A stretch of 64,000 nt of DNA, from assembly GCA_964252035.1 (NCBI GenBank), contig OZ176216.1; one strand, 5' to 3'. A program made the position numbers and the translations under genes. The notes under the pieces are model-generated. The model was not told the DNA's origin, did not search any database, and was given only the letters and a program-made list of their open reading frames with translations. The DNA is from Podarcis erhardii. Lineage: Eukaryota. Positions 1 to 64,000 of this stretch are shown piece after piece (positions within the stretch are counted from its first letter, which is position 1; every line of letters starts with the position of its first letter).

Positions 1-318
1 AAAAAAACTCCTTCACATAGCACATAGTCAAATTATGGAATTTCCTCGCACAAGAGGCACTGATAGTCAACTTGGATAGCTTTAAAAGAGGATTAGGCAA
101 ATTCATGGAGGATATACCTATCCATGGCTACCAACCTTGATGGCTGTGTTCTGCCTCCAACTCTTAGACAGCAGGCCTCTCAATACCAATTTGTTGGAAG
201 TTGCAGGAGAGGAGAGCACTGTTGCACTCAGGTCCTGTTTGCCGTCTTCCCACTAAGACATCTGGCTAGGCACTGTGAGAGCAGATGGGCAGCTGACCTG
301 ATCTTTTTGTGTTCTGTT
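1..318 (+). mobile_element. CR1 LINE 3' end (ORF2 tail + UTR)
   Basis: Degenerate ...KLWN..PQEA...NLDSFKRGL.KFMED coding tail followed by the shared CR1 3' UTR. Confidence 0.75.
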
Positions 319-744
319 ATTTTGCCTAATATTATTGTCTGAGAACACCTCTCTCCTCCCCACCCACCATTCCTATACAATGCCTAGTGGATGCAACATT
401 CTGTCTTCTCTGCATTGGAAAAGAGGAGGTTTTATTTTTATTTTTGGGTGGGTTGAAAGATGAACTAGAAAAAGGAAGTTATCCCATCATAAGATAGCAC
501 ACTTCACTGTTTGGAATGAACCTCACTGCCTGTAGCATCTGGAAATAGTATGTGGGGCATGAGCATCTATACCAGTTAACAGCTTCACAGCTTAACTATC
601 TGAAGTTTCTGAACACAGGCAGCTCCAAATACCATGCATTGCAGTAATCTCTCCTAGAAGCTGTCAGGGCCTAGATAGCTGCACCAGATTTATTAATTAT
701 TGTTTATAGCATTTATATCTTACCAGTCATGAGCCCTGCATTAC

Positions 745-1281
745 TGTCGGAGCAGGAGCAGGAGGAATGGTGGGAACCTGGGTTGGAGGCAGACATTTTG
801 GAATGGGGAACAACGGTGCCTGCTCTATCCTCTGAACTTCCTGCAGAGCAGAGAGCCTGAGTGGAGGCTGGGGAGGGATTTATTCATCTGAAGGGGGAGG
901 CTGAACAGGAGGATGCAGGCTGGGGAGGGATTTATTCATCTGAAGGGGGAGGCTGAACAGGAGGATGCAGGCTTTGTCACCTAGAACCAGGCAATGCCTT
1001 TGCAGATGGGGGAGACCCATCCCACCCCGATGGAGCACACGCTTGCAAACTTGACATTCCTGCAAGGGAGCATGCCACACCTCGCCTTCAAATGAGGGAT
1101 GGGGAAACTTGTTGGGACATCTTCATTGCTTCCATCCAGTTCAAACTTCTTGCCCTGCTCCTAAACTCCCAGATCACAACTCTTGAGTGCTGTGCCTGTC
1201 GCCAAGCCTGTATCTTTACTTGCCTAAGTAAAGGTCTCTTTCTTCCAAGAGGCTCTGCCTCTGTATTTTGAGCCCAGGACA
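745..1281 (+). mobile_element. Probable solo LTR (Gypsy/ERV type), 537 bp
   Basis: Starts TGTC and ends GACA. Flanks ttac/ttgc (4 bp, one mismatch). AGTAAA polyA-like signal near the 3' end. Internal 52-bp tandem duplication. Confidence 0.55.
865..973 (+). repeat. Perfect 52-bp tandem duplication
   Basis: aggctggggagggatttattcatctgaagggggaggctgaacaggaggatgc at 865 and 917, plus a partial third start at 969. Confidence 0.95.
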
Positions 1282-3421
1282 TTGCTCTCCCAACAAAGGT
1301 TTCAGGAGGAATACATGGTTTACTGCTTCCACCTTCAGTTTTATTCTCTCAACCATCCTGTGAATAGGCAGAGGTAGGGACTGACTCAAGGTTACCAGCT
1401 TCATGGCTGGGTGAGAATTTCAACTTGGGTCTCCTTGGTCTAGGTCAATACTCTAACCCATTTTCCCCCAACCTAGTGCCCACCAGATGCTGTTGGGACT
1501 CTAACTTCCACCAGCCTCATGGCCAAGGATGATGGCAATTGTGATCAAGCAACAACGGAAAGGAATGATGTTGGGGGAGTGCTACTCTACTTAACCACAC
1601 TGGTGCACAGAACAAATCTGGGTCTCCTGCACTTCAGTTTAAACCATATTGTGTTCGACTCACTATGCCGATAGTCCTTCTCTTTCCCACACACCCTAAT
1701 TTTTCTAAAATAACAATTGTTTTTCCAGCTTCAAACGTGTTGCTTGGAGCCTGTTCCTTGAGAAACCGGTTCAAAGAAATACTTTCTTCGTTTGACCTCC
1801 AAGGACCTACTTAAATGCAAAATAACACGAAACCCAAAAGGTGGTGGGGGAAACCCCAAATATTTCATTTTAAGTTTTTATAAGGTTCAATTATCTCAGT
1901 ATAAGGTTGTTGATCCATTCAGAGTTTATTATGCTTTCCTGGAAAATATTTTCTTGGCTTTTCCTACAGTGCCAGGAGAATGGGCCAGGGGTGGGGTGGG
2001 GGAGCGGAGAAGGCAGAAAGAAATTCTACTTCATAAATTTCTCATGAAGCCTTTTTTAATGCAGTCATTATTTCTGACGTTCAGTGTCTGCTCCCAGACT
2101 CCTCCAGCAATAGCTTTAGTAATAAAATGATTTATCTTAGGTTTTTAAGTTGCCTTATATATGATTTAGAGGATTTTTGTCTGTAATGAACTTGGCCTCT
2201 GATCTTTATAGCAATCGTGAGCCAGCCTGCTTAATGGATTTGGTGAAAAACTTTGGGGGTTTTGTAGTGTGTGAGTGTTGTGTATAGGTGTAAAAAGAAA
2301 AGCGCTTGAGTTATTCAAGTACATGGTGAAATATAAGTAAGGCATTATTGCTAAGTTGAGGGTTCCGGGTTTTTGGGTTTTTTTGTCTGACGCCCCCCTG
2401 AAGTATCACAGAATAACTACAGGCTCTATACTTGGACTATTCCAAGCCAGGAATAACATGCCAGCCCTTGTTCTTTTGAGCCTGGGGATCTTGAAACACT
2501 GTTGGAATTAACAATGTATAACTTTTCCAGTGGTGAGGGTGGGCCTCAGTGTTTTGCAGCATGATCTTCATAAAAGGAAAAGGTATTCTGCCTGCAGTTT
2601 TTGCTTTCTCAGTCCCTCAGGTCTCTCACCAGCCTGTTGTCATGTCTCCCGTGTGGCCAGCGGCTTATGACGGGCCAATATAATAGAGTCCATAAGAACC
2701 TAAAAGGAGCCTGACTGCTGGATCAGGCCAGAGGCCCATCTAGTCTAGTATCCTGTTCTCACAATGGCCAGCCAGAATGGAAAGCCCATCAGCAGGGCTT
2801 GAGTGCAACAGCCTGTGGTCCACTTGTGATTCTCATCAGCTGGCATTCAGAGGGTTCCTGCCCCCAGTACTGGAGGGAATCTGCATGCAATTCCTTCTCA
2901 CCTCTGGTTACCAGGAGAGTGGCTGCATGTGCACCATACATTCTGCAGCACACAGCTTTCCCCAAAGAATCCTGGGAGCTGCAGTTTACTCGCCCACAGA
3001 GCTTCAATTCCCAGCACACATAGCAAACGGCAGTTCCCATGATTATTTGGGGGAAGTCATGTGCTTTAAATGTGCGCTGTGGTACACACAGTCGTGGACT
3101 TTCCCCTCTTGTTCTCACAACAGTTCTGGAAGAGCAAGTTCAGAGAGATTTAGGTTACTTGGAAAATGACCCTGCATATCTGAGATTTGAACCCACTTCT
3201 TGTGACTTGTATACCCTGAAAAGCTTACTTAGAGACCATACAGTATATGGGAGAATAAAGGTTTGCTTTTGCTCTTCAGGCTGTGGAACCTGTTGGACGG
3301 AAAATATTTTAGTGAACATTTCTCAGCACAGACACCTTTTTGTGAAAAATTGCTTGTGGTAGCAGTTTACGTAGTCAGCCCCCAACAGTGGTAGTTTTTG
3401 AAACAGAACTGTAGCATCAGG

Positions 3422-3422
<1 letters not shown>

Positions 3423-3458
<36 letters not shown>
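3423..3458. repeat. (TA)n microsatellite
   Basis: Direct read. Confidence 0.97.
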
Positions 3459-3461
<3 letters not shown>

Positions 3462-3957
3462 GAATTATTGGACTTGGCTGTTGTGTTTATATTTGAAAGC
3501 TGAATAAAAATAATTACCGAGAAGCCCAAACAACTTTGTGGTCAACCCAAATACATTAACAAGGTTTGTGAGCTTGTTTAAACTTCCTTTTAATGAAGTG
3601 TTAGCAAACTTTTCAGTTAGATGTAATGGTCGTTTCTTTGGAGCCATCAATTAGTTGAAATGAGTGAAAACAAAGATATACAGATTTCCTCTTTTTCTGC
3701 CCCCCTTCCCCTAATTGAAATTAAACGCATAAACTTTTAGTGGCTGGACTGATGTTTTCTTTTGACCTTTTGATTTTTGACTTAATTAATTCATTGGGTG
3801 GGACCACCCAGAGTTGGTCTGAAATAATGACCTTTCTCAAAAGCCTTGCAGTTTTGGACCTCACTTTAAACCTGCTAAATGTCTTGTATATCTGATGGAG
3901 AATGCATGGTAACAGAAAGAAAAAGGAGCAATATTTTTTTATTGCAATAGTTGCCCT

Positions 3958-4097
3958 AACCCAGCCTCCCCCAACTTAGTGCTTTCCAGATGTTTTGGAC
4001 TACGACTCCCATAAGTCACAGCCAACAGAGTCTTCAGGGCTGATGGGAGCTAATAGTCAAAAATTTCTGGAGAGCACCAAGTTGGGGAAGTCTGCCT
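3958..4097. mobile_element. Older copy of the same palindromic hAT-MITE group; others near 1470-1585, 10270-10410, 15990-16105, 17540-17660, 19325-19440, 44630-44790, 48900-49025 and 61865-61995
   Basis: Shared core ccagatgtt...gactac.actcccat...gatgggag...tagtc...catctggag with decayed arms. Confidence 0.7.
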
Positions 4098-4748
4098 TGA
4101 TCCAGTAAGTCAAAGCATGCATAGACCTACACTTGCTAAGGCTAGGTACTCGAACCCAGGCCTGGAGGGTGTATTCTACAAGCCATCCACTCTGCCACCC
4201 ATCACTGGCTGAAATTTAAGGCAGAGGAATGCGGTGTAACTCAGTGCAGAGCAGAGTGCAGAAATCGATGTGCAGTGATTGGACGATGCTGTCCTGTTGA
4301 CCAGAAGGCCAAGGTCCTGGCATTCATGTGGCTGGTTCAGAAGCTTCGTAATGAACCTTGTTCACATGCCATGGTGAGCCAATCTATGGTTGATGTGGAC
4401 CACGTGGATTGCTTTTCTGCTCCACAAAGAGCAAACCTCGGCTACAGCTTGTGGTTAGCAAGGAGAAAGAGTTTAACCTCGAGCCTGGGCTTGGACAATG
4501 CGCTGCACAGCATGGGAGCAGAAAAACCAAGGAGCGGCAAAGCAGCTGCAAGCTTCTCTCTGGGAGTCTTCAAATTTGCACAGACCCTTTGGCTTACCAT
4601 ATTGTGTGAATCACTGCCTGCCAATCACAGGGTCCAATGCGGAAGGGTTGTATCTCAGTGAATACAAAAGGGCCTGTTGGGATAACTTTAGAAGAGTAAG
4701 AGTGCCTGTCTTGTGAATTTTGGTTAAGGAGGAGACTTTACCTGTTGG

Positions 4749-4750
<2 letters not shown>

Positions 4751-4810
<60 letters not shown>
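4751..4810. repeat. Compound (TC)n(AC)n microsatellite
   Basis: Direct read. Confidence 0.97.
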
Positions 4811-4812
<2 letters not shown>

Positions 4813-7800
4813 AACATAATGAAGTAGTTTATCGTAGGAAATACATGACTGGTAGAAAAAGTTCCTCATTTTAGTCTAACTAGTCTAGAGAAGAACAATG
4901 CAGCCATCTTTCTCCTTTGTTCTCTTGGAGGGTAGTTCAAAGATGACTTTTTATCTTGTGGTCTGAGAGATAGGTGTGAGGAGCAGGAAGTTATAAACAG
5001 GATGCAAACTTAGATGTATCTTTCTAAATAACAAAGAGATAGAGAAGTCAGCATAGAGATAAAGGTACAGGGATAGTCTGGGAATCGGGAGGTTCCATAT
5101 CTGTCTTAACTCCACACAAACCCCTCTTGTACAAGCTGAGTTGTTCTCAAACTTCCAACAGGGCCCATGTTCAAACCCTGATGTGCTTAGGTAGGACTGG
5201 GAAAGACCCCTGCCTGAAACCTTGCAGAGCTGCTGCCAGTCTGTGTAGACAGTATTGATCTAGATAGGCCAATGGTCTGATTCAGAACAAGACAGCTTTC
5301 TAGCTTCTTATGAAGGACCCCATAACCAACACACCAACACTGGAATTCTTACTCTGTTAACCCTGTGGCTTTTGTTTCAAAAGGCATTGCCCACAATCTT
5401 TCAGAATCTATCTCTGTGCCGCCATGAGGGCTAGAAGCTTGGTGTAAGGTAGCACTTGGTATAAGGCAGCTTCCTGTGTGCTTGAAGGTGGCAGCAATTC
5501 TGAGCCCACACAAGTGACTCACTAGGCCAGGTCATTGGGCACTGAGATTCCTAGTTTGAACCTTGAGCTCTTTTTATGTATGCATTTATTTCCAATTTTG
5601 AGCTGCCTAATAAAAAGAAAATCCTTCAGGTGACATGCCACATCAAGCGGAATAAAATGTAAGAGCATAGCATACCAACGATTCAATAATAAAACAATAA
5701 AGCTGAACCGGCAATAGTTCATTGATTTAAAATCCAGCTATCAAATCCAACTTGGCATAAAATGGAGACAATTCAGCCAGCAGCAGACACTTCAACTAGC
5801 ATACTGACAAAACTCACCCCCCTACACACGCCAATAGCTAAAACAGACCAATCTGCATTGCTGTCAATCTGCAAAGACTAAGGCTGGGATACTCTTTTTG
5901 GCTTCACAGACTAGATCCTTATCAGATTCTGGCCTCTGTGACTGCCCAGCTGTCAATCACCTGATGTCACAGTGATGTGTTCGGTGTTTGGGTGCTTTGA
6001 AGTCACAGAGCCCTGCGTGGTGCTTTAAAATGACGGAGGGTTTAAAATCCAGCCCCCCCTTCCAGAAGTGTGTTAGACAATGGTTGCCTAGTCACAGATG
6101 TCCTTTTGGGGGGCAAACTCCCTCCTGTTGGGGAGTTCTGCCAGTCCCCTTCCCTGCCCATGTTAAGAATGCAGTAAGAGTACTGTTGGATCAGGCCAGT
6201 GGTCCATTTAGCACAGCATCCTGTTCTCACAGTGGCCAGCCAGGTGCCCCAATGGGAAGCCCACAATCAGGACCTGAGTGTAACAGCAACCCTCTCCCCC
6301 TGACTTTCCCAACAACAGGCATCCATAGGCATATTGCCTCCAACAGTGGAGGTAAACCATCGCCATGATGGCTCATAGCCATTGATAAACTTACCCTCCA
6401 GGCAAAATCCAAATACATATTTATTTGTCCAGGCACCTGGAAGGGGATAGGAACATTCGGGGCACTGCAGATTTAAATAATCACTTTAATGATTGTTTTG
6501 AGTATGGCCCTATCAAATTTAATGTTACTAGCTGCCCTGGGCACCCTTTGAGGAGAAAGGGTGGTATATAGATTTAATAAGCAGAGAAGCAAACATTGAA
6601 GGTTCCTCTTTATTTCGCATCCTCCCAAGTTTTGCTTTTCGCATGAAAGCAGAGCTTCTAACTGTATGCAAAGAATACGCTGTTGAAAAAAGAATACGCT
6701 TTTCTGTGCAACTGCCCCCCCCCGCACTGCCCCGCAAACCCCTTTATTAATGTATTGTAAAATAGAAGACAATAAAATTTGGTGAGGGAAGAGAGGCATG
6801 GCCAATAGCAGCAACATGCAAAGTTAATTTTCATTCAGTTTAAGGATTTGATTTTTTAAAAAGGAAAAAAACCATGGCCAATGAAAGATGCTTATCAAGT
6901 ATCAAGACTCTATGAGAAAAGCCATCCATGGGCCCCAGGCCAAGAACTTAACAAATAAATGACCTCCCAAAAATAAAACTTAAACCTACCATGTAGACTT
7001 TCATTAGCCCATGTTGTCGCCAGTGTTTATTTACAGCAAAACTCTCTTTTTGCAGATAACGCAGTCTGCTACCCTCAGTGTTGACTTCCCCTGGGTTTTT
7101 TTTTCTGTGTGTGCTTTCTATCTGCACTTATTATTGAATAATTCTCTTTATATATAAAAAAGCAACAGGATTCCCTCTGAACCCAATACTGTCTGCCTTA
7201 ACTTTTATTAAAGGGGCTCTGCTTTTTCTCAAGAAGACATTTTTGTCGCAGATTAATGGCTCGAGCCAAGCCAAAGGCTGCTCTGAGTTTACGCTGGATT
7301 CTATTAAAAGGGAAGCAGCTGTTAACGTTGCAGATTTATCACATTTAGCTTCCCCCTCCTCCTTCTCCCTACTGATGTTTGACCTTAGCTATAAATGTTT
7401 TGAGGTGCTCATTGTTTTTCTTTCAGAGTTCTTTTTTCTCCACCCATTATTGCTGCTGAACATCTTAAAAAATTTGAAGCTGACATTATATTGGCTCTGT
7501 CGGATTGGACAGATGAGGGCTTTGCAATTAAAAAAACACACAATTTGGTGCTGCAAAAAAAGCAGAAGGATAAATACTTACTTTTTATCTATCTATGTAT
7601 TGCCCATCCTTCATTCTAAGTTCCCTGGATGGGTTGCAAAATTAAAGCACAACATTAAAAACAATTTGCAATCATAAAAATAAGATGGATCCTAAAATAT
7701 ATATACAGCTCAAGTGTCAAAAATCCAGGGTAAAGTGGTGCATCTTTGACCTTCTCCGGAAGCTGTACAATGAAAGTGCCAGACGCAGCTCTATGAGGAG

Positions 7801-10559
7801 GGAGCTCCACAGTTTAGGGGCTGCCACAGAGAAGGCCCTGGCCTTATGAGGGCGGAGGAACCAGCAAGAGGGCCCACTCTGCCAATCTCAGCACCCAATA
7901 GGGTCTGTACAGAAGGCAGTTTTTCAGTCCAGGCCTTCTTTTAAGGAGTCCTCTCTCCCTTTCTCCCCTAGCCTTCTCAATCACCTGCATGAAATTTCTT
8001 GTCGCCTCTGGCTACCAGGCTAGAGATGTCTTTAAAGATTGGTTTAAAGGGCACCATTAAAGCTAGGGGAACGGCTCTTTGTCTTGTCTTTTATTTCAGC
8101 TTCATTCAGTTGATCCACATACACATTTCCCTCTTCAGGAGTATGTGCGCAACACAATGCCAGCAACGTAAAGGGGAACTCGAAACATAGCAATCCTGTA
8201 AGGGCCACAACTCAGCAGTAGGAAATTTCAAACGCCGACTCGTCTGGATGGATGAATACGGTTGAAGATGCTGCTGTGGTTACAAGGGTTCATGCGATAT
8301 TTGAATCCCTGGGTTAGGTTCCTAAATTGTTTAGTCTGCTTTTTTGCTCTTTATTTACGTGGGGGGGGGGGAAGAGACACACAACGCTCCAGCATGCAGT
8401 AAGAAAAGATCAAACACAGATCAAATGAGGCATTGCAATCCAATGCACTCAGGCAGGTCAGAAATGAAGGAGAAAGGCATCTACTTCACTGCAATGCCCA
8501 ATTAAATATGTTCCGTGCCGCAAACAAACGTGGGTAGACTTCAGGATTGCAGAATCTACTGAGGCTGTTGAAGTGGAGCCGGGTGTCTGGAGGCCATTGG
8601 GAGGGTGGTACACCCACTGGCAGCACAATCCAAACCCGGGGTGAGAGAGTTTGGATCTGGCGGGTCTTGTTTTTTCATAACCTGAGCCAGGGTTACACCA
8701 GTCCCTGACCCCGGATAAGCTTGAGATACCCCAGTGCAGGTCTCCCAAAAGGGGTGTTGCAGGGGCATGGCAGATGGAGCAAAGACAGACTTCCACCTAT
8801 TCCAAACCATTTTCATCTCAGTCATGTGACCTAGGGCCTAGTCTATCAGAAAATCCCAGTCCGTTGTTGCCATTCAATAGGCAATCGGGGGGGGGTGGAG
8901 GATATAGAACAGGCCAGTAAACAGCCCATGGGCAGCACCACCACCCTAGAAACATCTTGTTCAGAGTTAGGAGCTGAGCCAGATGACCCTGCCTAAAGAA
9001 TAGGGCCTTTTTAGTGTTGGCTTCATGTCCCTGGGAACACCCTCCCTCAAAAGGCATGTTTGACACCTTCATTTTTTTTTTTAGGTGAGCCTTGGACTTT
9101 CCTTTTTCAATCTGTCTTTGTGTGAAGAGGTGGTCAGGATATTAAAATAATACTGCTCATATATATTTGCATTTTATTATTATATATTTGATTGTATATA
9201 TTGGTTTGCAGATCCAAGGTGATTTTTGCTGATCTTTTACCTCTTGGTATTTTAATTACCTATTCATATATATTTAATGTAAGACCCCTTGAGAAAACTC
9301 TCTCATGTTTTGAAAGGTGGCACAGAAATTCTTAAATAAATACATACATGGGAATGGCCAAGAGGTAGAAAAATGTGAGGTTAATTAATTGTGGCACAAT
9401 GCAGGCCAAAAATCACACAGAATAAAACCAGGATGCCTTGCAATGTGTGTGTCTGTACCACAATTCTAAATCTGTCTCCTTTACTGCAAGCAAGTTCAGT
9501 TCTTTGGGGTTTTTCTCAGGACACCTGAAGGTCACATTAGTCTTTTATAATCATTTGTCCTCCTGTTTTAAAGGGACGTTCCACCTGTGTCCTCCACTGT
9601 CTAGCAATGTCAGTCTCTCTGTTGAACTTTAATCCAGTCAGTTGATGGAGCCGAGTGTATTCACTTAAGCCCTTGAGGTCGAATCTGTTCCCTTTTGAAA
9701 ATCGTCAGCTCTCTTTGGGGAAGTGAGGTCGAGCAGCTGACAAGACAAGTGGTGATTTTTGGGGTCTTGACAGAAGGGAGACTTAATGTTGATTTCTTGA
9801 GTGCCTACTTGCTTCTCCTTTCTTGATCGGAGGAGATATAACTGAGGAAATATTGCGTTCCTGTGCGTTATGCAGGATAATGGTCAGATTTATGAACCTT
9901 GCATCTGAAAGAGTTTTTCTAATGCGCTTTCAGGGATGGCGGCGACAGGCCAAGGCTTTGGGGTCGGAAGAAGGTGGTGCTGCCGTGGGGGAAGGAAGGA
10001 TGTTAAGGGCTTGATCTCTCCAGAAGCCCAAGTGCGGCTTCTCTGTACCACAGAGGATCATCTTATTTACTTGCCTTTTCTTACATCTACAAGGCTAGCT
10101 TGTTAAGAGAGAGAGTTCTGGATTTGGAGTGTGTGTGTTGTTTTACAGCCTGGTATCTGAGCTTGAGGGAAATGTACAGAACCTGAAATGGTTATGGGCC
10201 TTTCTTGGAGTTTCTAGAAGCCACCTTGTTCTTAGAAATGTATTTGTTCAAGTAATGTACAGTTAGGCCTAGAACATTTGTGGAGAATCCATGGTCATCT
10301 AGATGTTGCCAAACTACAACTCCCATCACCCCTAGCCATTGTCCATGCTTCCTAGGGCTGATGGGAGTGGTACTTCAGCAATATCTGGAGGGCCAAAGGT
10401 CCCTTGGATTGTGTGTCCATGCGATACGAAGAACATTTGAAGGTCTCTGTTTGAGGACTGTCTTGTCCAAGTGCGTTGGGTCTAATCAGGCCAGCAACCT
10501 CGATATGGATTATCTACTGCTGCACAGTAACTTTGAATTTGAACATGGCTTGGCCATGT

Positions 10560-11060
10560 TAACCAATAGCCAATGGCCCGTCTAGTCCAGTGGCCAACCA
10601 GATGCCTGTGGGAAACCTGCAAGCAGGATTTGAGCAGGAGAGCAACTCTCCACTCCTCTGGTTTCTAGCAGCTGGTATTCAGAAGCAATACTGATTATGG
10701 AGGGAGAGCTCAGCCATCATGGCTAGAAGCCATCCATAGCCTTATTCCCCCCATGAACTTCTCCAATCATCTTTGAAAGCCCTCTGAGTTGGTGGGAGTC
10801 ACTGCCTCCTGCAAGAGCATGTTCCAGAGCTGAACTGTGTGCTACATGAAGGTGTACTTTCTTTCATCTTTCCTGAATCTTTGAGCCTTTAGCTTCATTG
10901 AATGTTTCTCTGATATCATCATGCCCACTGCGTCTCCTTTTTTGGGTTTGATGATCCTGTTTAATGGCTTTTCCTCTTCTCAAGCAAGTCTGTGAATGAC
11001 CATTATGGACAGTTGCAAAAATCTGATGAAAAGTCTGGACTTGTCTGGACTTCAAAGCTA
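10560..11060 (-). mobile_element. CR1 LINE 3' fragment
   Basis: Minus-strand remnant ...KYTF..TVQLWN.L.QEAV..TNSEGFQR.LEKFM followed by the CR1 UTR. Confidence 0.7.
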
Positions 11061-11994
11061 AGGTGTCTAATATCTCTCCTGTGAAAACATAGGAGGGAAC
11101 TCATCCCATCTGCTTATGACTAAACTCATCCCAGCAAATCTGTGCCACCGATGACAGAATATGTATTTTTTTTCCTTTAAAAAGCCCCCGCTGCTGTCTA
11201 TTAAATAAAGGAATTCTCCTCTCTAATTCAATCCAGGCCCCAAATATTGTCCTGTCTGTTAATGTTGGAATCAAACAAAAAGATACAGTTATGCCAACAG
11301 TTCATGGAAGCCTGAAGGTGTCATAGAACCTTAGAATTGGAAGGGACCCAAAGGGTCATCTAGTCCAACCCCTGGTGTCCTGGTGTTTTCTCTCTTGATG
11401 CACTCTCAAATAGGTTTCCTTCATGTCCAGAGCATAACAGGGATGTTCTACTAAATAATATTAATTAAATGCCATTTTTCATAGAGAAGGGGTAATGGGT
11501 TTTCAGAGGGGGGGGGGGATGCATCCTTCAGGAGAAAACTGAAAAGGGGTGGAGTAGGGGTGGTAAGGATGCCAAGCTCTAAACTGGCCCCTCTTGGTTT
11601 GTTGTGATCAAGTTGCTGCTATACCTTGAAACATCTGTCTGTCTGTCTGTCTGTCTGTCTACCTAGGCTGGCCCTACTATTAGGCAAAATAAGACAGTGG
11701 CCTCAGGTGGCAGTTGCTGAGGGGCAGCCATTTCCTCCAGCCATTTCTGTTGGTGGACGGAGCCACACAGTCTGCCCTAAGCTCCCTAAGCTAGTCTGCT
11801 GCCCCAGCTGCAGCGGCATGTCACCAGTGTTGGAAGTAAAATTCAGCTGCCAGTCTCACTGGTCCCTGTGCAGGGAAGCAGGGAGAGGATGCCATCTTGT
11901 CCTTCGCACCAGGGAGCAAATGGCTTGGGCCATCCTTATTACTTACCTTCCTCCTTTTGTGCAGCATCCCAAAAGAAAACGCCATTCTGCGCTC

Positions 11995-12650
11995 AGAAGT
12001 CACGATAGAATCACGACCCAGGGGTTTGATTCCTCATTGTCAGGGGATGAGGGCGAGGACTCTGAAGCAGAAGAGCCAAGGGCGTGCAGGGCCAGTCCCA
12101 GGTGTTCTACTGTCAGATGAACCTGCAGGGCCAGCACCAATCCCAGATTGAGAATGTGACACTGTCTGCCTCTGACTCGGAGGCTCCACTGCAGAAGTAC
12201 CAGTAAGACCCAAGGCTCCTCTGCTGTGTCACAGCAGGAGATCAGCAGAGAGGGCTGGGCTTCTTTAAGCAGAATAGCATCTTGCAGCACAGGTGGGGCT
12301 AACAATCAGGCTGCCCCTGCTCTTACTCCTACAGGAGGCCTCAGGTTTAGCTTTCTCCTTTTTGGAGCAACTTCAGAGCTCTGTTTCCCAGGACACAACC
12401 TGGACTTTGCATCCAGCCTGAACTTTTCTTGTGTATTGTGTATTGCCTGAGGCTTGCCCACCTTGCCTTGCTTTGCACCACAGGTGGCTCTTACCTGGCT
12501 GCATTGCAGTACACAGCAGTAACAAGGTATGTCATCTCTGGTTGAGTTTATCCACCAAATGGCCATGGATGAGCTACCAGTTTTATTCTGAAACATTTGC
12601 CTTGGGAAATGTTTCTGTGCTACCTATTCTTCCTTAGATGGTTGGCACAG
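11995..12650 (+). mobile_element. LTR-like fragment, unclassified
   Basis: Purine-rich 5' part (gacccaggggtttgattcctc...gaggactctgaagcagaagag), TATA-like ctttaag, and pyrimidine-rich downstream part, similar in layout to the 745-1281 element. No TSD or clean TG..CA ends found. Confidence 0.3.
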
Positions 12651-13029
12651 GCAGAGGATGTTGCATGTTCACGTTTGTAGCATTGTAGAAGCATTTGGAA
12701 GAGGGAAATGGATGAGCACAGTGGTGCCAAGGGTTGGGTGGGCTTGGAGATGCTATCCTTGAGCAGGAACAGGCAATGCAGGGCTGTCACTATCCAGCAG
12801 CAGCAACACCATATTGACTCCTAGCTCCTCTCCCTGTAATGTGGAGCCATGTGAACACACAATGTGGCCCTGTTGTGTGTTTCCTCCACTTCTCTCCAGT
12901 GTTATTGGTTTCATAACTACATGGTACGGAGAAAGGGTGGAGGAAACTGGTGCCATGGTTCAGCTTCCATTGGAAGATGTCTGGGTTGGTTGGAAGCGAT
13001 TCCTTTGCGTGGCAAGTCCCCTCCCCCAA

Positions 13030-13790
13030 GAGAAATGAAGACACTGGACACATTATGTAAGGTTAATGGGCATAAAAAGGCCACAACTTTATTGATTACA
13101 GAATTGGAAGGTATTGGCCTTAGGCATTGGCTCCTATCGACTACCCGGCATGGAAACCAGGAAGGGTTGTCCACAAGCCGTGGGAGTCCTGTTGAAGTAC
13201 GCCAACTAGGATCCCACGGGTGTCACCGCTCGGGGGCGTGCCGGGGGCCCTGATCTCCCTAGGCTTCAGACAAGGCAACGCCCCACGGAGTCCTCTACCG
13301 GACTACCCTTTCCATTGGGGAAGGTGATGGCGCTTCCTTCCCCCCCATTCATTTGCATAACAATTGACCCCTGCCAATGCCTAACCGCCAATACCGAGGA
13401 AGTTGTGACGTTTGCTACGAGGTAGGCGAAAAAACCAAAAGGCTTGAAGTGTGCCAAATTGGAAAAATTCCTACCAGGCCCCTTGCGGCGACCAACCGAA
13501 GTCCATAGCAAGGCCATAGCTACCTAAACCTAAAGGGTGGGTGGGATGGGGAAACCGCTCGGCCGGGAAAGGTGAAAGAGGGCGGTCCCCGGGCGTGCCT
13601 GGCCTTAAATGGGCTAGGCCACACCTCCCCGGCCCGCCGATTGGCGGGTGGGGTGGAAGGTACGCCCAGGGATTCCCTCTTCACGCGGGGGCAAGGTCCT
13701 GCCCCCGCATGAGTGGGAGGAGGGTTCTGCCCGCAACCCCCTCTCCTCCCAGTCAGGTCGGAAATGGCTTTGCTAGAAAGGTCAAAGCCT
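13030..13790 (-). mobile_element. CpG-rich terminal-repeat-like sequence (DIRS/Ngaro-type or LTR), non-coding
   Basis: On the minus strand: GC boxes, CCAAT (13644-13640), TATA-like ATTTAAGG (13610-13603) and AATAAAGTTGTGGCC (13093-13079). CpG density is much higher than in the flanks. No TSD found. Confidence 0.5.
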
Positions 13791-13999
13791 GCAGCCTGCT
13801 AATTGTTGCTAGACTCCATCTCCCATTAGCCCTAGCTAGCCAGGATGGCCAGTAGCCAAAGAAGATTGGACTTGTAACCCAGTAATGTTTACAGGGCTTC
13901 AAGTTCCCTGCACCTGGTGGAGAACGTGCCATTTTTTCCTGTCTTTACTTTCTGTGTATAGTTTCTTCTAAGCATGACAGTATAAAAACAGGTAACTTT

Positions 14000-15240
14000 G
14001 TCTGATGGTACAGGAAGAGCAAGATATATAAGAGTTTCTCAAACCACATAATTAGGAAAAAAAACCTGTATAGGGTATGGGAGAAATACAAAAACTTATT
14101 AGAAAGGAAAACACCTATATGGTTGTCACCAACAGAAGCCCTTGCAAGGAAAAAATTTATACACAGACAAATCGGAGTACATTATAGAGACTTGCTAACA
14201 GTCACCGGGGAGGAATATAAATTGAAAGAGTATGGAAAGATAAAGGATCAGGTGGCAGATCTGTTAAGTTACCATCAGCTGAATGCATCATTTAAGTTAG
14301 TTAAAAAATGTGGATTTGCGGAACAAAACTCACAGCTTGAAAGAGAGTTATTAGGCTCCAGGATTAAATTATTATCTAAAATGTATAATTTATTACTTGA
14401 GTGGGACAAAAAGGACAAAATGGTGAAATTATCGATAAGTTGGGCCAGAGACATGGGACAAAACATTGATTTTGCATTATGGGAACAACCGTGGAAATTA
14501 AATTTAATGTTTATGGCATGCTACACACTAAGCGGAAAACTCATGAAGATGATGCACAGGTGGTATTTTATGCCAAACAAACTAGCAAAAATGTCAAAAT
14601 CAACAAAGGGTAACTGTTGGAAATGTAAGATGGCAGAGGGATCCTTTTACCACATGTGGTGGTCGTGTAGCATAATTTAAAACTATTGAGAAATGATTTA
14701 TAATGAACTTTAAAAAATGTTTAAAAAATCATTTCCTAAAAATTCAGAAGCATTTTTGTTGGGTTTAATAACAACAGAAGTTACAAACAAAAGAGAGAAA
14801 TGCGTTCCTATATGTGGCAACAGCCGCCCGTGTGTTATTAGCGCAAAAATGGAAAACAGATAAGGTGCCAACGAAAGAAGAATGGCATATCAAATTGTTA
14901 GAATATGTGGAGGTAGGGGGGATGACCATTAGAATAAGAAATCAAAATGATAAAAGACATAAGGAGGACTGGATATTTTTTATTGAGTATATGAAAAAGT
15001 ATTATAAGCAGACGATCAGCCTAGAAGGATGGTAAGATTCTCAGCAGTGTAAGAAATAACTAGAGTTAAAATAAGGAGTTGCGATAGACGGGCTGAACCA
15101 AGAAAACACAAGAAAAGGAGGAGATATAAGGAACCATGGAAGGAGAGGATGGGAATGTGTTCTGTTTTCTGTTATTTCTAAATTTCTACTTTATTATTAT
15201 TTCAGAGATTCTTTGCTTTTCATATTATTTTTATTTATAC
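14000..15240 (+). mobile_element. 5'-truncated L1-clade LINE fragment (ORF2 C-terminus + 3' UTR)
   Basis: A-rich frame with a CCHC-type knuckle (CWKCKMAEGSFYHMWWSC), then ATAARVLLAQKWKTDKVPTKEEW. Several stops and frameshifts, T-rich 3' UTR, no clear TSD. Confidence 0.85.
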
Positions 15241-15276
15241 CTTGCCTGTATTGAAATATATCAGAAATGCAAATAG

Positions 15277-15504
<228 letters not shown>

Positions 15505-15667
15505 TGACTTGTTTGCTCTTCGTCTCATCATATTCTGCTTGCTACACACACGGGGGTGAGGGTGTAGTCTTGCTGGAAATCCCAGTCCAAGGAAGTCGGA
15601 TGCTATTTCCATTTGTCAGTAGCCACAGACATGGGCATGGTGTGGGGTTGCAGACATATAATCCTTG

Positions 15668-15992
15668 AGGAGGGTTGCAGCTCAGGTGTAGAGTCCCTGC
15701 TTTGCATGCTGAAGGCCCCAGGTTCAGTTACTGGAACCTCCAGGTAGGGCTGGGAATATCCCCTGTCTAAAACCCAGAAGAATCACTGCCAGTCAGTGAG
15801 GACAACATTGAGCTAGATCAGGCATAGGCAAACTTGGCCCTCCAGATGTTTTGAGACTACAATTCCCATCATCCCTGACCACTGGTCCTGTTAGCTAGGG
15901 ATGATGGGAGTTGTAGTCTCAAAACATCTGGAGGGCCGAGTTTACCTATGCCTGAGCTAAATGAACCCATTGCATAAGGCAGCTCCCTATGT
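15668..15992 (+). mobile_element. tRNA-Ala SINE copy split by the hAT MITE; further copies near 5150-5300(+), 31085-31215(-), 38120-38255(-), 41395-41550(-), 50580-50650(+), 53968-54150(+) and 61130-61275(-)
   Basis: gcagctcag...ctttgcatgctgaaggccccaggttcag...ctgccagtcagtgaggacaacattgagctagat [MITE] ...ataaggcagctccctatgttc. Confidence 0.75.
15819..15954. mobile_element. Palindromic hAT-type MITE, 136 bp, with an 8-bp TSD
   Basis: 58-bp inverted arms (CAGGCATAGG...) with 3 differences around a 20-nt loop. Flanks agctagat (15811-18) and agctaaat (15955-62). Confidence 0.88.
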
Positions 15993-18900
15993 TCATGAGT
16001 AAGGGATGGGGGACCAGCAGCCCTCCAGATGTTACTGACTCCAGTTCCCATGGCCCCTGACTGACTGGGATTGATAGAAGCTGGAGTCCTACGGCATATG
16101 GTTCCCCATATCTGCCACTGGGGAAGGAAGACATGACTTTGTAGCCTGCTGTCCATCTTCTTACCATGCTGAGATATTGGAAGCATTATATCTGCACTGG
16201 GTCAAGAAATTACATCCAATATCTGTAGGAAATGGGCATTAATGTATCTGAAAAGTTAGGTTAATAAAAGGTTTCCTCATCCGTTATATTCCAGTTGGAA
16301 CAGATGTCACACGCACAGAGATTTTTATTATTTTATTTCTTGAGGTTTGTGCAAATATTCTCATAGATTTGACACCACTTATCCTTTTGCACTTAATGCT
16401 TAACCTGGAGATGTAACTTGGGCTTCTTTCTTAGTGCCCCACCCCCCCCGGTGATGGGTGGGGAGAAAAGTGATCTGAAAATTATATTTAAAGCCTCAAA
16501 GAAAGCACTTTTGCCCCTCTCCTTCCTACTTTCAGCTGAATAAGGCTTGTGGGCAGGTAGAATGCATCCTGTCCGTGTAATCTCGTCCAGCCGACAGCAT
16601 AACTTGTTTATTATCCTTCCTACGACAGGAGTAATAACTTTTTGATTGACTGCATGGCGGTCAGTGAAACAGGGTCCGTGGAAGATCAAGAGCTTCCGCT
16701 TGCCTAAATTAATGAGTTTTAAAGTGAATTAAAATGCCTCGAAGAGGTTTGGGATGAAATCACATTTCAGAGAACAAAAACGGAATGGATGTCCTCTCTT
16801 TCCCCTGCTTACAGTGGCTAGTTGGACTTACGCTTGACAGCCCATCTGTTATGTCAGAACTCCTTAATAACTGTGTGTGGCTCAGAGTTCTGCTGCTCTT
16901 ACTGCTTGTGACAGGAGATAGTGGTGAGGAAAGGGGAAGCTGTGTTTTAATCATAGCATTTGTAGATATTGCCATGTATTTCTGTGTGGGGCTTCTGCAC
17001 TTGTGTGCCCCATTTCCAGCACCTGCCTCTGCCTACCACAGTTTTCGAACTGGGATGTAGACTTGCTAAGGAGGTGTACACCAGCTTTGCAAAAGAAGTT
17101 AAAAATCAGCACCCTCTCATTTGTTACATTTATCTGTGATGAGACCTTCCCTGCCCTCAGGCTTGCAATCTAAAACATTGTTGTTGGCACCCATCTGTCT
17201 CAGGAGACAATGGAGCGCACCTCTGGGGGTAAAGTCAAACCACTGGGGAATCACAGCGCCTGCTGTGGCTGCAGAGACTGGTAACTCATAACTTCTGCCT
17301 CCAGCATTGTTTTCGCTGTGTTGGATTAAAAACAAACTTTTAGAAAATAGATGATCAACAATTTATATTTCTCTACCCTTTCCTTCAAGAGCTCACATCA
17401 GCTCACACAGGAAGACCCCATTTAATTAATTCATTGGGGTGATTTTGGGCCCGCCCTTCCACTCCAATTCTAGAGCACAAGGTGGCTTACAAAAAAGTAA
17501 TCACTACCAAATAATTCATCACTTTTAAAAAAAATTACACTTGGCCCTCCAGATGCTGTTGGACTCCAACACCCATTATTCCTGACCATTGGCTGTGCTG
17601 GCTAGGGCTGGTGGGAACTGGGAGTCCAGCAGCATCTGGAGAACATAATTCGGAGAGCTGCAGGTCTTCCATCCTGGCAATTTACAAATACATTAGAGCA
17701 ATAATGCCGGTGTCCTTAGAATGACCCTGCGAGGTAAGCTAGGCTGAAAGAGCTCATGGTCCAAGGTCTTCCGGGGAGTTTCAGCAGCAATTCAAACGCA
17801 GCAGCAGTTCAAACCAATAGCCCTGTAATGTAAGCTAGGCTGAAAGAGCTCCTGGCCCAGGGTCATTTGGGGAGTTTCAGCAGCAGTTTGAATGCAGCAA
17901 CAATTCCAACCCATGCTGGTCCAGATCCTGCCACCCGCTGACTTTTACTTTGCCAGAGGCCACCCAGTGAGTCTAAAGGTGCGTTTGCACCCTGGTATGT
18001 GAGATCCACAGCCAAACACCACAGGATTTTTTTCCCTATTAAAAGTTTCATTAGGCGGAATTAAGCCTTGAATCATCTCCCTTATTTAAAGAGGTCCAAA
18101 CAGTTTACAAACATCACGGATGCTTACAGTGACCCTGATAGAAACACATCTGACCTGTAAATGTAAATCCACAAGTTCTCCTCGACCAAAGGCGCCTCGG
18201 ACTACAGTTTGGGAGGTCGTCACAGACGGGAGGAACCTACACCATAGGAGGCTGGTTGATTAAGATGTTTATGAATTGGCCTCCAAACTCTTAATGTTGT
18301 ACATGACGCTCTGCCAGGAATTCTAAGTGTGTGTAATCTTGATAACAAGAGGAGGAGGGGAAAGGATTAAATTGTTATCCAGTAGAATCAATTGCTCCAT
18401 CTTAGGCCAGGCTAGACTAAACGGGCGATTTGTCTAGCCTCCGGTCTCCAGGATCTGGGCAAGCGACTCCTGTATTATTGAGCGTACATTATTAAAAGAC
18501 ATCTTGTAATTTAGGTTGGAATTGAGCAAGCTGCTGAGCTAATAACGGCAAAAGTTATTGAAGTAATTGTGTCTGTCCTGTCTGTTTCCACCACAAGCGG
18601 TTTAATAGGACATCGGTTTTATGTGGTCTGCTGGGCCTGAGTTGTTTTGGAATTTTCCTACAGTTCCACAGGTTCCTGAGTAAGACAGGGCTTTCCTAAG
18701 GTGGCATCAATTAGTACCTGCTGCAAAGGTTAGGGTTCATCACCTAATCCAAGGGTGGGGAACATCTGTGGCCCTATCTTGCCGCCTTCAGTTTGCTCTA
18801 CGGGGACAATGCAGTTGGCCTTCCAGACAGTTGTCTTCAAGTTTTATTGAGATTACATATATCAAGCAATGTTGATCATTCTGATGCTGTACATATACTG

Positions 18901-20879
18901 TGGAGTAGCAGCGGCAGCAGGATGTCCCCCAAATGGTGAAGAATATTTGACATCTACAGCACAGACTGCCACGTTGCACTTGGAATATTCCAACCGAAGA
19001 GCACACCGTGGCGATGGGTGTCTTGGCTACTGATGTTACAGCAGTGATGTAGCATCGGTTGCCTGCGCCCAGCCCAGACGGGCACATGTGCCAGGCCTCC
19101 AGCCCAGCCCTCGCCACTGACACCACTGGAGTGACCCCGCTCTCACTGAAGCAAACTGGGGCCACAGCCAGCCAACGTGGCCCTTGGAGGCCAGAGAGGA
19201 GTACTGGGCTGGGCCACGCTGGGGAACCTGATTCACACCCCCTCCAAAATTGTGTGCTCGGGGCCTTGGCCTCCCTGGTACCACACCGATTCTTAGCCTT
19301 GCACACAGAGAGAGCTTAGCTGTACGTGGAGAGCCTCTGGCCCTCCAGTTGTTGCTGAACTACAGCTGCCATCATCCTTGGCCATTGGCCATGCTGATGG
19401 GAGTTGGGAGTTTAGCAGCATCTGGAAGGGCCAAACCTTATTGTTGCTTCCAGGGAGTTGGGGTTATTGGACAGATAGTGGGGAACTGGCTTCCCAGAGG
19501 GAATGTCATAGGTTCCAGCAACACACATCATCACAAAGGTTGCTGCTGTGTATTGCGGGATTTCAAATTTTGTTTCTGTGCAGGAAATCATAGCATGTGA
19601 TATGACTCATGAAACCCATGCAACAGAGATTATCACCCCCTCCATGTCGTTTTCTTCATGGCCTGTTTTTTTTTTAAGTCTTTGCTGTCCCGATTCCTTG
19701 GCTCATGTAGGGTTTATATTGCCCTGAGTAGCATTTATGAACAGACCGCTTCGAAGCCTGTTTATATAATGCCATTAGCACTTAACTGTTAGCAATTATA
19801 CAGGCCCTGCAAAGCTATTTTCATAGGCTGTATAATAGGGCTCTTAAAAGCAGCGGCGCTACTTGTTAAAAAGGTATTCTAGTGAATTTTGGAGAAGTCC
19901 ATAAAACATCGATATAAGGAGAACTTTTCATGCCTGATAATGCAGAGATGGAGTGGAAAGGAAGGGCGTTGGGGGGCATGAGCTGCCAAGTCTAACCTCT
20001 TCTCTAGACTAAGTGGCTTTAGGTAAACTGCTGTCCCCTCAGCCTTCTTAAGTACAATCTGGGGATAATTAGCACTGGCCTACTTTAAAGGTTTGTTGTG
20101 AGGACTGCTGAGAAGTGCACAGAACACCCTCCAATGCCCTAAGTATTATGGGGTATGCTTAAAAGGCCCCTCTTCCTATAGCATGAATTTATTTTTATTT
20201 TTTTACAACAGCCTCCCCACCTTATGTTCTTATATTTGCTGTGAGAATGGCTATTCCTATTCCAAGTCCTTATTTTGCTCAGTGAAATGTTGGAGAGTAC
20301 AGTTAGTGCTCACTACTGATGCCTGCCCTGGGGTCATCTTTGAAAAGGTGGCTGGGTCCAGGAGTTGTCATTTTAACTCCCCACAATGCCCTGGGGTGAC
20401 GCCATGTCTAGGGCACATATGACATGCAAAGTTAAAGTTTTAACATGCAAAGTTAAAATAGTCATAATAATAACAATTTAAACAATAATAATTTATCTGC
20501 TGCCCATCTGACTGGGTTGCCCCAGCCACTCTGGGCGGCTTCCAGCAAACTATAAAACCACAGTAGGACATCACGCGTTAAAAACCTCCCTACGCAGAGC
20601 TACATAGTGGTTCCCCCGCAAAGACTCTCAGGGCTGTATAGTTAGGTAAATCAGTTCAGGTTGGCTATAGGACACTTTGCTAAAGGCTTCCTCAAACATG
20701 AGCTAGTTCAGCCCTTCTGGAAACAAGAGGACAAGATTGAGGGATCTATCTATCTATTTATTTATTTTAAATGCTGTAAACGGGACACGTACAGCATACC
20801 AGTGAGTTGGGGGGGGGGCGGGAGACAAGGCTTCCTTGGCTGCTCAGTTTGCAACGTGCTGTGTATGGGATCTATTCAT

Positions 20880-21300
20880 AGAAGCTGAAATTAAAGGACG
20901 CCGTTAAAATGCTGTTGTGAACCAGCCAGTCCGACAGCTGCATTGAGTTTGTTTTTCAATTTCCCACTGCCTTTCTTGTTTATTAGCTGTGACTCTGAGG
21001 TCAGAATTAAAATAAACATTTTAATGGCAGCATTTACAGTGTTGGCAGTGGGCACCCCCTGGCTCGGCGCTGTGATCTGGAGTAGTGGTGGTGAGCCGTA
21101 TGGGTGGCGCATGACATGCCCCTCCAGACTTTAAACATTGTCGCAACAGGAGAAACCTCCCCCACTTCTCCCTCTCAACCTCCCCCCCCCCCCGTGCTGT
21201 ACATTGCCAGTAAATCACATATCTGATAAGAATCGCACAATCTGGACTTTTCAGTCCAGAGGAACTGGCTACGCTTGAATTTTGTTTCAGGGGGCCCCAG
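20880..21300. promoter_or_regulatory. Candidate conserved non-coding element/enhancer
   Basis: Repeat-free with about 10 retained CpG. Homeobox (ttaatgg), Fox (taaaca), Pbx-Hox (gtaaatca), GATA (ctgataag) and Meis (tgacat) motifs. Conservation was not tested. Confidence 0.35.
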
Positions 21301-21827
21301 GAGGGGGAAAATAAATGTATATGTACACATTTTTTCCTCCCAACCCTACACATTCCCGTGGTTTGCTCTGACAGATAAGCTAAGATTCACAAGCTTTGTA
21401 AGGCGATTGTAACTGAAGTTGAATGGAAGGTACTTGAGTGTTCAGGTAGATGTACTCCTGTGCTGTCATGCTGCTATGTAAGAAGATCCTTCTGGATCAG
21501 ATCAAAGACCTGTTTAGTCCAGCATCCCATGCTCCCAGTAGCCCCCAAACAGGATGTGAGGGCCATAGCCTTCTCCTGCCGCTGTTCCCCTGAAGGTAGC
21601 ATATAGTCATCATAACTAGGAGCTACTAATAGCATCAACCTCCATTAATTGCATGGCTCCATTGGGAAAGCGAAGTGTATGCTCTCTCTCTCTCCTCTTT
21701 TTTACTCTCTGGCGTGGGGCTGGGGGCTGATCCGGGGGAGAGAGGAGACCAGAGGGGGTGGTACTCAGAAATCAAAATGTATCCACGGGCCCCAAAAGCT
21801 TGTTTACCCTTTAGCCAAGAACTATTG

Positions 21828-21831
<4 letters not shown>

Positions 21832-21867
<36 letters not shown>
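21832..21867. repeat. (GT)n microsatellite; others at 43326-43352 and 57735-57773
   Basis: Direct read. Confidence 0.95.
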
Positions 21868-21869
<2 letters not shown>

Positions 21870-23057
21870 CAGAATCCCTTAGCCAGGATTGATTAGATGT
21901 GGCAAATAAGGTGTTGAGTCCTGGAAAGGGATGTAGTTTTCCTAACAAGTGGAACGCAGCCACTTCATTTTCTGGCAGCCAGACCCATGGCATGGTCTTG
22001 CAAGCGGAGTGTTAAGATGACAGCTCGGTGTCCAAAGTAAACCTTCCATACCGAGTCAACTTTGGAATAGCCCAGATTTTCTGGCACAATACACTACTTC
22101 CACTGAGTCACCAGAAGGCCAGTCTTTTATTTGCCGTAACCAAATTGCGACCGACTGAGCCACGTTCTTCCCACAAGCCGGCAGCACTTGAGAAGCCCCC
22201 CTGTAACATGTGCCCAGCACAAACACAAATCTAAGGATGTGTAAACCTTTGTCCCTTCCTATCTGCAAACATTTCAGCTTTCCCACATGATGGCACCTTA
22301 CATAGGACTTTCCCCAGCCGTCTTGTTGGTTACCTGTTAGCAAGTAAGGCAAGTGATCAGGGTGGTTTTTGCAATCTGGAAGGGAGTTACTTTTTACTTC
22401 AGATGCTGATCATGCTGCACTGATTTACAGAGTAGGTAAATAGACTGTTAACACTTTTTTTTCTAGGCTAACTGTTAAGGTCAATGCCTAGACTGCTGTT
22501 TTGGCAGACAGCCTTGCTGTCCTCTTGCATCATCAAGCGACAGCCATCACTGCAGTGAGATCAGTGCTCCAGCTCTAGCATGTGCTGTGGTTCCCTGTCA
22601 TGGAGAGAGCATAGCTCAGTAGCTGAAAGGGATGTTGGAGCATTCCACCAGAAATGGAAACATTAGCAGAAATCGTCATAATTCACATGTTTCTCCAAGA
22701 TGAGGCATGAAAATCCTGCAAGTGAATGCAAACAGTATATGCTAGCATGGTTTTGAGTCCACAGTAACATTTATGGACTGGCTGGATGCAAAGGAGAGGT
22801 GGGAGGCACCAGCTGAGGAACCCCCAAGGGAATTTAAGGACTAGTGGGAATGCAATCTTATTGAGAATAAGATTTCTGGGGACTTCCTTATTGAGAATGC
22901 CTGCCGGAAGGAGAAAACGAGGTGCAAAGAGCCAGAAGAGCATTATTAGGACTCACAATTCCTCTAAAACAAAGAATCAGCAGAGAGCCAACGCCATCTT
23001 CCCTGGCTCAGAAACAGAGCGGGTTGAGGAAGCCAAGAAAACGGAGCAAATAGAACA

Positions 23058-24335
23058 GTGAATAACAACGTTGGGGCAACCTTACCCCCCCTTAAGGAGG
23101 ATGACAATGACCCGACCCCCCTCCTCCCAGAAAAAGCTAATCCGTCCAAGAGGGCAAGAGCAGGAGCAGGAGGGATTCCTCCCACTCCTAATGCTGACCC
23201 ACCCAGGCCTCTAGAACAAGATATTAGAGGAGCCTGCTTTCAACCGATTCCAGATACGCACCCCTACCAAGAGATTTGCATGTTGTCTGCAGAAACTATG
23301 GTTCTGGTTCTCCAAAGACTAAATGAAATCCTCACCAAAATAGTTAACATTGAAAAACAATTGGATACTAGCTCTTCCCCTTTAAATGCCCAAGGCCTTA
23401 AAAGGATGATAAGAAATGACTTTGTTAACAACTCACCAACTCAATCTATGGATGAAGTGAGGTCCTGTCAAGTCTTGCAAACGAACCAGATAATGCTTGA
23501 GATTCACCGATACACTCATAGGTGGATGAACCGCAGACAAATTACTATGTCCTTGTCTCAGCTCCTGAATTACCATTACCGAAATGTAGATCTAGAAAAT
23601 TTCCACTTCCTGCCTACCGTGAGAAACACCACGCGCCTATTTATGACCTTTAGGTCATCAGCCCTCCCATCTCGACTCATGGAGATAAAGGATACTCTAT
23701 GGTGGTTCCATTCTCTCCGCCCAGTGAGGGTATTTAAGGACGAAACAAGGAGGCAATTGGTCCCTTGCATAGAGTCAAAGCTAATGTGGATAAGGAAAAC
23801 CAAGCTCAACACTAGAAACACTAATTGCCCAAAGGAAAAAAAGGACTCTGTAAGCCTAGAAGTACAAGACCTGAAGAAGAGGCTAATGAGTATAAAGACT
23901 GAGATTTCTACCCAAAATATAAGGCCAGTAGAGCCTAGAGCACAATATTTAAAGACGTCCAACAGCTCTTTATCCCGTAGAAAGACATCAGTGCAACTCC
24001 CTGTTCCTTTTTCAAACGACACCGAATTAGATGAGGAATTTGGCACCTCCGACATTTCTATGGCAACAACCCCTAAAGAACTCTATGTTGCTGACAATCT
24101 GGAGATATCCAGCACCAAATCTACATCTGGACCTTTGCCTAATGTTCCAAAAACCTATCAGAATGATCAGCCTTCTCTACTGTACTCCTGGCGAGACAGG
24201 ATGGACAGATCTTCCGAAGCTGGTTCTTTGTTGGCCAGTGATCCACATTTTATAGCGCATACCTCATTAATACTCCCACAGCCACAGATAGAATCAACAA
24301 TCCTCCAATCAACCCAGGAGGGAGAGGGGGATTGA
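23058..24335 (+). CDS. L2 ORF1 (425 codons open); probable N-terminal part MPAGRRKRGAK... at 22897-23061 in another frame
   Basis: Long open frame directly upstream of ORF2 on the same strand. It has a Pro-rich N-part, a heptad-like segment (VLVLQRLNEILTKIVNIEKQL) and a low-complexity C-part. I recognise no named domain. Confidence 0.75.
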   Translation: MNNNVGATLPPLKEDDNDPTPLLPEKANPSKRARAGAGGIPPTPNADPPRPLEQDIRGACFQPIPDTHPYQEICMLSAETMVLVLQRLNEILTKIVNIEKQLDTSSSPLNAQGLKRMIRNDFVNNSPTQSMDEVRSCQVLQTNQIMLEIHRYTHRWMNRRQITMSLSQLLNYHYRNVDLENFHFLPTVRNTTRLFMTFRSSALPSRLMEIKDTLWWFHSLRPVRVFKDETRRQLVPCIESKLMWIRKTKLNTRNTNCPKEKKDSVSLEVQDLKKRLMSIKTEISTQNIRPVEPRAQYLKTSNSSLSRRKTSVQLPVPFSNDTELDEEFGTSDISMATTPKELYVADNLEISSTKSTSGPLPNVPKTYQNDQPSLLYSWRDRMDRSSEAGSLLASDPHFIAHTSLILPQPQIESTILQSTQEGEGD

Positions 24336-24341
24336 CAGTTA

Positions 24342-27300
24342 ATGAAACACCATGGGACTGTCCTCCCCACTTGGGGTGTGGTTGGTTGGGTTTTATCTTC
24401 TAGGGATACTTACCCTATCAAACCTCCACCTCTTCCCCATACCATTTTGACCCAGGAGTCCTGGCCCAAGGATGACTTGTTATTGAGGGGATGTTACCCC
24501 TCTACTGGGGAGGCTAGTATGGGGTCTGGGATTTCCACTATTGAAGGGCTAGGGAGGAATGGCGGTGGGGCTAAATATCTCTATTGGCAAAGGGTTTCGA
24601 GATGCAGTGATCCTCGAACCCCTTCCAATCTGCACCCCATCCCAAGGGATGAGGGTAGGGAGAGCAAGGATTACCCACCTCCATCATTGGTCCTGTGCAA
24701 TGCCAGGTCCATAGGCAACAAAACCGCCACCATGCGTGACTTTTTTGTCTCGCAGGGGATTGACCTGGCTTGCGTGATGGAGACCTGGGTATGGGAAGGC
24801 GAAGTAGTCTCCCTACATGAGATAACACCCCCAGGTTTCTCTGTCCTCCATCAATCACGGACTGTTGGTCGGGGGGGAGGAGTAGCGTTCTTAATCTGGG
24901 AGGATTGCTCTTTCAGAGCTCTGCAATCACCAGCGATCACCGGCATTGAATGTGTTGGTCTCGTGTGGGGCACCAAGGAGAGCTTGGCTGTCTGGCTGGT
25001 GTACCGACTACCCAGCACACTGGCAGCCACCCTGTCAGACCTGCTGGAGGTGGTGGCGGGCTGGGCCTTGGAATTCCCAAACCTACTGGTTTTGGGAGAC
25101 TTCAACGTCCATGCCAATGCTGCTCCCTCCTCACAGGCTCTGGACCTACTGACTTCCATGGCAACACTAGGGCTCTCCCCGTTTGTTTTGGGCCCCACTC
25201 ATCAAGCAGGCCACGCGCTAGAACTGATCTTTGGGGCTGGCATAGATGTGATCATGCTTCCCCCTGTGGAAGTGCCATGGTCTGATCACTACGCTCTGAA
25301 AGCCAAGATTGACTTCCCGCTCCTCCCCTGCTCAGGTGGCGAACCTATTTGGGCTCGTCCGCGAAAACAGATGGATCCTGATAGATTCCGACAAGCCTTG
25401 CGGGACCCTGCTCCTCCTGGTGACTCATTAGATGACCTTGTTGAGGACTGGAATAACCGGCTCTTGGCAGCCATTGATGAGATCGCGCCTAAGCGCCCTC
25501 TGCGACCCCGTCGAAACCAGGCCCCTTGGTTTACTGAGGAGCTCCGGAAAATGAAGCGGGATCTCAGACGGCTAGAGCGAGTATGGCGACGGACTCATGA
25601 CGGAGCCTCAAGAACATCTTATAGGACGCTTATGAAAGCCTATGAGATGGCTTTAAAAGCTGCTAAGAAATCTTACTTTGCAGCTTCCATTGCATCCGCT
25701 AGCTCTCGCCCGGCACAACTTTTTAGAATAATTAGGTCAATAACGTCCTTAGGAGGACAACCAAATTTAAGCACAAATTTGACCCACAGCTGTGAGGCAT
25801 TCGCGAGCTTTTTTGCAGAGAAAGTCCTGTTGCTACGCCATGACCTCCCTGCCAATTTAGATACAATTACTGAACTGGAGGCCCCTCGACTGACTTCAGG
25901 TCCAGTGTTGGACCATTTCGATCGGATGCTCCCTGCTGATGTGGATAGATTCCTCCAAGTTGGTAGGCCCACCACCTGCCTCCTTGATCCATGCCCATCT
26001 TGGCTGATTAGGGAGTGTCCAGATGTTGCGCAGACCCCCCTGGTTGAAATTATCAATTTGTCCCTTGACACAGGGACATTCCCAGGGGAACTGAAGGAAG
26101 CAGTAGTGTGTCCACTCTTAAAGAAAACTTCATTAGATCCCTTAGACCTATCCAATTACCGCCCAATTTCAAATCTTCCGTATCTGGGTAAGGTAATTGA
26201 GAGAGCAGTTGCTGAACAGCTTGGTAGGTTTCTGGAGGAAATATCGGCTTTAGAACCATTTCAGTCTGGTTTCCGTCCTGGTTTTGGGACCGAGACGGCT
26301 CTGGTTGCCCTAACAGATGACCTCTGTAGACAACTGGATCGAGGCGGGTCAGGACTGCTGTTCCTTTTAGATTTGTCAGCAGCCTTTGACAAGGTCGATC
26401 ATGATCTTCTGGACCACCGCCTCACAGACGTGGGGATACAGGGCATAGCCCGTAACTGGCTGTGCTCTTTTATCTCTGGTCGGGGACAGAGGGTGGCACT
26501 AGGGAGGGAAATGTCATTGCGCCATTCCTTGGTGTGTGGAGTGCCGCACTGCGCAATTCTCTCCCCAATGCTTTTTAACATCTTTATGCACCCCCTTGCC
26601 CAGATTATCCGGAGCTTTGGGCTGGGCTGTCACCAATATGCTGATGACACTCAGCTCTATCTGCTGATGGATGGCCACACCGACTCGGCCCCGAACACAC
26701 TGACCAGATGCTTGGAAGCTGTGGCTAGATGGTTTTGTGGGAGCTGATTGAAACTAAATCCTTCAAAGACAGAGGTCCTATGCCTGGGTCGGGATGGCAT
26801 GGGGATGAGGGACCAACTCCCTTCTCTTGGGGGGGCCCAATTAGTGCCATTGCCTTCTGTTACGAGTTTGGTTGTAATCCTTGACGCCTCCCTTTCCATG
26901 GAGGCGCAAGTTTCAGCAACAGCCAAGGCGACATTTTTCCACCTTCGCCACATCAAGCAGTTGGTCCCTTACCTTTCCCCCCCTGACCTGGCCACAATGA
27001 TCCATGCGATGGTCATCTCCAGGCTTGACTACTGTAATTCACTCTACGTGGGGCTGCCCTTGAAGCTGTCCCAGAAACTCCAGCGGGTGCAGAATGCTGC
27101 AGCGAGGCTCCTCACGGGGTCTCTGCCATGGGAGCATATTCACCCAGTGCTTTTCAAACTGCACTGGCTCCCGGTAGAGTACAGGGTCAGATTTAAGTTG
27201 CTGCTTTTGACCTTTAAAGCCCTTCATGAGACCGCCTCTCCCGGTATGCCCCACGGAGAGCATCAAGGTCCATAAATAGCAACACCCTAGTGGTCCCGGG

Positions 27301-27472
27301 CCCTAAGGAAGTTAGATTGGCTTCAACCAGAGCCAGGGCCTTTTCAACTCTGGCTCCGGCCTGGTGGAACGCTCTGCCTCATGAGACCAGGGCCCTGCAG
27401 GATCTGATTTCTTTCCGCAGGGCCTGTAAGACAGAGTTGTTCCGCCTGGCCTTTGGCTTGGAGCCAATTTGA
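24342..27472 (+). pseudogene. L2 ORF2 (endonuclease/reverse transcriptase), disrupted
   Basis: Open 24342-26744. In-frame TGA at 26745-26747. The same frame resumes (LKLNPSKTE...). A frameshift near 27228-27230 moves the C-terminus (DRLSRYAPRR...AFSTLAPAWWNALP...FRLAFGLEPI*) into the frame ending at 27472. The RT motif reads VPHCAILSP instead of the usual VPQG. Confidence 0.9.
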
Positions 27473-27668
27473 TTCCTCCCTCCCTCCCTCTCTTTCTTTT
27501 TTCTTTCCTTCTCCTCCTGCATTGAGGCTACATTTTATTTTAATGTTGTAATATTTTAATGTTGTGTTTTAATGTTGTTTTTAAGTTGTAATCATTCAAC
27601 TTGTTTTTATTATTGCTTGTAAGCCGCTCTGAGCCCGGCCTTGGCTGGGGAGGGCGGGGTATAAATAA

Positions 27669-27722
<54 letters not shown>

Positions 27723-28842
27723 CATCTACCCCAGAACAAATTTTGATGGTATAATGGGGAATTTTCTTGTAATTTTTTGGCACGTCTGCTGTAGAAGTAG
27801 CTGTTGTAGAATGATTATTACTTCCAGTGGCAGAAGCAATATTTCAGCTTTCAATTTTTAATGCCGAAGCTTAACCCAGAGCTATAAATGTTACGATTTG
27901 AGTTAAACATTAGTGCAGTGGTAGATAAACATACATTCTATGTTGCCACTAGCACTGCTCTCGTGGTTTCCCTCGCTTAGCAGCTTCACAATGAATTAAA
28001 TCTCGTACTGACTATTCTCCAGGTTCAGTTTTCCAGGTAGAAGTTAGCAATTTTGAAGGTGCAGAAACATTTCCCACACTTCTTATTTGCACTGATCATT
28101 CAGACAGTCACCTCCCCACCTCATTTCCTTTGGCTACTGTTGCTTCCTCACTCCAGAAACAATCACACAGGTTATGATTCCCAACCAGGGATCACACAGC
28201 AAATGGAACGATGTCACAGTGCAGCCTAGAATCTGGAAGGGACCCTAAGGGTCAATAGCGAACCATATTTCATTACATCTTGATGTCACAATGGGAAAAT
28301 GAGAGCAGAGGAAATGAAAAACCAGATGCTTTTAGCAAGAAGCACTGGGAAATCACCAAGATGGGGCAGGTATCTTTCAGAGCAGCAGAAAATCTTTGCG
28401 AAAAACTGAGTCAGTTGGGCTCCAACATGAAGCTGCATATTTAACTCAGCACTTTTGCCTTCTTGTCTGAGATATAGGCACTGATGGGCATATAATGACA
28501 ATGGGCAAGCAACTGAAATAGGAGCAAATGTGGGGGTGTCATTATTTGGGGGCAGAGGCAGGGAGGTGGCCAAGAATTCTGTGCGAATGGGAAGAAGGAA
28601 GAAGATTCCATGGCCTGACTAGGAAGTTAGGATGTCATTCCAACTGTGTACTGACCGCATGAATGAATAAAGGCTGAAAGCCAAGTCCTTAATATGGAGA
28701 CAGTGGGAGAGGAAGGGAGAGAGGAAATACCACAGGCTGAGTAAGGATCAACGCTAATGGGAAAGATATTATTTTATTTATTTAATATTACAATTATTTA
28801 TATCCCGCCTTTCAGGATACAACTAAACATTAAGCTACATTA

Positions 28843-29296
28843 TTTTATTTTTTTATTAAATTTTGACATAAATATATTTCACAAACATACAAAAGACAAA
28901 ATGAAAAAGAAAAAAGAGAAAAAGAGAAAAAAAAGAAAAGAAAAAGAGAAAAAAAGAGAAAAACACAAAATACATACAACTTTAAATAACATTGATCGAC
29001 TTCCCTTTATCTCGATTTCGGAAAATATTGCCTTGTTTATCTATCTGCTGTGTCTATTCCTTAATAAAACTTTTTACGTAGTAAGCGTTATCTCATGCCT
29101 ACTGTGATTTCTGTAAGTACATATGTGTTTCTGATCAACATTTTGATTTTCCCCTTGTCTCTATTTCCACATATATCCTAAATTTATTCCATTCATTGTT
29201 AAATTTTGCACTTCTTTGATTTCTTATTTTCTGTGTCAATTTAGCCAACTCCAAATAATCGGATAGTTTAAGTTGCCACTCCTTTAGTGTTGGGAT
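28843..29296 (-). mobile_element. Young 5'-truncated L1 3' end with a 17-bp target-site duplication
   Basis: The minus strand encodes IPTLKEWQLKLSDYLELAKLTQKIRNQRSAKFNNEWNKFRIYVE, homologous to the 14814-15035 peptide. It ends AATAAA plus an A-rich tail. AACATTAAGCTACATTA occurs at 28826-28842 and 29297-29313. Confidence 0.9.
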
Positions 29297-29471
29297 AACA
29301 TTAAGCTACATTAAAACACACACACACACACACACACACAATCAGCAAAGTCAACTTATTAAAAGGCACCAGGGTACTTGGTAGCAGATGGTTCCTATGG
29401 AGGCTGGGTACCCAACTGGCGCCATGGAAGATAAGACTATCAGTGGCTACTAGCCACAATGACTGCTCTGC

Positions 29472-29603
29472 NNNNNNNNNNNNNNNNNNNNNNNNNNNNN
29501 NNNNNNNNNNNNNNNNNNNNNNNNNNNNNNNNNNNNNNNNNNNNNNNNNNNNNNNNNNNNNNNNNNNNNNNNNNNNNNNNNNNNNNNNNNNNNNNNNNNN
29601 NNN
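29472..29603. other. Assembly gap (132 N)
   Basis: Run of N. Confidence 1.
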
Positions 29604-32600
29604 TGGGTTTCCCCAGCCGCTCTGGGAGGCTTCCAACAAAGACCAAAAATACACTAAGATGTCACACATTAAAAACTTCCCTGAACAGGGCTGCCTTCAG
29701 AAATGCTTCTGAATACCACTTTCTGGAAACCACAGCGGTGGGGGGACACTTTCCCACATGCATCTGCTTGTACACTTTGAGAACAGGATGCTGGACTAGA
29801 TAGACCATGGGCTGGATCCAGCAGGCTCTTCTTATGTTCTTACCTGCTGCTTCATCTTGACTGATATCCTTCCCACAAGGAAGCTGGTGGCATAACAGCC
29901 TCGTCGCAAGAGATGAGAGAGTCCCTCTGAAGCAGGCTTTATCTTAGAACTTTAAGCTGCGAAGACGGATAGAGGAATTGTGGTGGGCATTGTGTTGGTC
30001 CATCACACAAGTGATGCCTCTCAACCCAGCCTTTGCCAAACCTTTGCCAAACCTGCAAGCAGGATGCGAGCAGAAGAGCACTTTCCCCCTGCTGTGGCTT
30101 CCAGCAAATGATACTCAGAAGCATTAGTGCCTCTGACTATGGAGGCAGAGCATAGTTATTGTGGCTAGTAGCCTTCAATAATTCTCTCCTCCATGAATTT
30201 GTCTAATCCTTTGTTAAAGCCAAATAGGCTGGTGACCATCACTGCCTTCTACCTCTAGACCTCTAGATTTTCTTTGCGGCCAGAGACATGTCCAGCACCT
30301 GAGACATTAAAATGCACTTGGAAGATCTGGTTCACTTTCAAAAGCCTAGTGTCCAGTAAATACATGTTTTTCCGTTGTAATGTAGTAAATAATTGATCTT
30401 CCCTTCCACAGGCGTCACTCCTGCAGGCCGAGAGCTGTGAAAGGCAACACGTCTAATTTTTAAGCAGCAGCCCCCTCTTTGGCTCAGAGAGAGCTTTTCC
30501 ACCCATTAATAACAGGGAAAATTAATGTTAGGCCTGCAGTAAAACAGATTAAACTGTGTACCCCTGTGGATGCCTGACTGCACCTCTAACAGAGCTGAAA
30601 TTCCTCTGGTTAGTTAAATGTGGTATATTGAAATACGATGGTGGTCTTGGGTTAATAGTTAAAGAAGTTTAAATTGGAATTTTCTCCGCAGAAGTGTTTT
30701 CCCATTTATCAAAGTAAGTGGGGTTGGGGGTGGGGTTGTTAGATCGTTGAGAAGCCTCAATAACGCCTCACAGATTCTCTTCTTGGGTGACTTATCAAAT
30801 TCATTTTTGTGTATTTGGGGACACAAGGTTGGCAGCAACATAGCTATTTGTGAAAAATAAAGACTAGCATGGTCCAGGCTTGTTTGAACCACGGTTCCGG
30901 GATTGGTCGGTTTTTACCCAAAAAGTATCAGGTTTGCAGTATTGAAACCCCATTGCAAATTAGTCCTGTTTCTTATTTCCACATGGACTTCACAGTTGGA
31001 GCCAAGTGCTATGATCCCCAAAAGGGTTTGTGTGCATGTGCATATATGAATATAGGGAACTCCCTTGGTTCATCATGCTCAGTATTTTCTACACAGACTG
31101 GCAGCAGCTCCCCAGGCTTTCAGGCAAGGTAGATTTTCCCAGCCCTTCCTGGAGATGCCCAAGGTTTGAACCTAGGACCTTCTGGGTGCAAAGCAGCAGT
31201 TCTACATTAGGCTATGTCTCTTATAAGGAAGGGGTCAGCCTCCATGGTCTTATGTCAAGTGAGGGTGTCAGTGCTGTGGTGATTGAAGAGGAATCCCCCT
31301 CTGCCCAAATTTGACAGTGATTACCAAGCTTGCCATTTGGAGGAGATAACTGCAGGCATTTTGAGACTGGGCTGTCATGCCATAGCCCTGGAGAGTCAGA
31401 TTATCTCAGAAGGCCAACCCAGTGTCATTGTTGGATTCAGTAGCTCCTATATCTTCTTCCTTCTCTCCAAACAGCTGCTTCTTGAACTAACCTTTCTTTA
31501 TCCCATTGGCTGGCTCACCAGCCATCACTCATCTCTCTGCTAGTGTTTTCATTCTTGACTGGGCTTCATGTGTAGATTAGAGACACCACCCTGCAGTTCA
31601 ACAGAAGCTTATGGAACTTCCAGGTTCAGAAACAGAAAAATTGTCATTACCTGTGGAGCAATAGCAGGAGAGGGCTGGTGCCTCATTCACGCTGTGTAGA
31701 GTTAAAGTGCAATCCTAACCATCAGAAGTAAGTCCTGTTGAGATCAATGTTGAGATCGAAGTAGGTTTGATTGCAGCCTTAGACGATGGCTTTGATATCA
31801 CAAGATAACTCTGTATTGTGTGAGTGACACACTAGCCCTTTTCGTTGTCAGTACCCAAACTGAGCTCACAGCCCTCCCACATACAAAAAATCCACTCCTG
31901 GTTTTCTTCCCAAGCTTTCTTCATTTCAGCAGGTGGGAAAAAGTATTGTCGTTATTGTTAAACAATTTGGAGCCAGACACCTGTGCAGATTACTGTGACT
32001 CACCCAGAGATCTGCTTGGTAGATTGCAATCTACTTTGTGCCCATCCTGAGCTAAGCTAGTGGTCATCACCACATCTTGAGGTGGTGCTTCTATAAGTTA
32101 CATGTTGTGTAAAAAATGGTCCTCTCTCAAAGTAGCCCCGCCCTGTTTTGATTCACTGTTTTTGACATACATCCTTTGAGGGGGGCAATTCTGCACCAGG
32201 AGTGATCTGAATGACCCAGGCACACCTTATAGCAAAGGTGTGGCAAAATACTGCTAATTGGAAGAGGAGCAAGGCCAGAACAATATATCATGCAGACATG
32301 ACTTTGAGCTTTTGGGAGACTTTAATTACTCAGGTAAATAATTTCTCATTAGCATGCAAGCAATTCTCTCGTGGTTTGTTAGCATATGTCTCAGTACACA
32401 GTGTGGAAGCAAGGGATTGGATCCAAATAAGTTGTACCCATTGGAATAATATACCTGTTAGTCCTGCTCATTACTTTTAGTAGGTCTACTCTGAGTATTA
32501 CTAACATGGAATACAATCCAGCTACTTTAAGGTCACCTGTGTAAAGATTCAGCTGTGTTGATGACAGAATCATGGGACTGGTACATTTGAACCTTACAGA

Positions 32601-33029
32601 GGTTAAGGTTAAAATAGGTTGCATGTACCATTGGTTCTACTTAGAGTAGACCCAGTTGAATTGAAGCAATTGGCCTTAGAGGCACAAGAAAGATTGTGTT
32701 TTCTTTCTAAGATGGCAACACTCAAAGGAACCTTTTTTTAAAAAAAACACACAAAAAAACTACTCTTGGCAGCTCAACCAGTGGCAAAACTATGTGCATC
32801 TAAGTGGGTTTCATCAACAGCACAGCAATTAGAGAGGTGTTATAAATAGGGATGTATCTAAGAAATCTGAGCTGTGCTGGTTTCCTATATATATGTTTTT
32901 TACTTTTCTCTCTCTCTGTCTCTCTCTGTCTCTTCCTCTTCTTTAACTGCAAGTACCCAGCTGAGATTCCCTACCCTTTAATTTTGTCTTCTTGGGCTAA
33001 CCAACTGACGCCTAGTTGAAAAGACTTAT

Positions 33030-33350
33030 GTTGCTACACGGCCGCAGAAGCCGTCGGTTATCCCGTCGCCATCCCCGCTCGGGTCCTGGAGCCTTTTTCT
33101 GCATCTCATCAGCAAACTTTCAATCCCACCCTTTAGGCCAACCTCATCTATCAAGGGGGCAACGAGGAGAGGAAGCTCCCAAGTAAACACACAGCAGTGC
33201 CTAAACTCCTAATCACTCACGGCTTCCGCTTCCAGGCCCTATAATTAGAAGTTCTTCTTCTTCCTTGTATTCCCAGTTGACGCAAATTCTTTTTGTGGCT
33301 TGGCACCTCGCTTCAGGGCGTGGGTTTTAGTTTATGGCCAGCCCGGAGTC
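33030..33350. promoter_or_regulatory. Candidate intronic promoter/enhancer (CpG cluster)
   Basis: About 15 CpG in ~320 bp, tandem ETS-like cttccgcttcc, TATA-like ctataatta and GC-box-like gggcgtggg. Not matched to any repeat I recognise. Confidence 0.3.
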
Positions 33351-34379
33351 TGGTTTAGTCTTCTGATACTGCAGAAATAGCTCTTAAGCCACAATCTACA
33401 TCTGTGCCCCCTTCTCCAACTCCCCCCTTTATGTCTATCCCCTCTGCATTTCTCCTCCCACATCCCCAACCAGCCTTTATTTTCTTTATGCAAATGCACC
33501 TTATTTCATCCTTCACCAGATAGCATGCGTTGCAAATGGGAAGCTGTAAATTGAAGCCAATGGAAGTGCTCACTGTAACGAACTTTGGTGGTTGTTGCTG
33601 TGCGAGTGTGTGAGGTCTTTGTATCTTTTGCATGCATGGAAGGATAGTTAATTCCTCCTGAATGGGATTTTTCCATCTTCTCTGTGGATTTGAGAGGGAG
33701 GAGGGAAACCATTGCTAATTGAACTTCACTTGCAAACCCCCACCCCCTTTTTACAAATGGCTTTGAAATGTCCGCATGGCAATATCTGCTCGGCTCATAA
33801 ATTCTTGCCAAGTTATTACACGTACACAAGAATTTGAACTCATTTCAGATGTTATCTGCTAAATGGGACAAATGTCAGTTTAAAAAAACAAGCAGGAAGG
33901 CCTTCTCCTTCCCCACTGGCAGGGTGGTGATCATTCCCTCCAAAAATACGTTGGGGAGTGTTTGTGTTTCAGATGGAGGCATGGTGGAAGTGTGTGTTGT
34001 GAATAGAGGTATAGTATTGCTATGAGTTGTGGGTGCCAGATTTCTAATCCCTATAATCCTAGCAAGTGTTAAAATATAAACCAGGGTAGCTTCCTCATGA
34101 GGTGATCACCTGGGTGAAGGGCCATTAATAAAACAAAAGAAAGGTGATGGGCCATTAAGAAAGCAAAAGAGAGGGGCTCCGGGGCAGATGGCAAATGTGT
34201 GGCTCTCCTCCTCCACCTTGCAGATAGTGAGAAAGACAAAAGCCAGAGTTTACAGTTGAACAGTGTGTGTGTGATGTCACCGAGAAGGAAGGCAGCAAGC
34301 TGATAATGTCTGAAAGGCAGAGCCTGACTTTGGGTGGCTGTTTGAATCTAGGCCTGAGATCTCACCCCTTGGAAATTGG

Positions 34380-34760
34380 GGTGACATGCAACAGTATCCT
34401 TCAAACATAGCACTGGGTTAAGAGAAGACTTGGGTAAAAGGATAATGGGAGCTATATTCACATAGGTCATAACTAAACTCTTGAATTCACTCCCACAAGA
34501 GGTAGTGAGGCTGTCAGTTTGGGTAGTTTTCAAAAAGGATTGCAAAATTCATGGAGGACGAGGTTGTCAATGGTTACCAGCTATGATGGCTATGTTCTAC
34601 CTTCACAGTCGGAGGCAGTATGCCTCTGAATACTATTTTCTGGGTATTGCACATGGAATGAGTACTGTTGCACCATCCTGCCTGCAGGCTTCCCAGATGA
34701 GGCGTGAAGTTGGCCACTGCAAGAACATGAGCCTTTCGCTTTTGACCTTTTTGGCTTTCC
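34380..34760 (+). mobile_element. CR1 LINE 3' fragment
   Basis: NSLPQEVVRLSVWVVFKK..KFME remnant followed by gatggctatgttctaccttcacagtcggaggcagtatgcctctgaatac. Confidence 0.75.
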
Positions 34761-35537
34761 AGTAGGGCTTTTCTTACACTTTTTTCTATCCTAGGATACC
34801 ACATCTCTTTGACTGATGTTCTGCCAACTCCCTACTGCCAGAACTTCAAGAACGTAGGAGTAGGGAACTTCTTTACACTGTGTCAGACCATTGTTTCATC
34901 TAGCTCAGAATTAGCCATCATAACGGGCAGCTGCAACTCTCCAGGGATTCAGGCAGGGGGTATTCTAAGATTTGGTACTCAGGCCAGAGGTAGACCAAGC
35001 CCAGACTAGATCAACATGATGCGAAACATGATGTCAAAAATGGCAACAGTGCACCTGACCTAGCAGCTCCCTTCCTTCTAGTATCAGGGGAGCCAATATG
35101 GTGACTACCAGATATTGTTGACCTCCTAACTCTCCCATCAATGGGCACAACTAACTGCAGTCTATTTCTCTGGGTCTCCTTTGAGAATGGCTTAGTTGTA
35201 TAGCAGCCAAATAGTTTGCCCAACCCTAAAGCCTACCCATTATTTGAAAGCTAAATCCACATTGTTAGGTTCTTCGTTCCTCTGCCCATGTGTATTCAGA
35301 ACTTCAAAAGAGGCATGAAGGAATTGCACAAAGTACTTCTGCTGTTTGGGAGCCAAAGTGAGAAACTTCAGTGTTGAGCCACAAAAGCTGGAAACCAAAA
35401 CTCCTCAGTGAGAAGTAATGAGAGATGGAAAATAGCACATAAAAAGAGAAATATATACACACATGTGTGCGAAAGGAGGTAAAGGTTCCAAAACCTCAGC
35501 AATTTATTATTTTGACTAACAATATGGAATTAAGCAC

Positions 35538-35574
<37 letters not shown>

Positions 35575-38500
35575 GTTAAAGATGCTAATCATCTTCTAAG
35601 AATGTACTTGGGTGCTCTGCAAATTCTTGAAGCAAGTCGAGAGCCGTAGATCAAATGTGGCAAGGATTTACAAGAAATATCTCTCTTCACCTCCTTGAAT
35701 CAACAGCTCTTGTGGTGGAGAGCTTCAGTCCTGCAGGTGGCTGAGTCTGCGTCGACCTGACTGATTGCCAAGAGTGGTTCTTCCGCTGACTGTTTGAGTT
35801 AGCTCTGCCTTGGCGGACCACCACACTTTCCTGCCTTATCGCCATTTTGAATCAAAACTTGATGCATTCTGCACTCTGATGCAGCTGTACTGTGTGCTCT
35901 CAAATGAAAGACTCACCATGTGGGCTGAAGGTAAAGGGTAAGGTGAGCATATGTCAACATAAGAGGAGTTTCGCTGGATCAGGCTAATGGCCCATCTAGT
36001 CTGCATTTTGTTCCCACAGTGGCCAATCAGATGCTTACAGGAATCCCCCTGCCCCCAAGCAGGACTTGAGCATAACAGGAACTCTCCCTACTAGTGGTTC
36101 CCAGTAACTGGTATTCAAAGGCCTCCAGCGCTGGAGACAGAACTTAGCTGAAGTGCTTAGCAACCATTGATAGCCTTATTTTTCATGGTTTTGTCTAACC
36201 CGCTTCTAAAGCCAACCAAATCGCTGGCCATTTCTATTTCTCGTGGAAGTGCATTCCACGGTTTAACTGTGTGAAGAAGTACTTTCTTTTGTTGTAAAAG
36301 AAGGACTTCAATTTTTAGGATTTAGTCTTCCTTCGCAGGATTTCTTTGGTAAAGTGCTAAAATCTCAAGGGTGCTGGGAGGAAAGCAACAGCACTTTGCC
36401 ATTAGCTGCCTTGTTCATGAGGTTCTTCTATAAGGCTCCTGGATCAGGTAGTTCACTCCTCTGTCCTCACTAAGCACCACCAGACCTTTGAAGTAGCACT
36501 CCCTGGTTTCCAGGTTCATCTGGCAACCCTACTGGGACCTGGCAACTCTCCACAAGGATCATCAGTGTTCAGACAAGAAGCTCCTGGTTTGAATCTGCAC
36601 TGATCCTAGCAGTGTTTTGGAACCTTAGCCTGGGAAGTGGTCCTTATGCACTCTTACAGGGCGCTGGATGGCAGCCAAAGTTAACATAGGTCCTCACTTG
36701 ATGAAAGCCTCTTATTTGAACATGATGACACACAGCAGACTCCTCTGTTAGGCAGGCGAAGGGCCAGATCGGATGCCATCCATCTCTCTCTTGGAAAGAG
36801 GACTCCCTTTTCCTCCCGCAGCTGCCGTATCACCATCCATCTCTTTACTCTTTCAACAAGCCAAATGATTACTGTTAAAACCATTAAAAAGGCAAGGAGA
36901 AGAGACATCCTTCTTCAGAACTTGCACAGATACTGTGTAGCCTGCTGGGTTGTTGCTAAGGATGCCAATCCATGTGGCTCATTCACTTGTGTCAATTTAG
37001 TTTATGGATCTGCAACTCTGCATGATATGTATAGACCACAGAATGCCACTTCAATTTTTTTAAAAAAATTTAATTGTGTGTGTGTGTTTCTTGGAGGGGT
37101 GGGGAGATGATTTGGAATACTATGGTCACATGCACACAATGCATTTAAAGCAATTTTTATACCACTTTAACAGTCCATGTCTTCCTCCAAAGTATCCTGG
37201 TAACTGCCATTTGTTAAGGATGCTGGGAACTGCACCTCTGGGAGGGGTCTCTTCTCAGCAACAGCAGGGAAAAGGCAACAGGCAGAACCCATATGGCGCA
37301 ATGGTAATTTATCCGAGAGCCTCCAATTCATTTCAGATATTTTCATCTGGGAAAAGTGTTCCCAGCACTTCAGAAGAGGGACAGCAGCAGCTCCTTTTAG
37401 CATTCCACAGCTGGTGGAGCCACATATCTGAGCGTGACTGAAAACTCACCGGTCGCTGCTCCATTCATGGAATTCAAGATAGGAGATGCAGCTGTGCCTC
37501 TTTCTTCACATAGTTGAAGGATTTCCTCTGGTTGTTGAAGGTGTTCAGAACATGTTGCGAACCATTCATTAAATTACAGTTACAGTTATCTTCTACAAGG
37601 GAACATAAGCAGAGCCCACTAGATCAAACCAATGACTCATCTAGTCCCTCTCCCCTCCTGCAGTTTCCAGCAACTAGTATTCAAAAGCATTACTGTCTCT
37701 GACGGGAGGCAAAGCACAGCTATCATGGCTACTAGCCATCTAGGGCCTTCTCCATGAATTCATCTAATCCTTTTTAAAAATTCATTGAAGTTAGTGGACA
37801 TCACTGCCATCTGTGGGAGCAAGCTACATAGTTTTAACTACCTGCTGTGTGAAGAAGCACGGTGATTTGAGGACTGACGGTTGAAGGTGCAAATGGAGTC
37901 AATTGCTTGGAAAGCACCGAGTTAAAAGTTCTGGCTGTGGCACATTCCTTGGTCAGTTGCTGGCTGCACAGGATTCAGTTGATAACCTGTGTGGCAAAGG
38001 TCCTTTGGTTGCCACTGGAGGCTACAGTCTCTCTCCCCTCTCCTTCCAGGTGGTCCAAGAAAGCTCAAAGAGGCAGCTGCTGGGAAGTCCAAAAAGCTGC
38101 CTTATGCTGAGTCAGACCCTTGGCTCACCTAGCTCAGTATTTTTGACAATGGCTGGCAGCTGTTCTCCTGGGTTTCAGTCAGCCTTTCCCAGTCCTAGCT
38201 GAAGATGCCAGGGTTTGAACCTGGGACCCTGTGCAAGCAACGTATGAGCTACAGCCATTGAATCTGTGAATCTCGGGCACGGGTTTTTAATGCTGATGGA
38301 CGTGCTTGTTCAGTGAATTCCTCTCTTGGCAGTGCGGTGATGCCTTTTTACAGTTTCGCTGAGAGTCCTTTGCATTCTTGCATTAAGGCTTAGGTTTATG
38401 GGGGTGAAGCGGGCCCATTTTCCATGGCAATCCACCCCTCTCTTTCCTCCACCCCACCTTGGTTGAATCACCATGTGGCACGAGGGGACCCTAAAGAACG

Positions 38501-39342
38501 CCAGCTTTTTAACGTGGGTGGCCCCAATCGGATGCCTACAGTTTCCCTTAGTGAACATGTTTAATGGTTTGGATATATGTTATTTGAAGGTTGCCTACAT
38601 CTAATTCCAGGAAAACATATTAGAGTGTGTGTGTCCCTGAGCAGACTTCACTGCAAGGTTGAGTATATATTGTGCAGAGGATATAACTGACTTCAGCAGT
38701 TTTGCAAGTGTGTTTGTTAGCCATACACACATCATCTGACATCACATTATCATATTTTTGGGGGTGGGAATGTAGTGTTATTTCCTGAACCTCATTCCCA
38801 CCCCAGTGTTTGGGATAAGAAGCCAGTTTTGTCCCCTTACCAACCATTCTCCTAGATTGCAGCCTGTTTTTTCTATCCCATTGGACACTGTGGGAGCTAG
38901 TGTGAATTAAACCATCCCCTATCTCCAAAATCCTCTCTCCTTCAAGAACATAGCCATGCTCTGGCAGTGGTAGCATTAGGGAAGGACTTTACAGCAGAAG
39001 TCCAGGGCATAATCAGTAGGGGGTGGAAAAATGCAGTAGGATTGGTTTACCACATTTTGAAGTAAATGAACACACATTACCAGCTTTAAAAAATGGGAGT
39101 GTAATAGGTTATGCTGAGACCCTATGCTATGTCAAGTTTAACAGGTTCTATAGGATTACTCAATAATTGTGTGTTTATTATTATAAGATATTATATATTA
39201 TATAAGCTATAGATAAAAACTATTACTATTTTTAACTAATTATGTAAAACTTTAAATTTAGTATTAAAAGGGGGGGAACTATTTAGAGGCCCCTGACAAT
39301 CTGAGGACCTAAGCTGTAGTTTACTTAGCTTGTGTGTAAATC

Positions 39343-39545
39343 AGAGACAGTGTGATGCAGTGGTTAAAGTGCCAGGTCTAGGAGACCAGAGTTCAAATCC
39401 CCCTCACTGAGTGACCAGTCACAAAACTCACTGAGTGACCAGTCACTGCCTCCCAATCTAACCTACCTCACAGGGTTGTTGTGGGCAGTAGGGCAAGAAC
39501 CATTCACACCACTTTGAGCTCCTTGGAGAAAAAGGCAGGATATAC
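39343..39545 (+). mobile_element. Older Squam3/MIR-like CORE SINE with an internal 20-bp duplication
   Basis: tRNA-like head, acctacctcacagggttgttgtg core, gagctccttggag...gcaggata tail. ctcactgagtgaccagtcac occurs at 39403 and 39427. Confidence 0.65.
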
Positions 39546-42500
39546 CGGTAGATGCATTTTTTTTTAAACCACCCTGGGTGTCCCCATTGGACTATCGTCC
39601 AAAATCTAAAATTCCCTAGTTGCATCACTGCACTCTGAATCCTCCTTCTGATAGTAATTAGGGCAGCAAAAATACTTTCGTAAATTGACTATCAACGATT
39701 CTAGGCATCATGGCAGCCAGTGTTAACATCTTAACAATACTTTCTCCTTGCGTCCCTCCTGATTGGGCAGTCAGAGGGTTCCAAACTCTTCTGGCTGTGA
39801 AATTTTTTGTGTGGTTTTTTTTGAGGGGTGGGCAGTAGACTTTGTGAGGAATTCCTCTTGGCTTACTTTCCATGAATCTTGCTCAGGTCAGAGTTAAGGT
39901 TGCGCCATATGGATGTGATCTATAAAACCGAAAGAACCTCCCTTTGCGACATGGGTGGCTTTCCGACATGGTAACTTAGCAGAAAGGGTGCAGTATTTTA
40001 AGTCTACTTTGCCAAAATCAGCGTGAAGCTCTTTGAAAATGGAAAGAGATGCTCTGACAAACTTCCTGTGGCTTACCAAAAAGAAAAGAAAAGGGGGGAG
40101 GGGAAGAGCAGAAGCCCAGATTGGCAGATCCACCAAATCCTGGCAGTTCAGAAGGAAAATCCTGCATGAAGTGTAGGGAGGACATGTGTGCCTATGCCTG
40201 TGCCAGGTTCATTAATAAAATCTTGTAGGGCTGGGTGTTTTAAGACTTCTCCCTCAAGGTCTCCATTCTTCATTGACTTACCTTCTGTAGAACCCTATGC
40301 CTCACTTGGGAAGCATTCTGGGGCATGCCTCCGTCCTTTAGAGCAGTATTTCCCACCATGGACCACTTGAAAATTGCTGAGGGACTTTGGCAGACCAATT
40401 AATGATTTTTCTGCCTGTTCCAAGAATTGTAACGTGCTGCACTAGATGCTGTGTGATTTTTAAATCATATTTTTACTTGCTTCTTCTATTTCTTATATAC
40501 TGCACTTTATTGTATTATAACTTGACTGCAGTATATGGAATAAATGCAATTCAAGAAATAAAAGAAACAACGACAATGCAATTAAAAATAAATGTGAATA
40601 TTCGACACAATGAATCTGCTGTCTCCCTTCTTAAATCACAAATCCATACTGAATGAAGCCGTAGTTTGGGAACCCCTGGTTCAGACTTTGCTCTTATTAT
40701 CTGTGAGTCAACAGTACAACTCTTAACACCCAACAGTACTTAGTTTCTGAGAAAGATCAGCAGTGTGTGGACAACCTGTCTTTCCAAGAAATTTGTCCTC
40801 CATTGTTGATCTCATGGAGAGGGAAAATGCAAAAGTCTCCCCAGAGCACACTTTGGTAACCATAGCGCTGCGCAAGGGTTGCCAAAATGGACCCTGTGGA
40901 CTCAGGTGTGCCCTAAGAGGCTTTTCCTGGCACCCACAGGGTCAGGTTGTATATCTGAGAGCATCCTTGAATCTGAATCATTAGCCAAGGAAATTCAGGC
41001 TTCCCAGATGGTACATCTGGATGGAAGCCTCTCAAACATCTGGTTGGATGTACTTTGTCTTTTGACAACCAAGAAATAATTAATGTGGAGTCAGCATGGT
41101 GGTCTTGACTAGGAAAGGCTGAAGTCACTTGAGCTTAATATATAAGAGAGACCACCTCAGACCACCACGTTTCCTTCTGTCTGGGTCTTTGGAAATGCTA
41201 CAGGAGCACAGGAAAAGTGCAGAATTTGACACCAGGGACACCATATCGGATGTCCTTTTTTAAAGCTTCTAGCCCTCATTGCTGCAGAGAGGTTTTGAAA
41301 GTGTGTGGGCAATGCCTTGAAACAAAAGTAAGGAGGTTGACAGAATTATTCCAATGGTGGTGGTGCTGTCCTTCTTGAGATCTTAGGAACACAAATCAAT
41401 GGTCCATCCATCTCTGTATTGTTTACCCTGACTGGCAGCAGCTCTCTAGGGTTTATGGCAGGGGTCTCTCCTGTCCCAACCATGAGATGCCAGAGATTGA
41501 ACCTTGGATCTTACGCACGCAAAGCAAATGCTCTACCACTGAGCTGTGGCCCTTTATTTCTCTGCATAGTCTCTTCTTCTGCCTCATGGCAGACTACATT
41601 ATGCAGAATAAATTAAGTTGGGCAAATTTACTCAATAATTTATGCCAGGGTTAGATAATTTAGGGAGATATATGTATAATATATGTAAACCTCAAGTTTT
41701 CTGGGTGCAGAATGTTAATTCCCTTTATTTAAATGTGGAACCCATTTTGGTCTACCTGTGTTCTACTACAGTCTCCAAGCTTTTTCTTAAAAGACTGGTG
41801 CTTGTGGCACATTCAGTCAGACTCTGCTAAAATCTAGGCTTCCCGGGACAGGTTGCTTTCAGCATAGTAGATCAGACTGGGACAGCAGACAGTTAAACGG
41901 TCCCACTATTCCTGGGGTTGGCTGCCACACACTTGCACGTGAGAGAGAGTGCGTGCTTGCGTCTGTTTTTGCAAGCGGAGAGGGGAGGAAATCAGGACTC
42001 TTTGGATCTGTGAAGAAAAGGGGGCCGGTAGATTTTGGAGGCCAAATTCCAACAGTAAGAATGGTTTTCTTCTGCACAGTTGACAGCAATTTTGTGTGTT
42101 CCAAAAGTCACTGACAACTCACTTACCCTCTGCCCAGTAATTATGTAGCATTTGGAGGAGACTAAACGCAGTCGCAAAAAGAAAGAAAGAAAAGACTTAA
42201 TTGCAGGCCTGGCTGTGGCGTGAAGCTCAACACAACTTGGGCAAATAAATCACATCTTCCATAACGTTTTCTGCTTCTGCAGCTTTCACTTTTTGCTATG
42301 GAATGCCCCAAATCCCTAACGGAAGAGAGTCTCACACTAGAACTTTGCACAGTACATACCCTTCCTAACCCCTCACTTTAAGTGGAGCTTGAAAATGTGC
42401 ATCTTGTGACCCCATGACGCCATTGAAAAGAAGAAAGAGAAAAGCACAAGTTAGACCTTCAGGCTCTAAGGCTTTAGGCCTAATCCCTCTTACTTGAGAG

Positions 42501-42924
42501 TAAGCCCTATTCAGTTCAATAGGACTCACATCTCATTAGACATGGTTAGAGGCCTGTGCTACGAATCAATTTCATCGGTGTCTTGCTATGTTGTGAACTG
42601 CCCTGAGATCTACAAATGAATGGGGTGTATTATTATAAATAATGATGATGATGACAGGCTGTAATCTTATGCACTCTTACTTGGGAGTAAACTCCATTGA
42701 ACATAATGGGACTTGCTTCCAAGCAAATGTGCATTGCATTGCATTGTTGAATCAGCATATTACCCCCCCCCCCCAGCATTGCACCGATGAAAAACCTTTT
42801 TTTTTTAAAAAAATGAGACTTTGATTCTTATTCAAAGAATAAAAATTACTCCTGGCCTCTCTATATTACTCTGACTGCTGTATGTAAAATGGAAGTGAGA
42901 TGAAAGGGTCGGGAGGAGGGGGTC

Positions 42925-43326
42925 GGGATGGGGGATTTAACTCACTTCACATTTAAAGGCGAGTCTACCTAATTTGCAGTTTCTGACAATAATAATAAAA
43001 ATTGCAGTTTCTGAAACTACCTGAAATGAAACAAAGTTGTGCTTCAAAATTCATACTTCTCAAATTTCACAGCGTGGTTCTCCAGCCAAGTAACGTGTAC
43101 AAAAATGCATTGTATTGGGGGGGGGATTGTTTTTTGGGGAAAAAATGTGTATGTTGGGCAAAATTGCACACAAAAATGTCGGTATTAGGAGAAATGTGCA
43201 TGATTAAAATGCCGATCAATTTTCATTTAAAAAATATGCAGACTGATGTGGAAATGTGGAGACGTAAATTCAAGGTGGGGAAAATGAGAAACGGAGAGAA
43301 ACTGACAATGGCAGATTATCCCATCG
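42925..43326 (+). repeat. Unclassified ~400-bp AT-rich interspersed repeat, copy 1
   Basis: Shares cacatttaaaggcga..ctacct...gaaattc..acttctc...gtgtatgttggg...ctgatgtgg.aatgt...ccatc with 43935-44340, 63393-63620 and (inverted) 54656-54870. Confidence 0.7.
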
Positions 43327-43505
43327 TGTGTGTGTGTGTGTGTGTGTGTGTGTAAGTACGTAAGTAACATAAGCAATTTATTTCAATGTGTTTCATTTGC
43401 ACAGAATGCAGGCTAAGAACTTCTTTCTTGGTGTCCGTTCAGATCAGATCCAAAAGTATTTATTTGTTTTGACCACAGATCATAAAAAGTAACCCCCTGT
43501 TCTGA

Positions 43506-43808
<303 letters not shown>

Positions 43809-43934
43809 TAACAGATTTGTGAGTGTGTGTTTTTAACAAGATGATAAAATGCGGCTGCGTTTGCACTCTCAAGTCCCACAAACCAACAGTTTGCAAATTA
43901 TGAGCATTGGGTTTGGTGGGTCAGTGTTAAGAAC

Positions 43935-44340
43935 GGGAGGGAAATTAGATCCAGCTTGCATTTAAAGGCGAACCTACCTCATTCACACTTTGTGAAACAA
44001 TATGCAAGCCGAACCAATGTCATCCTTTGAAATTTACTCTTCTCCGAATTTTGCAATCCAGTTCACCAGTTAAGTAATACATGCAAAAAAACACACAAAC
44101 CCATGTACTAGGGTAGAGGTTGCATTTAAATGTATATATTAGTGTAAATAGCATACAAAAGTCCATTATATTAGGAAAAATTGCTATGCAGAAATGTGTA
44201 TGTTGGGAGATGTCTGCACTAAAATGCTGATGAATCTTCATTTTTTAAAAAATTCGCTAACTGACGTGGGAATGTAGAGAACTGGATTTAAGATTGGAAA
44301 AAAAGAAAGAAAAACAGAAGCCAAAATTGTCCATCCTCAC
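43935..44340 (+). repeat. Unclassified ~400-bp repeat, copy 2
   Basis: Co-linear similarity to 42925-43326. Confidence 0.7.
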
Positions 44341-45966
44341 TGTCACATGACTGGAATGTCAAACAAGCAAACTGTAATGGCAAAAGGTTAGTGTAGAAGA
44401 TGCTGGTGTATTGGTGCCTCTTCTCTCAGCTGACCTGATTTCAAAATGCTTGTCCAATGAAGCAATGATTGCATTGGCACTTCTGGAATGGTACATACCC
44501 CTTGGGGAACAGATTATTGCCACCTTTGCAAAGAGCGCCCTTTTAAAATTCTCTAGAGAAACCAATCGATGGTATTGAAATTGTTTTTTGGCTTATTGCT
44601 ACCATTGTAGGTTGAAATCCTATTACATCATGGGCAGCCAATGTGGTGCCCTCTAGTTAATAATTTTGAATAGACCAGGGATAGCCAGTGTGGTACCTCC
44701 AGATGCTTAGATGGACTACAGCTCCCATCAGCCCCAGGCAGCATGGCCAATGATCAGGGATGATGGGAGTTGTAGTCCAGTATCTGGTCTACTCAAACTT
44801 TTGAATTTGATCGGCATGAGAGAGGGAAAGCAGCACAACCACCTATTTATTGGGAAATGGTGTTTCTTTATTCAATATTGGAATAAAGCTTATGACATAG
44901 TTCAACCTTATTCGTCATGGGAATTATTTGAACGATAGGTATATATGCATTTATTTTCTCTTTAAGACAATTGGATTTAATTTTAGGTAGCTGAAAATTC
45001 TCATGGATACAATGGCTTATAACTATTAATTAATGAAACTATTCATTATTAGTTGTCTTAGTAGTTGTTACTTTGTTTTTTATCTGATATGATATGGCAA
45101 ATAAAGAGTATTACATAATTTCAAAGTTCATTAACAATAAGAAAGATTGCTAGAACCAGCAGCAAATTTAAACAGATAGAAGCTAGCAATAGGTCAAAGG
45201 AGTGAAAAAATGAAAAATCAATCCATCTTTATTGCGGTCAAAGACCAGACAGAAAGGAGTGGAAAAATGGAAAGCTCTTTAGGGCTTGTTTAAAAATATG
45301 AAATGAGGGAGACAAATCAAGTTTTCGTGGGAGTTACAGAAGTTTGGCCACCACTGAACCTGGTAGTCACCAACCTCACTTATTTTAATGCCACAGAGAG
45401 CAGACCTTCTGAGGCCAATCATATGGCCTTGGGAGACTCATAAAGGTGTTGACATTCCTACAAATATGCTGTTGCAAACAGTTCAGAGCTTTTGAAGGTT
45501 AAAGCCAGTACGCTGAGCTTGGGACCAGTATTACTGATGCAGAAACAGGCTGGCAGCTTTGTTCTGCACCATCTGAAGGTTGTAGACTGTCTTCAGGCGG
45601 AGCTCTTTCTAGAGGAAATTACAGTAGTTTTGGTCCGGAAGCAACTAGTTCGAGCTGGAGAACCAGGCATAAGTGAAGCCCTGCTAGATCAGGACAAAGG
45701 CCCATTTAATCCTGCATCCCTTTCTCACACTGGCTAACCAGATGCTCTAGTGAGAAGACATCAGGCGGGAATTGAGTGCAACAGCACACTCCCCGCTTCT
45801 GATTCCCAGCAACTGGTGTTCAAAGGTATACTGCCTGTGACAGGGAAGGTAGAGAAAGCTGGTCCTCTAGCTACATATGCCACCTGCATCTTCAGAGATA
45901 GTGCCAGGGCCAGGAGAATGCCCAGTGGGCATCCCTAACCAATTAATTGCCAATTAATTGCAAACT

Positions 45967-46223
45967 TCTGTTGTTTAGTTGTTTAGTTGTGTCCGACTCT
46001 TCGTGACCCCATGGACCAGAGCACACCAGGCACTCCTGTCTTCCACTGCCTCCCACAGTTTGGTCAAACTCATGCTGGTAGCTTCGAGAACACTATCCAA
46101 CCATCTCGTCCTCTGTCGTCCCCTTCTCCTTGTTCCCTCCATCTTTCCCAACATCAGGGGTTTTTTCCAGGGAGTCTTCTCTTCTCATGAGATGACCAAA
46201 GTATTGAAGGATCTGTCCTTCCA
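45967..46223 (-). mobile_element. RTE-BovB LINE 3' fragment with an 11-bp TSD
   Basis: gtccgactcttcgtgaccccatggacc...ccaaccatctcgtcctctgtcgtccccttctcc...ccaaagtattg resembles the recalled BovB/Art2A 3' end. Tail of (GTTTA/GTT) repeats. AATTGCAAACT occurs at 45956-45966 and 46224-46234. Confidence 0.9.
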
Positions 46224-48403
46224 AATTGCAAACTAGGTCTGTGGTTTTTCAAGCAACCAACCAACAACACTGTCTTATCTGGATTAAGTTTCAGCTTGTT
46301 CAGCCATCCTAAAACTGCTTCCAGCCACCTCTTTAATAGTTTTTTTCATCACCCCTTTGGATTGCCAAATGAAGACAGGAGGTGGAGCTATGTGTCACAC
46401 ACACACACACATACTGGTGGTACCTGTGCTCAAACCCCCACATATTTTCTGGAAAAATACATTGGGTACCATGAGGGAACCATGTTAACTTTCTCCCAAA
46501 ATTAATCCTGACCAGTCATCTCATAATGATTAGGATGACGTGGTGTCAGTAAGGTGAGAGGGAAAAAAAAAGTCAACTGAGGATGAAGGCAAGCAAAATT
46601 CGTGGAGGAGAGGGCTATCGAAGGCTACTAGGCATTATGGCTATGCCCTTCTGCCACAGTTGGAGGCAGCAGTGCTTCTGAATACCAGTTCCTGGAAATC
46701 ACAGGAGGGGAGAGGGCTGTTATACTGAAATCCTGCTTGCTGGTTTCCCACAGGGACATCTGATTGGCCACTGTGAGAAAAGGATGCTGGAATAGATGGG
46801 CCACCGGCCTGATCCAGCAGGCTCTTCTTGCATTCTTATCTTTTTAAAAGAAGGCAATGTAAGTGAATGAATAGCCTGATGTCATGCAGGCAAGCAAGAT
46901 GAATTGAGGGTGAGTGTGAGGAAAAGAAGGCAATGTAAGTGAATGGGTGAATATTTTCATAAGGGGTGTTGAAAAACCATCAAGGAAAAGGAAGTGTATT
47001 CGACTGTGTTCACAAAAAGCTGTGGATAGTTTTGGCTTGGCTGTAATATATTTAAATGTATGCAATTTAAAGTTGGCTCAGATACCAGGGCAGAGAGTGA
47101 ACTTTATAGCCATCAAAAGGCCAACAAGGAAAGAAAGGACAGCTGAGCCACTTTTTAACCAGCCAAGTTGGCACCCTAGTTGGCAAGAGGCGTCTTGCTG
47201 GGTTTTACAGGGCCCCCCCCCAACCTCTTGGAAGATGTCTGGCAACGATGCCAAATTGGTGGTTGAGATTGCCAAGGATATCCTATCATTTGGAACGTTT
47301 ATGTAATTGCACGTATATGTTTTTAGCCTTTGTGTGTAACAAAGTATATCCACTTCAGCGGCCTGGGGGGCTGCAGGGGGAGTAACGTGGTGTCTTGATA
47401 ATGCCTTGCTCGGCAAAACCACTAGTGTGCTTTGCACTGTGATGTACGGGGAGCTTTGAGGGAGCTCATTCAATGTGCAGCTCCCTAATTCTCAGCACTG
47501 GGCATCCCATGGTTCAGAAAGCTTGCTTTATTTTCTCGTGGAAGTGTTTTATGATACATCTATTGTATTGGCCTAAATGCAGCTGCACAAATCTGGCTTG
47601 TATAAAACCTGTGTGTGGCTTATGACTGCTCTTTCATAGGCCTAGAAGCCATGATTTAAGATGAGGATCGCCTGCCCTTCTTACCAGGGGGTACCGGCTG
47701 CCCAGTGAGCTGTTCTTTGTGAGGCTAATCTAGAGATTGCCCATGTATTTTAGATGGAAAAAAGCAAGAGATCACTGGAGACCTACAATATTTTTTTCGC
47801 TTTCAGTGAGATGTCATGTTAGGGGTGTAGCCTATATTTGCCAGCAGCTTATATTCTGTCCAGTACAGTGTGTGTGTGTACACACGCATACAGATATGGG
47901 CAGAGCTGCTTAATGCAGACTACAGCTGTATGCTGAGCTGATGTGGGACGTGGACATTTATCTGCTTATTTATTCCTCTCTGAACTAACAAGGCTGTGAT
48001 GATTATCCTCCCTACTTCTGTGTTTTGCAGATCATTCATTCCCTTGCAAAACTCTCTCCCTGTGTGTTTGGTGATTTTCATAGGGGAGGACAAATTATAA
48101 GTGGCAAGAGTGGCTTACCTTTAAAGAGAAGGTGGCCAAGCTGAATAAAAAAGCTTGGTTGCCCTCAGCAGCTTTCCTTTTGCAGTTTTGAACACAGTAC
48201 CCCATGTAAATGTGTCACGACCAGGCTTGGAATAGAAATTTACTTTTGCTTGCATTTGTTTGATTTTGTTCGCATTCTTTTCCAGTCCTACCAGTGAGGA
48301 TTGAACCTGGGACCTTGTTTGTGCCCAGCAGTTGCTATAACCCCTGAGCTGTGGTTCCCTGCCTGCCTGCCACTTCCCTCCTTCCTCCCCATGATGCTTT
48401 TAA

Positions 48404-48715
48404 AAACATAAGAACAGCCTGCTGGATCATGCCAACGGTCCATCTATTCCAGCATCCTGTTCTCACAGTGGCCAGCCAGATACTAGTGGGAAACCCGCAA
48501 ACGGAATCTGAGCAGAACAGCCACTCTCCCCTCCTGTGGATTCCAGCAGTTGGTATTCAGAAGCATTACTCCTCCTGACCATGGAAGCAGAGCATAGCCA
48601 TTGACAGGTTTTAGCTCTATGAATTTAACCAATCCTCTTTTAAAGCCATCCAGGTTGGTGGCCATCACTGTCTCTTGTGGGACCAAGTTCCATAGTTCAA
48701 CAATGAACTGCATCT
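48404..48715 (-). mobile_element. CR1 LINE 3' end; more copies near 2690-2870(-), 6159-6392(-), 21475-21650(-), 29400-29850(+), 30045-30250(-), 35955-36295(-), 37600-37860(-), 45670-45850(-), 46600-46840(+), 53595-53720(-) and 63150-63390(+)
   Basis: Minus frame FIVELWNLVPQETVMATNLDGFKRGLVKFIE...GY. The plus strand starts cataagaacagcctgctggatca, the reverse complement of the CR1 tail. Confidence 0.85.
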
Positions 48716-48729
48716 TTTTCTTTTTCTCC

Positions 48730-48773
48730 CCTTCCTTCCTTCCTTCCTTCCTTCCTTCCTTCCTTCCTTCCTC
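48730..48773. repeat. (TTCC)n microsatellite
   Basis: Direct read. Confidence 0.9.
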
Positions 48774-49770
48774 CAGTTTCCACCAGGATGCTCTTGATGC
48801 TTTTTCATCTGTTATCTCAGCATCGTGTTTTTAAGTTGCACACTGCCTCGTTACGTCTTCTGCGAAAGTACAGCTTATAAATATTTTGAATAAAATAATT
48901 TGCTGCTGAGCTGGGGAACTCCAGATTCTGCTGAACTACAATTGCCATCAGCCCAAGGTGGCATGGCCAGTGGCCAGGGATAACGGGAGCTGTAGGTCAG
49001 CAACATCTGGAGGGTGATAGGGATCCCCCTCCCAATTTGCACAGTAGCTAGGGTGTCTCGACATGCCTCAACCACTGAATGATGAGTTCCGCCCTCAGAC
49101 CCCACCCACCTTGTATCAAAGTGCTTTGATCCCTTGAAGAGCACTGTTTAAACGCTGGATATTGTTGTTCGGCAGCAGAGGAACACCGTGTTCTGGAGGT
49201 ACGACGTCTTCCTTTGTAAACAGATAAAGGTCTGGGTTTTGGCCCGACTGCACTTGTCTCTTTGATCTTTGTGCATAAACACACACACACGCATACACCA
49301 AAAGGACCGCGAATCACCTTATCTCAATCCCAAGCAAATAAACGCAGCGATAGCGAGGCGGGCTGGTGGCCAGAAAAACCACTGTGTAATCTTTTTGGCT
49401 GTCCGGCCTTTGCTTATTCTGACTCGTAGGCTGTTGTCACAAGCGAGCTCGCCCGAGCCTCGTTAAAACACAGAGGACCATGTAATCATGTTGGCGCTAC
49501 TTTTCCGGGCTGTGCAAGGTTTGTTTTCCCAAATGCAAACTTTGACAAAAGTATGTTTAAGGTTAAGCTTCATGCACCACTCTGGGGTGGCTCCTGTCTC
49601 TCCCCTCCCTACTTTTAAAAATAATAATTTTTATTTAAATTATGGGCTGCTTTAGAGGTGTGCACCACACATGGAGGGTGAGCTGGAAGTGGGGTTGGGG
49701 AACAAATCCCCGCTCAGTCCTCCTTAGCATTTTCATATTCTGCTGAGCTTGTCTGCCAGTGCAACATGGA

Positions 49771-50075
49771 TATTTATTATTATTTATTTATTGAATTTAT
49801 ATACACCCCATACCTGGAGGTCTCAGGGTAGTTCACATAAAAAGATCACAGTATATATATAAAAATAAAAGCAATAACCCAATAATACCCCCCAAAAAAG
49901 AGTCACATTTTAAAAGGATATGGGATGTTGATCAGGTCAACCAAAGGCCTGGTTAAAAAGGAACGTTCTTGCCTGGCGCCTAAAGGTGTATAATGAAGGT
50001 GCCAGGCAAACTTCCCTGGGGAGAGCATTCCGCAGACGGGGAGCCACTGCAGAGAAGGCCCCGTTCTTGTGTGCT
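49771..50075 (-). mobile_element. L2 3' fragment; others near 7590-7915(-), 20470-20620(-), 29604-29700(-), 53130-53400(+), 55000-55370(-) and 55480-56110(-)
   Basis: Minus frame AFSAVAPRLRNALPREVCLAPSLYTFRRQARTFLFNQAFG, homologous to the end of the 27290-27472 L2 peptide, with an AT-rich tail. Confidence 0.85.
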
Positions 50076-52090
50076 TTCACCATAGAGAGGCAGGGATGGA
50101 ACGACACTTCTGTAACCTCCAAAGGGTATAATGGACAATGGCTGCTTTCAGTTTAATGCATCCTTTTCATTGTTTTTAAATGGAGGAGTAAGATCAGTTT
50201 CACTTCACCCACTCTGCCCATCCTGTTGCACCTGTTCTGCCTCTGAACATGTTGAGTATCCACGCTCCTAGCTGTGTCCTCCCCAGTGCAACCGACAGAA
50301 GTGGCCTTCAAGGTTTTCTCCTGTTATTCCAGGAGTGGGGGAAACATGTTTCAACCTGAGGGCCACATTCCCTTCTGGGCAACCTGTGAGGGCCACATGC
50401 CAGAGGTGGGCAGGGCCAGAGGCAGAAGTGGGTGGAGCAAAAATTTACCTTAGTGCACTAGGCTAAAACTCACACATCACTCGCTATCATCCATCCAGGG
50501 AAACAAGAGGCATTATCAGAGTTCAAACACACATTCCACCCAGGAAATTGGGCTGGGGAGAAGTTCCCTGTGTGAAACTCTGGGGAAACTGCTGCCAGTC
50601 AGTGTAGACAATACTGAGCTGGACTGACAGATGATATGACACTGTACGTTCCTAAGACACTTGTGGAAACGTGGAACCCTGGTTCAAGAACCCTTTTGCT
50701 GTTGATTTTTCTTATTTTATTTGAGACATTTATATAGTGGTGTACATAAACCACACAGAGAATAAAGCAATTTAAAAATTCATCGCAAACCCAAACCCGA
50801 ATGCTACCTTAAAATGCCTGTTGCACTAAGAAAGTCTTTGTCGTTCTCCTGAAGCGACGATGGTGCCTTTCTTGTCTGGGTTGGGAGTTTGCTCTGTGAG
50901 TTTGGGCCCATGGCACTGAATTCATGTTGTCTGGGTGGCTGTGGTGAGTCTTCAAGGACAGAAAGTTATGCTGGGGTGGAGCTCGGATGAAGCCTCTCGA
51001 GTTGCCGGTTTCCTGGTGATGTTGTGACTTTGCAAGCCCCCCTCCCCTCATCTCTCGCCCCATCCTTAATGCCTTTGGCAAGACGGCAACTGTGTCTTGG
51101 CCACTTTTCCAGTGATGGAGCACCTGCATAATAGTCATTGCCTCAGTCTCCCCAACCCCGGTCTGATCCTGCAGCCTTCAGACCATCTCTTCTTCCCCTG
51201 TGGTATCTCCTTTCTTGTAATTGACATGGGAATAAAACTTTAAACAGCGGTGTCTAAATGTACTCAGTGTTGCATTACTCAATCGGTCTGTGATTACCGA
51301 GTGTATGTTTTCACTGATCTTTAACGGAAAAGGTGATTGTGAAATAGGCAGGGCAGGCTGGCCCCAGACACACACCTGCCTGACTCGTAGCTGAGAGAGG
51401 GCCTCAAATATCTGAGCCAGCATTTTCCCCAAACTTCTGATCATTGACACAGATGCTATTGTTCTGAATGAAAACAGGAGGTGCTTGCACCTGAAAAATC
51501 CTACTGGGGGGAGGAATGGGCTGAACATCTATGGAGTGTTTCACCGAGGCTGAGGTCATCGGCTGATAGCATCACTTTCCATGTAAACCCAATTGTGCCT
51601 AATGTCATCTGCAGCCTCAGAAACCATTCTGATACCGTACACCAACAAAATGAGGGCCTAGTTTTCATCTTGAAACAACTTGGATTACATTTTAAGAGGC
51701 TGGGAGGCAAGGTCCTAGCACCACACTTTGCAGGCCCACTGTTCAGGGACCCCACAAAAGAATACCAGGGATACCTATTGAAGAAGGAATCTCCTACATA
51801 TATCCAGGAGCAAATAAGCACTGCCACAATCCAGGAGCCTCACCCAGTGGTCTTCAGGGTTTGGGTGGGCAGACTTCTGGTTCTTGGGGTCCTTTAATTT
51901 TTACTAGAATGTTGATATCCACTAACCTGCACCAAGTGTAAAATAGTGTTTAGAATTAAGGAACCCATATGCTGTTCAGGAATTTATTTCCAGTTCCAGA
52001 ATTAAATTCACAGACCTATACTACACAAAAATCCACTCCTGGTTTTTCCGCTTAGCTTTCTTCATCTCAGACACCTAATTTTTTAGGAGA

Positions 52091-52342
52091 GAGGAAGCCA
52101 GTGTGGTGTAGTGGTTAAGAGCGATAGACTCGTAATCTGGGGAACCGGGTTCGTGTCTCCGCTCCTCCACATGCAGCTGCTGGATGACCTTGGGCCAGTC
52201 ATGCTTCTTTGAAGTCTCTCAGCCCCACTCACCTCACAGAGTGTTTGTTGTGGGGGAGGAAGGGAAAGGAGAATGTTAGCCGCTTTGAGACTCCTTCGGG
52301 TAGTGATAAAGCGGGATATCAAATCCAAACTCCTCTTCTTCT
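52091..52342 (+). mobile_element. Squam3-like CORE (Ther-1/MIR-derived) SINE, near intact
   Basis: tRNA-like head with A box (tggtgtagtgg) and B-box-like ggttcgtgtc, CORE-like gaccttgggccagtca...ctcagcccc, L2-like tail agccgctttgag...gcgggatat, and a (CTT)-type end. Confidence 0.8.
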
Positions 52343-52513
52343 AACAATAAACAGTAGGAAGTCAGAAAGCCTTGTTGGTCTACTGCAAATTGCCCAGAGA
52401 TCTCCCAGTAGATCATGATCTACGTTTTGCTTATCTAGGTATTTTCCTAAATCTACAAACCAGGAAGTTACTTTAGGAATTAGTACTATATGAGCTCATG
52501 CTTTATGCTGTCA

Positions 52514-52851
52514 GTACCCCAGTGGCGCTGTGGGTTAAACCACAGAGCCTAGGACTTGCCGATCAGAAGGTCAGCGGTTTGAATCCCCGCGACGGGGTGA
52601 GCTCCCGTTGCTCAGTCCCTGCTCCTGCCAACCTAGCAGTTCGAAAGCACGTCAAAGTGCAAAGTAAAGGAAGGTTAACGGCGTTTCCGTGTGCTGCAAT
52701 GGTTCACCAGAAGCAGCTTAGTCATGCTGGCCACATGACCCAGAAGCTGTACACCGGCTCCCTCAGCCAATAAAGCGAGATGAGCGCTGCAACCGCAGAG
52801 TCGTCCGCGACTGGACCACATGGTCAGGGTCCCTTTACCTTTACCTTTACC
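52514..52851 (+). mobile_element. Sauria SINE (lacertid type)
   Basis: gtggcgctgtgggttaaacc...gtttgaatccccgcgacggggtgagctcccg...gtcatgctggccacatgacc..., BovB-like gagtcgtccgcgact, and an (ACCTTT)n tail. Confidence 0.88.
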
Positions 52852-52899
52852 CCAGCACAACATATAACCAACTCCCAGAAAACTGTAGCCCATTCACAC

Positions 52900-52992
52900 T
52901 GTCCCACACTGTATCTGAAGAAGTGTGCATGCACACGAAAGCTCATACCAAGAACTGACTTAGTTGGTCTTTAAGGTGCTACTGGAAGGAAT
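52900..52992 (+). mobile_element. Penelope-like element terminal (pLTR) remnant
   Basis: tatctgaagaagtgtgcatgcacacgaaagctcatacc...ttagttggtctttaaggtgctactgga resembles recalled reptile Penelope terminal repeats. Confidence 0.7.
52911..52948 (+). ncRNA. Minimal type I hammerhead ribozyme motif
   Basis: Stem I GTAT(52911-14)/ATAC(52945-48). Core CTGAAGA (52915-21) plus one extra A. Stem II GTGTGC-AT-GCACAC. GAAA (52937-40). Palindromic AGCT stem III. CUC cleavage triplet (52942-44). Confidence 0.75.
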
Positions 52993-54655
52993 TTGTTTTG
53001 TTTCCACAAAATAATGTTTTTGAAATCATGAGTGTAGGTAGCCCATGCATTGATCTCTACAAAGGCCCTGAACAGCTTGGTTCCTGGATATCCTTAAATC
53101 CCAGCTTGATCCCTAAAATCACCCTGAGGAGCACTTACTTTGCTCCCATGTTACAGAGGCCTGACTTGGACTCAACTAGAAGTCGGGCATTTAGTGTCAC
53201 CAATCCCATGCTGGAAACACTCTTGCAGCAGAGATTTGGCAAGTATTCTTGCTTTTGACTTTCAGGCGTCTCTTGAAGGCCTCTTTGTGACCTTCATGGG
53301 CTGGATTTCTTTTACTTTTTCCAATGGTGTTTTATGTTTTAACAGTGTACAGTGCCCTGACATTTTATGATATGGTGGTATTGAAATACTGTTATAAATA
53401 ATAAATAAACGACGACAAGCCTTTGCAAACAATATTCTTGATGGTAATACAATGCATCTGGCCCTGGGGGAGATTTGAGACCCAGCCAGGAATCTAGGCA
53501 GGTGGTGTGGTTCTGGGGCAGGAATGTCCTGATCTTTGGCTCCTTAGGATCATTAGTAAGTGTGGAGATCTGGTGAAGGTTCTTGCTCTCCTTGGTGCTC
53601 ATAAGAAGAGCTTGCTGGATCAGGCCAATGGTCCCTCTAGTCTAGATTTGCTCCATACATTTTCCCATCAGCAAAACCTCAGTATAGGGTGTCTTTTAGG
53701 GATATTGAAGGCATGGGAGTAAGTTTACTTAATACAGTTTGTTAAATTATCCCATGCCTTGAATTCAGCAAATACTCAGAAGGAAAAATCATCCTGACTA
53801 CTTGCTTCCCCCCCCAATAAAATAGCAAGGCTTGCTATGAAAAGAGCAAGTTTCATCTCAGTCTATTTGTTTACTATCTAAGCTTGTAAACTCTTTCAGG
53901 CTAGAGAGCTTTTTATTTTTTGCTCATGTTCTCCGTAAGCATGTATAATGATGGGGATACATTTGGCCTTATCTTGGTGGCAGAGCACATGCTTTGCATG
54001 CAGAAGGTCTCAGATTGAAACCTCAGTGTCTCTAGGTAGGACTAGGAAAGACCCTGCCTGAAACCCTGGAGAGCTGCTGCCAGTCAGTGTGGACAGTACT
54101 GAGCTAAATGATCCAGTGGTTTGAGTTGGTATAAGGTGACTCTCTGTGTTCCTACACAAAGTGTGGCACCTATATAAATAACACTTTATATCTTTACTAA
54201 AAATGGTGCATACATTTTAGAAGCTATGCCCCAAACAACAATGCCCCAGCAACAATGTTCAAGGGTTGGGCCATGTGCTCTGGTTCTGTTCCGCTGAATA
54301 AAAATCCAAGGGGTGTGTTTACGGACATCAGTTTTGCCACCCCAGATCCTGAGCTGTGCCTGGGCTTGTAGAGCTATCGCTGGGTAAACTGACCCTTTGA
54401 TCGCTGTGTTATCGGAAGCTGATGTCCCCAGAGTGATTAACAAATCAGAGAAGGGGATGAAATTTCATGCCCGGTGTTTTTTGTGCTACTGCTCCTCGGG
54501 TTTGTTTCTGAAAATGGGACCCTCTCTTTCCATCTCAGCGTGGGCGAGTTTGTGCCACCTCTAGATGCAAAAATACTTGGCGAAATCGGAGATAGGCTGA
54601 ATTTTTAAGATGTGGCGTGGAGGGAACAAGCAGAGAGAGGCAGAGTGGTGCCTGC

Positions 54656-54870
54656 TAGGGATGAACAAATCTGTCAATTTGGATTTCTTTCAGTTTCTCA
54701 TGTTCCTAGTCTGACACATTTCTGTGTCAGTTTTCCATTAAAGAAAAAAAAAAGTCCTTATGAGAATTGATCAGCATTTTAGGGTGCATTTCTTCCAATG
54801 TACATATGTTTGTATGCAATTTTGCCTAATATATTGCATTTCTATATATTGTTTACACAAATATGCACAT
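54656..54870 (-). repeat. Unclassified repeat, inverted partial copy
   Basis: Reverse complement of the 3' half of copies 1 and 2. Confidence 0.55.
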
Positions 54871-57376
54871 TTTAATACACACACTTCTGTTACTATTATT
54901 AGTATAACTTAATATATTTAGTTCCTGCCTTTTTCCTACATTGGGGTGCAAGGCAGCCTACAGCATTTAAAAAACATCAACTTTGGACCTCAGGGTAATG
55001 AAAACCAACTAGTTAAATCCAAGAATACAAATACATCACATTTAAGTCCAGCAGTTCAAATGCAGCTTGCCCTGACAGCAGCTCAGGGATCAGAATGTTT
55101 CACACCTTAGTTTTCAAAGGCCTGTCTGTTGGTGGAAGGATAACAAAGAGGGAGCCAGTCTAACCTCTCTTGGGAGGGGGGACTTCCACAATATGGGAGC
55201 AGCCACAGAGAAGGCTCTACCTCTTGTCTCCACCCATCATGCTTCTGATGTTGATGAGGCTGAGAGAAGGTGCTCACCTGAGGCTCTTAGCACCAAGGCA
55301 AGTTTGTATAGGGGGATATGATCTTTCAGGTTGCCTGGGCTGGAACCATATAATATGCGTTTAATTAATTTTTTGCTGGGAGAACTTCCAAGTTCCAAGA
55401 AGTGTAAATTTCAAAGGATAGCTGCATTTCTGCTCACATATTGTTGTGAAAGTGCAAATCAGGTAGGCTCACGCTAAAACGTACCCCTAATTAAATGCAA
55501 TGGTACATTGTGGAAATGAGTTGTGCACCTGAGCCACAGAGGGGGCCACAGACAGAGACTCCCTTAAGGATCTCCATGATCAGGCAGGGATATAAGGAAT
55601 CAACTGTTCTGAAGGTGTCCGGGACCCAAGTTGTTAATTGCATGTAAGTTAATACAAGAACCTTGAAGTTAGCATATGGTCAGTCAGTGGAAGCTATTAA
55701 GCAATGGAGTGATGGCAGTAGTCGGCCCCCACCAACAGTCTAGCTACAGCATTTTGTGCCAGCTGAAGCTTCCAGACCAAGTCCAAGGGTAGCTCCATAG
55801 AGAGCGCATTGCAATAATAAAGTCTTGAGGTTACCAGTTCATGAATCACTGGGACCAGGCTTTCCTTGTCCAGGAACAGCTGTAACTTGGCCTATCAGCC
55901 ATAGCTGGTAAAAAGCACTCCAAGTCAACTGAAGTTACCAAACTATGTTATTCCTGTTTGGCTGGTATCCTGCAATCATTCCGGGACGTGTTGCCTTTCT
56001 GTTTTGATTGGTGTCAACATGTGGGCAGATCTGATTGGGTGCATACCATTGTGACATCATTGGGATCTCTGGAATCTCTGCATGGCTGGGATCACTGTAG
56101 GAAGATTGGGGGGATGGACCACAGTAGGAGGTTGCTGAGGGGAAGAACCCCTGAGAAAGGGGAAGCAATGAAAAGAAACAGCATCAGAAAATAGTGGCCC
56201 TTTGCACAATTTTGGGAACTAATTTCCAACCTGCAAAAGTATTATTTTATACCTGAAAATCAAGATGGGTGAATGTTCAGCAGAGCCTGAAGGTTACTGT
56301 AGTGTTCTAACTGGAGCAGAAAGCTGCGAGGGAGCCAGCTTTCAGCATCCCAAGGTCTGAGTGAGTGTTACTTGGCTGAAGACATGGGAAGGATTCCATG
56401 CTGAAATAAGCACAGGATCCGTCATAAACCCAGTGACCGAGGAGTGTTCGGACTAGTGGGACACTTCGTACTTGAACAGAGTAACGGAGGCTGTTAAACA
56501 AATACCGAGAAGAGTTCGAGAGCAGTGAAAACCAGGCAGTAATCTGATCCTTCCAAGAGCTTTACAGCCAACAGCACCACCTTCCACAGTTCTTTACAAA
56601 CACCTTTTTGGGTTGAAAAAATATTGGTTTGGCTCTGGAAAAGTTCCTTTTGCTTCAACTGCTACCAGATGCGGAACAGTGGCTGAGCTTCAAGGAACGC
56701 TTCCAAAAGAAATACCAGATTGGTCTCACCAGGGATGGTGTTTTGAATCTGAAGAGTTCCTTGTTGTACATGCAAACAAGAGTTCCTCTACACCACCCAA
56801 CAAATCTAGAGCATCCGGAATGCAGCTCCTGAGTTCGAATTCTGTTTATCTGCTGAGCTACTGGAGTTCTCATCTGAGATAAAAGTTTGAAGGTTCAGAC
56901 TAATAGGGGAAGGAAGAGCACTGTGTGTCAACGCTTGCTTCTTTGTTATTAACTATTACTTTGCCATTCCTCCAAAGCGCTCAGGGTCACATACATCCTC
57001 CGTCACCATGTTTTATCTTCATGACAGCCCTGTTAGGTTGGTTCTGCCAAGAGAGATATGCACGTGAGGCTGCCCTGTACTGAAGCGGAGCACTGGTTTG
57101 TCTAGCCCAGTACATTACAGCAAAGAGCAGCTCTATAAACACTTGGGAAATTGAGTCCTGCTAAGATTATTATTGGCCATTGTACCACCCTGCCCCCATT
57201 GGCTCTTATCACCTTGTATTTGTACTGTGACGCTCCTGGAGAGTTCATTTAAGCCATATTTCCCATCCTGGTGCCATCCAGAAGTTTTGTACTACAGATC
57301 CTAGCAGCCACCACGTGCAAACTTCATGCAAACCAGGATGAATGCGTCTTACACAGGCAGTCTGGAAGTGACCCAA

Positions 57377-57570
57377 GAAACATAGGAAACTGCCTTACAC
57401 TGAGTCAGACCATTGGCCTACGTAGTTCAGTATTGTCTGCACTGACTGGCAGCATCTCTCTAGGGTTTTAGGCAGGGGTCTCTCTCCCAGCCCTACCTAG
57501 AGATGCCGGGGATTGAACCTGGGACCTTCTGCATGCAAAGCAGTTGCTCTGCCGCTGAGCTATGGTCCTT
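57377..57570 (-). mobile_element. tRNA-Ala(TGC)-derived SINE (possibly Squam2-like), best-preserved copy
   Basis: The minus strand reads catagctcagcggcagagcaactgctttgcatgcagaaggtcccaggttcaatccccggcatct (A box, TGC anticodon arm, B box), then a body and a CR1-like ...cctatgtttc tail. Confidence 0.8.
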
Positions 57571-57731
57571 CCCTTAAAGGAAATAAGGTTTCTATGATGA
57601 TCATTCCAAAGCCTCCGAAGGGGGGTTAAAACTGACCGCTCTTTAGCAATGTCATCAGCAGCTTGTTTGGCTGTGGCAATGAATCTGAAAAGGACAGGGT
57701 TGTGTCTGAGTTTGGGTGTAAAGCTGGGGCA

Positions 57732-57775
<44 letters not shown>

Positions 57776-60700
57776 ATTGTCCCTCCTATGAAGTACTTCC
57801 GTGAGCAAACCTCTTTGCCTTTCAGGAAAACATCTTCCAAGCCATGTGGTTTTGTTTTTTAATCCCCCTTTTAATGCGAAGGCTTTAGATATACGCGTAC
57901 TTACAGGCAAGTGAATCCTCGCTGCTTTTGTCCAGAATATTCTGAAGTGCATTTCTGGAATACTTTTGTCAAGATTTGATGGCTGGCCTGTTCCATCGTT
58001 GAGTACCCACTGCATTGTGAGAGCCAAACTCTCCTGAGGTTGATTTAAACCCTGTGCTTTTTAATAACATAATGAAAGCTAATCCCCGCCATCCTGTGTG
58101 TTTCCATTTGTTGCATTGAACCCCATTCACCTACGATGGGTTTATCTGCAAATATTTTCATTCAGTTGTTGCTTCTTAGGACTTTTCTTTTGGTTACATC
58201 ACTTGAGGCCAGGCTACTTGAAGTGATTTTGTCCTGGAGAAAAAAGAGGAGGAATGTGATTTCCACCTTGCTGTTGTGCAAAGCAGACATTGGAGGGGAA
58301 AGGGGGGTGGGGAGAGAACTAAATCCTCTCCTAGCTTTTGCTTCAGGATCCGCATAAGAGGTCATTATAGAAGCGAGGGACTCTTGGCTTTGATGGAGAA
58401 GCTAAGCTAGTTTCACAATTCAAGGAGCCCCCTCTGCCTCATCTGAGTTGGGCCGCTAGTGGTTCTCACCCATTAATGTTGACCCTGATTGGCAGGGTCT
58501 TGAGTTCTCAGCTGGATTCTTTGATTCACTGATTCCCAAGCTATGTGCTGTGACAGAGCTTCTGGTAAGAAGCTAATAACAGGTGGTGGCAGCGATAAAC
58601 AGTCTTCCCCTCTATCAGCAAGATCAGATGGTGACTGATGACAGACATGGGGCCCAAACAGGGCCGCTGAAAAACAAGAGGGAGAGAGGAAAGTTCATTT
58701 CTAAAAGGAATTAGTTCCAGTTCCAATTCACCCTCTCCAAAAAGGAACGAATGCCATTTCAGTTCAATTCACAATTCATTCAAACGGTCCATTCATGCTC
58801 TCTGCCCAAGTCTTCAGAATTTTACAAGATGCTCTGCTGAAGTATAAAATATACTTAAGAAAACTAAGAAAACATCAAAATACACAGAATGTAACTTCTT
58901 TTTATCCCCCCCCCCAATAATTGTGAATTGTGGGGTTTCTTACAGCTCATAGGAGCCTAGAAGAAAGCACAAAAATCATGCAAAGAAGCACTTTTGATAA
59001 GATGGGAGGATAGACAACATTCTGCTACTGTAATTATGATAATTCCTATTGGTAGAAGTAGCCAATCCATTGACAGGGAGCTGCTTAGGGGGAGGCAAAG
59101 TGAACCCAGGGCTCATCCACACAGGTCCATGCTATAAAGCTCCATGTCCGAGCACTTTCTCTTTTTTTGCCCTGGCAAAAACCCTCGCGAAAACCCTCTC
59201 TTTGAATCAGAGCAAACGGCAACCATGAAAAACCCGAAAGCACAGGCCAAATGGTAAGTATGGATGAACCCCCAGTTGTGTAGAGGCACGGCAGCCATTC
59301 TCCTGTATGAGTGGTTTCTTTCTTTCTTTTTTAGGGGCCTTTAATAAGTCACACCGTAATCCTAAGCCACTTTTTCAGTATTTCTTACTTCTTAGGTAAG
59401 GTTGTTAAGGGTTGTAGCCCCAATTTATACTCTTCCCCAAGAGCCAGATGGCTTAACCAGGCCCCAGTCCTTGCAAAGCCTGGGCTCTCATTGCCAAGCA
59501 GTGAGTCCACAATATGTTTCTCATTTAGCTGCCATACATTTAAAGTATGTCTTGTGAGTTTTAGGAGAAATGTCTGCATTTTCTTTTTTTAATAGAAAAG
59601 TTTCATAATGTCTTTGGTGGTGTGGCATGGCTTCAGAGCCCATAGAATTGACTCACTTCTTTAGCTTGGCCAAATAATTTTGGGCTCACCAATCATAAAG
59701 AGGGGTGTCCCTGTTTGCCTGTCTCAGGGGCTGGAGGCTGTTTCCCCCTAAATAACCCTCTGCTGAAAAACCAGAAACTGCTGGCAATGTTGCTAAGGTT
59801 GTCCTCATTGTCTGCCACCAGGTTGGGTTTTCTCTATGAGAAACGGGGCAATTTAGCGGCAGGAATCTTAGGACATATCTATATGACCACATCCTCCAAC
59901 ATGGCACAGTTATTTCACAGAACTCAATTTGAGACACTTTTCCTCTGGAAAGATCTCTACTGTTTGAAATCTGAGTAGCTTTCCCCACTACGCTGGGGCA
60001 TGTGTGTTAAGTTTGTCTAATGTGTGAGATTGTCAAATGTTAAGATTATTTTGTTTTCTTTCAAAAAAACAACAACCCCAAATTGTTGTTGTTATTCATT
60101 TTCTTAATTTCTGTCCTGGCAGTCTAGAAAGCCTCTTCCTTGCTGTTCCCTTTAGTTTCCTAATCCTAGGTGAAACTTTTTTTATCGAAGATGGCTGATT
60201 TACTAGTGAGCTTGTAAAGGAGTGAGCTTTGTGATCCATGCATAAGCAGTGGGGGAGGCAGAGGGGAAATATCTGGCCAGCTATCATGAGTCTGGGGAAA
60301 CATCTTGGTGGAATTGGAAGGAATGGGATAAGAATGTGGATTTGGAGGAATTGGATACTAGGAGTAAATTGGGATCCAGTGGAGGGGCCAAGCGGACTGT
60401 TGGAGATATAGCCTCCTTGGTGCCATCTGGCATTCTGAGCTCCACATCACAGCCGACTGACCCTGTTGACTCTGCCTCTGTTACCAAGGACACAGGGACA
60501 GAGCCGTCTTTCCTATTGGGCTTACTGGCACATTGTGCCAGGGCGCTGGCCTCTCAGGGGCGCCCCAGTGAATGGGGGAGCTGCACGGCTTTGCCAGCAG
60601 CCTCCCCTTTCCCTGCACACCCGCCAGCTGTGCCCTGTCAACCATATGGCTGGCAGGCGTGCCGTTTGCCTCCCAAGCCTCCGCGGGAGGAGAGCGATCC

Positions 60701-61444
60701 CTGCAGAGGCTTAGGATGGAAGCTGCACGGCGCCAGATATGCTTAAGATGGCCGTGCATAGGGATGACTGTGCCGGCGCAAACAGATTCAGCAAACCCAT
60801 CCTATTCTGAGGAGCTCCCATTTGCTTGCCCGGTCCCATGGCTTGGATCTCCAACTGTGCAAATGTCTGTGCCCACCCTTCTCTTCAAAAGATCCAGGGG
60901 GTGCATCTCAGGTCTTGTGACAAAGTCTCAGCTCACACCTGGCCATGAATTTAACTTGTTGTGCTTCCTCTTAACCTGAATGTTTGCCTCCTGACTGACA
61001 TATCACACTGACCTATGCATTCAAGCCTTTGACAGAAACTGAGTTGGGTGTCTGACTGCTGCATCCTTCTGCAGGGGGCCAGGGCACCAGCAACGATGCA
61101 GGGAGGTTGATCATTTCACACATAGAACTAACTAGCTCACTACTACTAACACTGAACCACAGCAGCTCTCCAGGTTTCAGGAAAGGGGTCTTTTTCCTGG
61201 TCCTACCTGGAGATACTGGGGGTTGAACTTGGAGCCTTTTGCATGCACAACACATGCTCTCTCACTGAGCTATTGGGCAGATCTGCACTCTGCACATTTG
61301 ATGGCACATTTGATGGACATTTAACTTCCCACAAAGAATTCTGGGATCCCGAGTTTCCTCCTCACGAGAGCTACAGTTCCCAGCACCCGTAACAAACTAC
61401 AGTTCCCAGAATTTTTTGTGGGAAAGTGTCACTTGCTTTAAATA

Positions 61445-61702
61445 CTGTATTTTTTGCTCTATAAGACTCACTTTTTCCCTCCTAAAAAGTAAGGGGAAAT
61501 GTGTGTACGTCTTATGGAGTGAATGCAGGCTGCACAGCTATCCCAGAAGCCAGAACAGCAAGAGGGATTGCTGCTTTCACTGCGCAGCGATCCCTCTTGC
61601 TGTTCTGGCTTCTGAGATTCAGAATATTTTTTTCTTGTTTTCCTCCTCCAAAAACTAGGTGCGTCTTGTGGTCTGGTGCGTCTTATAGAGCGAAAAATAC
61701 GG
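61445..61702. mobile_element. Tc1/mariner (Tc2/pogo-like) MITE with TA TSD
   Basis: TA|CTGTATTTTTTGCTCTATAAGAC ... GTCTTATAGAGCGAAAAATACGG|TA terminal inverted repeats, with an internal 31-bp hairpin. Confidence 0.85.
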
Positions 61703-63392
61703 TATGCTCTGAATGTTCTTCAGATGTACGGTGTGGCTCTGCTCATAATCCTTCTCCATTTTTTTTTTTTTTTTTGGTCTGGAAAATGTCTTATAAGCTA
61801 CGTACAAAGCATAAAACAATCCAGCAAAAATTTCTGAGTGCATCTCATTTTTATTATTTATTTAAAGCAGGTGTGGGGGATCTCCCTCCCTCCAGATGTT
61901 GCTCGACTACAACTCCCATCATTCTTGACCATTGGCTGTGCTGACTGGGGCGGTAGTCCAGCAACATCTGGGGAGACGCAGCTTTTCCCACCCCCAATTT
62001 AAGGTGTTTATACCCCACCCTTTAGCAATACAAATCAGTTTTCAAGCAGTCCCTGCACTCAGGCTCATAATCTGAAAAGGTATGAAACATGAGGGAAAAG
62101 GAATGGGTAAAGCAAACCTCAAGCACAAATTCACTGACAGCCAATGTCAGTGGTGGTTCTCCGTATCGTGCCTTTGGGTAACTATATCTAGTAAAAGCAG
62201 TGGTTTAACTGAGATAGATACACAGCCCAAAGTGGTAGAAAAGTCACCAGTAGAGTAATCATGTGTACAACCTGCCCCCTTGCTATTTTCCGTCTAAGTT
62301 CCAAAATTTCCAGAACAGGTTATGATTTCACATGGTATACCCTGAGTAACGATCAGCTTTCATTTTCAAACTGTTGGCTTTGGATTATTGGCAACTTTTA
62401 CGCACCCAAATTTAGAAGAAAATTTCAGAGTTCCTCCTCCTTAAAGGCCTTGTCTTTAAACATTTAAACACAAACCACATCCAAAACTTTGGCACGGATC
62501 TGTCATTTTTGCTGGCGATTATTTACCTCTCATTTTTCATGTTTCCCCAGGATGAAAAATGAGCAAGCAACTAATGTGTATCTTGCCTCCCGTAAAAACA
62601 ACAACAGCTCAGCTCTCAGGGCCAAATTCAATTAAAAAATTACACCAGACTCCTGTGGGTTTGTTTGTTTTTTAGCAATTCCGCACCACCACTCCAGCCC
62701 CCTGGCACAACAATTTTGCTTTATTGAACTGGGCTCTTGATTTAGCTGGAAAACATTTTGAGCAATGATCAAGGTATTGAGTTGCTTGATGTAATATTAA
62801 ATTCATAGCAAAAATTCCTGGGTTTGCATTAACAGGAAAATCAAACTTTTGACCCCAGAATTTGAACTCTAACTCTTGACCTCCTCCTGAGCCCACTGCT
62901 CCTTATTAATAATGCTTTTATTATATTTCACAAAATTTATTCCGCCTTTGCTAATATTTTGGAGGGGAAAGTACACTGTGTGCAGAACTCAAGGCCTCCT
63001 GTTCTTCCAGCCTTGCATATCTCTCCTCTGATGTTTAGCATGTTAGCAGTCATTACCTATGCACTTCCAAGCACATTTTCCACTAGCCCTGCTGACTGGA
63101 CTGATAGAAGTTAATAACAAATAACATCCTCAGGGCAACAGTTTAAAACTGTTAGCACTCCTTCTAAACCCAGGGGTTAGATTAGGTTTTTAGACAAATT
63201 CATAGAAGATAAGGCTTCAGCAGCTACGAACTCGGATGGCTATGTTCTGTTAGAGGCAGTATGCCTCTGAATGTCAGTTGCTGGGAATGACAGGTGAGGA
63301 GAGTGCAGGTGTGCTTGGGTCCTGCTAGCAGGCTTCCTATAGGCATCTGGTTGACCACAGTTGAAACTAGGATGCTGGACTAGATGGGCCAT

Positions 63393-63620
63393 CCTTGGAA
63401 ATTTGCATTCTCCAAAGTTTGTAATGCCTCTCTCCAACCCAAAATGTACAAGAATGCATTGTGTTAGGGGACATTGCATACATTGGACAAAATTGCATAT
63501 AAAATTCATATATAAAAATGTACATACAAAATTTCTATGTTTGTTTGTTTTTTAAAATGCAAACTGATGTAAAAGTGGGGCAAACTGAGAAACCAGCATT
63601 GACAGAGTTGTCCATCCCTA
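63393..63620 (+). repeat. Unclassified repeat, partial copy
   Basis: aaatgtacaagaatgcattgtgttaggg...aaaattgcata...actgatgtaaa...gttgtccatcccta matches copies 1 and 2. Confidence 0.6.
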
Positions 63621-63688
63621 AAGGAAATATTAAAATATTGCAGGTTGCCCTTAGCCTTTAGAATTGGGCAAGGCTATCAAGTGAATAA

Positions 63689-64000
<312 letters not shown>

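What the first reader, a model, noticed from the sequence alone, without database searches (positions are those of the whole stretch)
24327..24350. L2 ORF1/ORF2 junction looks like a recoding signal: TGA-CAG-TTA-ATG
Seen: ORF1, its TGA (24333-35), CAG TTA and the ORF2 ATG (24342) are all in one frame, with no further stop until 26745. Known: stop followed by CARYYA is the tobacco mosaic virus-type read-through signal, and CAGTTA fits it exactly. The same bases hold TAATG (24340-44), the overlapping stop-start that couples ORF1 and ORF2 translation in the SART1 LINE. It would become the ORF1 stop if this copy gained one base, for example in the G5 run at 24326-30. Inference: this family may make ORF2 by read-through (a gag-pol-like fusion, which I do not know from vertebrate LINEs) or by termination-reinitiation. 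Caveats: a 6-mer can match by chance; TGA could be a CGA>TGA lesion in a single ORF; the true ORF2 start could be the ATG at 24519.
Basis: partly seen in the sequence, partly recalled or inferred. Interest (0 to 1): 0.75.

Follow-up and report, generated by a model that had tools for sequence, protein, structure and literature searches.

The report
Leaky in-frame stop joining LINE genes
In this wall-lizard L2 jumping gene, and in five distantly related reptile-type LINE lineages with the same kind of first gene, the first gene always ends in the leakiest stop signal (UGA then C) with the enzyme gene in the same reading frame, which suggests the enzyme is made by reading through the stop as retroviruses do.

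Summary
TGA (24333-35), CAG TTA and ATG (24342) lie in one frame, open to 26744.

TGA is the family's real ORF1 stop, not a lesion. All six copies I recovered carry it (window, Podarcis muralis, P. lilfordi, three Logan contigs). The window's second stop at 26745 is private.

I searched with the intact 520-aa ORF1, which matches no Pfam family and models as a helix plus an RRM-like domain. This found remote ORF1 relatives in other squamate LINEs. All five end ORF1 in TGA followed by C. In all five ORF2 follows in the same frame with no second stop. Four of the five have no AUG before the catalytic start of the endonuclease. Four of six hexamers are within one mismatch of CARYYA.

Best reading (about 0.6): ORF2 is made as an ORF1-ORF2 fusion by UGA-C read-through, gag-pol style. 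Main rival (0.25): reinitiation at AUG 24342. The TAATG stop-start idea is not supported, because TAA is out of frame in every copy.

I found no stimulatory RNA structure and no TURBS motif. Nothing was tested at the protein level. The scan had not noted this before on other DNA, and four full-text searches found no paper describing it.

The parts
22882..27719 (+). One 5'-truncated, dead copy of a lacertid L2-type LINE
   Evidence: The blastn alignments to L001, L003 and L004 all begin at window 22882, which is 99 nt inside their ORF1. The (ATT)17 tail ends at 27719. There is no second copy in the window. The closest proteins are from Podarcis at 81-92% identity.
23058..24332 (+). Open part of ORF1 (425 codons). 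The intact ORF1 is 520 aa. The window copy lacks the first 33 codons and has three stops between 22882 and 23057.
   Evidence: 92% identity to P0040 over 425 aa. No Pfam family matches.
23289..23369 (+). Predicted long helix of ORF1p (P0040 residues 171-197); a possible coiled coil
   Evidence: AlphaFold2 model, pLDDT about 78-85. Window coordinates were mapped from the alignment.
23469..23741 (+). Conserved RRM-like domain of ORF1p (P0040 residues 231-321, topology beta-alpha-beta-beta-alpha-beta)
   Evidence: pLDDT is 93-97. The top Foldseek hits are RRM domains at E about 1e-3, TM 0.63-0.66. This is the only block conserved among the 30 remote relatives.
24333..24335 (+). ORF1 stop codon TGA, in the context U-UGA-C; proposed leaky stop
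   Evidence: Present in 6 of 6 copies. The five remote lineages also end ORF1 in TGA followed by C.
24336..24341 (+). Hexamer CAGTTA, an exact match to CARYYA; it encodes Gln-Leu in a read-through product
   Evidence: Invariant in 6 of 6 copies. The related lineages have CAGATA, CAATCC and CTGTCA (one mismatch each), and CATAAT and CCCCCT.
24342..24344 (+). First ATG of ORF2, in frame and 6 nt after the stop; weak context (T at -3, A at +4)
   Evidence: Present in 4 of the 5 copies that reach it; L002 has ACG. It is followed at 24352 by an out-of-frame ATG in a strong context.
24342..24518 (+). 59-codon pre-endonuclease linker between the first ATG and Met60; open in all copies
   Evidence: Substitutions shared among copies are 5 non-synonymous to 1 synonymous, so no constraint is measurable. 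There is a weak resemblance to the N-terminus of an Anolis L2 ORF2 model.
24519..24521 (+). Second in-frame ATG (Met60), a possible alternative ORF2 start
   Evidence: ORF1-less relatives (P0001, P0005-P0007) start at or within about 15 codons upstream of this position.
24687..25332 (+). APE-type endonuclease domain of ORF2 (NARS...ETW type)
   Evidence: Pfam Exo_endo_phos, weak hit. Invariant columns in alignment A1.
26130..27275 (+). Reverse transcriptase and C-terminal part of ORF2, interrupted by a private stop
   Evidence: Pfam RVT_1 at 2.8e-26 on residues 597-797. The frame continues at 26748-27275.
26745..26747 (+). Private in-frame stop inside the RT. It serves as an internal control for what a copy-specific lesion looks like.
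   Evidence: L002 and L007 read a sense (Arg) codon at this site.
27669..27719 (+). (ATT)17 microsatellite 3' tail of the element
   Evidence: Tandem Repeats Finder, 100% matches.

Best explanation
TGA 24333-35 is the genuine ORF1 stop of a wall-lizard L2 family. Its ORF1 (a helix plus an RRM-like domain) belongs to a type shared with another clade of squamate LINEs. In this ORF1 group, ORF2 (endonuclease plus reverse transcriptase) is most likely translated as an ORF1-ORF2 fusion. A few percent of ribosomes would decode the leaky UGA-C, here reinforced by the TMV-like hexamer CAGUUA and a U at -1, with a near-cognate tRNA and continue in frame. This would set a low ORF2:ORF1 ratio in the way retroviral gag-pol does.

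Shown: the stop is shared family-wide; the frame relation, UGA-C and the lack of a second stop hold in 6 of 6 lineages; there is no AUG before the endonuclease N-terminus in 4 of 6.

Inferred: that read-through actually happens and that the fusion is the active enzyme. In the window's own family AUG 24342 could also allow some reinitiation. The window copy itself is dead.
For: 1. TGA is shared by 6 of 6 copies from at least three species, while the 26745 stop is private.
2. ORF1 proteins from separate contigs or loci end at the same residue. This holds for 4 Podarcis proteins, 3 proteins of the L011 lineage and 6 Gekko kuhli gene models.
3. The ORF1 relatives were found without any reference to the junction (whole-library E from 4.5e-13 to 5e-7).
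4. All five loci (L008 Anolis, L009, L010, L011, L012 Gekko) show TGA, C at +4, ORF2 in the ORF1 frame and no second stop.
5. Chance of the frame relation alone is (1/3)^5, about 0.004. Chance of C at +4 alone is about 1e-3 to 1e-4.
6. The first in-frame Met after the stop lies inside the endonuclease: codon 123 in L008, 85 in L009, 116 in L011 and 37 in L012. The WN..GW and QETW motifs lie before it, except in L012, where Met37 lies just before QETW, so only WN..GW would be lost.
7. The post-stop frames are intact for 1155 aa (L008) and 1130 aa (L009).
8. Out-of-frame ATGs follow the stop in L009, L011 and L012.
9. The linkers between the stop and the endonuclease vary from 9 to about 115 codons and cannot be aligned, yet the frame is kept.
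10. Four of six hexamers are within one mismatch of CARYYA. Given C at +4, the chance per hexamer is 0.078, and for four of six about 5e-4.
11. Literature: basal UGA-C read-through is 3-4% in mammalian cells, UGA-C is a rarely used terminator, and U-UGA-C was the most suppressible context under aminoglycosides (PMC4615788). UGA works with TMV-type CAAUUA-derived hexamers in mammalian systems (PMC13517186).
Against: - There is no protein, ribosome-profiling or reporter evidence.
- No significantly stable RNA structure lies 3' of the stop in any lineage (z from -1.5 to +1.6). Type I and UGA-C contexts do not need one.
- The window family and L010 both have an ATG exactly two codons after the stop, together with long pre-endonuclease linkers. 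That looks like a dedicated ORF2 start.
- ORF1-less L2 relatives make ORF2 from their own Met near position 24519.
- The six lineages share ancestry through ORF1, so they are not fully independent.
- The CARYYA hexamer is not invariant (CATAAT and CCCCCT occur).
- Constraint on 24342-24518 could not be shown.
- For L008, L009 and L010 only one copy each was read.
Confidence: 0.6

Rival explanations
1. Termination-reinitiation. Ribosomes finish ORF1 at UGA, the 40S subunit stays on the RNA and restarts at AUG 24342 six bases downstream. This would give separate ORF1p and ORF2p, as in SART1 (UAAUG) or the unconventional reinitiation of mammalian L1.
For: The AUG lies exactly 2 codons after the stop in 4 of the 5 copies that reach it. 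The unrelated-looking L010 lineage has the same spacing (TGA CCC CCT ATG). Both lineages have long linkers that start with this Met. There are precedents in LINEs (PMC5972666, PMC3894237).
Against: - This model does not explain why the frame, UGA and C at +4 are kept in 6 of 6 lineages.
- Four lineages have no AUG before the endonuclease core.
- TAATG is not an overlapping stop-start here, because TAA is out of the ORF1 frame in all copies.
- No UGGGA (TURBS motif 1) lies within 120 nt upstream.
- No significant downstream structure was found.
- The AUG has a weak context and is followed 10 nt later by an out-of-frame AUG in a strong context.
- ORF1 is long (520 codons), which disfavours ordinary reinitiation (PMC3894237).
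Confidence: 0.25
2. Independent initiation at AUG 24519 (Met60), by internal entry, shunting or a shorter transcript. In this model 24342-24518 is only spacer and the in-frame arrangement in this L2 family is incidental.
For: ORF1-less relatives begin at or just upstream of the Met60 equivalent (P0001, P0005-P0007). No purifying selection is measurable on 24342-24518. Anolis and Varanus L2 relatives have no ORF1 at all.
Against: - A 61-codon in-frame stretch with no stop has about a 0.06 chance of arising, and the other two frames close after 1 and 21 codons.
- ORF1 contains many AUGs, so leaky scanning is not possible.
- The Anolis L2 ORF2 model has an N-terminal extension of similar length with a weak shared motif.
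- This model does not account for the pattern in the five related lineages.
Confidence: 0.1
3. Chance or decay. The TGA is a lesion in a once-continuous ORF, or the hexamer and frame relation are coincidences in a dead copy.
For: The window copy is dead: it is 5' truncated, has stops in the first part of ORF1 and has a private stop at 26745. Any single hexamer match can arise by chance (1/512).
Against: TGA is in 6 of 6 copies and in intact 520-aa ORF1s. Five remote lineages have the same arrangement at the same domain boundary, with otherwise intact ORFs.
Confidence: 0.02
4. RNA editing. ADAR converts the A of UGA to inosine (read as UGG, Trp), as at the hepatitis delta amber/W site, and this joins the two ORFs.
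For: In the window and in L009 the stop lies in the 5' arm of a predicted 7-bp hairpin (TGACAGT...ACTGTC and TGACAGA...TCTGTCA). This model also needs ORF2 in frame.
Against: The stems are short and not significant against shuffles. No such stem is predicted in L010, L011 or L012. The model does not explain the invariant C at +4. RNA read depth at the junction was only about 2, so nothing could be read there.
Confidence: 0.03

Closest known systems
Retroviral gag-pol read-through (murine leukaemia virus UAG; Candida Tca2 gag-UGA-pol)
   Same: A structural, RNA-binding protein ORF is followed in frame by the enzyme ORF across a single stop. The expected outcome is a small fraction of fusion protein.
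   Different: MLV needs a pseudoknot 8 nt downstream, and none is detectable here. This is a non-LTR element with no protease to separate the fusion. Nothing has been tested at the protein level.
Alphavirus / type II read-through (UGA followed by C; Sindbis nsP3-nsP4)
   Same: UGA with C at +4 is the invariant feature in all six lineages. The polymerase lies downstream in frame.
   Different: The canonical type II triplets CGG or CUA are absent. The extended 3' stem-loop found in alphaviruses (PMC3159437) was not detected.
Tobamovirus type I signal (UAG CAA UUA, consensus CARYYA)
   Same: The window hexamer CAGUUA fits exactly. Three related lineages are one mismatch away.
   Different: The stop is UGA, not UAG. 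Two lineages do not fit (CAUAAU, CCCCCU). The host is a vertebrate rather than a plant, although CAAUUA-type hexamers do work with UGA in mammalian systems (PMC13517186).
SART1 UAAUG translational coupling and mammalian L1 termination-reinitiation
   Same: A LINE with ORF1 stop and ORF2 start very close together (6 nt here), on a bicistronic RNA.
   Different: The stop and start do not overlap, and TAA of TAATG is out of frame. No downstream structure was found. Mammalian L1 has a spacer of about 60 nt with two further in-frame stops, and no fusion protein is seen (PMC2241872). Most lineages here have no AUG at all.
L2/CR1-group LINEs with an esterase ORF1 (for example ZfL2-1)
   Same: ORF2 is L2-type: its endonuclease and RT are closest to lizard and fish L2-like proteins, and it has a microsatellite tail.
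   Different: ORF1 is not an esterase but a helix plus an RRM-like domain with no Pfam match. A 2026 survey found esterase to be the only identifiable ORF1 type in vertebrate L2 and CR1 (PMC13343379).

Membership tests
Programmed stop-codon read-through, type I (stop + CARYYA) | Downstream ORF in the same frame with no further stop | tested here: met
   the frame is open from 24336 to 26744. The same holds in 5 of 5 remote lineages.
Programmed stop-codon read-through, type I (stop + CARYYA) | Hexamer CARYYA directly 3' of the stop, kept in relatives | tested here: inconclusive
   The match is exact in the window family. CAGATA, CAATCC and CTGTCA are one mismatch away; CATAAT and CCCCCT do not fit. 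The motif is enriched but not invariant.
Programmed stop-codon read-through, type I (stop + CARYYA) | Measured read-through above background | not testable with these tools
   This needs reporters, tagged proteins, ribosome profiling or mass spectrometry.
Type II read-through (UGA-C, alphavirus-like) | UGA stop with C at +4 | tested here: met
   6 of 6 lineages.
Type II read-through (UGA-C, alphavirus-like) | CGG or CUA triplet and/or an extended 3' stem-loop | tested here: not met
   The triplets are CAG, CTG, CAG, CCC, CAT and CAA. Folds of 88-148 nt after the stop give z from -1.5 to +1.6 against shuffles.
Termination-reinitiation (SART1 UAAUG / calicivirus TURBS type) | Overlapping or adjacent stop and start, with the stop in the ORF1 frame | tested here: not met
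   TAA of TAATG is out of the ORF1 frame in all six copies. The real stop, TGA, is 6 nt before the ATG. Four related lineages have no nearby in-frame ATG.
Termination-reinitiation (SART1 UAAUG / calicivirus TURBS type) | Upstream 18S-complementary motif (UGGGA) or a required downstream structure | tested here: not met
   No TGGGA occurs within 120 nt upstream in any lineage. No significant structure was found. Weaker complementarity was not examined.
L2 clade of LINEs | ORF2 with an APE endonuclease and RT closest to L2 elements; microsatellite 3' tail | tested here: met
   Pfam RVT_1 and Exo_endo_phos. The nearest proteins are lizard and fish L2-like ORF2s. The tail is (ATT)17. No RT phylogeny against reference clades was made.
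L2 clade of LINEs | Esterase-type ORF1, or no ORF1 | tested here: not met
   ORF1 is present, has no Pfam hit, and models as a helix plus an RRM-like fold.
L1-like (type II) ORF1p: coiled coil + RRM + CTD | Sequence match to Transposase_22 or the L1 ORF1p RRM/CTD | tested here: not met
   No Pfam match for P0040 or for nine relatives. The resemblance is at fold level only, to generic RRMs at E about 1e-3.

The most novel reading that the evidence does not exclude
A group of squamate LINEs has two unrelated ORF2 clades that share one RRM-type ORF1. This group makes its endonuclease/RT only as an ORF1-ORF2 fusion, through read-through of a conserved UGA-C. That would be a gag-pol-type expression strategy not described for LINEs. 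The ORF1 module may have moved between clades together with its leaky stop, as a cassette.
Probability: 0.45. Interest if true: 0.8.

Novelty: new variant of a known kind. Interest (0 to 1): 0.7.

Why it matters
How LINEs translate ORF2 from a bicistronic RNA is a long-standing open question. The proposals so far are reinitiation, internal entry and 2A skipping (PMC3894237). A conserved in-frame UGA-C with no AUG for ORF2 would add a fourth route, borrowed in principle from retroviruses. It would also make the question directly testable with intact natural elements such as the Anolis and ENA copies. It implies that the active enzyme is tethered to ORF1p, which bears on cis-preference and on RNP assembly. 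It also matters for annotation: gene callers truncate these ORF2s at an internal Met, which removes catalytic endonuclease residues. If lizard LINEs now being developed as gene-insertion tools prove to have this anatomy, their upstream region may deserve a second look; this link is untested.

Tried and rejected
- Other copies inside the window: none.
- Rfam on 20-30 kb of the window: nothing.
- Word-indexed protein search with ORF1 found only its own cluster. The same search with the 16-sequence profile again found only P0040.
- Read laying on three DNA contig sets and one RNA run gave a steep 5'-truncation depth profile. It listed no majority difference between 24258 and 24588. Only the best-supported differences are printed, and RNA depth at the junction was about 2, so this is weak support only.
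- RNA folding around the stop in six lineages found nothing beyond shuffles.
- The dN/dS-style count on substitutions shared among copies had too few sites (5 non-synonymous to 1 synonymous in 24342-24518). Part of the ORF1 alignment was also contaminated by non-homologous flanks.
- The Anolis L2 locus L005 looks 5'-truncated or fused to another repeat just before its annotated Met, so it says nothing about an ancestral junction.
- The clade of the L008-L012 ORF2s was not settled. Their RT is nearer to L1 ORF2p than the window's L2 RT is, but the endonuclease did not align. Vingi was considered but not tested.
- Four full-text searches found no paper describing read-through between LINE ORFs. 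The SART1 paper itself is not held.
- A 2A (NPGP) motif in the ORF2 N-terminus was looked for by eye and is absent.
Full report
**1. What is in the window**

The finding sits inside one LINE copy on the + strand.
- Alignments to three related contigs all begin at window 22882, which is 99 nt inside their ORF1. The copy is therefore 5' truncated.
- It ends in a perfect (ATT)17 tail at 27669-27719.
- ORF1 is open from 23058 to the TGA at 24333-35. ORF2 runs from ATG 24342 to an in-frame stop at 26745-47 and then continues in the same frame to about 27275.
- Pfam finds RVT_1 (2.8e-26) and a weak Exo_endo_phos match in ORF2, and nothing in ORF1.
- The closest proteins are from Podarcis wall lizards at 81-92% identity. 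ORF2 is of the L2 kind (NARS...ETW endonuclease; lizard and fish L2-like relatives).
- The window holds no second copy. The N run at 29472-29603 was left alone.

**2.

The letters are exactly as described: G5, GAT, TGA, CAG TTA, ATG, with TAATG at 24340-44. ORF1 and ORF2 are in one frame. CAGTTA fits CARYYA at all six positions; the chance for one hexamer is 1/512.

**3. TGA is the family's real stop**

I recovered five more copies that reach the junction:
- three Logan contigs (L001, L003, L004);
- one Podarcis lilfordi locus (L002);
- one P. muralis locus (L007).

All five carry TGA CAG TTA. L007 has a synonymous GAC before the stop. L002, a decayed copy, has ACG in place of ATG.

An intact 520-aa ORF1 exists on two contigs (P0040 and P0042). 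Four proteins of that cluster end at the same residue.

The window's other stop gives an internal control. At 26745 the two other copies that cover the site read a sense codon, so that stop is private to this copy. The TGA at 24333 is not private.

The copies differ by only about 5%. The identical 20-nt junction therefore shows the state of their common source, not selection on the junction itself.

Laying contigs of three lacertid runs on the element listed no majority difference between 24258 and 24588. That table is truncated, so this is weak support only.

**4. The decisive comparison**

The word-indexed search found no ORF1 relatives outside the family's own cluster. I therefore ran the exhaustive representative search with the intact ORF1. 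It returned 30 proteins.
- They share one core of about 90 residues, with invariant Trp, Leu-Pro, Phe and Val-Phe columns.
- Whole-library E-values go down to 4.5e-13.
- None has a Pfam match.
- The named ones come from Anolis carolinensis, Hemicordylus capensis and Gekko kuhli.

I fetched five loci. The gecko was chosen for its chromosome context and taxon.

| Locus | Source | After ORF1 | Start of endonuclease | First in-frame Met after stop |
|---|---|---|---|---|
| L008 | Anolis | TGA CTG TCA | ~22 codons on (IVTWNVAGW) | codon 123 |
| L009 | ENA assembly | TGA CAG ATA | ~9 codons on | codon 85 |
| L011 | Logan | TGA CAT AAT | ~12 codons on | codon 116 |
| L012 | Gekko | TGA CAA TCC | ~9 codons on | codon 37 |
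| L010 | ENA assembly | TGA CCC CCT ATG | after a ~95-codon linker | codon 3 |

In every locus ORF2 is in the ORF1 frame and there is no second stop. The post-stop frames are intact for 1155 aa (L008) and 1130 aa (L009).

In four lineages, an ORF2 beginning at its first Met would lack endonuclease N-terminal motifs. It would lack WN..GW in all four, and also QETW in L008, L009 and L011. These correspond to residues known to be essential in L1 endonuclease (established knowledge).

The stop is also shared within lineages. Six Gekko gene models at different loci end at the same residue, and so do three contigs of the L011 lineage.

These ORF2s are only 30-38% identical to one another. They match the window's L2 ORF2 only in the RT, at about 26%. 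The same ORF1 type therefore serves at least two ORF2 clades.

**5. Weighing chance**

Including the window family, six of six lineages have:
- ORF2 in frame, with chance (1/3)^5, about 0.004, given the first;
- UGA as the stop;
- C at +4, with chance about 1e-3 to 1e-4.

According to the literature, UGA-C is a rarely used terminator in mammals and the leakiest tetranucleotide, with 3-4% basal read-through (PMC4615788).

Four of the six hexamers are within one mismatch of CARYYA. Given C at +4, the chance per hexamer is 10/128, and for four of six about 5e-4.

The lineages are related through ORF1, so these figures are upper bounds on significance. However, the tails and linkers on either side of the stop cannot be aligned, and they range from 9 to about 115 codons. 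Many insertions and deletions have therefore occurred without ever breaking the frame. Reinitiation or internal entry puts no constraint on frame. Read-through does.

**6. What argues the other way**

- Folding 88-148 nt after the stop gives nothing beyond shuffled controls in any lineage (z from -1.5 to +1.6). There is therefore no MLV- or alphavirus-style stimulator. Type I and plain UGA-C contexts do not require one (PMC13517186, PMC4615788).
- No UGGGA motif lies upstream.
- The window family and L010 share an ATG exactly two codons after the stop, together with long linkers. That is unlikely by chance (of the order of 0.01) and leaves room for coupled reinitiation in those two lineages.
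- The ATG at 24342 has a weak context. It is followed 10 nt later by an out-of-frame ATG in a strong context.
- ORF1-less L2 relatives in Podarcis, Anolis and Varanus start ORF2 at or near the Met60 equivalent (24519). That start cannot be excluded either.
- Selection on 24342-24518 could not be measured.

**7. ORF1 itself**

An AlphaFold2 model built on 16 sequences is poor overall (mean pLDDT 56). It is confident for a helix at residues 171-197. It is very confident (93-97) for a beta-alpha-beta-beta-alpha-beta domain at residues 231-321. The best Foldseek matches to that domain are RRM domains (E about 1e-3, TM about 0.65).

This resembles the layout of L1-type ORF1p, with no sequence match to it. 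It contrasts with the esterase ORF1 reported as the only identifiable type in vertebrate L2 and CR1 (PMC13343379).

**8. Verdict**

The lesion caveat is refuted. The TAATG stop-start idea is not supported.

The read-through idea is strengthened well beyond the single hexamer. The conserved signal is UGA-C in frame, usually with a CARYYA-like hexamer. I put read-through at about 0.6, reinitiation at AUG 24342 at 0.25, a start at 24519 at 0.1, and chance or editing at a few percent.

Read-through as a mechanism is well known. Its use between the two ORFs of a LINE was not found in four full-text searches, although subscription papers and Repbase notes are outside the library. I therefore rate it a new variant of a known kind.

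Noticed in passing
window 23058-24332; P0040; L008-L012: The ORF1 of this L2 family is not the esterase type reported for vertebrate L2/CR1. It is a helix plus an RRM-like domain with no Pfam family. Its only detectable relatives are ORF1s of a different squamate LINE clade. This points to exchange of the ORF1 module between LINE clades.
   Followed up: partly
L008:7001-11914 (Anolis carolinensis): An apparently intact Anolis LINE has ORF1 (481 aa), TGA, and a 1155-codon ORF2 frame with no AUG before the endonuclease core. The genome annotation files its ORF1 as an isoform of a ras-GEF gene and starts ORF2 at an internal Met. A 2026 review calls the Anolis element Vingi-1 a single-ORF LINE whose native 5' UTR is kept in gene-writing constructs (PMC13708176). 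Whether L008 is a Vingi element was not tested.
   Followed up: no
window 26745-26747: The in-frame stop inside the RT is private to this copy. It is a transition at a CpG site; two other copies read Arg there.
   Followed up: yes
window 24334-24362; L009:2140-2178: In the window family and in L009 the stop codon lies in the 5' arm of a predicted 7-bp hairpin (GACAGTT/ACTGTC and TGACAGA/TCTGTCA). The hairpin is not significant against shuffles and is absent in the other lineages.
   Followed up: partly
window 24349-24355: An out-of-frame ATG in a near-optimal context (caccATGg) lies 10 nt after the weak-context ORF2 ATG and opens a 31-codon frame. It would trap scanning ribosomes.
   Followed up: partly
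window 23000-27300: Read and contig depth rises several hundred-fold from the ORF1 region to the 3' end in three lacertid read sets. This is the classic 5'-truncation profile, so full-length copies with the junction are a small minority of the family. The family's words occur in runs of at least nine organism labels.
   Followed up: partly
P0060 cluster (11 Logan proteins, 189-230 aa): A second, more divergent ORF1 group is 58% identical to residues 169-381 of the intact ORF1. It may be a sister L2 subfamily and would be the best next test of the junction.
   Followed up: no
window 29472-29603: A run of 132 N (assembly gap or masked).
   Followed up: no
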